64,000 bases of DNA, taken from positions 46,438,001 through 46,502,000 of the forward strand of contig OZ260661.1 of assembly GCA_965285935.1 (NCBI GenBank). Direction: 5' to 3'. This document shows positions 1-64,000 of this stretch, one piece after another (positions within the stretch are counted from its first letter, which is position 1; every line of letters begins with the position of its first letter). The DNA is from Ophelia neglecta (Eukaryota). The position numbers and the translations under genes were made by a program. The notes below the pieces were generated by a model. It was given only the letters and a program-made list of their open reading frames with translations, ran no database searches and was not told the DNA's origin.

Positions 1-230
1 CTGCCACGATAAGTCACAAGGCCAAGTCCCAGCAGCCCTTGGGAGGGGGTTTAGACCAGTACTTACGGAGTGGCCCATTCCCACGCCACACGCCACCATT
101 GTTTGCCCTAACAGGTCACCAACGACCCGACCTCCATCAGTTTTTCGCCTCTGCCCTTCTGGTAGAAAAGCTCAGCGTTTTGCCGCGGCTCGCAGCCCCC
201 TGCGGCAGTCAGCATGTGTAGCAAAGGTGT
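1..230 (+). promoter_or_regulatory. GC/CpG-rich segment, candidate promoter or 5'UTR of the upstream exon
   Basis: Markedly higher GC and CpG content (ccacgccacacgcc, tgccgcggctcgcagccccctgcggc) than the AT-rich background, located just 5' of the candidate exon. Confidence 0.3.
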
Positions 231-357
231 GTAATTATGGAGTCAAACCACAAGTAAAACTCTGACTACTGCCCAGTGTAGGACACTATTCTTTGTTGCT
301 AGTGTGACGGTTACCTCACATGCCATAGTCGACAGTCAGTGAGTGGCATACAAACGG

Positions 358-514
358 ATGGACGCTAGTGATGGCATATTGGGCCAGCTCCCTTGTGATG
401 GTGAGGTGATGGTCAGAGTACCTCTCCCTGAGTATCGCTCCATCACAGCTCACAAGAGAAAGATGTACCTGCCCTGCAGAAACATGGTTAGCCCTGACAA
501 ACAGCCAAATAGAG
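358..514 (+). CDS. Candidate (alternative) first coding exon of BCL11
   Basis: ATG at 358 follows an in-frame TGA (340-342). The frame is open to a perfect donor GAG|GTGAGT at 514/515 in phase 1, which matches the acceptor at 16485 (G+CA=Ala). 157+399+2447=3003 nt, i.e. 1000 aa plus stop. GC/CpG-rich sequence lies directly upstream. The peptide has no recognisable homology. Confidence 0.4.
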
Positions 515-1432
515 GTGAGTTCGTGTGCACATGTCAAAATATAGAACAGAGATTTAAAACGAGATTTGCCTCTACCGCTTGTTACGAAGGCTGTCTTCAT
601 GTTAGCTACCAATTCCATTCAACACTCATATTTAAGTTTTTATACCGACATTAATTGACCACCGGAGTACAAAAAAAACACTCTTCTTCTTAGACTGTCT
701 GAAATATTTAGTCTTCATATTGAAAGAAATGTGCTGTTTGGCAGGGAATAACAGTTTGGGTGTTCTTATTCATCAACCATAACCATACCAAAAAAAGTCT
801 TACAGTGAGTCAAGTGTGTATATGGCCAAGGCCATGTTGAAAATAACACTGGGCAGACAATATTATGCACAGGAGATGAGCTTGGTAAGCAAGAGCCAGA
901 CCTATAGACCTAAAAAATAAGTTTCAAGCCATCCCCTTGAGATCTGAATTGATAATGAGGAGTATGGAAAAACCTTCTTGCCTCCATAGTTAACTATAGG
1001 GTACCTACTTCTATTCTGTAGTTGTGGTCGGTTGTTAGAAAGGGCACGACCATTATCATGAATTATCTGTAACTGGTAAATGGATATGATTCCCCAGGTC
1101 ATAAGTCTGTGTAAGATAAACACGTATGTTATATTGATATTTTTAGTTCCAGATGCTCATGTCAGTTGGCTTCAAAAGTTTCTTGATTTTAAATATTTTT
1201 TGAACCTGCATTGAAATCCACCCATAAAACAGAAGCAATGGACTCAAATGATATAGAGAAATTCTATATCTACAGTGGACTTCAAGTGCAACTACAATGA
1301 AAGAGAGCTAATGTCCCTGACAATAACAGTTGTAAACTCAATGCACACAGATATAACTTGAGTTCTTGTCAGTTCATTTATTACAACACTGTCAGAGATC
1401 AGTATTCAGTAGTGTAAACATGGCCAAAGTCG

Positions 1433-1466
1433 GGTGATCCCCAGTCCTTGGTGATCCCCAGTCCTT
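1433..1466. repeat. Perfect 17-bp tandem duplication
   Basis: GGTGATCCCCAGTCCTT twice. Confidence 0.9.
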
Positions 1467-4400
1467 GACTCACCGGGCTAGTCATTTTTTTCTGCTTCAC
1501 ACTCCACTAAAGTTTTGTCAAACTGAATCGTTTAGAAGGGAATTCCCATAGTCTCTCTGAAGTATCTATAAAATTAAGTGGGCATACACCTAAGATATAT
1601 TAGTGTTATTTCATAATATCCAAACACCTTTAATCTCCATAGTGCTTCACACTCCTGAGCTAATTCCCTATGAGATTGGACAGTTATCCTTCTTCATAAA
1701 AGGAGAACATGGATCTTCTTTCTGTAGATAGCTTTTATCCTGTGATCGTCACTGTGCTTTGACATGCAAGTGCCTGATAATTAGCTAGAATTGTTTCAAA
1801 TTTCAGGATTCAAACTGGAAGTTTTTGAGGGACAGGTGTCATTCACTTTTATATATGTATATGGACTGGTTTATTTAGAAGTAAATGTTGTAAAAATAAG
1901 GTTATATTCATATAGCAATTAAAAAAGGGCAGAACAAGACAAAAAATTGTCGAAAAAGTAATTGGTAAATGAATAAGGCTAAAGGAGACTAAAAAAGGGA
2001 TTTTACTAAGCCAAGGCCTATGATTGAACATTGCAGGCCCATTGTCATATGACTTACCAGATTCATGGCCAACTAGTTTTCAGCTTGTAATAGATACATT
2101 ACATATATATATGTGGTCTGGGATGTTGAGAAAATATGGTGCGATCAATGTTTTCTGCATAAAATTCAGGAAAATTTTTCATTACTAAAATGAAGTGTTC
2201 TACAAAAACCACAGGTTCTAGTGATAGCAGTAAACTGGTACACTGATATAGTATTGACACTTGTACCTGTGGGCACAACCACTCTTATGTTCACAGTGGA
2301 ATGAAACTGACAGGTCTGTCCTTGGCCAGTTTTGAACAGTGGTGTTTAAGATGGTGCTTGTGAGACAGCGATCTTTGGAGACAAGCAGACAACCACCAAT
2401 AGACAACTGTCAAGGGACAGACCATTCGACAGTGTCCTTGGTCTTCTCATGCTAGTCATTCAAACAGGACAGAGAAATACTTCTGGAAGAAATAAGACCA
2501 ACAGCCCTGCCAAGAAGTGTCGTCTGCTTTTAACCAATGTTGAGATTTTGCTAATACAGCTGCCTTCTTCATTCATCTTTCTGAGGATTAACAAATAAGA
2601 TGTTAGGTTACTATTAGATGATACAAGACGACTGCTCATATTATGTTTAGTGAAAAGGGAATGAAAATAAAACAATTTGATTCATCTTCACGAAAGTATT
2701 TATATTGGTTCTTCCAAGCTATCTATAGATTTTCATGGAGAAAAGATTAAGCCTCTAATAAAATTGCCTTTATTATGACAATTACAGACATTTTGCAAAC
2801 AAGTCAAATATATAAATTAATATATATGTATTCTGCATAAACTATATATATGAAAGTATACAAAATTTGTTGAATATGGCAGGCTGATTCCTCAGGAAGT
2901 GTCTTTTTTTTTTAATAACATGCATAAGTTAATTTTTACATGGCTGTTAATTTACAGCTGTGACTAAGCCAATGTTGGAGATATTTATACAGCCCTGGAT
3001 AAACAAGATACTGACTTAATTCTAGCCCTGGGGCAGTTCTTGCTAACCATGTATTCCAGGGCAGTGGAAGGCATTCCAGAGGGACCACTGTCCCCATCAT
3101 CTGTCCACGTACCAGGAAATCAATCAACTGGCAGGACTTATGTTAATTGGCCTGCACACCACACTGGCTACAAAAGTTCTAGATTTATTTCATTGCCATT
3201 TAATTTGCCAATATGAGGCACCTCTAAAGAAGGGCATGTCATAATCTGCTAAGCATTGTTGCAAAATCAATACCTCTTATGGCTTGAACATAACCATTTA
3301 TGAGCCCTCAACAGCAATGGCCAACTATCTAAGTCATCAGATCAGACAGACCTCAACTGGTGGTTGGTCATAAAAAACATTGTTCTAATAGGATACAAGA
3401 AGAACTTGTTTTTCTTATAGGGTGAGGCTTGGGGTATTATTCTGCTTGTCCTGAAACAATTAGATCCAGGCCTTGCCACTTGAAAATCAAACTTACATTC
3501 ATTTAATAGATAAGCATGCCTGCAAAATGTAATAATGCTTTGTCTAAAAAAAAACTGAAAACATATAAATCAGTGCAAAATAGGATTGCTGAATGTGAAT
3601 GTTTTTTCTTTTTCAACATTATGATCTGTTCTTCAATGATTTATGATTTTCTAGCTTTTGAAGATTATTTGAAAGTTAAACAGTTATTTTATTGTTTCTC
3701 GGTCTCTCCAGTCATTATTGAAGGCATAATGTGTGTATAAAAAATGAAAGATAGTTGTTGAAGTGATGGGAAGTACACAGTGGTGTTAATGTTACTGGTC
3801 AGCCATTGTGATTGGTTGAATGGTTAACAACATGGGCAATGACATTCATTTTCTACATGAATTCAATACTTCTTTTGACTGTATTTGTTCAATATGACCA
3901 CCTGTCAGTTCAGTGATGCACTGTATACACTCCAATTTCTCTCCTTCCAGATTGTTTGTCATTATTGCTGTACTTAAAGCAACAGCCTTTGCCGACAATG
4001 ACCAGCTTGGATGAATACAGACCTACAATGACTGTTGGATAATGTTACCTCAGTGATGGTGAAGATGGTGGTATTGGTTTACATTGGCTTTCAGTTGAAG
4101 TTTGCCGGCCACTGATGACTTCTCATCCCATGAGATGCCTTTGTTTGGCTAATAGGTTTTATATTAAACAAAATGCAGAGCTGTGCTTAGCAGCACATAT
4201 GCTTAATCCTATTGAAGGTGCCCAGCTGTCTGTAGAGTGTACAAGTTCAAAGGATGTGATGGGTCTAAGGTTAGGATAACCCTTTGCTCCATGTGACAAA
4301 ATGTTAGTGGTTGCTAAGTTGTATCAACACATGTGTACTGATGCTGGACATTACATGTGGTCCTGACAGTCTGACAAGTCAGGTCAGAGGTCTTTTTAGT

Positions 4401-7400
4401 GATTTGGCTCAGCTGTTGTTGGCCTACCAAAATGCATGTGAAAAGGTACTACAATGACATCAGTCCAATGACCTGGCTTGATTATAACTGTGTTACAGTG
4501 GACCAAGTTCCACTTCAGTCTAAAACCTTCCTTGGTTGTGTCACTGATGAGAGCCATGCAGTCCAATAAAAAAATCTTCGTTGTTAAGTACAAATTGCTC
4601 TGAAGCCTCTGAAGTCACATGGATTCTCAATTTGTAGTAATGCATATTACTATGATGTCCATGCTCGCTATATATCCATAATCCATCCAGCATTAGCTGA
4701 ATGGACTCGCTTTCTACTATCTCATTCTGTTTTGACAGAATTTGCAATCACAATAATGGCTGATCTCATAAGGTGCACATGTCTACTAGGAAATATAAAA
4801 AGATAAAAAGCAATTGTCAGTATTCATAGAAATCTCAAACTATCATATCTTGCACAGGGCATTGTTTCACGGCAATAAAACTAATTACTGGCGCAGGGGT
4901 GAAAATGGGCTTAGATAGAAAAAGTGCCTCTCCATTCACAGAAACACTCTGATGACATTTTCTGCACATGAGAAATGAGGTTCTAGTAAAGCAAGCCACG
5001 ACAAATGCTGCTAATCATTCTTTGGCGAGGGTTTTTGCAATTAGGTTTAGGAAAAAAACCTGTCCAGGGAAGTTGGAATATCTTTATACAGAGTTTTTTC
5101 TAGGCTTCTTCTGTCTAGATTAACAGTTGAATTAACCCCTCCTTGGGGAATGTGATTTCCTCTCTAGATAGCTGTCCTAGATATGGAAAATTTGTAGTAT
5201 TTTTCCTAGATAAGGCATTGTGTCTAATCACTTCTTCCAACTAATGCAAGAGCTGGCTATTACAAATGTTATCTTCTTTTGGGCACTTAGTTTTTGTGGA
5301 GGTGGAGGAAGTGTGTCCAAAAAGACTGTGGTAAATGTATCAGTGGACTAGGGCTGATGGATAGTTGTGGATGCTTCTATGTACAAATCACAGAAATTGA
5401 TTTGGGTTTTAATATAAATTTGCTGTAAGAAGTGTCCAAGCTCAGTCAGCATGGCACATTTTAAAAAAAGATGACGGACCATAAAGCCTGGACATGAATC
5501 AATCATAATAGCAGATGGTGTCTCCTTGAGAATCCACGGCTGGTCTGCTCCTTACTTGTAATGCTTGTATTGTCATCACATTGTCTGATATTGTCCCTCT
5601 GCCACAAAGAGTGGCATGGCCGTGTGTCGACCCATGAGCAGTGGCCTTCTCCGTCTGACAAAAGTTGGTCAGATTGCTAAAAACAAGATTCATCGTGGCC
5701 ACCGATTTCTAGGTCTCCAAGGTTCAACCCTTTCTCGTATTTCACTTTTGCAGTGACAGCTCATTGCTTTGGAGAAATAAACAGCATTCAGTCTACACAC
5801 AGGTGGACAACAGCGACATTGACAGTGACATGCGTTCCTGCAGAAGGAGAGCCGATGATGTATGGAAGTTGGACCCACCTCCTCTTACATCATGTAGACT
5901 CTTGCTCATTCTCGCAAGGCCACAGCCTTTGTCTGACCAACAGTGAAAAAAAATAGTGAGCTAAGAAAACACTTCACCTTATTGCCCAGACGTAATCTTT
6001 AAAAAACTACAAAAGTTCCCAAGTCCCACAGTGCCTCAAGTCTTTCCAGCGTCTACTTTCTTCTACAAAGGCCAAGTAACCTTTGACAGGTGGTCATTGT
6101 TCTCTTTTTTTGCGACATTTTTAGATCGCCTTTGTCCATTCCCAAGGAAACAAAGGAGAATCAGGGCCCACTTACAACATCCTTACATAATAGGGAAGTG
6201 CTGCCTGGCACATCTGGCATGTACAGTGTGGAGGTCACTCATTAACAGGAGGCAGCCAACTATTTATTTGAAAATTATGTAATGATACCCTCTTTCACAA
6301 AAAGATTGATTGCCCTACTTAACAACACCAAACAATGAATTGGCTAGAAAAAGAGACAAAATTGAATGGGCTGAACCTAAGCACATGCCAAATAGAATGG
6401 ACAGCACACAAGAGCATCTTACATTACTGAGCTTATTTGGGGGCAAAATATTTTTTTCTAATTTAAACTAGACATGCTACATGAGGCACATTTATTTCAC
6501 TTTCCATCTCCTCTCCATCCTGTATATTTTAATCATAAACTAGAGTATTCAGATTAAAATGGTATGAAATTATTGTTACAGAAGTGTCCTTTATTTTATG
6601 ATATTTTGGGGGCTTTTCTGGGAACCATTTAATAAATCAAAATGATAGTATTTATTTCCAGTTAGCTCTTAAGGCAGACATCCACAGTCCCCTGATTCCT
6701 ACAGGTAACAATAGTTTGTCTACATTTATTAAAGCGACAGGCAGATTTAGTGTATTCCTGAAGTGAATAGATTTTTTGTGGTCACAGATGTAAATTTCCC
6801 TGGGAGCCCAGTAAAATTGCATGCCTCAGTGACCTGAAGTGTTTCATATTGTCATATAATGAGATAATCAAGGCAGGCCAAGCTATCCAGCTACATTAAA
6901 TGTCCATAACTGTCACACAAAAGGCTGCTCAACATATTGAATTTAAGAGTTCTGCCTTCCTCTTCAAACCAATTACACATTTGCAGTAGGACTTGCCAAC
7001 GAAAGTTTATTGAGTTAAATTTTTACTTTAAAAATGACTAAGAGTCAATACACTTCAATTAACTGGATTCAACTTTGAAGAAGGACAATGGATTCTGATT
7101 ACATTATTCTAGCACACATCCTCGGGCAGAACAAATGTAATGACATGTAAATTACTGATATTGAATGCAGAGCTATTTACATATTTGACCACTATAAAAC
7201 TGCTGTTTTGCTGCTTATTATGGCATAACCTGCAGGTGGTACCAGAATAGTCCAAATAAGTAGTCATTTTGTTCTCTTAACATAACTTGTTAAGACAGTT
7301 TCAGTACTGTAAAAATTCAGGCCAAAATTGCCCTCTTACCATCACCTATGTACTGTGGTGAATTTTAAATCAATTATCAATACAACCAGAGGCAGTCATA

Positions 7401-7570
7401 ATGAAATTTGTGGCATCTCTGAAACTTAATTGGGGTGGAACATAGAATTTTAATTTACATATATGTATGAAGATATTTGGAGAACAGTAACATGTGTTTA
7501 TTTTGTTCTTGTTGTGGGCTTTGTTACACAAACCTACTTGAACTTCTCTGATATTACTAAATATTTCTAA

Positions 7571-9113
7571 AGTGGAAATGACTACCTTCACCTTGTCTCT
7601 AGGCTATTTTAAGCACAATTATTACAATTATTTCAATGTCATTTTGATATGCTCTGGTTAGCCAGGAAGTAGACTTTTTACATTATTAAAAGGTCAATAT
7701 TAATATAATAGAATTCAGTGGCGACTGCTTAGGAGTTGCAGGTATCGCAGTGCTCATTCAAATGAAGGTCCAGTCCCTTGCAGTGACCATCTAGCCTGAC
7801 ATGACACAAATGTCAAGTGACCCCTGACCTGATTACTATTGTCGACTGTAACCTGCCACCCAGTGCTTGTGGTTGTGCTTGACCATTCCACAGCCCTGAT
7901 TACTCGAGGACATAATTAGCCAGAGATTGTGCTTTCCTGTCTATTGCCTCTGAAGATTGTCATACCTGTAATCAACATGGCCACTGAATGAGCTCAATAA
8001 AAAAACTCACTTATTTACTGGCACAGCTGTGTGTTGTCCGTAAACCTAGAATGTGCAACCCCTTAATTCAACAAAACATAAGTACAGTAAAATATGAATT
8101 ATAGACATGCGCTGTATGTCTGGAGTTTCACAAGTGCAAGGATTTGTGTGGACAAAGATACCATTAGCATCCAATGACACTTCCAGTTGATGAGAAAATG
8201 TCTGACCATAAAAAAATTATTATGACCTTTTTTGTGGAAATTTGATGCTGTTAAAATTAGGTGTTTTATAGCAGTCTTTTAACTTGATCTTGTAGTGTAT
8301 TGATCATCAGTCTGACCAAGGCCGTACCTACCACTGACTGAGTTGATCAGACATGGCCAAACAGAAACTCATTTGTAACTGGCCTTACAAAGCTAGGCAT
8401 GGCAACCTCGGGACTAGTATGTCCAGTCTCTCTTTATACCAACTGAGATAGTTCTATTGGCTGCACCTAAAATTTGGTTAATGTATGCAATACTATGGTC
8501 TGTCTATGACCATGACCATTGAAAAGTTTGATACCCTCTTCTTGTCCACAATGAAGTACCCAAATATGTCCCAAGCCTACTAAATTTTTAGCAGTTTGAT
8601 TGTTAACTGAGCTAAAATCTATACTGCAAATTGTGATTAAACTACATAATTATCAGAAAATTCAATGTTCAATTGAAAGTAGCCATTTGCACTAATTGGC
8701 GTTTTTGTCCCTTCTAGACAGACGGTCTGAATAAAGGTCTGCTGTGTGTGGGTTTCTTGTTTCTGCACTAACTGGTCAGCTCTTGTGGCTACCTTGAATT
8801 GATAGTTAGGATTCAATCAATTATCAGTGAAGTTAAAAGCAAGTGCCGCAGGGTTCTTATGCAGACTAGCCAAAAGGCCTGCACATGAAAAATGAATGAA
8901 GTGCATAGGTTTTCATGCTGGGAATGGATTTTGCTATTTGCACCAGGCAGATGATCTGAGGTCAACTGTCTGGTTGATGTCCTGACCATATTAATAATGT
9001 AAAAAATCTACTTCCTGGGTAACCTGAGCATATCAAAATGACATTAAAATAATTGTAATAACTGTGAAAAAATAGCCTAGAAACAAGGTGAAGGTAGTCC
9101 AGTCATTTCCCCT
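7571..9113. mobile_element. Non-autonomous DNA transposon with ~130-bp TIRs (Kolobok/T2-MITE-like TTAA|AGGRR ends)
   Basis: 7571-7696 is the reverse complement of 8983-9113, about 85-90% identical by eye. The right end reads ...CATTTCCCCT|TTAA and the left end CTAA|AGTGGAAATG. The interior has no transposase ORF. Confidence 0.65.
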
Positions 9114-10450
9114 TTAATTGCTCTGTTGACTGGGTAGCAATTTGTGGATTTGATAGCCACCAGTAGAATCCAGCCAAGCCCATGGGTTCATATTAAACTC
9201 TAATGGTGGTGAACATATAGCCGTCACTTATTCATGAAATTTGTCATGAACCGGCCCTCTTTATGAACATCAATTTAACATGGTTGGATTGAAACCACAG
9301 CAAGCCTACAGGAAGACAATGTGTCCAAAGCAATGGTGGATTGGGGACAGCGAACCACTTGTCAGTTAATATGAGGCTGCTGTCCAGGCTAACTTTTGTA
9401 AGATTGGCAGCTGGATCGTTGTATGATTGATTATGGCTACCTATCAGGGCTACTGATGATGCAACCTTTACTATGAATTGAATTGAATCGAATGAATAAA
9501 TATATCAGACAGGAATACTATATTCCTACAATAAATGCCCAGCAATTCATTGTGTTCTAGGGAATAGTATTACACTGGTTATCTGCAAGGTAAAAAGTTC
9601 ATAGGTTATCTGACTAAAATGTTATCAGACCGAATACATTCCATATATGCAAAATGAAAAGTGGGCATTAACTTAGAAATTAGTAATTTTAATTTATGGT
9701 TACACTGCCCCTAAACTTAATGTGACCTTATGAAACAGAGTTTCATCAGTTATCTTTGACAGTTGCTTTTCCCCTGATCCGTTGTTCTACTCATCTGTTT
9801 CTGCTACTAGCCCATTCACACCGGGGTTAGCTGCAGTAATATGACGCAGTGTCCAAAGAGGAACTCCCTACAAGCAGAACCCAAACCAATTGAACCGAGG
9901 CCTCAAGATAATTGCAAGGCATAATATTAAAATAGTTACCACCCTTCATATTAGGTTGGCAGTTGGACATAGGTCAGCTGCTGTTAAACAAAGAAGTGCC
10001 ATGTAACAGGTAAACTTCTCAATGTGGAGTCATGTATTATAGCCAATAGCTTATATCTATGCCACTGACTACCTTTCCCTTTTCCCCAACTTTTTTTTCC
10101 ATCCATGAAACAACACATGAACTGAAAAATAACAATAAATTACACAGTATACTTTGTGGCACTTTGTAAAAGAAAAGATGATTGATGGTGTTGAATATTC
10201 AGAATTAAATATGCTAAATTTAAACTGTAGCCTTGAGAATGCAAACTGCCTGTTGTATGGCCTTCCACATTTAAGGACAGTACCATTCATTTGAATATGC
10301 CTACAGCAAATGTTTCAATTTAAATATTGATAAAATAGAAAAATGGATGACAGCCGAAATGTCATGAACTAAAAATATTAGCGAGATTGTCTGATATACA
10401 AGTAAAGCAAATAGAATAAAAAATTGCCAGGTGTTGTTGGCTGTGGTGGC

Positions 10451-10654
10451 NNNNNNNNNNNNNNNNNNNNNNNNNNNNNNNNNNNNNNNNNNNNNNNNNN
10501 NNNNNNNNNNNNNNNNNNNNNNNNNNNNNNNNNNNNNNNNNNNNNNNNNNNNNNNNNNNNNNNNNNNNNNNNNNNNNNNNNNNNNNNNNNNNNNNNNNNN
10601 NNNNNNNNNNNNNNNNNNNNNNNNNNNNNNNNNNNNNNNNNNNNNNNNNNNNNN
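10451..10654. other. Assembly gap (204 N)
   Basis: Run of N characters. Confidence 1.
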
Positions 10655-11833
10655 GCTGATATCCTTATTGTAAACCAGCATGTAGACTGGGAGGCAGCTA
10701 GCATATATAGTCAGCCGACTTCATCCCAGTAGCTTGAAGAGTGAGTGCCATACTGCTATCCCTAGGGCTGTCCCATACAGCCAGAGTCAGAGAATGTTAC
10801 CAAGGTGGTGCACATGGTGTCTGGAAAGGCTGTCATCCTATCTTACACAGCCCCAAAGGTTGTTCAGGACCAGCGACCCTCTATGGCTACTCTGACTGAG
10901 GCCTATCACAGACCTCAGAGCCCAGACAATGTTTTTAGCCTGGGCCCCAATCACTGTTTGAAAAAAAACAACAATAACTATAAAACTTGGATCACAAGGT
11001 ACAGCATGTATGTGTACAAAGACTTGTGATACATATTGCATATACCACATCAGACAAGTTTCAATGCTCGAAAAGAAACCAAGGCCATTACTACAAATGT
11101 TTTAGTCTTGCATGGATCACAGCAGATTGTATACATTATTTTTCATCTACCATTGAATCATTTTGGCACTGAAGCTGGCATTCACTAATTGGACTGTGAT
11201 AAAGATTTGAATGGTTTGTCACTCCTGTTGAACTGAAAGCAGTCTACCATGATTTCCCCTGGACTCAAAAGCAGACTTAATCTAAAAGGGATCATATAAT
11301 AAAACCTAGCTTTTTTTTTTGAAAATGAAATGCAAAATTAACTAACCATGGTCTTGAAGCTATTTGGCCGGAACCAATTTACTAATCTTCCTTTATGTTC
11401 TGGTGATTGGTGACTTTATTACATACCATATTGAAAAGTCTGGAGGCTGTACTGATAGGCACTTCTAGGCTCAATAAACAGCAGGGGAACTAATAATAAG
11501 ATCATACCAGTTTATTATTGTGCTACCATAGGCATCTCCACTTTCCAACTTCCAATGATCTTCAAATATTACATAAAGACAAGGGTAGGTCAATTGGCAA
11601 TAGTGGCGACATTCATTATAAATAAAACGCTTTCCCCCCGATGTAGTTTCTGCAGCCAGTCACCTTAGTAGGGTTCAAGGTTTCTAGTTGTAGATGACGT
11701 GACAGGACCCACTTACAGCACATATGTAAATCATGTCTGCCTCTCAAAAAATAAACACATACAGGCGAGCAATGTCCCTAGCTAAATGACTAATGTCTAT
11801 TTATGATATTAAAACATGAAAAAGGGCAAAGTT

Positions 11834-12330
11834 CAAATACAGACCATGGGGCAAAAATAGCATAGTGTAAAATACGGACCATGAGGCCAAACCAGCACTG
11901 TGTTAAATACTGACCATAGGGCCAAAACAGCATAGTATAAAACACAGACCATGAGGCCAAACCAGCACAGTGTAAAATACCGACCATGAGGCCAAACCAG
12001 CACAGTGTAAAATACCGACCATAGGGCCAAAACAGCATAGTATAAAACACAGACCATGAGGCCAAACCAGCACAGTGTAAAATACAGACCATGAGGCCAA
12101 ACCAGCACAGTGTAAAATACCGACGATAGGGCCAAAACAGCATAGTATAAAACACAGACCATGAGGCCAAACCAGCACAGTGTAAAATACAGACCATGAG
12201 GCCAAACCAGCACAGTGTAAAATACAGACCATGAGGCCAAACCAGCACAGTGTAAAATACAAACCATGAGGCCAAAAGAGCAAAGTGTAAAATACAGACC
12301 ATGAGGCCAAAACAGCATAGAGTAAAATGC
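11834..12330. repeat. 35-bp minisatellite, ~14 copies, with 105-bp higher-order structure
   Basis: Unit AAATACAGACCATGAGGCCAAACCAGCACAGTGTA. A variant unit (ATAGGGCCAAAACAGCATAGTATAAAACAC) recurs at about 11911, 12016 and 12121. It explains the three overlapping minus-strand ORFs. Confidence 0.95.
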
Positions 12331-15106
12331 AGAAATGACTACAAATGGTTTCCCAGCTTGTGTGGTGAGCATGCAGTGAACATTCAAGACAATATATTAT
12401 TAAAAGTGCTTTTAAATGAAACAAATATATGTTCACTGTGTTCAGCATATATCAGATCACAAGAATGATGTGTTTCCTTTAAAGTGTAGCTTTACATTAA
12501 ATGGTTTTACACTATGTTGTAGATATCTCATATCCTTATTACCATTGCCTTATTACATGCCATATTTTCAACTGTGTCTGAAAAATGGTTTCATTGGAAT
12601 ATGATACTTACCTCTAATAGTCATTAAGACCTTCTCAGATAAATTAGCAATTAGCAAATCTTATTATTGCTTACACAGTTTTGCGCATAAATACTGTTTC
12701 TCAGATGATGTTTCAATGAATAAACAAATATTGAAAAAATTAACTGCATTTGAGGAAAATCACCAAGGAAGTCATTAAAATAGGTTATTCTTTTCTGGCT
12801 ATGGATATTGCTCGTTGCACTGCATTTAAATCATTCAGCCAGTGTGTTTATATTTGCCAAATGGCTTTGATTCCAAACCGTTTCTTTCAGTTCAAACAAA
12901 TGACTATCTCCGCTTCAAGTTCAATGAAAACAACCTACTGCAGTGAAGAGAAACACATCTTTCTGTGAATCACTGTAGAACTTTTTGAAGGCTAGTGCTG
13001 TGGACATGTCAGCTTGAGGCTACTGTCATGGCAACTGCTTGAGTAGGGAAACTGGGTTAGACGGGCCACTTAATGAAGAGTTTTTTTATGAAGAAAAAAA
13101 ATAAATTGAGTTCAGAGTGAAGGAAGGCTTTCACTTGATAAGATTGTATAATTAATGACAAATCAACTACAACTTTCATTACAATGTTGATATCCTATTA
13201 TTTTCACGTTGTTTTTTTTGTTCACGTCTCTACCCCTGTGGATTGGAAATAACATTTGCCATTCTGACTGGTTATCTTATGATGTGATGCTTCTTAATTA
13301 GATTGTCTGAAAGCAGTCTATCTTCATGGAGTGGCAGAATCTGAAAAATGACCAAGCAAATATAATACAGACAATTCATACATTGTGGTAATTGACAGTG
13401 ACATTATAATCAGTTCATTCTAAGGGTGAAGCTGATTGGCTGCTTAGAGTGCATGTCCAATTGTACCTTGATTGAAATTTAGGGAAAAAAAACTAATCAA
13501 CAATGGACACCCAGGCACATTTTAATACAATTTGGCTAGGGATTTGAGGAATTAGTTAAGATACATGCATGAAATTGCAAGCCCTATTAGCAAGTTAATA
13601 TAACTTGGTAATTTCTGCTGAGATAAATAAAAAATTACTGAGTGTTTTTGATTGATAAACAATAGCAATAAAGCCATTTGAAAGCTTGTCGTTTTTGCAC
13701 ATTTATTGCCAATTTTGTCGCAGATAATTAGTGTAACAATCTACATGGGGAGAAACGGTGGCTAGTTTACAGCACACAGTGGAGTCTGTAATAGATTTAT
13801 TGTTTTGCCTAACTTTGTAGAAGCTTTTGGGCCACTTGTGGGATTTAGGATGCTAGATGAATAGGACAGCACATCAGGAGGATGCATTGCTAAATTTAAT
13901 TGCGAGAATCATTACTGCTGAATGAAAGATATAGAGATAGAACCAATTTCTCAGTTGCCAGTAATCAAGAGAGATGCTTCATTGGCTAAATTATATCATG
14001 GAATTTCTTGCAAGGGATGATAAATGCTCTGCTTAATTAAGCACACAGACTACTCTCTTTTGTTTGAAAGAACGTTTTACAAAGAAATGGCGAATCTCAC
14101 GCGTTTGTGAACACTTTGAATTATGATTTCCTTTGAAGGGTTAGGTCATAAAATTATCTTTGCACAGATACATTTTAGAACTGTTTTTCAGTCATCCAAC
14201 TACTGTCATAATTCTTTACTCAAGGCAGGACAATGTCCCCTGCTTGAGGTAGTTTTTCAACTCTTCAAAGTTCTCACAAGGTGTATGTAACACACCACTG
14301 GTCCGCAGATGTCTGCTGAACACAATATCATTACAAAGTACTGGTACATACACACTGAAACCCTTTCATACACATTCATGTATATTGTCAAGTGTATAAA
14401 GGTGTATTACCACCTTGATAATTCAAAATTGATCACTACCAAGTGATTCAAAGATGAAAATCAGCTTTATAAATGAACATTACTGAATAAAAGTGAATAG
14501 CCATAAAGCCATGTTTAGTTCCATCATTTTTGTCACAAAGTTTAACTGAAAGCTGCTTTCTAAGTTTGTGATACAAACCTAACCCACAAACCCTGAAACT
14601 GGACATTCAGCTAGAATGTTCTAGCTGGGCTGCCCAGTCCATTTGTACTAATGCCAAAAGATGCCTGTGCACACGAGATGGGCAGGGGAGTGACAAGGGC
14701 ACTCAACCATCATCTAGACAGCTTTAAAAACACCCAGACACAGACTTAATTTCATGACTCAGACATTTGATATGGCTGTCAAAATATTCACATTTAACTA
14801 ACTGGGCTAACCATGGTCATTTTGGGTCAGCCACATTGTGGCTGGCAAAGTTACTAAAAGCTAGATTCAAACCACCTAACAGGTGGTCATCTCAGTCTGT
14901 TTCATACACAAGTGCAAATTATTACCTTTCAAAGTTGATGCTTATGATTAAGATGGATTTTGCATAGACTGCCCTGATTGCTCAGTGTGAACAAGTTATG
15001 ACAGTACTGATGAATGGGGTGCCAATGAACAAAATAATGATGGTCATCCAGAGTTGGGTACTTTCTGTCATGGGTCAGATTTGATCCATTAAAACTGGTT
15101 TGACCC

Positions 15107-15210
15107 TGTCTACCTGTTCACTGACCATGGTAACTGATAATGGTTAGGGTAACCTCACATCTTGTCTACCTGTCCAATGACCATGGTATCTGATAATGGT
15201 AATGGTAACC
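15107..15210. repeat. Tandem duplication (two 48-bp copies, 56-bp period)
   Basis: tgtctacctgttcactgaccatggtaactgataatggttagggtaacc (15107-15154) versus tgtctacctgtccaatgaccatggtatctgataatggtaatggtaacc (15163-15210). Confidence 0.85.
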
Positions 15211-16484
15211 CAAGTTTAGAGGTATTCTGTCCTTCAGCACGTCCTCAACAACAAGAAATACTATTATTTGGGAGCAGGTCATATTCAGGAGGATGATAAC
15301 TTCAATGGAAGTAGCCAAAAATGAAATCTGCTAACACAGTTTATACATCACCTGAAGTTCAATAAGAATATAACTTTAGGCTGGTGACTGTCTTTTAGAT
15401 TTTAAAAAAATGTTTGTATCAACCATCCCCATTTGACAAATCTGGATGGCTTGCTATCATATTTGTACACATCAGTTTGTGCTGCCCCATTCACTTTAGT
15501 ATATCAATGAACGAGAGGTCGGACGGATTAAGACAGTGACTGCTTGACCTTCAACTGCCAAGCGGACCACTGATGATTGGTATTGATCTGTATACCCTTC
15601 AATATCAACATCAAGTGACCTAGGCAGGCCATTGCTCAATGGTGAGCTGGCCTACAAGCCATCACCAACAGCCTTGCCACCATTTGCTAAATCGATGACC
15701 TTATGCGTAGGTTTACATTATGCAATAGCATTGACCGTTTCATGCAAGTACTGTGATGGCTTGCCATGGTTTCTGAGGCCCCCAGCGCCAGACAGCAGAT
15801 CAATGTGCGCCGGCTAGGCCCATCCATCTCCGTCATAGACCCTGACCTTGCTGACCATCGTCTAGCTAAAACTCGGTAAAGCGTTAAACATTACGTCTGG
15901 CCAATACATCCAAAGCGCTCCCCAGCACAAAGCCTGCATTGAAATTTCTGGCCAGGCCAGTGCTCTATCTTCTATATGCTTATGAAATACAAACATCTTC
16001 ATTGGATTCATTCAGTCAAAAATATATCTGGGGAGCTGTAAACATGTATATGTGCTTTGTGTCCAAGGATACAGCAGTCTCCTGTTTGTTAACACTTAGA
16101 GGATATACTTCCAGACACTGATGTCTATGTTTTACAGCTTCATCCCACATTACAAGATTGAGGACTGGATTTTTTATATGGCCTATCCATAGATAAATCA
16201 TCCTATGGAGACATATCTTAAGCATCTAAGAGGACACATCAGTATTCTAGAACCCGTGCTAAAATCAAAAATATTAGGTCATCATGTGGAAACTTAATTT
16301 AGATAACTTCTTATATTTGAAGGGTAAGATAAAAGCTGATCACCTTCAAATGAATTCTTCTAGTTCATCTTTTCCATTGGTGTTTTCAAATTCAATGTTT
16401 TGTAGTGAGATCTTATGTTCATCTCACGCTGTAAATGAGAAAGGGTTAAAATTAAAGACTAATCATCTTTTTATTTCTTTGCAG

Positions 16485-16883
16485 CAGTTGAACCAGATCA
16501 GGACTTTGTAACATGTGGGGACTGCCAAAGGGAATTCTTACTTAGTGACTTTGTAAAATATATACAACACAAAGTAAACCGGTGTAACAAGGAGAATGTG
16601 GAGCCTTTTGAAGAACCCGAGTTTGAGAATGAAGAAGATCCAGAAGGTGTTACTGCTGTGATATCAACCCAGAGGACGAGCATATCGGCACCCATACAAC
16701 AAGAGAAACTGTCCCCTAGATCTGCCTTGCCATCCGTCTCACGAGATGGTGACCAGCCTCAGCCGGAAGAGGTGGAGGATGCCATCCAGGACAAACACAG
16801 CCTAGATAAAAAACTTGGAAATGGCCAACTTAACACCAGGCACAGGGTGCAGCTGGTAGACACTGGATCCAACACTGAGACAG
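16485..16883 (+). CDS. BCL11: BCL11 internal coding exon carrying the N-terminal CCHC zinc finger (equivalent of vertebrate exon 2)
   Basis: Acceptor ttttatttctttgcag|CAG and donor CAG|GTGAGT at 16883/16884; 399 nt, phase 1-1. Encodes VEPDQDFVTCGDCQREFLLSDFVKYIQHKVNRC (C-x2-C...H-x4-C, like BCL11A [28 protein letters not shown]). Splices in frame to 28951 (G+AA=Glu, giving ...SNTET-EPQNFVC). Confidence 0.92.
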
Positions 16884-18979
16884 GTGAGTGGGTCCACATA
16901 TTTTTTCGCGTGTGGTTACTCCCAACACCCTTGAGCCTACAATATATATATAAAAGAATGGTAGCCTTTTAAAACAAGCTGAAATTATGCCATAATAAGG
17001 TTACATCTCAGATTAGTGTCATTCTTGGATACATCCTATTTCAACAATGCCAGGCAAGGCATCTTCATCAGTTTAAAGTCAAGAATGCAAATCTATCATA
17101 ACAACTCCACCGCAGGAAAAAGTGCTGTCTGCATTTTTGAGAAACCAGACTTGTCCACCGATCCCTGTATTTCAAGGTTGCCAGATATTTATAGAGAGGA
17201 GCTCTGACTCTTGGCCAGCAGTCAGGCGCCCAGTCAAGTAATCTCTTGGCGTTTTTCTCAGTGAACCTAATCAAACCAAGTTATATAACATGATTTTTTT
17301 TAACTTGAGGATAGCTATTGGTCCATTATCGCCTGAGGCCATGCCAACATGATATATCCGGATAGTATCCAGCTAATAAATGATGACTGGGTCTCCATAA
17401 AACATAAACCACATGACTTGTATCTTAGGTAGAGTCATAACAAGATAGGCCAGACCCTGTTCCCTGGTAGGGCTAGGCCTATAGATGGTATAGGTTGGCC
17501 AAAAGAGAGAGATTCTTAAAACCCATGGGTAACCCCATCACAGGCAAGACCCTGTACTCTTTTTAGGTGAATAGATAATATAAGCTCACCAAAGAGATTT
17601 TTACATAGATCAATGGTATTTTTTAATTAATTCATTTTTTGTCAGATTAGAAAATATAAATATAAAGGGGTAATTTGGCTATTTGGAATGTTTGTTGATT
17701 GTGTAAAGTAAAATCGTATTTCTTCTCAACAGAAACAGGCAGAGGGACAAGATATTAAGTGCAAGTTGGGCTTGCATTATGTATTTTCAATATTAACCCC
17801 TAACTTGAACTATGCTAGATTGGTGGTATCACAGATCCTGTTTTCCAGGGGATATTTTTGTTGCATAATATAATTAAGCCACAGAACAATCCCTAAGTAA
17901 AGAAGGCACATCTCCTGAACACTTGGTAGATTATCACCTGGGCATTCTTTCATTACCAGCCGCCTATTTATCCTCCATGGTGTCTCTAATCATCTTTTGG
18001 CATTCGTGCACACTGGAATGCTCAGACGGACAGCCTCCTCCGAGTGGCCTTTTTTCTTGCCTATCTCCCTGAGCCGAGTTAACCTTGAAATAAAAAAACT
18101 AACTGTCTGGAGTATGTTTATCATGCCTTCCTCAAAGAGGCCAGGCTCAGTTGGTCATGTATTCCAAGGAAAGAGCAATATCCCTTGAGTTAAACTGGTC
18201 TATCTCTGGTCTGATTCTTATAGTTTCTCTGCAGCAAGACAGTACCATACACGTAAACCAGGTCATTTTCACATGTTCTTCTTGTATCAGCACAACGCAT
18301 TTCTTTTCGTATAGAGCTTTAATCAGTTAATCACTTTGAATATGAACAACAGGTTGACAAGAAAGTCAAGCCGTTTTTTAATGCGTGCACCTGCTTCTCC
18401 CAGGAGAATGGACAAGAATAGCCACTAGCCTAACCTCCCCTAATGCTGGCAACTGACCAGCACTAGCCTGCTTATAGGAATCACCTGGTAGGTAGTATGG
18501 TCACTTGACCTGACGGAAGTACAGTCTAGAAAAGAGTCTAGCTGTCAGGGGTAATCATGTTTTTCACAACCATATTTTAACAGCAAGAAACCAATACTTA
18601 GTCTATAAGCTTTTTAGATGAGTTCCCTTGCCTCCACCTTTCGTGGGTTATCAGCCTTCTGACTTGGCATGTTCAATCAGTATAGGAAACTAGTTATTGC
18701 TAAAAAAATAACGTGAAGTCATATTTGAGAGCTTACATACAGTCTTGTAGCTACCTTAGTTTGACTGGTAAACATATTAGTTACACATCCACATGTATGA
18801 TGCAGACAACAAGCTATACCAACTAACATCGCATGACTGAACTTACTGGACAGACAAGGACTATTTCTTCCAAAGTTTAATCAAGAAAAAGAAAATCTGC
18901 TGAAAAAAAGGTAATTTTTGTATCTGTGATTGATTTAAGGAAATCCTAACCATTTTGCTGAAAAATGTGTTCATGCAAA

Positions 18980-20300
18980 TTTGAGCTCAGCTTGCTCAAG
19001 CAGCTGGCCATGTTGTTGTAGAGTCCATGAGATGTCCATCCACCTGTACATCCATCCATTCACAATCAATTTTTTCTACTTCTCTAAAACTGTAACCTGT
19101 AAAATATCATCCTAATGCAACCTGACATACCTTGTCAGTCTCTCTCTGTTTATATAAATAAGGTCATTGTGGACTAACTTTTACTATAAACCAATAACCT
19201 TTGAATGTGCCTTTTCAACCTTCACAAATTTTCATCTTTGAGGGGGGGGGGGGGAGGGGAGGGGTATATTTATTTCATCAAATTTATAATCTGATAAGGC
19301 ATTGAAAAACACATGGCCACCACCTATTGAAAGGGTAGAACTCACATAGGATCACATAGGAGAAAGTTAACTCAATGGAGGGCTACCATTGTCTTGTCGT
19401 GTTTGATAACAATATCTCAAACAGTATTACCCCGGTACTTTAATCACCCTGACCACATCCAGGACAGGCGCAGAATTCTTTGTCAGGCTTAATTTTGTGC
19501 TTGTCAGATAGACCGGCAAGTTAAAACAAGCATATGAAAATATTTAGAATTAAAGTTGTCAAAGCTGTCAGCAGGACCCCCAGATATCATTCTTCTACCT
19601 GACCACCAAAATTTTAGCCACCCTGCGAACCAACAGACCTTATGGTTAACCAGGACAACACATACGAAGGGGACGGACAGGAGAACTGACACGGCCTAAT
19701 TGCTTCATGACCATCATCTGGTATTTGGGTTTAGCTTAATTACAGTACCATCTGAGCAATGGGCAACCTTAATTGTCACGCCAAGTTTGATAACCGTATC
19801 TCAAGGGGTATTTTTTTAATCCATCAAAAAAGATTCTGGATGGAAAGCTGGATGGACATGGCCTAAACTAGTAATCCCTTATTACACCCTTTGAGTAGCG
19901 GCAGAATAATTAAGTTAGTATTTTTGCTATATATACTGTATATAATAAGCCAGAATTCATAAATTTAGTTATCTGACCTTGAAAATACACTGCAAGGTCA
20001 GTTCTAAGAAAAGAATAAAATGTGCAGTTTCTGGTTTTCTATAGGCTTCCAGTGCAAATATTAGGCTGCAGGTGTTAAACATAAACCAGCTTTCATGATA
20101 TTAGTGATTTGATACTAAAAATGAACACCAAGAGTAAATCTGATAACTTGATAGGTTGTGAAAAGTGTGGTTTCTGTGATATAGGACACCAAGGTCAAAT
20201 CTGACAAATCAATAACATGCATAAAAATTTGGTTTTCTAGGAGTTATCGATGAGGTTTTAAGCTCTGGCTGCTAAAACAATAAATATTTGGACACCAAGG
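18980..20300. mobile_element. Cluster of decayed interspersed repeats (Helentron/HINE-like fragments)
   Basis: (TCCA)n and (GGAC/GGAT)n micro-repeats, TGACCTTGAAAA/CAAGGTCA blocks and CCAAGTTT motifs typical of abundant lophotrochozoan non-autonomous elements. Similar fragments occur near 61550-61820 and 63470-63800. The family assignment is tentative. Confidence 0.35.
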
Positions 20301-23300
20301 TATAACCTGAGATCTTGGGCTCTTCACTATGTACACATATATATACATTTGGGGTTGTGAATTTCTGGCTAGGAATCAACAAGCACAAAAAAACGAAGTC
20401 ATACCCAAACAATCTCCTCAGTCTGTCCAACAACCCTAGTGGACCCCCCCCCCCCCCCCTTGTGGTTATGAACACAACTTTCTATCATGATAACAAAGAG
20501 CTGGTGTAAGACCAACACTTTCCTTGAGGAAGTTAGAAGGACTGTACTGGTAACCTTGAATCTGGTGACCTCTTTACCAAGTCCAAGGAAGAAAATTGGA
20601 TTTGCAATTACTTCTGGTAGCTACATGTATATTGAACAATATACAAGTGTTGTGAAGAGTAATGCTTACTTATTGGAACTAACATGCAAATAATCTATTG
20701 ATGTTCGGTAATTTGACAACAATTTTGAGGTCATAATAACCAAACTGAATTTGCAAGGTCATATGAAGATAGTTTATTTTCTAGAGGCCTTAAACTTATC
20801 GTCTAGTAGGTGCATCAAATGTAGTGCCAACTAATATGTAGTTTAATGTAAGGGCTCTATTGATAGTGGTTGATCTTTTCATAGCACAGGTAAAAAAACT
20901 GTTACTTTCATGAGGTAAAATTTGTTATGTTAACCGTTGATGTAAACTGAATTAGAAATCAACATAAAAACTAGTGTCAGTGTAACAGTTGGTTGAGTCA
21001 CCAAGAAGGGATCAGCCGTTATGTGGATGGTTCAAGCATAAAGCCTAATAATAAATGTAACACCCATCTCACCTAGCTAATTCTTTATCATCATTTGCAT
21101 TTTACAAAGACATCAGAGATGATATGACTAAAGAGTCAGAGCCCTATACCCTTACTGGTACTCTACAACCTGATGCCTGCCTGTCTGTTCAGCTAATTAC
21201 ATAACCAAGTTCTTACAAATATTTTATAGAAAAGTTATACCATATATAGTTTTCTAATTCTTTTCACCAGATCAGAACTTATGTGCACTTCTATTGTTCT
21301 CATAAGAGGTTGGTCAATATTGCTCTTAAAGTGTCAGAGTATAATATCAAAATCCATTAGCCCCAGTGATAAGGAGCCAATGGGAGCTACTGTGAGATAC
21401 ACCTGAAGTAGTCCATGTCTATCAAGCAGTAAAGCAAACATGTTTAGATGTATTCTGTACACACGGCTAAGACATGGGGCCTGTCATCGACCCTAGTCAG
21501 AATGTTGAGAACTTTCTGTCCTTGGTCCATCGGCAAGGCCTTGAGAATTTTTCAACTGATCGTCCACATTACGCCACTTACACCTGTCAGGCCTCACACG
21601 GCTGTAAAGAGCTAGGTTTTGTGAAACAAAAGTCCAATCCAAAGGTCATATTTGATGATTTGTCATTCTCAACTGTCACTGTTCACATGCAGGGCAGTAT
21701 TTTTATCAGTAATTGCAGCCTGAATGCAATTGCGTCATAGTGGGTGGACAAAGTGTTAGCATTTCATTCTTTAGTTCTTTCAATTGTATCATATTTTGTC
21801 ATTATCATAGGTGTCTCAACTAGTAGCAAGCAAAATATATAACTTAAGCAAAGAATATAACTTAAACAGGAGGTGGTCACATTATCAAGTGAACACAAAT
21901 ACTCTACAAATAAATGTCAAGGAGACTTGTTTTTTCCCAATTCTATACTTTAGATCTTATTATCAGAACAAAGGCCAGCACTCTGATGTAGCCCAACACT
22001 AAAGGGATCCTAAGATCAGCTCTTTGTGCTGTGGATAAGTCCTTTTAGTTTCCTAAAAGTGAAGAATATTAAATCCAACTCCATGCTACTTAATTGATCT
22101 CTCCCACTCAGTAGATGCCGGCTTGGACAAGGTCACTTCTACCCCTGTTCCCTGGGCCTGGACAGCCCTGTTGCATGCTGGTCACACATCCACTCCCCCA
22201 TGGAGTCCCTCTCTGTCTATCTGTGTTCATCAGCTGCAGAGGGTGATAAATAAGTCATGGTGGGATCACCATATATTCACAGGTAAAAAGTAACCGCTCA
22301 TGGCTTCCCTCTCCTGCACCGATGGTTGTCCAGAGCATGAAAAGGTTACTCTTACCCCTGAAAAATGTCACTCACTCATGTTCAGCAAACCACAATGTTA
22401 TAATTATATCAAACCTTCACACTCATGCTTTTTAGCTGATTGCTTTGTTGTGTTTTAATACCTCGAAAATAATCGCCACTGTTGGAGAGAATCAACTAAG
22501 GAGACAGCTGTCATGACTTTTATGACAGTCACAATGACCTTTGACATCCAAGATAGGTTGCAACCTTCACTGTCCAAGGAAAGTAGAAAAACAAGGAAAA
22601 AATGACAATTTGTTATTATTAGTCCAGCATAATAAGATTCAGTGTCAATGCTAACAATAAATTAAGTATAAATTGGATAGAGGGGGGAAATCCATCTGAT
22701 GGGTAGAGGAGAACAGTGGACAGAGAGGGGAAATTGACCTGAAGGATGGACGGAACATACTTCCTAAGGTTTTGGAACATTGGCATAAGACCAAATAACC
22801 TGTGGGATGTTTGGTGTGCTGGCAAATGTTTGATTAATACACAGGGTCTTGGCAGTATTCTTAACAAGAAAATAAATTCCTTTATCTAAATGCTGACTTT
22901 TAACATTTTTTTACAAATCAGAATTGTAACAGCAAAAGCTATCTAAAGAACGTTAAAGACTTCTTTTTAATTTTATCATTTAATATTTAACAATATTAAT
23001 AAGGAGTTATTGCCATTTCCTGTCATATTTGAAAACCACCATTAACCCATGCTCTTTATTATTTTTATAACCTTTTAGTTACAACACTTTATCAAGCATA
23101 TACTTTATCACACAGTCTTTCATTTGAATATAAGGCTTTATTGTGATAATATAGTCTGCTTAGGTTAAGGGTCATTTGTTTGAAATGCAGTTTACCGGGC
23201 TTTCTACGTCCGTTGGTGCCTCCTAGTCCATTTGCGGTCATCTCTGATCAGATGACTGTCAGCAATTGGACAAAGCTGCGTAACCAGGTATAACAGGTCA

Positions 23301-26300
23301 GAGGTAATGTCGTTGGTGCTCGGGTTTCAATGGTTCACCACCCCGCAAAGCCTGGGAAAGTGACTAAACTATCAAACCATGCTGTCCGACTGTGAATAAA
23401 GTTCACTGCCTGCCTCCAAATGAATACGGTAGTAACCAGAACTGGGCACTGAAGCTCATATCCATTGGGCTACACTCAACCAGTAGTTACATTTATGTGG
23501 AAACACTGAAAAAAAAAGAGAAAAAAGACAACACTAGTACCTTAATAAATAAGAAACCCACATGGAATAATTTGGTGTGGTGCTGTCTGGTCTTGATAAA
23601 AAAATCCACTAACTGACATGTACATGTGGCTGTCCATCAAGAAGTGTTCTGTCTTAGACAAAGGTCGTCTGCTTAAATGTCTAAGGGGTCCAGGTTCAAG
23701 AAAACTGGATCACCTATGGTGTAATATTGCACTTTTAAGGAAACTCTATCTCTAAACTAGAACTTAATTGTCGACTACTTTTGTTGGAGTGTCTATGCTT
23801 TGACAAAACAAGCCCACAATTAAGAATGGTGCCTATTTAACCATATTATGGATATATCAAGGATAGGAAAAGGATTAAATGAGCCAAAAGTGCCTATTTA
23901 AAAATGGCATTATTTCTAACCCAAAAGGATATTTTGATCAGGACTGATAAAAAAAAGAACCACATTGCTTCATGTAATCAAAGGAGTTTTTAATTATTTT
24001 TTCAAAAATCTATGACCAATTGTTGAACAGTCAAAGATAATAGGAGAGATTGTCCAACAAAAGAATTTGTTGTTACATGATTAGAACCCATCATAACATA
24101 GACTGTGGACTTGGAAATTTATCATGACTTCTTGTGAACCATATACATGTATTACATATCTATTGTAGCAAAAAGATATCAAGGCACATGTTAATTCTAA
24201 CCATAACCTTAACTGCCAGAAACAAGCAAACGTTGCCCTTAAGAATAGGTTTTATGCAGCAAAAATCAGATGGGTGACCCTTTCCAACATTTACAGTACT
24301 CACTGTGGTGGAAGATGGGCAAGCCTTTCTTCAATGGACACTTTTTTATTGTTGAACAAATGAAGATTGCTAGGTATGAAAACTGTAAGTTAGTTTTCAT
24401 TTAGTCACTTGGACATTCTAGAGTAGATTAACCTACAAATTAGCATTCAACAGCCAATTTATTCCAGGGACAATTTCTCTCAGTTAGGCCAGAAGTGAAC
24501 CCCATCATGATATTGGCTTTTTCATACATTCATAATTTTACTTGTAATCTTTCTGTCCATTAAGAAAGCCCAGAAATTAAATTATAAATGTTGTGCAAAC
24601 TCTCATATTCTGTCATTCAAAGGACTTACTACCTAGTACATAGATTTTTGTGCTCCTGGTATTAAAGTATATCTCAACAACATTTTATGAGCACCTGTAA
24701 AGGGTAATGTCTATAGCTTTTTCTACCAGAGAAATGACCAATTAGAACAGACTGTGATGGTTCAGGTGTTGCAATAGCTAGGTGTTCTGTTCATGGAATG
24801 AAAGGGAGAACATCAATGCCTGTGACAGTGTCTCCACTGAAACCATTTACTACACCTGTAAAATGGTCAAAAGGATTATCATGATGGGTCATTCCTCTCC
24901 TGATGCATAGAACTTTGTTGCTATTCCATATCCTGGTATCAAATAATGTGATTTATTAGCTGTGTGTACCCTAGGGCTGAAGCTCACAGCAGATTTACTG
25001 TTTAACTTGATGTCACATGCCACAGTTTATAGCTTTTAACACCATAATGCAGGCACATTTACACGCCCAAAAAGGCCATTTGAAATGCAAAAGATAAAAT
25101 GACCATGCAACATTATGTACATGTATGGGCATTATACAGCAAAAACACAGGGGTGCTTGTATGCACTGCCGCAGGTGATATTAGTCTTTAAGAAGGCATC
25201 TGATAGGGCTTCATGGCCCATGATATGGTGATCTATGAGACATAAAAAACAGGACTGGCGACAAAAGACTCGTTCGCTTAACTTTGTAACAGCATTGTAA
25301 TCAAGAGAATGCCTTCAAACTGGACCAACTTGGTGTTTACCATTGTGGAAAAACCTTATGGCCCCTTTCTCATTTATGGGCCAATGATAAAGAAAAGACT
25401 CTGGCACCAGTGGTCATAACATAGATCAACCCAGCATCATTTGGTGAACATAAAGAGGCACATAAGGCTGACATCAAAAGGACAGTCAACAGAGGAGGAA
25501 CTGGCTGTTACTGCCCCACCAGTGTAAAATGCCCATTCCATGGCTTATGACCTGACCTTGGCAAATAAAACACAACCAAAGATGAAATATCAAGCGAAGT
25601 TTGCTTTTGTAAAGCAACATGTTTAATTTCTTTCGTTAGTTTAATGTCACGTTGTGGCAGCAGGGTGCTGCGTATATGATGGCTGGACTATTATTTACAC
25701 TCAGTTTTAAAGGTGGTGATTACATATTGTAGCATGATTATGGCCGGGCACAGACATATTGTGACATCTTCTTGCATTTGGCTGATCATAATTAGAGATG
25801 TTGGTCACGTAAGCATGTGCACACTCTGCATAAAACAAGTGTAAAAATCTCGTTCTTTGGGCTGTAGAGGTCAAGTGAGTTTGCCCTGGACAACTTTAAT
25901 GGTCATTTTTGTATTGTATGACATGGTGCAATTTCCAGTTGGTTTGTCCTAGAGTAGGTGGCTATGTGATGCATAATGACCAACCTTTCCATTTCATGGC
26001 CGCTCCTAGTGGTATAAAGTATCCAAATCAGTTGAAGCACTCTGCTCGACACACCTCTGTCTCAGTGCCTAAGGAAAATCGGTGAAGGCCACCACCCAAC
26101 CATTAGTCCAACATAACACTGGCCATTAATAAATCATTGCTATCTATTACCAAGCCAACTGTTTATTTATGGTAGTAAATTTTGCTGTAGTGAATAATGC
26201 CATATGTGAATAAGATGACCCAGACAACAAGATATGTCTCTCAACATGATATCCTTCCCAGGTACAGACAGTTCCCTTGGGAGGTACCAAAGAAAGATCT

Positions 26301-26819
26301 TTCTTTCCATATATATGTGGACTGGAGGCAGAAAACCTTGCTAAGTACATTCTAGCATTTTGCAATTATGTAGGTCTGATTACATTTTCCTACTTACGGA
26401 GGAAACTGTCATCTTTATATGCAGATTACACAATCAAATCGCGAAAATTATTGCAGGAAGTAAATATAATATAGAAATTCATTCATCAAAGAAGTTGATG
26501 CACCTCCTAAAAGTTTAGACAACACCACCTTGCATGAAGATTCTTGCACGCTATTATTTATGGAACTGTCAACACAAGATAATTTTCATCTTGTCCAGTA
26601 ATAAATCAGTTTGTCACTGTATTTCTAAGATGTCCAAGGACAACTTAGTAGACAGAATCAAATGAGTGATTATATAAACCAGGGATCTTTATTTCTTGCT
26701 CATTCTAATTACAAAAAGAAGACGAAAATCACCTGTGTACCATTGCAATCGGAATTAATTCTGCCGGTTCCATTTCCAAAAAAGACCCGTCCATCGTCCA
26801 TCATAAGCCTCTTCCACAC

Positions 26820-26870
26820 CAATTAATGAAATCGTAAATCAGTGTCATAAATTCCCAATAAAATATTAAT
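26820..26870. promoter_or_regulatory. Candidate intronic enhancer with clustered posterior-Hox/Cdx/Pbx sites
   Basis: TCGTAAATCA (26832-26841), GTCATAAA (26844-26851) and CCAATAAAA (26855-26863), flanked by TAAT cores. Confidence 0.35.
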
Positions 26871-28950
26871 ATATCCCTATATGCTACAGCTTTAGAAGAT
26901 CCACATTAATTCCACTCTTATGAACAAAACCTCAATCCATCTTTGGTCAAATTGGAAGCAAATTGCTTTATTTCTGACCTAAGCTCTTCTAATTTGGCTT
27001 AATTAGAAAAATTATCTATGGACCCGGAATATCATGACTGCATCCATTAGATTGGCAAGTAATTAATATGAAATAGATGGACTGTTTTTTTTTAAACATG
27101 ATTCACTAAGTTGCTGCATATACTGATGTGATTCATTGGGACTTCTTACTTGTTCATTTGCAGACTGGACAGGGAAAGTGAATAATTGCTAATTAGTGAA
27201 AACTGATTAGATGTATCCAGTATGTGGATTATTTCTTCTGAGTGTTTTTTTTTCTTTAAACCCCCTATGATAAATTGCACAACTGCACCTGTTCATACAT
27301 TTTGGGAGCTTCAGCAAGTGGCCAAGTTCCCATGGAATGGAACATTATTCAAGAGAATGAGCCAATAATTAAAACACTCAGTCCCTGAGGAAAATTAATG
27401 GCCAACTTCTTTTATTAAGAAGAAATTATCAAGAAGGTTTTCTGCATTACATATATATATATATATGCATTTTTTACTATAACTTTTGTCAGAAATATGA
27501 TAATTTTGGAATTTAATGAAGGAATTAATAATAGGCAGTGATTGCTAACAAAAGTAGCTCCATTTATTTATCGGTAATAATCGAAAGTCACAAGTCTTGT
27601 CAGATTTCCTCCTCTTTTGTTAGCAGATATTTAGACATAGGAGTAATGCACTGGCATAGATCACTGGTGTTATGACTGGCTAGCAACTACCAAAAACTAC
27701 CTTTGTCTTCGAATTTTTAATATTAAAATATCACTTAAAATGGGTTTTATCCAGATTTTCAGCTTTTTCAAAGTACTTGTGTGTATATGTAATAGATGTA
27801 TCCTGACTCTTGCTAATGATCCCCACCAAGGGTACATCACTTCCTGCATCAGTCAAAGGCGAAGTGATCAACAATGCTAAACACAATCTGTACCCACACT
27901 CTGTATAGCTATTCCTACATCACTAGCCACACACTGCATGCTTGTGGAATTCACCTCTGGCAAAGCAGTGTCTAGGACCTTACCAATAAGTTTGGCACCA
28001 GCGAAAGATCAAGAATTGCATAACAAAATGCCTTTCCCTGATTAGCAAGACAGAGATATACATACATGTACACTGGGGGACAAGAACTCTACTATTGATC
28101 CTGACCATCAAATCCAGCACAACTTTGTCCTCCATGGCAGGCCCATGCTCGTTATGCCCATTTACTTCCCAGTTGATTCTTCATCAGTTCTTGTTATGTG
28201 TACTGAAGGGTCTGATACCTGTTTACCACTTGCTCACATTATTATGCACTAAAGAAGCAGTATAATTCAACAATCCAACATTGCACAATTACAGTAGATA
28301 AAAATCATTTTTCACAATAGTCAAGTAAAAACTAATGAAGCTAGCCAGAAATACAAACCTATTATGAAGAGTTCCTTTGCATTTCCAGCGTATAAAGTCC
28401 TTTTACTTGTTGTTGGTGACTGAATTGCCAAGGAACTAGCCCACAAAATGATTATAAACCTAGGCATAGAATATTGAAATACTAATGGACTGGTATAAAC
28501 TATAAATAAGTTATACAAGTGCCTAGTTACCTTCATTGTGACCAAAGTCAACACCATACAACATGCCAATGATCCACAAGTCATAAGATTATAGTTCTGT
28601 AAAATGAGTCATTATATTATAGTTCTTCAAATCCAAGTCATTAGATTATAGTCCATAAAAACTGAATGGATATTTTTTGTCAGCTGAAAATCAAACTTCC
28701 TCATTTCCTGGTTGACTGTTTTTCAAAGCAATACCTGAAATGTGTATTACTGAGCACCTTCCTCTTTATTTGCTTCTTATGGGTCAAATAAACCCTATAT
28801 TTGTTTTGTACAATTTTCAAGACATGTAAGAATTATTTCACATAGTAAATAAGAAAAATAATGTTATTACATCATTTGAATGTAACATACATGTATAATG
28901 TTCATTACACATGAGTCTCCTATTCTTACATTTCTTTTGCTTTCTTTCAG

Positions 28951-31397
28951 AACCCCAAAACTTTGTATGCAGCAACTGCAAATCCCAGTTTTCTTCACCT
29001 TGGTTCCTGTTGCAACATGTACAGAATCATCATGGCATCCAAATATATGAAGAAAAATCACCCGAAAGAAAGCCTTCGCCATCAATTCACAGCCGACAAA
29101 ATGAAATTGGTCGAAAGGACCAGGGACTCCTGCCTGAACCTAAAGAAGAACCATCTATTGATCGACGAGGTAGCTCTTCAACTTCATCATCAACAGTTGT
29201 GCATTCCAATGCCAAGATCAGTATGGCCAGGTCGCCTTCAACCCAAATGTCACCATGTGGATCAACCAGCATTTTCCCACATCCAACACCACAATTTCCA
29301 CTACCCACCTCAAGGCAGCCAATGACAGCGGCCTATGGGTCAGGACTCCCCTCGCCATTTCCCCGTCCACCTCATCTCAGCCAAGATGCAATCAACCGGC
29401 TTATGTCTGACTTTAACCATCACCCCAGTGGTCCATTTGGAAATAGGATGCCCTACTCTTTACCTATAGATCCAATGATCCCAGGCTTTCCTATCCACCC
29501 TGCAAATGAGGGTTTATCAAATGAATCAGTTATGGCAATATATTCTCGCCGCTTGAGAGAACTTGCCAATCCACAACCAAACCCGAGCAGTCCCCCACTT
29601 GGTAGGAAACACAATGTAAACATGTTCTCCTCAAGAGAGAAGGAAAGGAGAAACAGTGAGACCAATGGTTCAACCTTTAGCAGCAATACCCCAAGCAAAT
29701 CCCATTCAACAGAGGACTTGGCAAAAAGTTTTCTGCCTCCTAAGCTCAAACAATGTGAGTACTGTAACAAGCGTTTTAGATTCCAAAGTAATCTAATAGT
29801 CCATCGTAGGTCTCATACAGGCCAGAAACCATACAAGTGCCCTGTATGTCAACATGCTTGCACCCAGGCTTCAAAACTGAAGAGGCACATGAAGATTCAT
29901 ACCAAGAGTCTATTTGGTATTGGACTTTCAGGGCTATCACCCAATAAGGAGGATAGTATGGTATCTGCCAACAGTACCCCAGACAAGTATTCTAAACAAG
30001 AGGACGAACTTTTATCTGCAGATATAGAGGAGAGTGAGGAAGATGAAGAAGAACTTGATGAGGAAGAATTAGAAGCCAGAGAAAGGGAGGCAGAACAAGA
30101 GATAAACATCCTGAAGCAGCAGGTCAGAAGAGTTCAGCTAGCAAGACAAGGGTCAGAGAAAGCAAATGACATTGATAGTTCTTCTGTAAAAGATGGAGAT
30201 GAACCTACTGATCTCAGCAGGCGTTCATTGGACTCTGAAAATGGACACACACCTGTACAGACACCCAATAGCAAGTCCGGAGCAGAGACTCCCACTGACT
30301 TATCCATGTCCAGGGCTGCCTTGATCAATGAAGTTATGCAGGACTCTCCTTTGGTAGACATGCCTATGGTCAAGAAAGCATACCTTCAGGCCATGGAAGA
30401 AAGCAAGCATGGACAAAGAGGTTCTGTAAGTCCAACATCTGATGATCTTGAGAAAAAGAGTATAACTGAGAATGGACTACAGAACAGCCCTAGGGGATCA
30501 TGTAGGAGTACACCATCTTCCAAACAAGAAAGCCCATCACCTAGTCACCATCCCATGGACTACAGCCCTGGGAGAGAAGAAGTAGGGGAACCTGTGACAA
30601 AGAGAGTAAAGAGTGAAACCCCTGAGCGGCAGCAGCCAATGGGTCGACACCCCTCTTTCCCTACCAATTTGGATCTGTATCACAGGGAACTCTACCCACC
30701 TCCCTTCCCATGGTTTGCTAGTAGAGGGCCACAAGATTTCATGGGACTACCTAGAAATGAAACCTTACTTCCCTATGTACATAATCGCTTCCAAAATGGT
30801 GACAATCTTTTAAAACCTCCATTGGACGGTCACAAGCCAAGAATGACCCATGGAGGGCTTCATGGCTTGCCAAGGCAGGTGGTGACATCTGTAACATCCC
30901 CAAGTGGTTCACCCCCTGGCGGCATCCCTGGCGTTCCTATGCGACGGCGTAATGATACCTGTGAATTCTGCGGGAAGATCTTCAAGAACTGCAGCAACCT
31001 GACTGTGCATCGGAGATCACACACCGGTGAGAAACCTTACAAATGCGACCTTTGCAGCTATGCATGTGCTCAGTCATCAAAACTGACTCGTCACATGAAA
31101 ACTCATGGCCGCCTAGGAAAAGATGTCTACCGATGTAAGTTCTGCAGTATGCCCTTCAGTGTCCCTTCAACGCTGGAGAAACACATGCGAAAGTGTGTTG
31201 AGAACCAGCAAAGTCGACCATTGCCTTCTAGTATGACAAACACAGATACGACTGGTTCGACGAGCAGTGTATCATCCAATGTGTCGGTTTCATCTCCAGT
31301 GATGCAGTCTCCAGTGGAATCTATGCCTGGCATGCAGTCCCCTGATGATATGCCAGAAATGCAGTCACCAGATTCTCTACCGGTAATGCACTCCTAG
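28951..31397 (+). CDS. BCL11: BCL11-family zinc-finger transcription factor, large terminal coding exon (ZF1, ZF2-3, acidic tract, ZF4-6, stop)
   Basis: Acceptor tttcttttgctttctttcag|AA at 28950/28951, phase 1. Translation EPQNFVCSNCKSQFSSPWFLLQHVQNHHGIQIY resembles the BCL11A ZF1 region. CEYCNKRFRFQSNLIVHRRSHTGQKPYKCPVCQHACTQASKLKRHMKIH and DTCEFCGKIFKNCSNLTVHRRSHTGEKPYKCDLCSYACAQSSKLTRHMKTHG...CKFCSMPFSVPSTLEKHMRKC are near-identical to BCL11A/B ZF2-3 and ZF4-6. It also has YSRRLRELA and an acidic E/D tract. TAG stop at 31395-31397. Confidence 0.96.
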
Positions 31398-34300
31398 ACT
31401 GACTTGATGCAAAGAAATGCACATCCTGTTGCTGAGTATCTTGCAACTCTTCTGCAGTTCCACGGAACATTGGCCGACATTAGCAAACTTAGTTGCAGAT
31501 AATACCTGGCACCTGCCTCCAGCATCTTCTACACAATGCTGTGTTGGCCATATTAGACAAAAACACTACATTAAAGGACAGACTTTTGTTGTTGCTGTTA
31601 TTGGAGATCTCCTCGGTGGCAATGACTGGGGTATAGACCCCCTCACCTGGATTGTATTCCTTGGTTGTTGTGTTGAGCAAAGGCCGCCTGTAGAGCATGC
31701 CAGTTACACTGAATCATCACCCAGTGCTGTGGCGCCAGCAGTCAAAGGAGTGAATGAATGCTGTTACTTGTTTAGGTGACACCTAAAAGACATGGCAGAA
31801 GAAGCAGCCCAACACTTTGGCCAAGCAGCACAACCCAGATGATGTTAACCATGAAATGGATCCTACATAAGTTATAAACTTTACCCGGTGATTATGTATT
31901 GTTAGTTGGTGTTCTAGTTTTCCAATGTTATCTTGCCCTGAACTTATTTACCATAAAAATATTGATTTACATTTAAGATATTGATATTCCCATTTCAAAT
32001 GTATATTGGTTACACATATTTCTACCTGAAATAAGTTGTAAATTCGATTTGCATTTAAACCTAGATGTACCTGATTTCAGGTATTTTTAAATATGATTCT
32101 AACTTGATTGGATTATGGCTTTAGTAAATTTTCACAGAAGGCTCATGCTATAATCTTCAAATCTTATAGTAGGTGCATAATCATAGGAAATAAGGGTTTA
32201 GGGGTTTTTGTATTTGATATGATATTCACTTGCAGTCAAATTGGCAGACAAATGTATGTATTGATGCATGTATTTGTGAAATACTTGCAGGTACAAACAA
32301 GCCTTTAGAGACTGATATATCAGCATCCAAACTTTCCCATTTTTGTAGCATATGATGACGTACTACTGTCTCAAGCAATACATTTAGTGTGATAATGTCG
32401 AATCATAATGATTAACTAAGGGTACCAGGGTTAACTAAATATTGCACATACACATAAGAATAACTATCTAGATTTTTGTAACAATGAGGTGTCAGTCTAC
32501 TTTTTCTAGATGTAAACCTGTTAGTGGCTATTTCTGACTTTGTCAGCAGTGCAACTACAACATTATTATATTCAGCTTGTGTGTTTACTATCGCTTTATC
32601 CAAACAGGTATAAACTGCCACCAAAGCCAATATAATATTATCCCTTGCTATACACTAATAACCCATTTATAGTGACTGAAATTATCAGTACATTTCACAT
32701 ATTTGATGATACTAGTTATTCTTCACATGTTTGATTGATACAGACCATTTGGTGCCTCTTGCGTTGTATTATTGCTTTAAAAGCAGATATTTTTGAGGAA
32801 GGATTATTATAAGCTTCCCAGAAGCAGTGAGAATTCAATTTACATACATATAATCTAAGACTGTTTTTACATTAGAGGTATTTGCTGTATGATATGAATG
32901 CTTATAGATCATGGTACTATCCACAAAACAATTACTGAATGCTGTTTGTTTGCCCATTTGCCATGATAAGAGAGCGAACCACATATTGGAAGTTGCAATG
33001 ATGAGGTAATACAACATTGGCTGTTTAAAACAGTGGAAGTATTATTGCTTATAGCTGGATCCCTGGTCAGTTTGTTATAGTAAGACTCTGTGAGAGAATC
33101 TGTTCAAAACCATAATAATTCTGTGCTGTGTAACAGCTGTATCTTGTATATACTGTCGTATAAAAATATGTGTATATTTCTTGTGTAAGTACATTGAAAG
33201 AGTGTCTTCATCTGGAATAATGAGACTAAAACTAAACTTGAAAATGTGAAGCTTTGTCTCGGACAATGCACATTCAGAGAGATGTCTTCAAACATTCTTT
33301 TATAATTGGTGGAATATTAAGTATGTTATAGAGATAATGCACATGTCCTTGTGACAGTATATGCCAGGACTTTTGAGTTGGATTCAATGTTTCCAAATCT
33401 GGTTGAAGGTGCCATATTTCATTATGCATATGCATAAGTTGAATCCTGTCATTCAGCATTATATATGCACATGTTTGAAATTGATAGCTTGCATCCCTCC
33501 CTCCATACCTTGTGGCATATTGAAAGTTGTCGGCATATTCAAGCCATTTGGTTGTTAATAGAATTTTCTTTCTGGTAAAATCTGATGTAAATAGTTTGGT
33601 CTCATCCAGCAATTGTGAAAGAAAAAGGGTCATGTTAACTGTAGTAATTATGTCTTAACAGTAGTGTTTACCTCTAATGAATGAAATATGTTTTTAACTG
33701 TATATTAATGCTTTGCTACTTTAGTGCCATATTCTTGCTTTGTAGGTGCTTTTATACATCAGTAATTCAAGGTGTGTACCTTTTTCACCATATTGATATT
33801 AGTTTCCAAGTCTTGTATGACATTTTGTGTTCAATATGACTGAACTTTTAAAATGAATATCTTCATTAACATTTAGCCATTCTTGCAAATTCTGAACCAC
33901 AATTGTTCCAAAGGAGTGAATTGTGATAATTGTATGGCAATGTGCATGTATATATTTTCTTTGTTATGTCTTTACTTGTCCAAATTATATTTTATCTGCT
34001 TAAACTGATTTTACACATTTTGATTTTAAACAGAGTATTTCTCTTCCCTTTCGTATATCAAGTAGAACTTTACTTTAATTGGCAAATTGCAGTTGTTAAT
34101 TAAGTATTTTTTTCCTAACTAGATGTAAGCATATTCCCTAGACAGTTTGCTCACTTTTATTCTTCTTTTCATAGTCCATCTTTGAACAAGTAAATTGTAA
34201 TATGCATATGTGTAGTCAGATTTTGTCCCCATGAATGTAAAACAATGTTTGGTTCAATCGGATGCTATGCCCTACATTGCCACAAAAAGTTCACTATATC

Positions 34301-36510
34301 AGATAATTAATAGTGACTGCATATTAATTAATTTGGGCAACTTCTGTTTTTATTTTAAAGAAAATAAAATTGCAGTAGCCCAGTCCATAAAATCTTGCCA
34401 CATACATTATTTTCTGTGTAACTTAGTAATGACAAATTATAACATTATTTTGGCTCACTAGCAGCTTTTATCTTTGTGCCATAGACTAAGTAATATTTTG
34501 AATATCAATGGTACATCTTTTTGCTTGCTTGTCCCTTTTCATGATTATGCAAATTGGTGGGAATGCAAAAAAAACTGTACATTTGAAGATCACACAGCAT
34601 ATATGACTATGGCAGAATCTGTCCAAAATGTGTTTGTTTTATGATTTTAGGAAAAGGGCATTAAATGTTTATAAGAATTGTGTAATATGTTAACTTGAAA
34701 TTTCTCATTTACATTTTATACCTACCAGTACACTGACGCTCCAACAGGCATTTTCAGCAGCTTTCCTTGAATCTTTTGGACATTATTATTATAATCAGTC
34801 TTGCTGAAATTTGTTCTCTAAATTTGTTAGTGTATTAGATGAGCATGTTGATATTAATATAAATGTATAGCTATTAATACATTGACCTAATATACATATA
34901 CATGTAGATTTCCTAAATTGGAAATACTAGAAGTGTGACATATAGCACTGTGATATTCATTAGTACAAACATTGACTTGATATTAGCATCTCATTTGCTC
35001 TCAATAGGGCACTCTTCATCTTTGTCAATTGCTTGCATATACAAATTGCTTACAGCTCTTAAGAGCCTATAGCTTTTGATTTTCGGAAAGTAAAAGCTCA
35101 TAAAATGAGCTCCATCTCTTGGAGATTGACCACTGTAATGATAGAACCTCCAAGAAGACACAGAAACATCAGCATTGGTAGGGAATCAAAGATTCCTTAT
35201 TTTGAATAGACATTAATTCTGAAAGTATAAAATCATGGGAAGGCTTATAATATCTGATAACCTGAATTGTACCTGAGTCAATTGTGTATGAATTTGAGAA
35301 TATACTACAGTAATACTGTACCCTGCAGTCTAAACAGTGGGTTCTGTACAGAAATGTGCAATATGGGGACAGCTGTCTACCTTGCACACAAAACACAATA
35401 GTTTTTTTTACCTAGATCCACTGCTAGGCTAATTTATTAACTGATCACCGGTGAGGGATAACACTTTTCAATCCACTATGTACCTAAAGTGCTTTAAAAT
35501 TTAAGATATAGTCACCTCCTGCACTTTCCTCTTTCAAAAACATTTTATATTCATATCAGATAGTCCTCTATATATTCTACTGAGCATGTCATTATAGCCC
35601 CTTGTAAAACATGTGTGTTCGAGCGCTAATGTGCTTCTACCTGTTTTCTCTATCAGCAGTTTATCCAACAGTTGTTACAATTTGCTCATATTGTTTAACT
35701 TTGAACATATTTGTGTGGGTGTACAAACTGTATACATAATTTGAGAGCATACTATGAAGTTATGAAAAATTGATGCCTAAAATCTTGCAAAAATTATTAT
35801 GTAACATTTTACAAAAAGTTTGTCAAGTGATGCCAATTGTTGGTATTGGCAGGTCAATGATATATCACCGGACAAAAAATAAGAACACAACATTGCATTC
35901 CTAAATCTAATCTCATAGTCCCACTGACTTATTGGATGGCATAATAATAATAGTAATAATAATTTGTGTTGACATGTGATGTTGTTTCTATATACATATT
36001 ACTTCCTGGTATATTGGCTTGCATCCTCTGATGATAACAAGGCAAGGTGAAATGTTTTGCTTTAGCACCATAGAAGTGTGTGTATTTGAACAGAATTTTT
36101 TCATCAAATTTTAACAAATTGTTAGTAATAAAATGAAAGCACTGTGTAGCTGGCAGTTATTTTTGTGGAACATTGTTAAATGTAGCTAGTGTCCATTCAA
36201 TAGAATAAATAGAAAGACAAAATATAGTCTTAATTACCAACCGCAAGTCATACCAGTACTAACCAGAGGGAGAGAGACAAAGAAAGAGATGATTAATTAC
36301 TGCCTTTACCTGATATTGCTTTTGTGCTTGATGTATCAATGTGTGTCATTATTTATTTGCAGTATTTTGTACATGTAATGTACTCGTACTATAATACTAA
36401 AGCAGTTTAGCAGGATGGGGAACAAGTGGCATTGTATTTAAAATGTTGATGTATGTACTACAGAATGTACCAAGTACACTTTCAGTCAATAAACCTAATC
36501 AGTTGGTTCT
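31398..36510 (+). other. Putative long 3'UTR of BCL11
   Basis: T/GT-rich sequence after the stop with no obvious repeats. It carries miRNA seed matches and Pumilio elements and ends near an AATAAA cluster (36127, 36204, 36488). The extent is inferred; an earlier AATAAA lies at 34363. Confidence 0.5.
36488..36493 (+). terminator. Candidate polyadenylation signal (AATAAA)
   Basis: AATAAA preceded by several TGTA (CFIm-type) motifs (tgtatgtactacagaatgtac) and followed by a GT/T-rich tract (gttggttctaatctgtggtcgctttgtttttatt). Confidence 0.4.
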
Positions 36511-39500
36511 AATCTGTGGTCGCTTTGTTTTTATTATAGTTAGATGCAAGGTTTCTTATTGTTTAATTGCCAAGGCCAAGCCAATTTATCTTAACTTTGT
36601 TTATCATACTTATCTCAAGACATTACAATATAGTTCCTCCCTCAGGGAAGCCTCATAACTAATCTCACATGGAAATTGAATAGACTGTAATATTTCTCTA
36701 GTTGCTTTGAAATTAAACTTTTTTTTTAAATATGTGGACAACTATTCACAACTTAAATTCATATCTAGACATTGTACTTAAAAACTCTGATCTTTTTTCA
36801 CTAAACAGGGTAAGGATCAACAATGGCTAGCAACTTGGACAAAACAAACATGGCACACAAATGGGAAATTGCAAATTCATGTCCACATTAATGGTTCTGA
36901 ATAGTATAATGTGGCCAGTTTTTATTGCTATTTAGCAATACGCACATGACAAGGTCTGGTAGCAATGCTTAGCCCTGCAATATAATGGGGATGGCCTTGC
37001 CACTAGCTAAATATTGACGGAGGAGTGGCGGTAACCTTGAGCCAGCCAGACCGATATCTTGGTCTACCTGAATTACTAGGGCTACAACATGGCTAATGTC
37101 CCACTGAGTACAAACTTACACATAGGTGTTGACAAAGACCTGTGTGGGTAGGTAAATATTGATCTATCATGCTGATAGAAAACCACCTGAGAGCCTTCCC
37201 ACTGACCTAAAAACCTTAGAAACTGATCAAAGTTTGCAGGGTAGAGGAGAAGCCTAAGTATAATGGTCAAGCAAGTAGGTTTCTGTCAGCTCAGTCCTGG
37301 AAGTGGAACATCCATATTTTATCCCCATGAATCTGGATTATTTTTTCAAAGACAGACAACATTTGATGTCACTGATATCAAAAGAAGAAATTGTGAGACT
37401 TTTTTTTTAATTTGCTCCATTGGGTGGCCAAGTTATTTGCTATTTTACGCCAGACGACAAATTAACTGTTCAAAACAGCACTTATGATTAACCACACCTC
37501 CACAAAACTGAGCCCTTACAACGTATGTATTACACGTCCCATTGACTACACGGCCATGATCTTGGCAGTACCAACACCATCAGAGAGAGAGAGATATCCA
37601 TTCCCCTTTTATCCACTAAACCTTCCCTTTGGCATATTATTGTAATATTGTCTGCTTACATGTGGCTTCTGTTATTCTACTACAGGTAAGGCACAGCAGC
37701 AGACAGCTTAAACTGGCCGTGCCTACCTGGGATTCAATCCATTTAAGTTTTAACACAAGGTCACTCATTTGTAGTAACTGCAAAAAAGCATGGCAAAAAC
37801 CATCAAACAGTGTGCCTTCATCTACTTACTAAAGGTAGATACAACTAAACTTTATTGACACTGACACAAAGTAAGGTGGTGATGGCATTGAGACCACCTC
37901 ATATTGAGTCAATCAAAATATGGTGCTGGATATATTTGGGATATGACAATGAACTAATAACACATAGACAGAATGCAGCACTTTACATCATCTCAATTTA
38001 TAAGCAGATTTAGGCTAAGTGTCACCTTATATTGGTATGCAAGGCACACGAGACAGCAATGACATTACATGGCGATCAAATCCTTTCTGTGATTTCAGCA
38101 AAAATATGAGGTGTGTGGCACAATGAAGTCCAACAACAATGAAAGAACCCCATAGAATCTCAGTCAAGCTAACCAAGATCAATAAGGAACTGTGAAGCAA
38201 AAAGCTTGTGAAGCAATCTAGATGTGGGATTGAAATTTATGGACTTGAGAGATAACTGACAAGGCCATGGCATGCAGACCCTGCATCTACAAGGCATTGA
38301 CTGGGCAACTGATGCCAGAACAGATCTGAAGTGAATGGACAGCCGGCCCAAAAGTTGGCTATGATCAGAAAAACACAGACTAATGCTCCCTTATAACCAT
38401 ATAGGGCAGAAATGAAAGAAAATCAACTAATGATGCAGCTGAAACTGTTTTGGACATTGGCAAGGTTGACTCAATAAACGTGCAAAAAAAAGCTAAAGCT
38501 GTTTCATTCCTAAATGCAGTTCAGCTTTCCTAGGAGTGGCACCAGGGAGTAGCATTACAGCAAAAAGCTACCAGACAGCCAGAGGAAGGGACACTGTATG
38601 TGGGTGGAAAATTAAACCTCTCCAGGTCTTGAACTCCTGAAGACTATATCATTCCATGGCAGCTCCTTGGCCGCAGGGTCTTCTGTAATGCAGACTAGAT
38701 TGCATAACTAGTTTTTGAGTCCTGGGGAATTGAATGTTCCCAGAAGGACAACAATGACCTTGGCTGGAGCCAGCAACAGCTCTGGCAGACAAAAGATTGT
38801 GGTCATTACATAGGGATATCCAAGCCACAGTGACCCTGAGAGGCTAGCATGGTGCTGAGCTGGGAATCTTAGAATGGGTTTGACTGAGACATTGGGAGAA
38901 GTCGGTGGCTGATTATCAGTTTACCTGTCTGATGTGTGCATGCTGACTGACAGTGATTAGGAGCACCACAGCTAGCCACACAACGGAGGACTGGCACAAG
39001 GCCTAGTAAATAAGATATTAATACAGTGGTGGGTCAAAACTAAAAGAGGAAAACATGTCATCCTACGTCAATTTTTCTAACAGAGTAAATACAAATAAAA
39101 AAAACTGTTATATAGGTACATAAACAGAGTAAATGTTAAACCAGCTCAATAAGCCAATTAATCCAAAAATTGAAGATAATATATATATATATAAATTTTT
39201 ATATTTCTATATGAAATCAGTCATTGTTGAGAAACAAAATAGCGCTATAATACATAGCAGACCATTCTAAATGAAATTGGATTTGGAGGGCGGGTATGTG
39301 TGTGTGGGTTTGGGGGGGGGGGGTGTATTCTTTTACGAAAAAATATTTTCCTCTCAGTTTTTCTCTCCCTGGTGTTACAAAAATATGCAATAGCTGTGAA
39401 AAAAATAGATTGCCTACCAACTGAATACAAAAGCCTCCCTACCCACCACACTTGTAATGGTTGGTCTGTTACATGTCAAGCTTTATTTCCATGGTAACTT

Positions 39501-42192
39501 AGCACGATTCATAAGTAGGATACACCTCACATCACAAACTTGACTGTTATCTTGTTTACCATGTACGATTGGAGACACAATAAATCTGATTGATCCCCTG
39601 GACCAAGTAGGCCATGCATATCAAAAACCTATAAATTTAATAATAATTTTAAGGGATAGAGACATTTTAATTGAGAGTTCCATATAAGGAAGTTTGCCAA
39701 CCAAATGATAGATAATTAATCATGGATTTAAAAACTGCCGGCCACCAGCCTATTTATATAATTGGTCAATTTGTCAATCAAACAGATTATTTGCCAAAGA
39801 ACCAATATCCAACAAATTTTTTTTCAGTTATTCTTTCAGAAAAATACTTCAAGGTTATATATTGCTAGACATTATGCACAACCCAGTTCTGGTTCTCACA
39901 TTAACGTCACTGCCTGGGCAAATTTTTTTCATGGCTGGATGATCCTCAAGGCTAAATTTACTAACCCTAACCCAAACCCAGGAATTCTCTGGTCTTGAAA
40001 TACTAGTATTTTAGGTGTGCTGGTATAGAAATCCTAGTACATCAGGGTTCCGGTCTGGGAATCCTGGGTTATAACGTCCCCTGTTTTGAGTTGGGGGGGG
40101 GGGGTGGCGGGGGGGGGGGGGAAGGAATCTTTCAGCAAGGGGACCTTGTAATCTGAAATACCGATACAGAAGCAGGGGCATTTATATTGCTTTTAGTTAG
40201 GTCAAATTAACCAAAATTATATAGTAGCCAAAGATGATTAATATTATAGGGTTATTCCTACATGTATTACCAAAGTTTATATATGTTATTTACTTCATAT
40301 GCATGTACATGTACAGTCAAGAGTTATATAAGATTTAATAAATTAAGTTTCTACTAAAGCTAGTCTGGGACATGGCATAATGTAAGAAATACTAACAGGT
40401 TTTACAAAATATACATTTGGTGCATCAAAATTAATAGCTACATATCCTTTTGACAGAGCTTCTCTACTGATACCGATGGCCCCAGGGGAGAGGCTGTTAT
40501 TTCATCATTGCCCCTATTGGCATCACCTGGCATCAAGAGTAAAACCTGGTTCCTCCTTCAGAGTCTGTAGGAGTCCGTGGAGTAGTATTCTACCTCATCC
40601 ATGTCCAGACAGCTACATGCCCTTGCCAGGCCCATTCCAGGTTCCTCCTCCAGCCTCCCTCCTGTCAATGGTTAGGAGAGACCACTCACAAGGCCAAAGT
40701 TTTAACGTTGGCCATGGAGACATAAAAACTTTCCTCCTGCATATCGATCCATCGACCATCTACTTCCTTTCCTGCTTTGGGCTGTGACTCAATTCAGAGA
40801 AAGCAGATTTGGTGGCGCAATGGCTAATGCGTAGCCTCTCGCAGCAACAACCAAAAGCAAACAATTGTCTTTCTCATAAGTAGAAGTTTTTAAACCATCG
40901 ATTCAAAGGCTGTAAACATTTTTACCCTACCACTTCCCTGTACCATTGATCTACCATGCAATATTGTTAGCAGACCTACTTTTTATACCGATTGCCAACT
41001 GTCAAATGTGATGGGCTGGCCAAGGCTGCCAGAAACCTTCCTACCAGTAATGTCAATACATTGTGTTTGTGTCCACAGCAATGAACATCTCTGTTTTGAC
41101 AGAAGGACTTGCACAGTGGCAGGAAGCTATAGCCAAACTATTTGTTCAGACATGAAGTATGGGTAATAAGGCAATAAAAAGTACTTCCTGCATAGATCAG
41201 GATGTCGGGCTGGCTTTGAGAACCATACTGATATAGTTGTATTGCAAGCAAATTTTGTAACAAACTTGACCTGATTGACCAAATATATTACATAGTGGGA
41301 CAAAGGCGTTTAAAAACGCAAGCCCCCCACCAATTAAAAGGGATAGTAAACATGTCTGTCATGAAGTCCACGCATAACAAAGTTAATATATTCATGAAAT
41401 TCTTTTTTACTGAGGCATCCCATCTCAACGAAACACTTGAACTGAAAAGAAAAATAATCAACCTGCTTTCTTTACCCATCAGATTTTAATATATGACATA
41501 TTTCGTTTTCTACCAAAAGTTAATCAGTTCATGCTAATGATTCTTCCTTGTAAATGCAACCCAATGGCCCAAATACTTTTTTGCACAATCTTGTTAAGAA
41601 ACTTAGGCCACCATATTGTATTAACAGAAGAAGTAAGGGCACTAATGTGCAAAGAATTGAGCCCAATACATATCCCTTAATCCTTTACACATGAACTAAT
41701 CAAGTAACGTTTTAGATAAACTTAAATGGTAAAGCATAGTGATACTTCAAAGGACTTGGACTCCTTGGTTCTATGGAGAAATTGACAATTTCTTAGCAGA
41801 ATAATATCACAATATTGTGAAATGATATCAAAGAGATATGCTATCTGCCCTGACAATAGCCTGGCACATAAGTCAGCCTAAAAAAGTTAATAGACATATA
41901 GAGACTGGCCGGGCAGCATTGCCACTCTCAACCTTTGTTGCCATTACATACATTTTGTATGAGTACATAGCACTTATGATTATTCCACTCTCCAGTGGAT
42001 CAATTCGCTTGATAGCCAGGGTAGATTCAGGCTGCTACCCGTGACCAGTTCTTTTGTAGCACAATTGAAAGAAGAAAATATTTAAAACTATTTATAACTT
42101 GACCTATTATTTTAATGTATTTCAAGTAAGAACTATTCAGAGGATAAATTTTATAAGTCACGATGAAGCAGTGTTCATGCTAGGCTAACATA

Positions 42193-42321
42193 ACTTGATA
42201 AGCCAACCCCAGGTGAAAGCTACTTCTAGAATAATAATAAATCTTACTTGATATTCCTTATTTGATATTTCCATACTTGATTAGCCAAACCCAGGTCAAA
42301 GCCAGCTCTAGATTGATAATA
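42193..42321. repeat. Diverged local duplication (~46 bp, 82-bp period)
   Basis: acttgataagccaaccccaggtgaaagctacttctagaataataat versus acttgattagccaaacccaggtcaaagccagctctagattgataat. Confidence 0.7.
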
Positions 42322-42536
42322 TTTCTCAAGCTTGTAGCAATTCATGCAGAACTTAGTGCAAGTTAAAGCATTTGTAATACTGATACTGGATATCTTTTAT
42401 TTAAGTGGGTATTAAAACCCCAAAAGGGGCAGGAGGTAACCAACTCGGCATCCAACCCCATCCCATTCCATTATTCTTCCCGCAATGACAAGAGATTTTC
42501 TAAGTGATAAATAATTCATTCTGTAACTTCTGGGTT

Positions 42537-42863
42537 GGTTGGTTTTTTGAAGTTTTACGTGGCTTTCAACACTTATCGGTCATATCGCCACGGAGCCTAC
42601 TTGTGACAGTGGGCTCAATGCCCTCTTCATAGTGCTGCTTTACTGGAGTGCCTTCTGTAGACACCAGACAGGGAACCCCACCCAGTCACATTATACTGAC
42701 ACCAGGTTGACCAGTCCTGATCCTACCCCGACAAACCTGGCGCCTGGCAGGGGAGCTATCAGTACCTATTTTTACTTCTTAGGTTTGACGAGATCGAGAT
42801 TTGAACCCCGATCTACCAGTTGCAAGGTGGAAGCCCTATCAACTCGGCCACACTTTGGTGGTG
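42537..42863 (-). mobile_element. Full-length tRNA-derived SINE (MetaSINE-like)
   Basis: On the minus strand the head is GTGGCCGAGTTGATAGGGC...GGGGTTCAAATCTCGA (Pol III A and B boxes) and the tail is (AACC)n. The central segment cccagtcacattatactgacaccaggttgaccagtcc resembles, from memory, the Meta domain of mollusc SINEs. It is flanked by a 15-bp TSD with one mismatch: TGTAACTTCTGGGTT (42522-42536) and TGTAACTACTGGGTT (42864-42878). Confidence 0.85.
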
Positions 42864-44504
42864 TGTAACTACTGGGTTCTGTTGTGTACATGGTTCGGCT
42901 TTTTCTTTAAACATTAAAACTGTTACTGAGTTGAAAGTTTGAAGCCAAGCAACCAAGAATTATCCACTGGAAAGATGTGATAAAAATGGTGACCTGGGCT
43001 ATGACCTAGTCTTCCAGACTATTGTTGATTCATGATTGCTTTTGTCTGACAGGTATCCACTCCTTCTTTTTAGAATAATTACTGCACAAAATTTATTTGC
43101 CACTAACTGTAACTTCTATGCTTTAACTGATAGGCATTTAAAAAGGAATTGTCAGTGTATAAGAAACCATACACTGGGTGCCTAGTCTTGTCGCCTCATT
43201 GGACCTTGACTTATTTTTTCTGGGTCAAAACAGACAAAAAAAAAATATAAGAAGTGGGGAATTTCTTCACATTTTAAACATTAATGCATTATTGGTTGCT
43301 TTAGCTTACTTTGCATACAATGTATACTCCCATAACTTGAAGTTTTTGTGCCAAGATGAAAAATATGTCGACATACCCAAAAACCCACTAATCGGTAAGG
43401 GGGGAAATGGGAATGGGGGTTGCTTTTTTGTGGTTTTTACAAATGGGTGCATCTGTTTTTGCCATGTCCATTTTCCTTACAATTGAACTTCTTTATTGTA
43501 TGAACTTTCAAATCTGCATATTACTGTACCATTCTAGTTTTTCCCTCATTATGGGAATTGGCAGTGAGGTGAAAAGTTTTGGCTTCCAGCCAGCTTGGCA
43601 GTAAAGAGCTATAACTGGTCAGATATAGACTGATGGTAAAAAAGACCCCAGCATGGGTCAAATTTAAAGCTTACCAAACCAATTCATATGAGATGGAATG
43701 GGTTGGCACAGGCTTATGTGGCTGGTTTCTGTTTGTTGGTTCTGTGTTGCTAGGCTGCTTTAACATGAGAATACAACAACCATCCACCAACACTGGTCAA
43801 ACCCCAGGCAGTCTGATGGCTGATTCCAATCAATAGCATTAAATGACCTTTTGTGAGAGCAGTAAAAAACTAATGTTCGTGCCCAGACAAGGCCATTCAG
43901 TCATTTTTCCCCTGCAAGTCCTCTCAGATCTCCAACAGGCAGGAAATGAAATCCACTCCACACAACATTGTGTGATCCAAAGGATAAAAACTGCCCATGT
44001 CCTTGATTAGGCCTAGTCAAGCAGTCGATAGCAGGGCATTGAGGATAACCCTCTTACCATGATGGACAAAAAAATATTAATTTGATAAGACTGCCTGGGC
44101 ATTGACCTAAAAGATAAACTTTAAAAATGCCACTGTGAATGACAACAAAAATTGTGATTATTAAAGAAAAGATGAAGCACAAATCATGCAGTTAGAAAAT
44201 CATAGCCGACTGAAGTATTTAACTTAGGGTTAACTTTCAGTCTACATCTGGTGATCCTTTAGATATATTATAACTTAAGTAGAAAGCTTCGTAAATGCCC
44301 AACCTAGTATGCTTAGCCTAGGCACAATGGTAGAAAATGAGACCAGTCATATAAAACTACCTATCATCGATCTCTCTATTTGTTAACATTCACAGTATAC
44401 AATAAGGTATCCCAGAATACTCTGAATCCTAACAAAGTATGGACAATGGTACCACTTTAAATATCTGTTCTTTTCATTGGAAACTGAGGGGCCACCATCA
44501 TAAA

Positions 44505-44730
44505 ATCTTTGCAGCACAAATTCAAGACATGTAAGTCAGACAACAAGCAAGAGGAAATGGAAACTCACATGGCACATAAAGGTCAAGCAGGGAAGGTTGC
44601 TTCTTGTGGAACAAGATGGCCAGGACAACATGGCGTGCCCTTTGGGTAACAAACAACCAAGACATTGTAAAATACATGGTAAAATAACCAAGACAGGGCA
44701 GGAAAAGGCAACATTCAAGGCAGGAAATGA
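44505..44730. repeat. Second short block of the same degenerate ~37-bp repeat
   Basis: cttgtggaacaagatggccaggacaac at about 44603 and neighbouring units match the core of the 46000-47075 array. Confidence 0.6.
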
Positions 44731-45999
44731 AAATCCTTACTGGTCTAAATGGTCAACCCCTTGTACAGGGGGATAGTGGCTTTTTTCTTCTGATGTGATC
44801 CACCACGCGGTAATCCAGGATGCAGGCGAGGCATACCGTGAAGTATAAATTAATTATTTTGAGCCAGTTACACTGGAATATGACAATTATTTATTTATTT
44901 TCATGATAGCCAGGATACGTAATAAAAATTACCTTCCTGACCTGTTTTCCAATACATGTATTGACAAGAAACATGTCGTGTATTGTAGATTGTCTTGGTA
45001 ATTAAATCATAGGCCTGTTTCATGGTAATATTGGCTACTTTAGACATAAAAAACCTTTAAAAAGGCCTAACAGGGCCGCGCATCAGTTCGCATTATGGGG
45101 ACGTATGTATCGTCTTCCGAGTGTCAATGCTTATTGATAGGCAAAATGATACATCATGGTGAGTGAGGAGAATGGGTTATCACAATTTGTATGACTAAAA
45201 TTTAGTAAATTTACGATGCTAATTTTGATCCGTTTGACTGTTCACCTTGCTATCTACTTCGCAGAGATGGATCACGCCCCCACTGCCGTGCAGCGACAAT
45301 CCTATTTAGGCCCACAGTTTGGAAGACCACCAGTCTTGGCGGCACAGCACTTTTGCATATAGATCTGGTGTCTATTGTGGTACACTGGGCCTGAAATTCC
45401 ACGGCATCTGGTCTGGGCAGATCAGCGAGCCTGAGATGTTTAACAAGTATATTCATGGGTATCATTATTAAGTACTGATATCATTTCACTGGCCACTGTA
45501 TAGTTTAGAGTAAACTGTATGCAACCCTAAAAATTATGGCTTTTATAGTAGTAATATAAAATACCCACACTTCCAAGACTTAATTTGCCACAAAGAAAAC
45601 TTAAGCGCACTTATGAGAAACATCAAGGTCTATTCATATAATTATGACCACACTCTAGATCAGCAAATAAGGTAGTAAAACTAAAGATGTTAGGCAGATA
45701 AACTGCCCATTGAGGCAGCAGTTAGCTCCATCGGTAAAGTGAATCAGAACTCTTTATGGACACTTGTATTTAGTATTAGTTTTGACCGAGTCTGTTCGAC
45801 TGTCATTGCTTAAGATTGGTATCGCAAGTCTTGGTGCAACATGGGGCATATTGGGGTTATCATGATACACACCAGGGCATGCCATGATCAAATCACTGCA
45901 TGGCCTGCAAATCCTGGCAACCTGGGTCTGCTTGGTGGATTATGTACACAATAATAAAGACAGAGATGTGCATGGCTTTTTACACAACTAATGTCAATA

Positions 46000-47075
46000 C
46001 TCTTGCAGGACAAGCATGACAGAGCTGGGCAGGATGCTCCTTGGGGAACAAGATGGTCAAGACAGAAAAGGCACTCTGTGAAACAATGTTGTAAAACAGG
46101 GAATACTGCCTTTTCTTGCATGGTAGTCAAGACATGGTTGCAAAGAACTTGTGGAACAAGATGTTCCAAGCAGGGTATTGCTTTTACTGTGGTACAAGAA
46201 GAAATGTCTTCTGGAACATGACGGGCAAGGCAGGGAAGGAGCTAGTGTTCCTTGGAGGTAGACAATCCAGAGTGGATAGATATTTTTGGAACAACTTGGC
46301 CAGGTCATGGATGTTTATTACTTGTAATGCATGAAAGTCAAGACAGGAGAAAAACTCATTTTGAAACAAGTATATGAAACAGTTAAAGGGCTGCTAGTGA
46401 AACAAGATAATCAAGTCATAAAGTGTGCCCTTACTGGAGGAGGGAGTCAAGGTGGAGAAACGGCCACTTGTACTACATGATGGCCAAGATGGAAGTGCTC
46501 ATTGTGGAAGAAGTGCAAGACATACTAGGGATCTCCTGCTGGTGCCACAATATTGGCAAGACAGAGGAAGATGCTGCTTGTGGAACTAGTAGGTCAAGGT
46601 AGGATAGGTATTTTCCTTTAGGAAGAAGGGCAAAACCAGTGCTTCCTGTGGAACAAGAAGTCAGGATATGCTGAAATGCTTCCATGGTTTAAAAGCTGAT
46701 CAAGATGGGATGCAAAGCTCCTCATGGAACCAGTAAATCCTTCTTGAAGGTGACAGTGTGCCCAATGTTGTGGGACAAGATGCCCAAGATATGGTAGTGT
46801 GCCCATTTCCAGAACAACAGTCAAGGCATGGTAGGTGACCATTGTTTGGTGAACAAGATAATCAAAACTGAGTACGGGTCTCCTTTAGAAACAAGACAGT
46901 AAAACATGGTTGATATCTCCTTTTGGAGTAAGATTTGTCAGACAGTAGCATGCTCCTCGTGGAATAGGATGGACAGAATACAGAAGGGTGCTTCAAGTAT
47001 TTAATTAAAGTCTAGACAGGGAAGGGAACACCTTCTAGTAAAAATAGTTCAAGATTGGGTAATTTGCCCCTTTGG
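46000..47075. repeat. Highly degenerate ~37-bp tandem array (~28 units)
   Basis: Recurring core resembling CYTTGTGGAACAAGATGGTCAAGACAGG about every 35-40 bp (e.g. 46038, 46148, 46285, 46577, 46645, 46768). Confidence 0.75.
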
Positions 47076-50000
47076 TATCTATCCCTGTGATGCTCATTTA
47101 GTCACATTTCCATTTGTTTCACTGATGCCTTATCATGTGGAACTAAAATGCACACTGAACAAAAAAAGTTCAGTTGGGTTGAGCCACTGCTTTCATAATA
47201 ATGTTGAATTTTGGCTTCTTATCCATCCTAAAATATGGAATCTATCTCATACAGGCAAGTAAATACTGTGTAATCCAATGTGTACATGAACCTAGGTGGT
47301 CAACCCTGGTTTTAATATATGATTTACTTGTCGAATTGCTCAAAGAACGTTCAGCAATACAACAGTGAAAGTTTGTTGAAGGCATTGAACAAAAAACTCC
47401 AAATAACAAAAGTCTAGCTTGACTGAGTGGCCCAATGAACACATGCTTTCAATCCACTTCCTGCATTTAACATTAATGATTAATTCCTGGAAGATTTTAG
47501 CAGAATAAGAAAAAGTTAGGACCATGTGAGGCTACGTAATGATTTTACAACTGAGAAATTTCATAGATTAGGCAAGCTTGATAACAGGCAATAGACAAGA
47601 AGTACACACCTAATTAAGACAAGAATATCTTAAGACCATAACCAGGAGTGTTAGAAAGAAACCAAATGTAGGGCATCAGTAAAAACAGAAACAAAAACGC
47701 TCCAAGACATCCAAGGACTGCCAGAACACATGCCCATATCACGACCCCAGGATCTAACTGCGTGACCCTCAGGCGCTCATATCATGGCCCACAGGCATGT
47801 ACTGGACACTGGAAAATAATTGTCAGTCAAGTATTCAGGGGAATGCTGTCTCACAACACAGGCATCTTTTGCCAGGACTACCTGCCTTGATCTGCATCTA
47901 AAAGTCAACTTGGGTATGGTCTTTAACAGGGAGAATTCTGTGATGTTCAATCTGGTTGTTAAACCATGCTGGTTTCACCAGGCAACTTTTCCTTAGGGAT
48001 GAGGCAATATTTTCTTGAAATTGTCAATTGAAAATACAGAATATAGAACCATCCAGTCCCCAATGGAATGATTAAGGTTTTCACCCAATACAAATCTCCT
48101 TGCCCTGGCCGGTTGGAGTCCATGACCTTTGTCTGAGTCCGTGACCTTTGGAGCTATACACAAACTGAGGTTGTAGCGGATCACCTGAGCCAACAGAAAT
48201 CCCTGTATAACAAGCTTTATAATATCAATGAGACATTTAAAGTGAATCACTTGCAGGTGTTAAAAAAAATTGTGTGGCCTTCAAAAAAGAAAGGCAAGGT
48301 TTTTTGATACAGACTGTATACATGTACCTGATGTAATTGGGCTCATTCAACTTCATTCATTTTGATATAGAGTGAAATTAGGGTTATGAAATGGCAAAAA
48401 TATATAATAAGGTTTACAGTAACAGACATGCAGGTCACCTTATTGGTTCAATTTTGTTAGCTGAGCTAATTGAGTTGCACCAATATCAAATTATAATTGG
48501 GACACACATGTCACAAACTGCCCAAGCAGGCATGCATAGGTATATTAAAAAAACAACATTTAATACCTCTGATTGCATAGAGTGGACATCTTGGCAAGTC
48601 TGATGCTTTGTACTAAAAATAAAGATACTAAGATTGAATGGAATTGTTGGAATACATAAAACAGATATTGCAGCGAAAACAAATATTTAGTGTGAAAAGT
48701 GTCCTTCTGTCACACCAACAACAAACATATAAACTGTGTACATTTACCTATAACATAATAGAATATAAAAGAATCACTAGAGTGGCAATTGACACGTCAG
48801 ATTCTGTAAATTTTATGTCAAAAGAAAGGTAGTGAAGTTTATCCTACCAAGTTTCCTTCAAATGATGGTGAATTGTAAATAAATAAAGTTAAGGCACTGT
48901 ATTAAATAGTGTGTCTGTCTTAGAGCCAAGATAGCTTCTTTTGGGCTTAAGTAAATTGACGAGATTTTAACTGAGAAGCAGACTAAACTTGAAGGTACAT
49001 GTACTGTCTAAGTTAGGTCCAAGGCCATCCACTGTATACAACACAAATTGTGAGGCCACATACTAGTGAACCACTGCTTGTTGGTGGCAGATCTAACTTG
49101 GAGGGTCTCCTACACTGGTGTGGGCTTCTCCTCCGAGGGCTCTATTGAGCTGGGCCAATGTCTCCGAGCTTGGCTCAAATTGGTGGAAGATAATGTCTAT
49201 GTTAGAAGATAATAAATGTACCTTCCTGACTTTTCATCATCAAAGTTATATTGCTTGATATACTACAGATAGTTATGCCTTTGGAGTCATGCAATCAAGG
49301 GGGCATAATTACTAAATTGAAGTCTTTAAAATGCTCTGGCCTGCCAGTGAGATAAAGGCATCATATCCTTTATATCTGACACAAAGCAGCATGATATATG
49401 TTTTCGTCTTCAAATAAATAAAAGCCCACTAATGTGCTCATGAAATATAGACCTAGCACAAAGATAATTTTCACAGTTTTGCTAGAAAGCAGACACTGAC
49501 AATTCATCATCTGATGTTCTGCCCATTTACTTTATTAACAAGCACAATGTTTCCTTTTAAGAGCATAACTTCACACCCTACTGGATATAGCCATACTATG
49601 TATCTCTTTGGCCAGTCTATTGGAGTGCTCTCACACATGATTCTGACCATGATTCTCTGGTAGCTCTGACTGCTCTATGCTGCTGAGCGGGAGAGCCATA
49701 GTCCCTGTTCCATTTGTAATCAACTCATGTGCCCCAGCCCTCCATGACTGGCCAAACTCAAGGCTAGCCAGGGTCAGCAGACAGAAATGTAGGCTAGAGA
49801 AAAAAAAACTGCCCAGCCACCATATAGAGTAATCAATACTGCATGTAACATGTGGTCAGGTCTCCCTGAAACTTCAGCAGTAAAATTACCATATGAAACA
49901 CTCAATAGGGAAAAAAGCTAGTAGCAAATACAAAAACAGCCTTTAACATTTTAAATGGATTGCCTTTTTTAACTGATGCAGTGTATGCTATACATTATGG

Positions 50001-52188
50001 ATAGTTTGCTATTATATGTATGTATATATGTAAAATAAATCCTTTCTTTATTACCCAGTATAACATATTGTGAAAAAAGAGTGCCTGATATGTCCTGCCA
50101 TGAAAACAGTGTCTCATACTTTATATAAACAGTTCCACTTGATATGCTATTTAAATAGAGGATATTTAATGGTAAATCTAATTTTCACATTGCCCCTGAT
50201 GCATCAGAATTGTTTGTAATAATGTTGGGCACTTTTGATTTCATTGCAATGATGCCTAAAATTAGCTTTTGAACCTTTAATTTCTAATGACAGTTTCTTA
50301 TTATTAATTTTTCAGTGATTATGATATTGTGAATTCAGCCCATTTTTAAACATGCCAAGTTTATTTGGCATGTTTGTATTTAGCATTAATCCTACTAGAT
50401 AGTTGTGTTTTATTGATCAGAGGTCAGTAATGTGTCCTTTTGCCTGTCATGGACTAGTGCCAGTCTCCACAGATAACTGCTGTCATTAACCACTACAACT
50501 GACACATTTCTACACCCCAGGTTTGACTCTAACATACAAGACATGCAGGACTGGTCAGGTCATCATGTACCTGTAGTCATCAGAGAACACGCTGCTGGCC
50601 TTCACAGGGTCTTCCAAGCTCTTGTCGTGCAGAGATAAAAGACAGCCAAGAGTTGACAGGGGAGAAGAAGACAGACTGCCCCCTGCCTAACAATGGTGTT
50701 TGAAGTAATTGTCACATAATCCAGCCAGGCTTCCAGTATCACCTCTCACCTGGACAAGGTGTGAAGCATGCAGTCGTATAACAGTATACCTATCTCACTA
50801 AACATCCTTTTAAACCATTGCTATCTCTGATATCTCATCTATTAATTCTGTTCAACCAAATAAATTGTTGTTTATCTATTAAAAACTGGGCATGACCTTC
50901 TGAAATTGAATAGCTGAATTGTCCTCTTTGGTAAAACAGCCTTATTGAAAATATATTCAAGTTTATTAACTTCAAAATATATTATAAATTACCTGTTAAG
51001 CATTTTCTTTACCCCTTTATTGAGTGTAATTGGACAACAGTGATCACGTTGTCTGAACAAATAAGCCTACTTTATACATCAAAAGGTGATAATGCTGTGT
51101 AAAACCTTCATGAATCATATTTCAGACGACCAAATTCGTGTATTTCTCTTTTTTCAGCTTTTCAAAAGTGTCCATGATATGTTTCATCACATAACACCAC
51201 ACAGATAACTAATACCAATAAGACAAGACCTATAAGAGAACATGACAGGGAGATGACAGGGTCTGGCTGAATGTGAAATACAGGAGATTTACCCTGTTAG
51301 GTACCTTATTACAAATATTATAATCATACTTGGAAACTGTAACAATGAGCAGGCAGTAGCCATGGGCTATGGAGACACAGTCTGCTGCTACCATTGTCTA
51401 TCTGAGCATGTATAATGCATGACATCTATTATAATATGCAGACTTGGACAGGGCTGCAGTAATGATGTAATAAAATATCACATATCAATATAATCAACCC
51501 ATAGATCCCCAATATGAAATGTAGGGAATATATCATTCTACTTAGGGATTCTGGCTAATGGGTTCATAGCAATGGTTATAAAACTTCTGTTGTTGACAGC
51601 CTGTGCATAGCTAACTATTACTAATCACTGATTCCAGGAAAGCTCTCCTATTAACATTTAAAATCCCATATTCTGTCACAAGTTTGCTAAACCCTGGAAG
51701 AGTAACTGATAACGGCTTGTATCAACTGGATCAGCATAGTTAAGTCACTGATATTTGTTCTGTAACCTTGAGAGATTCAATCCGAAGGCTGAATTATACG
51801 ACAAAGACTTTTGGTGCCAAACCAACAGGTTTCCTAAAGGCTTACACTGAAAAAGATGCAGCTCTGAATCATCATAAGACAAGGAAATTATTAACCATCA
51901 GCAATTTCATGATATGGAATGCTTGTGGGTGAACTGAGCATGAGAAATACTTTTGTTATATTTTCATGGGTCATAATTTTAAAACTGAAAATGTTCATGG
52001 CTGCCACTGACATGCCACTAACAAAGATGGGATGCTCAGAAAACAAGAGAGACTTTAAACAACCATAGCTCATTTAACCCCAAGTTTACTTAATCAGGCA
52101 CTTGGAAATTTGATATATACCATGACTTACAATCTATCTTTTGGAAAGGAGTGGAGAATTTCAGCCAGAACGTTTTCCCAGAGGAAAT

Positions 52189-52480
52189 GGGAACTAGGAA
52201 TGAGCATGTTTGCTCAGATTAACTGAGAAGGAGCATGTGTGATCTGGGAATGAACAGGTTTGCCCAGATTAACTGGGAACTAGGGATGACCATGTTTGCC
52301 AAGATGAACTGGGAATGAGCACGTTTGCCTAGATCGACTGGGAACTGGGAATGAGCAGGTTTGCCTAGATTGACTGGGAACTGGGAATGAGCATGTTTGC
52401 CCAGATTAAAAATGGAAATGGGCATGTTGGCCCAGATTAACTGGGAATGAGCATGTTTCCCAGACAAACTCTGAATGAGC
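52189..52480. repeat. 29/36-bp minisatellite, ~9 units
   Basis: Unit GGGAATGAGCATGTTTGCCCAGATTAACT, sometimes preceded by an extra GGGAACT heptamer. Confidence 0.9.
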
Positions 52481-55400
52481 TTGAACACAAGTGGCCACCC
52501 AGCTCAAGTCAGGCATAATCAAAATATGCAACATTCCTTTTTTTCCCATCATCTTCATATTTGTTCCTGTCTGTTAGATCTGCTAAGTTGCAGCTGGTTG
52601 TACATACTTTTCTCTGATTATTGTGTTTCCTTGTCTATTGCACTGGCTTTGTCTGCCAGGCATCCAGTCCCCTTTCAACTCAAGAAACTTTCAACTTTTA
52701 TTTTGCTTTGCTGATGATGGGACGTTGGGGGTAGTCAGTCATTGCTATGAAGTGGAGGCCCTCCTTGGTCAGTTTATAGTATACTTGTTAGATACCACAG
52801 GAGATCCATGGAGAGAGTGCCATTACAGGATATTATAAGAAACCCAGTGATGGTGAGTAATGGCAGCAAGGACAATGGTCAACTACATTTTCATAATGAA
52901 TATTCACAACTCACTGGTCACCATTAAAGGAGATTAACTCTCTTCTGCTTCTCCCTGAAATATGCTATATATTATACCAGGAAAGAAGATGCTGATCTTT
53001 CCATCCGGGTAATCTTGAGTCAATAAATAAAATGTTTCATCTTGGAGGACACTGTAATCAATATTCATTAATTAGTAGCTGTTTTTTATACCTGGCACAT
53101 GAAAACCCCGAGAGAGCTGTCCTTTCTTTGCCCAGATATTAGCCATTATTTCTATCTAATTACTCATGACTATTTTGTCATATAAAAGCTATGTACTGAC
53201 ATTTCTGGATTATCTCTCTGGATGAAGGATTACATTCTTTCTATGGATTACCTGGGCGAATTAGGACGCTGTCTTTGTGTTTCGTACATCAAGACTGTGA
53301 TTATGCAACCGACCGATTACAACACATCTGATGGCTATTTGGCCCTTCACACATAGCTCGGAGCTCACTGCTGTCATTCATCATTGTCAAGGCGTCCAAA
53401 ACGGCAAAGAAGTTCAATTCAACTGCATACAAGGTATAGCATTGCAAGGAGTAGGCCAGCTAAATAAATGCTCATAGCATGGTCACAGGTTGGAGTTTTC
53501 AATTAAGTTTGATATCAAATGTCAATCCTGTTTGAATATTTCATGCTCAGATAACTACATTTGAATGCAATATACAACAGATGGACACCAAAAAATGACA
53601 CAACTAGTATCAAATATCAACAAATCTATGGCCATTTTAATTAATATTTAACTGAAGTGCCAGACTATATACTTCTAAATACACTAATCAATATGACTCA
53701 ACACTTCAGTTCAAACATGTCCTCCAATATCATTACATTTCAATTGAAGGGTCATTAATTCCTATCATATAAGTACAAAGGATTTCACCCAGGATGAAAC
53801 CAAAAATCAATAACATAACTGTTTTCCATACCAGTTGAAGTACATTTACCTGGCTAAGAATTTGGTATATATTTGTATATTCATTTTAAAAACTGGACAC
53901 AAATAGATATAGCATTACACACTTGAGAAATGAAAACTGTTGGAAAACATTTAAATTGCCCATTTATTCATGAAAACCATGAGGGCCAAGTAATTCCTAA
54001 TATTAAATATAATAAGAATCAGCTCATATCTCTCAGGGGGACTTCAAAAACATAAACATGGAATACTTCATCGCAATTACTACCCAGGGCAAAGTGAGGT
54101 TGGAAGAATTTGACATGGACAAAAACTGACATCACTGGGGTCCACTCTCAAGGATATCCGGAGCAGCCAGTGCCCAAGGGCACCACTCTGGGCTGAGGAC
54201 AGTCTCAAAGGCCCATTGGGTATTGAGAGGGGGAGCCCATCTCCTGTGGATGACCCTGGGGGCTTGGGATGGCCAGTAACGATGTTATCTCCTGGTAATA
54301 TTAGGCAGATGTAGGTCATGATCAATAACTGGGTAGATGGCTGACAGCATTGGAATCAACATCTAGACAAATTATATCTGATTTCTAGGTGTTGATGGAT
54401 GCCTCAAGGTCGCTGCCAGTGTCCAAGCTATGGCAGCAGTCTAATTTTGGCTAGCTGTCCACTCAGCTGTAAACCACACATTAATTTCTCATTGTTGTAG
54501 CATGAAACTTTTCCCAAAGCAGTCATACCCAAACACTGGCCACTGATCAAAGAATAATAAATTAATGTAATATACTGTGTGACCACTTGAATTGGTAACC
54601 AGGGCCATTGAGAATTACCACTGGATGAGCTTATTAGGACATCAAAAAAGTAAGGGCACATGAACCATGATAAAGATGAATGGACCAGACCTGAATACTG
54701 GCAAGAGTTAAACACTTGAAATGAAACATTTTTCATGACAATTGGTCCAATAACAACTGTTTTTCCAATTGCATTTGGAGAGAGCCCTGCTGAGACAACA
54801 AGTAGCCCTTCAAAGCACCAATCACACTGCTAATGAAACAGTTACATGATTTCTAGGCATTAGAAACAATTACGCCAACCATATCATTCATTTTGGCCAT
54901 AAAAAACAAGCTGTAAATTACCGGGACATGTCCACTAATTTGAGTTGGATATTATTCTCTAATGTGCTATTGCTCGAGTTTTGAGGAGTTCTTGTCGGTT
55001 CCAGAGTGGCTACTCATTAGTTTCAATGGATTTTCATGAAAATTTATCAACAGAACTTATTGCAATCCACTGCTACTTAATCTATTATCCTAATCTAATT
55101 CTTGTATTTGTCTTATCAAATTTGTAGCCGTTATTTCCTCCTTGTGGACCACCTAAGCCAGTAAGAATGGATGTGGCCTGGCTCTCTTTTGTCTCTGCTT
55201 TTTTCTGCTGTGTCACCATCACAGAGCACAATGATTATAGTAATGACAGCAATAGTACAAATGAAAGATGGGCAAATAAGCTGTTTATCCAGGGTTTCCT
55301 TGCACTAATCTAGGCAGGGCTAATAACTAATCTTGCATGGCAATGCGTCCCGCAAAAGTTCTCCTAATTTACAATGAAGGACCAAGAGTTAGGTAGGAAA

Positions 55401-56455
55401 AAAAGCTGTTCTATTGGCCCTCCACATGGGACATTCCAAACAATTGGCGCTGATTTATGTTTTGAAGGTTACATATTCAGGGTAGAAATGATGGTAGTAA
55501 TGGCATTAAAAGCATTGGCCCAAAATGGTCAACTCTCGCATTTCACAAACAGGATTATAAATCATGTCCTTTTTATCAAAAGCCTGGACTAGCAAGAGAC
55601 GCTTGTCGTCATCAACTACCAGCTTAGATCACGGACTGGCCCGAAGCCCGTTTTATCATCTTTTATTAATTTACCCTTTTGCTGTCGTAATTAAGAAACA
55701 ATGTAACAAATGTGAAGTTCTCATATTGGGTTCCAACAGGGGGCCGTATTTTGTGGCATGCCTTTTGATGGAAAACAATGGATGCCCACCGGGATGGTAT
55801 CCAGGGTAGTCTTCTTATAATTAAGTCTTAATATAGCCATTCTCTAATTAATGGTGTCAACTATTGCGGTTGGAGGATATCTGGCCATAAATATTTTCCT
55901 GTCAAATGGATTTCATTTCTAACTCATCATTCCTAGACGGGTCACAAAGAGCAACAAGTTTGACTTTCTTTTATTACTTTTCGGTAAGACTACTTTTCTT
56001 AACTGGTGCCTAGTATAACTAGCCATCTGGATGCACACTTTTGTAAGAATGATGAACTGAGTATTAAGAATGGCATTCCCCCAATGTATGGCCACTGAAT
56101 CAGTTCACTTCATAATCATTGCTGAAAGAAGTCAAACTGCAAGTTAATAAATGTATAATATCTGCATTTCATTCTGAGCTGTACATGCCAATAGAATCTT
56201 AGAAACAAGCTTGAAATAAGCAGTTAAATTTTAAGCTCTTGAAAGTTATCAAGTTGAAATTCAGGTTTCCATCTGTCATTACCAGAAAATATTCTTTTGA
56301 AGATTTTTAAACCACACTTTTCAGTAATTTGTACATGCACATATTTTATACTATCAAGCTGTTGCATAATTTATTGCTCCATGAATTTTTCTACATGAGA
56401 ATAATTTTAAAATATCTGCTCTTTTGAGTTATACTTACTGAATAATATAAAAAAT

Positions 56456-56538
56456 TGATCCATCACTCAAACCAAAAGATGCGAACTTTAGGTTTGAGTG
56501 ATGGATCAGTCAAACCTAAAGTTCGCATCTTTTGGTTT
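56456..56538. repeat. Two interlocking perfect inverted repeats (18-bp and 29-bp stems)
   Basis: 56456-56473 is the exact reverse complement of 56491-56508, and 56469-56497 is the exact reverse complement of 56510-56538. Confidence 0.95.
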
Positions 56539-57902
56539 CTGATTAGCTCACAACTCATTTCTAAATTATATCAGCACCAATGAATATAGAAAAATTTACC
56601 ATTATATAAAGGTCAATTTCAAATTGCAGTTTACCATCTTCCTCACAGTGTTTGACTTTAAATATTCATCTTTCCACCTTTGAAGTTGACTTGAAGTGAT
56701 GCAGCCTGCTTTGCAATGTGTCCTTACTGTAGCACCATTTGAAAAAGTTCTTTAAGTCTATCTTCCAAAAGGGAGCCAGAAGTCAAAGAAAGCATTTAGA
56801 AACGCAAGGCCCCCACCCATAAAAGGGATGGTCTGACATCAGAGAGCACAACTCACAGAGTCAAGAGCAGCTCCCAGGAACACCCCCCCCCCCCCCCCCC
56901 AGAAAATTGACTGATATGGTTAGAAACGCTAATTAATTAAACTAGACATCCTTGACACCCCTTTTGACCCCACCCTTCAGGTTTTGACAAAGTCCTAAAG
57001 CCATCCCTCCCCCCCTGCCCCTCCCCCAACCAAATGTGCTTTTGCTAAAAACAGTTAAAATTGCCTAAAATGACGAGAAAAACAAAAATTTTGAAAATGT
57101 TGCCAGAAAAAAATACCCCCGCACAAAATATTTTTCTTGGTAAAAAAACTTAAAATTGCCTGAAATAGCAAGAAAAAGTTTGACATTTTTTGCCAATGAC
57201 AATTTTTAGTTTTGCATTGCTATGGCCGATATACCATACCTGTGGAATATAGTAATTGTGGGCCTAACGGTTGCTGAGCTATAGCCAAAACAAATGGCGG
57301 CGGCGGGGTGCCGGCGCCTCCAAAGCCGGCAGTAGCCCTGGCAGAGGACATGGCCCAATACATATCCCCCACTATTTTCTAAAATAGGGCGAGGGACAAG
57401 AACTGAACAGTTCAAATTGAAGGCTTCCATCACCATTGCAGTGTGTGATACACCACATGTTCCTAATCTCTTTAATACAACTCAGCTATTTGAATGAAGA
57501 AAGAATTTATATAGTCTATTTTTTTAATTTTATTTGATATGGCAACCAAATTTGATCATATGTCCTCCACGAGTTTGTCATTTCATCTGTATCACCACTT
57601 CCCTATTAATTTCAGCCCTGATACTAAATCTTCAAATGCTTTATTTTTCTGGTGAAACTTGTCTGTTCACTACAGGATTACTTTAACCAAGTTTTGCTGG
57701 CATTTCATTACTGGCCAGTTTCATTGCTGGCCATAAACATCTGAACACAAATGTTATTTCCGAGCATCTTTTGTGGGATGGCCATTTTGCATAAGGATAG
57801 CGCAGGTTACCAACAGTCAATGAACCTCTGATTAAATGCATGGAAAAACCTGAAATAAAAACAAGTATTTGTGCAATCCTATGAAGTGTAATGAGGGAAA
57901 AA

Positions 57903-58040
57903 TACAGTCAAACCTGTGTTAATGGTCACCTGTGTAATCAGGTCACCTGTTTATTCTTTTTCAGCCCCTTCCCAATTAAGTCCATGTAACTTAACATGTC
58001 TAGTCAGGTCACCTTGCTAATGTGGCCACTTTTAGCCAGT
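57903..58040 (+). mobile_element. Truncated Tc1/mariner (pogo/Tigger-like) MITE end
   Basis: TA followed by CAGTCAAACCTGTGTTAATGGTCACCTG, with internal GGTCACC/GGCCAC sub-repeats typical of these MITE termini. No matching opposite end seen. Confidence 0.45.
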
Positions 58041-61000
58041 CATTTTATCAATGTAAGCAATTATATGATACAAGTAATCACATGAAAGAAGTCCAATTGG
58101 CTCAGAAATGATTATTTGGTACCATGGAATACAATATATTGGCTGTAAACAATACCTACACCATCATTTTCAGCGGTGCTGAGTGATGCTATTTTCTATA
58201 CCTTGACCATGACTGTGTACAGGACACTAGCAGGAAGCATCAAAGTACCTCGATACCATAACTACTTACATGTATATAGGCATTTCAAAACAAATAAACA
58301 TCTCAAAGAAAGCAATGTACTGACATTATAAGGATTTGTTGTCAAGAATTTATGAGAATTATAATTTATGTATTAGAACTGTATTTAATTTTCATTGTTA
58401 TAAAGCTATTAGGAGGTTTTCTGAAGCAGGGTCCCAAAATACAAACAGACATTATTACATTGGAGACCATGTGGCATAACACTTCTTCAAATAATCCAAT
58501 AAAACAAATCTAATAAGATAAAGAGTTGCGAGTAAATTGTTAAAATTGTCACCTGTCGGTACATGTACAGCCGTACCAGTTGCCAATCATTTATATTTTC
58601 TTTCCTCTTATACAATCCATTCTAATAGATTTAAATCTGCACAAACATAATCATAATTTTGAAAAATCCTGAAATTGGGTACTGCCTGATGGACATTGTC
58701 AAGTGTCTGCTCCATCATGGTCACTCAATGACACAACTTGATTCATTCACTGCAGCTTATGACATAGGGCCTCCTCAGTGACAAGATGTTTGTATTTTAC
58801 TCTCATTCAGGCCCCTCTCCGGCATGTTTCATATGACACATCAGCCGTCTCACAGTAAATGACACAGTTCAAGTTTTTCTTGACCTGTCAGTGGTTGTAA
58901 ATCCATGGCTCCTGTGTCTAAGTACCTCTCCCTCCCCCCATCAACATTACCAGCTGCTGACGCAACTTTTCTCCCTTTTTTAAGTGCTATTGTGCAATCA
59001 GGTCACCTAATAAGCAGTTGAAGTTAGCCAATTCTAGGTAGAACAACACCAATTTCATAAATATATGGGCAATATTGGCTACCTTCTAGGATAAAATGGC
59101 ATCACAATATATAAAGAATAATAATTACTATGAAATGAAGGGAATCCAAGTTTCTCAGTCAGGCTCTGAATTAAGGGGTGAATAAGAGATGAATAAGAGG
59201 TCACAGTTAAAATCATGGTTAAAAGAATATTGCTCGCATGACTTCCTATTGGTGTTAAGCACATTTGAAGAATTTGTAGTCCTACAAATGCCTTTTTGCT
59301 CTGACTTGTCTTCTCAAGTTTAACTTAAAAGAGCTTTTAGTCAGATTAAAAGACAATATTTTTTCCTTCCATATTTAGTTCCTTTGAGTGGTCAATACAT
59401 TTGATATTTCTATTTATGTTGTTAAGCCATCAGAAGACATGTAGAAATCAACTCCACATTTGACAGTTTGTGGTATCTTGCTTCTAGAATAACACCTTTT
59501 CAATTCTAATCAAAATGCATCAGTATTTCTCATGTTTTCAATCAAAGTGACACAATTTTTATAATCACTCAACTAATGAAGCACACTTAGTGACTTGAGA
59601 CATCGGGAAATTCCACACATATGGCATATAGGGAATGGGAATTTTTTAAGGTATGTGGCGATAGTTGGCTTTGCCAATGCTACTTCTGTTACAGCAATAG
59701 ACTTACAAAAGCTTGTAAACAAGATTAAGAAAAAATAAATGGGTTGTAGGCTGAAAGTGACTGGGAGGAAACGTTATAGGCTTAACATGAACAGATAAAC
59801 TTTAGGTGGAAATCAGAATACAATACTTATAGCCATTGCAAAAGCAAACAAAAATGCAACAGTAAAACAGTGAGTGAATCTTTTTTCTTTTCTCACCATT
59901 TCAGTCAAACAATTGGAGATGGGGTGGGATGAGACTCTTTAACTGATTGGCAAAAATATGGGTTAGAAGTTTTGGGGACTTTGTCTTTTTTGATGTCTGC
60001 AAAATAATCTTTATGAACTGCATGACCCAGCCCACTCTATCACATTAAAAAATTATTTAGGAACATAGGCTATCAACTCCAATTGAACTCTAAAATGTTG
60101 CTAAATGAAAAATTATTTAAACACCACCCACTTTATGGGAAGTGTGGCTTTCCTATTATACATTCTTGTGTTCCTCTTACTCGTGCATTAATAAAGACTA
60201 AAATAAGTATTTGCTATTTGACATTGAAGATTAAGTCCAAGGTCAAAAGTTACCATCAGAGGCACAGCTTATTGATTCTTATAACATAATTATGTTTTAA
60301 TATATATCTGCATAATTAGAGTAAATAATATTTATTTGGGTTATGTGACCTTAAAACTAAATGCCATAGTTAATCTTTTTAGTTTTCTACAATTGTGAAA
60401 TTCTTACTGCAGAAATTAAATCAGAAATATTTATTTAGTAACTAGACCTAGGAAATATATCTCATTGCACAATATGAGGAGGTCATCATTTTTTCAAAAC
60501 ATACATGTATATTCATGGTGTTTTATTATCTAAATGTATTCCGAATGTTAATCTGCTAAAACAAAAATATGTTTGGGTGATCATAAGAGCTTCACTACTA
60601 TATAAGGAAGTTGTTTAGGCAAATAAAACTGCCTACAAGCTACATTTTTCATCAAAATTCAATCCAATGAGAAATCAACACATGTATCTTAAAAATTGTA
60701 GATACTATTGTACATGGAATCCTTTTAAATATAACCCCAATGCAACTGAAACAGTTCAATAGATTAGTCATTTTAACTAAACAAATATGTCATGCTTAAC
60801 TTGAAACTGGAATTAAGCCCGGTCAGATTCTTTAAAAAGATATTTTTCGGTATGCAATATACCATATGATTGATAGACTAATATCAGCAATTTCTGTTTA
60901 TTGATTATTGATTTTTCATGTTATTAAAATTCTACTGATAAGTTTAAAGAACAGGTAATATATCCATTTATAGACAACTGTTGGAGAGGTTAATTTACAA

Positions 61001-64000
61001 GTGAAATCTCCACACTAAATATGTAATTTAGTATGGTGTGAATGAATTCAACATTGTTAGAATGACAGAATAGTTTCAGATTTTATATTAATTTTATTGA
61101 TATTTTTACTGCTTTATTCTTGCTTTGTTAATTTAAAAAAACTTTGGCAATTGTCTGCTGGCAGTTTGAAGTTGAGTTTTGGAAATTAACAGCCCTCATC
61201 TGCTTATATCTATTAAAAATTCTAAGGAATAGGATGGGTCTCCTGAAATTGTATAAAAAGTAAACAGGACACCCCTATGACACCCCAAGAAACTCCAAGA
61301 GGTGAAAGGGTGACAATAGGTAAACGACCTATTAGTTCCTATTTGTGGTTAATATTCATTACGTATGCCCATATTGCACCATTGAGCAAATGATCTTTAT
61401 GTTGACAAAACAGCTTTCTTAATTTGACAGGGAAAAAGAGGCCAAAGTCAAGTTAACATTCATAGTCATCATTAGGTTTCTTGCATAGTTATGACCTTCT
61501 TTAAGTGTTCAATACAATTACCACACTCTATGCAAATTTTCCTGGATTCTGGTGGCCATTTTGTATTATCAAAATGATTCATAAACTAATCAGATGGTAT
61601 CGTGAGACAAGGGATTATGAACACCAATTGTTGCAGCAGCCAATATGTTTTTGAATCTAACTGCTCACAGATAATGACAGAGATATTATGTTCATAAGCA
61701 ATGTCACCAAGTTTAATAAAGATTGGATAATAATTAGTTAGTTATTGTATGGATCACTTATTGGATGCCGCTGAAGCCAACGCCAGTGTCATTTTATTCA
61801 TCAGATCTGGCTGGTTATTGTGCTTGGCCAAAAAAAAATCGTCACCAACTTTCATACAAATTGGACAATGAGTACTCAAGTCATTATCTGGACACCACAT
61901 CAAGAGATGATGCTGCTGATGCTGCAAATAGTGGTCCTTATATTCTAACTTTCCAGCAACACAAAAACTTTAGCAAGTTCAATTGCATTCTCTGCCATAA
62001 TTATTTAGTTAATGGAAAGTAAGAAAGGATGTGTATATGGTTTACATCATGTATCAATTCCATTCAGTTCGATTCATAGCAAGCCTCCCCTATTGTAAAC
62101 AACACATTAGCAATGTATGAACATGACATAGCTGGGTGCTACACCATCAGCTAGAAAAGTATTAATAGGATTTAGAAGTTAAATTTGATGGGTGTCTTCA
62201 TCTTGAATTACATGACATTGTAGCTAAATTTATATATAGCACTGTGGCTTTGTTGATTCCAAGAAAAGCCACTTTCCAGGATATCATCCTCTGAGAGATG
62301 AATTTGTCATGTAAGTTGGTTTGATAAGCGGAAAAACTATTGAAACTGAAACACTGACACCTCAAACAAAACCATATTGTTTTCTGAGTTCTGAATCCTC
62401 CTATATACATGTGTAAGAAACCATCAACAATTCCAGCGGAACATGAGACCATGACAAGAAACAATGTTACCAGTGTTCATCTTGAATCCTCTCCTAGGGA
62501 TGGCATACATGGATATCCAGGGGTGAGCCCAGGGTTAAGCAATTGATAAACACACAAATGGCTTGGTTTTTATTGTTTCTGACTGTTATTGTCTTTTATA
62601 AAAAACATTTGGTGCAATTTAGGCTTTTTGATAAATATCTAAAAACACTTTTAAGGTTTGACTTAAAAGTGATAAAAACAGACTGAAAGCTAAGTTAGAA
62701 AAAACTATATTCAACAGGAAAAACCAAAAATAATATCACATATATCAGAGAACAATTATTGTTTGAACACAAGGCATTTAGAAATTAAAAACTGCATAAA
62801 TTATAATGCAGCCCCCCCCCCCCCCTCCCCTCTCAATTAAAAGGGGCAGCATACATGTCTGTTGTAAGGTCCACATCTGGCAAAGCCAAAACAGGAGTGT
62901 TATTGCATACATGTGTTTTTAATTAAGATAATAGGGACAGGATAAATGTCTGTCAGAAGCTTCACACCTGAAGAAGGCAGATCAAGGCAACACAACTGCA
63001 AAATGAAGATTCCTGTAGCCTTCAAAAGTAGTTCTAAGCTACCGTATTGATGCACATATAAGCACATGTGCCTATACGTGAATTTCTGCTTCGTGCATGC
63101 GCCTATATTTGAATATAGTGCACTTTAATAGTGGTTTCCTATAGGCTCTCAGTCTCATTCAAGCCTTCGGTTGCAAAAAAAGTTCATGAATACAGTAATC
63201 TGATCTTGAAAATCTACTTCAAGGTCTAATCTGAGAACACAATACGAAGCACAAACTGTAGTTTCCTACAGGCGGCTTATGCAGTTTGAGGCTCTACCAG
63301 TAAAAAAAATAGAGAGCGAAGCCATGGTTTTAGTGAATTGACTAGAAAAAATACACACCAAGGTTCAATCTGAAAACTACTACTAATAAAACCAAGAAAA
63401 TGTGCTTGGTAATAAGTTGCCAGTGTTGTTCTATGTTCAATTTGCAATTATTAATGCAGAAATCCTCGTTTCATATTCTGACCTTGAAAATGAAGGTTGC
63501 GAACAAATCTGACAACATCATTGGACTCAAGGCTGCAATACTACAATACTATAGTGATTCTAGGCCTACAGGCATTTGATAGAACTCTGAGTACATATAA
63601 AATTTAGTCATTTTTCCATGGCTACTAAAAAATTTCAGAATTCTTTAAAAGTTAATGAGTTCATGGTATAGTATAGGTGCTTTGCATCATAAATTTCAGG
63701 GCTGTACCTGTAATACTTTCCGCTGTTTTGCTCTAGAGAGTATGGTCATTAACCTTTTCTACCCCAATCAGTAGTAGTGGTAGTAGCAGTAAGCTCATAA
63801 AAAGCACCCCAAAAAATTTTCAACAATAATGCCAACATTGTTTCTCAGTTTCTGTGCTTAGTTATAGCCAAAACAATAGTATCCATCAGCAAGACCTGCC
63901 GGCATGCCTCGAGGACTAATACATAACCCCTCATTTGTCTCCAAAAAGGTTGGGGGTTAAAAAGTTAAAACCTAGTTGAACACTCATTGCACATCTTGGC

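What the first reader, a model, noticed from the sequence alone, without database searches (positions are those of the whole stretch)
33409..34483. Three perfect 8-mer miR-183/miR-263a seed sites in the BCL11 3'UTR
Seen: GTGCCATA occurs at 33409-33416, 33724-33731 and 34476-34483 within ~1.1 kb downstream of the stop, plus a 6-mer TGCCAT at 32959. Elsewhere in the window I noticed only one other GTGCCATA (~10745), by eye. A rough base-composition estimate gives about 0.05 expected copies per 5 kb, without correcting for testing several seeds. Established: GTGCCAT+A is the 8-mer target of the seed AUGGCAC shared by miR-183/miR-263a/miR-228, an ancient bilaterian family expressed in sensory organs. 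Inference: this invertebrate BCL11 mRNA may be repressed in sensory neurons by the miR-183 family, a circuit I do not know to be described.
Basis: partly seen in the sequence, partly recalled or inferred. Interest (0 to 1): 0.72.

Follow-up and report, generated by a model that had tools for sequence, protein, structure and literature searches.

The report
miR-183 target sites in annelid BCL11
The long tail of a worm's BCL11 gene carries three exact matches to the sensory-organ microRNA miR-183, and a clam's BCL11 carries six, so this ancient microRNA likely dampens BCL11 in both groups, an ordinary kind of control on a target not found in the papers searched.

Summary
Confirmed: GTGCCATA lies at 33409, 33724 and 34476, 2.0-3.1 kb behind the stop of a single-copy BCL11 gene that groups with annelid proteins. 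About 0.07 copies are expected (random genome pieces; 0 of 40 homeobox-gene tails hold more than one); corrected for ~40 seeds P is 0.002-0.012. The genome holds two mir-263/183 hairpins with this seed; one arm equals sequenced oyster miR-183. A relative's contigs conserve blocks of the tail and end just after an AATAAA (36488), a weak hint of a ~5.1-kb 3'UTR. Independent replication: a bivalve BCL11 tail has six such 8-mers (top word of 4552; none in 23 kb of same-contig controls), and an unplaced lineage conserves a miR-96/miR-183 site module in 4 of 4 loci. Against: site 1 is polymorphic, site-level conservation in the relative could not be read, the window sites have no 3' pairing, insects and other annelids show no excess, and a fish signal is weak. 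Likely a real canonical target; the sensory-neuron part is untested. No earlier scan finding or searched paper reports this pair.

The parts
16485..16883 (+). BCL11 internal exon encoding the CCHC zinc finger (tandem acceptor, start 16485 or 16488)
   Evidence: Pfam CCHC_BCL-11A E 1.2e-13; splice sites read from sequence
28951..31397 (+). Coding part of the last BCL11 exon: C2H2 finger pair and C-terminal finger triplet, TAG at 31395-31397
   Evidence: ORF, Pfam, named homologues are BCL11/chronophage, single copy in the genome, acceptor
31398..36505 (+). Inferred ~5.1-kb 3'UTR
   Evidence: AT-rich; contigs of relative run X1 conserve about ten blocks across it, one contig ends at 36500, no cover beyond 36516 (RNA status guessed, one study, weak hint)
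32959..32964 (+). 6-mer seed match, at chance level
   Evidence: 4 observed vs 2.3 expected 6-mers in the tail
33409..33416 (+). 8-mer site 1 for miR-183 seed; polymorphic at 33410
   Evidence: T>A in X2 and X4 but not X3; lies in a part that the X1 contig spans but does not align
33724..33731 (+). 8-mer site 2; the preceding A (33723) extends pairing to nt 9
   Evidence: inside X1-conserved block 33622-33939; no variant in X2-X4
34476..34483 (+). 8-mer site 3
   Evidence: falls in the gap between two X1 contigs, so not compared
34363..34368 (+). Internal AATAAA between sites 2 and 3; a shorter isoform ending here would lack site 3
   Evidence: use untested
36488..36493 (+). Likely distal poly(A) signal, with TGTA words upstream and a G/T-rich stretch downstream
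   Evidence: X1 record 4 aligns to its last base at 36500

Best explanation
The three GTGCCATA words behind this annelid-type BCL11 gene are likely canonical seed sites through which the genome's own miR-183-type microRNAs would lower BCL11 mRNA and protein in cells that make them. Shown: the sites, their excess over background, two hairpin loci with the matching seed, and a stronger excess of the same word behind a bivalve BCL11. Inferred: that the mRNA extends over all sites, that Argonaute-miR-183 binds by seed-only pairing and triggers deadenylation and decay (standard mechanism, recalled), and that sites act additively since they are 315-752 nt apart. Most weakly inferred: that the cells are ciliated sensory cells, where BCL11 would be kept low relative to central neurons. 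Sites appear to turn over in position while the target is kept, and site 1 is segregating.
For: Excess in this tail: 3 vs 0.064-0.127 expected, 0 of 40 homeobox tails with more than 1, all sense-strand. Cognate genes: three mir-263-family hairpins in G000, two with seed AUGGCAC and one miR-96-type 570 nt from one of them; the first 22 nt of the L001 arm equal oyster miR-183 sequenced at 2160 and 908 reads (PMC4778033 supplement 2 row 50). Replication with the word fixed in advance: bivalve locus L020 (tree) has 5 copies in 5.2 kb, expected 0.09, P 5e-8 (1.2e-6 after 24 clusters), rank 1 of 4552 8-mers, 6 in 6.7 kb vs 0 in 23 kb of same-contig controls (P 1.3e-4); flanks differ, so the shared unit is the 8-mer; one site has a 10-nt helix to nt 13-22 of the microRNA (P 0.004 per site). 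The nearest metagenome locus L026 has one 8-mer at +97 in 1.6 kb. L072/L075/L077/L078 keep a miR-96-type and a miR-183-type 7-mer 33 nt apart in 4 of 4 loci, 14 of 14 seed columns invariant vs 18 of 26 between (Fisher P 0.02), where 47 of 669 7-mers are identical in all four. The tail behaves like a 3'UTR in a relative.
Against: Site 1 carries the only variant in 501 nt, and it breaks pairing to nt 7; with two sites the seed-corrected P rises to 0.08-0.26. Conservation of site 2 in X1 could not be read (laid no X1 contig), site 1 is in an unaligned part, site 3 uncovered. No window site has 3' pairing beyond chance, and sites 2 and 3 are predicted less accessible (0.22, 0.15) than the tail's median (0.38). 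Of 24 other BCL11 clusters, only L020 and L026 have 8-mers; without L020 and L067, 7-mer-or-better sites are 7 vs 6.3 expected. Four other annelid-clade loci show scattered 7-mers that do not align. The 7-locus insect cluster has none in its representative. The fish signal (L067) drops to P 0.02-0.03 against same-contig controls, not significant after correction.
Confidence: 0.68

Rival explanations
1. Chance in this species: a long AT-rich tail happened to collect two fixed copies and one segregating copy of a word that matches a known seed; the bivalve cluster is real but a separate, lineage-specific gain.
For: Site 1 polymorphic; two-site corrected P 0.08-0.26; about 1 in 100-500 genes would show such a triple for some seed and the scan reads many genes; other annelid-clade loci lack the excess.
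Against: It needs the same word to be top-ranked independently behind the same gene in a bivalve and conserved in a third lineage; site 2 lies in a conserved block.
Confidence: 0.2
2. The sites are real but lie beyond the poly(A) site of the main mRNA, so only a minor long isoform is regulated.
For: ATTAAA at 31570 and AATAAA at 34363 precede some or all sites; no RNA holder of this species was available; X1 contigs break around site 3.
Against: X1 contigs conserve blocks through to 36500, and the distal contig has the highest contig depth, though contig depth cannot rank parts.
Confidence: 0.07
3. The word is bound by something else: an RNA-binding protein, a DNA-binding factor, or another microRNA with an overlapping seed.
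For: In fish L067 the enriched unit is TGCCAT(A) without the G that pairs to nt 8; the conserved module in L072-L078 holds three GTGCC words with different ends.
Against: In the window and L020 the word is exactly seed 2-8 plus A and only on the sense strand; one L020 site also pairs with the microRNA's 3' half.
Confidence: 0.05

Closest known systems
Drosophila hid 3'UTR with four miR-263a/b sites (PMC2885982; passages of sections 7, 10, 15 seen)
   Same: Same microRNA family, several seed sites in one 3'UTR; there reporter repression and mRNA loss depended on the seeds.
   Different: Target is a pro-apoptotic gene, validated by experiment; here a zinc-finger transcription factor in an annelid, predicted only.
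Vertebrate miR-183/96/182 cluster and its targets (PMC4551935; passages seen)
   Same: Same family, clustered genes with near-identical seeds, needed for sensory-organ maturation; this genome also has a miR-183-type and a miR-96-type hairpin 570 nt apart.
   Different: The review's main text has 0 occurrences of BCL11. In a cochlea study Bcl11b is a predicted target of miR-124 and miR-381, not miR-183 (PMC3589350, passages).
Canonical 8mer microRNA target site (definition recalled)
   Same: Match to nt 2-8 plus A opposite nt 1, AU-rich flanks (0.67-0.72), multiple copies in a long UTR.
   Different: Site-level conservation not shown; no 3' supplementary pairing; sites far from both UTR ends.

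Membership tests
Canonical 8mer miRNA target site (miR-183 seed) | Perfect match to nt 2-8 of the mature microRNA followed by A | tested here: met
   mature 5' end taken from the identical sequenced oyster miR-183, not from this species
Canonical 8mer miRNA target site (miR-183 seed) | Cognate microRNA gene present in the same genome | tested here: met
   Two hairpins with the seed (Rfam mir-263 60.6 and 49.2 bits, cut-off 51.3) plus one miR-96-type (52.9)
Canonical 8mer miRNA target site (miR-183 seed) | Site lies in the 3'UTR of the expressed mRNA | tested here: inconclusive
   Relative's contigs (RNA only guessed, one study) conserve blocks to 36500, just past AATAAA; no reads
Canonical 8mer miRNA target site (miR-183 seed) | Count above background | tested here: met
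   weakens to non-significant after seed correction if site 1 is discounted
Canonical 8mer miRNA target site (miR-183 seed) | Site conserved at orthologous positions above flanks | tested here: inconclusive
   Site 2 in a conserved block but letters unread; site 1 unaligned and polymorphic; site 3 uncovered. Target-level recurrence in a bivalve
Canonical 8mer miRNA target site (miR-183 seed) | Seed-dependent repression and co-expression | not testable with these tools
   Needs reporter, knock-down and in situ data
Extended-pairing (3'-supplementary or decay-trigger) site | Long helix to the microRNA 3' half | tested here: not met
   Window sites: 3-4 nt, chance level; only bivalve L020 site +4403 has 10 nt
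BCL11/chronophage transcription factors | N-terminal CCHC finger, C2H2 pair and C-terminal C2H2 triplet | tested here: met
miR-183-family sensory-organ circuit | microRNA expressed in ciliated sensory cells of this animal | not testable with these tools
   Reported for flies, worms and vertebrates (PMC2885982 section 15 passage); no expression data here

The most novel reading that the evidence does not exclude
miR-183 repression of BCL11 is an ancient circuit dating at least to the annelid-mollusc ancestor, perhaps to the bilaterian ancestor (weak echo behind a fish Bcl11b), kept by site turnover rather than fixed positions and lost in insects; it keeps a central-neuron identity factor low in sensory cells.
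Probability: 0.3. Interest if true: 0.7.

Novelty: new member of a known kind. Interest (0 to 1): 0.48.

Why it matters
The miR-183/263/228 family marks sensory organs across bilaterians, but whether it has any shared ancient target is open; its validated targets in flies and vertebrates differ. A neuronal transcription factor targeted in both annelids and molluscs would be a testable candidate for such a conserved target, and Bcl11b is reported as needed in outer hair cells (cited in PMC3589350), where the family is expressed. If only local, it is one more ordinary microRNA target.

Tried and rejected
No RNA holder was listed for this species; not used as evidence. Reading site 2 in relative run X1 failed: the short stretch laid no X1 contig, so site-level conservation stays open. 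Prokaryote genome and viral collections gave no BCL11 locus. The IQ-TREE run did not finish; FastTree was used (65 rows, with P0004 dropped as a near-duplicate of L026 and L072, L015 added). The L072-L082 lineage could not be named: 11 homologues at E<=1e-40, none with a usable name, long branch in the tree. Repeat or transposon origin of the sites rejected. 3' supplementary pairing at the window sites rejected. Fish Bcl11b signal first looked strong (P 7e-6, self-trained Markov) but fell to 0.02-0.03 against same-contig controls and is treated as weak. Alignment of annelid-clade tails L012/L024/L033 was uninformative (39-40% identity). 31 of 80 loci had under 900 nt after the stop and were left out of the pooled test; 239 of 319 matching stretches were not returned. 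The annelid microRNA expression paper I recalled was not held. Literature searches for the pair: miR-183+BCL11A (59 papers, 20 listed), miR-183+Bcl11b (38, 30 listed), chronophage+miR-263 (0), CG9650+miR-263 (0), Mir183+Bcl11 (4), miR-96+Bcl11b+hair cell (1), bcl11+Platynereis (4); none of the listed titles or abstract openings reports it; subscription papers, most supplements and target-prediction databases were not searched. Oyster predicted miR-183 targets (13 rows) do not include BCL11 by name.

Full report
Observation. The 8-mer GTGCCATA is at 33409, 33724 and 34476, with a fourth copy at 10745 and none on the minus strand. The 6-mer at 32959 is present. The gene upstream is BCL11: a CCHC-finger exon near 16485-16883 and a large last exon from 28951 with the stop at 31395-31397; named homologues are BCL11 or chronophage proteins and the gene is single-copy in the assembly. 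In a FastTree of 65 proteins it joins unnamed P0001 (100) and locus L026 (94) in a 14-row clade with the annelid Ridgeia (95), so the animal is likely an annelid. The sites are 2012, 2327 and 3079 nt after the stop.

Is it more than chance? Four copies in 64 kb are ordinary (20 of 100 shuffles). Three in the 5113 nt behind the stop are not: expected 0.127 by a Markov-2 model trained on the tail (P 3.1e-4), 0.064 from 5 copies in 397 kb of background strands (48 of 50 tiles had 0, 2 had 1), and 0.075 from the tails of 40 of the 63 homeobox matches in the same genome (37 had 0, 3 had 1; 3 antisense copies). It is the most extreme of 16384 A-ending 8-mers in this tail. With an assumed 40 candidate seeds the corrected P is 0.002-0.012. 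A scan over many genes will meet such a triple now and then, so the window alone is suggestive, not decisive. The sites are not part of a repeat.

Is it a 3'UTR? No run on record as RNA was listed for the species. Run X1, another organism, RNA only by guess, has contigs that match the coding exon and about ten non-coding blocks behind it at under 90% identity. One contig aligns to its last base at 36500, 7 nt after an AATAAA at 36488-36493, and nothing is laid beyond 36516. Contigs cannot prove an end and this is one study, so it is a weak hint of a ~5.1-kb UTR. Site 2 lies in the block 33622-33939 (46 other letters and 25 gap letters, positions mostly not shown); site 1 lies in a part the contig spans but does not align; site 3 lies between two contigs. 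Blocks cover about 26% of the tail. A second attempt to read site 2 laid no X1 contig. An AATAAA at 34363 could give an isoform without site 3.

A result against. In three runs of one same-species sample, possibly the source of this assembly, the only variant in 33330-33830 is 33410 T>A, in 2 of 3 runs' contigs. It removes pairing to nt 7 at site 1. With two sites only, the seed-corrected P is 0.08-0.26. Site 2 has no variant there; site 3 was not read.

The microRNA. The genome holds three mir-263-family hairpins: two with seed AUGGCAC about 8 Mb apart, and one miR-96-type 570 nt from the second. The first 22 nt of the L001 5' arm equal oyster miR-183 as sequenced (PMC4778033, supplement 2 row 50; only supplement rows seen), which fixes the seed register for a lophotrochozoan, not for this species. 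Using this arm, the window sites have AU-rich flanks (0.67-0.72), no 3' pairing beyond chance, and predicted accessibility of 0.47, 0.22 and 0.15 against a tail median of 0.38.

Other animals. A metagenome scan returned 80 of 319 BCL11-type stretches; 49 had at least 900 nt after the stop and fell into 24 clusters. Pooled over one representative per cluster: 6 8-mers vs 0.88 expected, 18 sites of 7-mer or better vs 7.4, 7 antisense. The excess is concentrated. L020, a heterodont bivalve by the tree, has 5 8-mers in 5.2 kb (expected 0.09, P 5e-8; rank 1 of 4552 8-mers), a sixth at +6476, and none in 23 kb of upstream and antisense sequence of the same contig (P 1.3e-4). Its flanks are unrelated, and the site at +4403 also pairs for 10 nt with nt 13-22 of the microRNA (P 0.004 per site, 1 of 20 sites tested). 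L026, nearest to the window, has one 8-mer at +97 in 1.6 kb. An unplaced long-branch group keeps a miR-96-type and a miR-183-type 7-mer 33 nt apart in 4 of 4 loci long enough to show it, with 14 of 14 seed columns invariant against 18 of 26 between them (P 0.02); L081 and L082 are shorter and lack it. Teleost Bcl11b locus L067 has five TGCCATA and one GTGCCAT, but only P 0.02-0.03 against its own contig; two other fish loci with 1.6 kb have no 7-mer site. Without L020 and L067 the remainder is at chance, 7 vs 6.3. The insect cluster has none in its representative, and four other annelid-clade loci have scattered, unaligned 7-mers.

Mechanism. Most likely (0.68) the mRNA is a canonical seed-only target: miR-183-loaded Argonaute binds two or three well-separated sites and lowers mRNA and protein by the usual route (recalled, not tested). 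The family is expressed in ciliated sensory organs of vertebrates, flies and nematodes (PMC2885982, passage of section 15), and octopus bcl11 marks several central neuron types (PMC9712504, passages). From these I infer, without data from this animal, that the microRNA keeps BCL11 low in sensory cells. Rivals: chance in this species (0.20), sites confined to a minor long isoform (0.07), another binding factor (0.05).

Comparison and novelty. It works like the four miR-263a/b sites in fly hid. As a member of 'canonical 8mer target' it meets seed match, cognate gene and excess; UTR location and conservation are inconclusive; repression is untested. Seven literature searches for the pair gave no listed paper reporting it (listings and abstract openings only); a family review has no BCL11 in its main text and a cochlea paper assigns Bcl11b to miR-124 and miR-381. 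Target-prediction databases and most supplements were not searched and may list vertebrate Bcl11b. The scan's own notes hold no BCL11-miR-183 finding. Verdict: new member of a known kind; interest 0.48, rising to 0.7 if the annelid-bivalve recurrence proves to be an ancestral circuit (probability 0.3).

Noticed in passing
L020:15024-15049 (about +4385 to +4410 after the stop): Bivalve BCL11 site with a perfect 10-nt helix to miR-183 nt 13-22 at offset +4, the layout of an extended-pairing or microRNA-decay trigger site (P 0.004 per site, 1 of 20 tested).
   Followed up: partly
window 34948-34955, 35356-35363, 33145-33152, 32752-32757: Single words matching a K-box/miR-2 8-mer, a miR-92-family 8-mer, a Pumilio element and part of a miR-124 site (names recalled) all fall in blocks conserved in run X1, which cover about 26% of the tail.
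   Followed up: partly
L072, L075, L077, L078, about +760 to +1500 after the stop: Conserved 40-nt module of three GTGCC words (miR-96-type, GTGCCTA, miR-183-type) behind a fast-evolving BCL11-type gene of an unplaced lineage.
   Followed up: partly
L105 and L112 (G000:C1 near 60.72 and 60.78 Mb): AGGGTAA-containing 8-mers are over-represented behind two Hox genes of this genome (Scr-like and Antp-like homeodomains), echoing earlier scan notes on shifted-seed miR-10 sites in annelid Hox tails.
   Followed up: no
L001, L002 (G000:C1 near 98.72 and 107.03 Mb): Two miR-183-type hairpins share nt 2-23 of the 5' arm but differ at nt 1 (A vs G); the second might start one base later and gain a shifted seed, which site 2 would also match.
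   Followed up: no
control loci L103-L142: The palindrome TAGGCCTA is over-represented behind at least 8 of 40 homeobox genes; probably a genome-wide repeat word.
   Followed up: no
window 11790-12451: Tandem repeat giving spurious ORFs on the minus strand.
   Followed up: no
L101:8001-8279: A C2H2-like stretch (38% to the BCL11 fingers) in a contig titled Candidatus Dependentiae.
   Followed up: no
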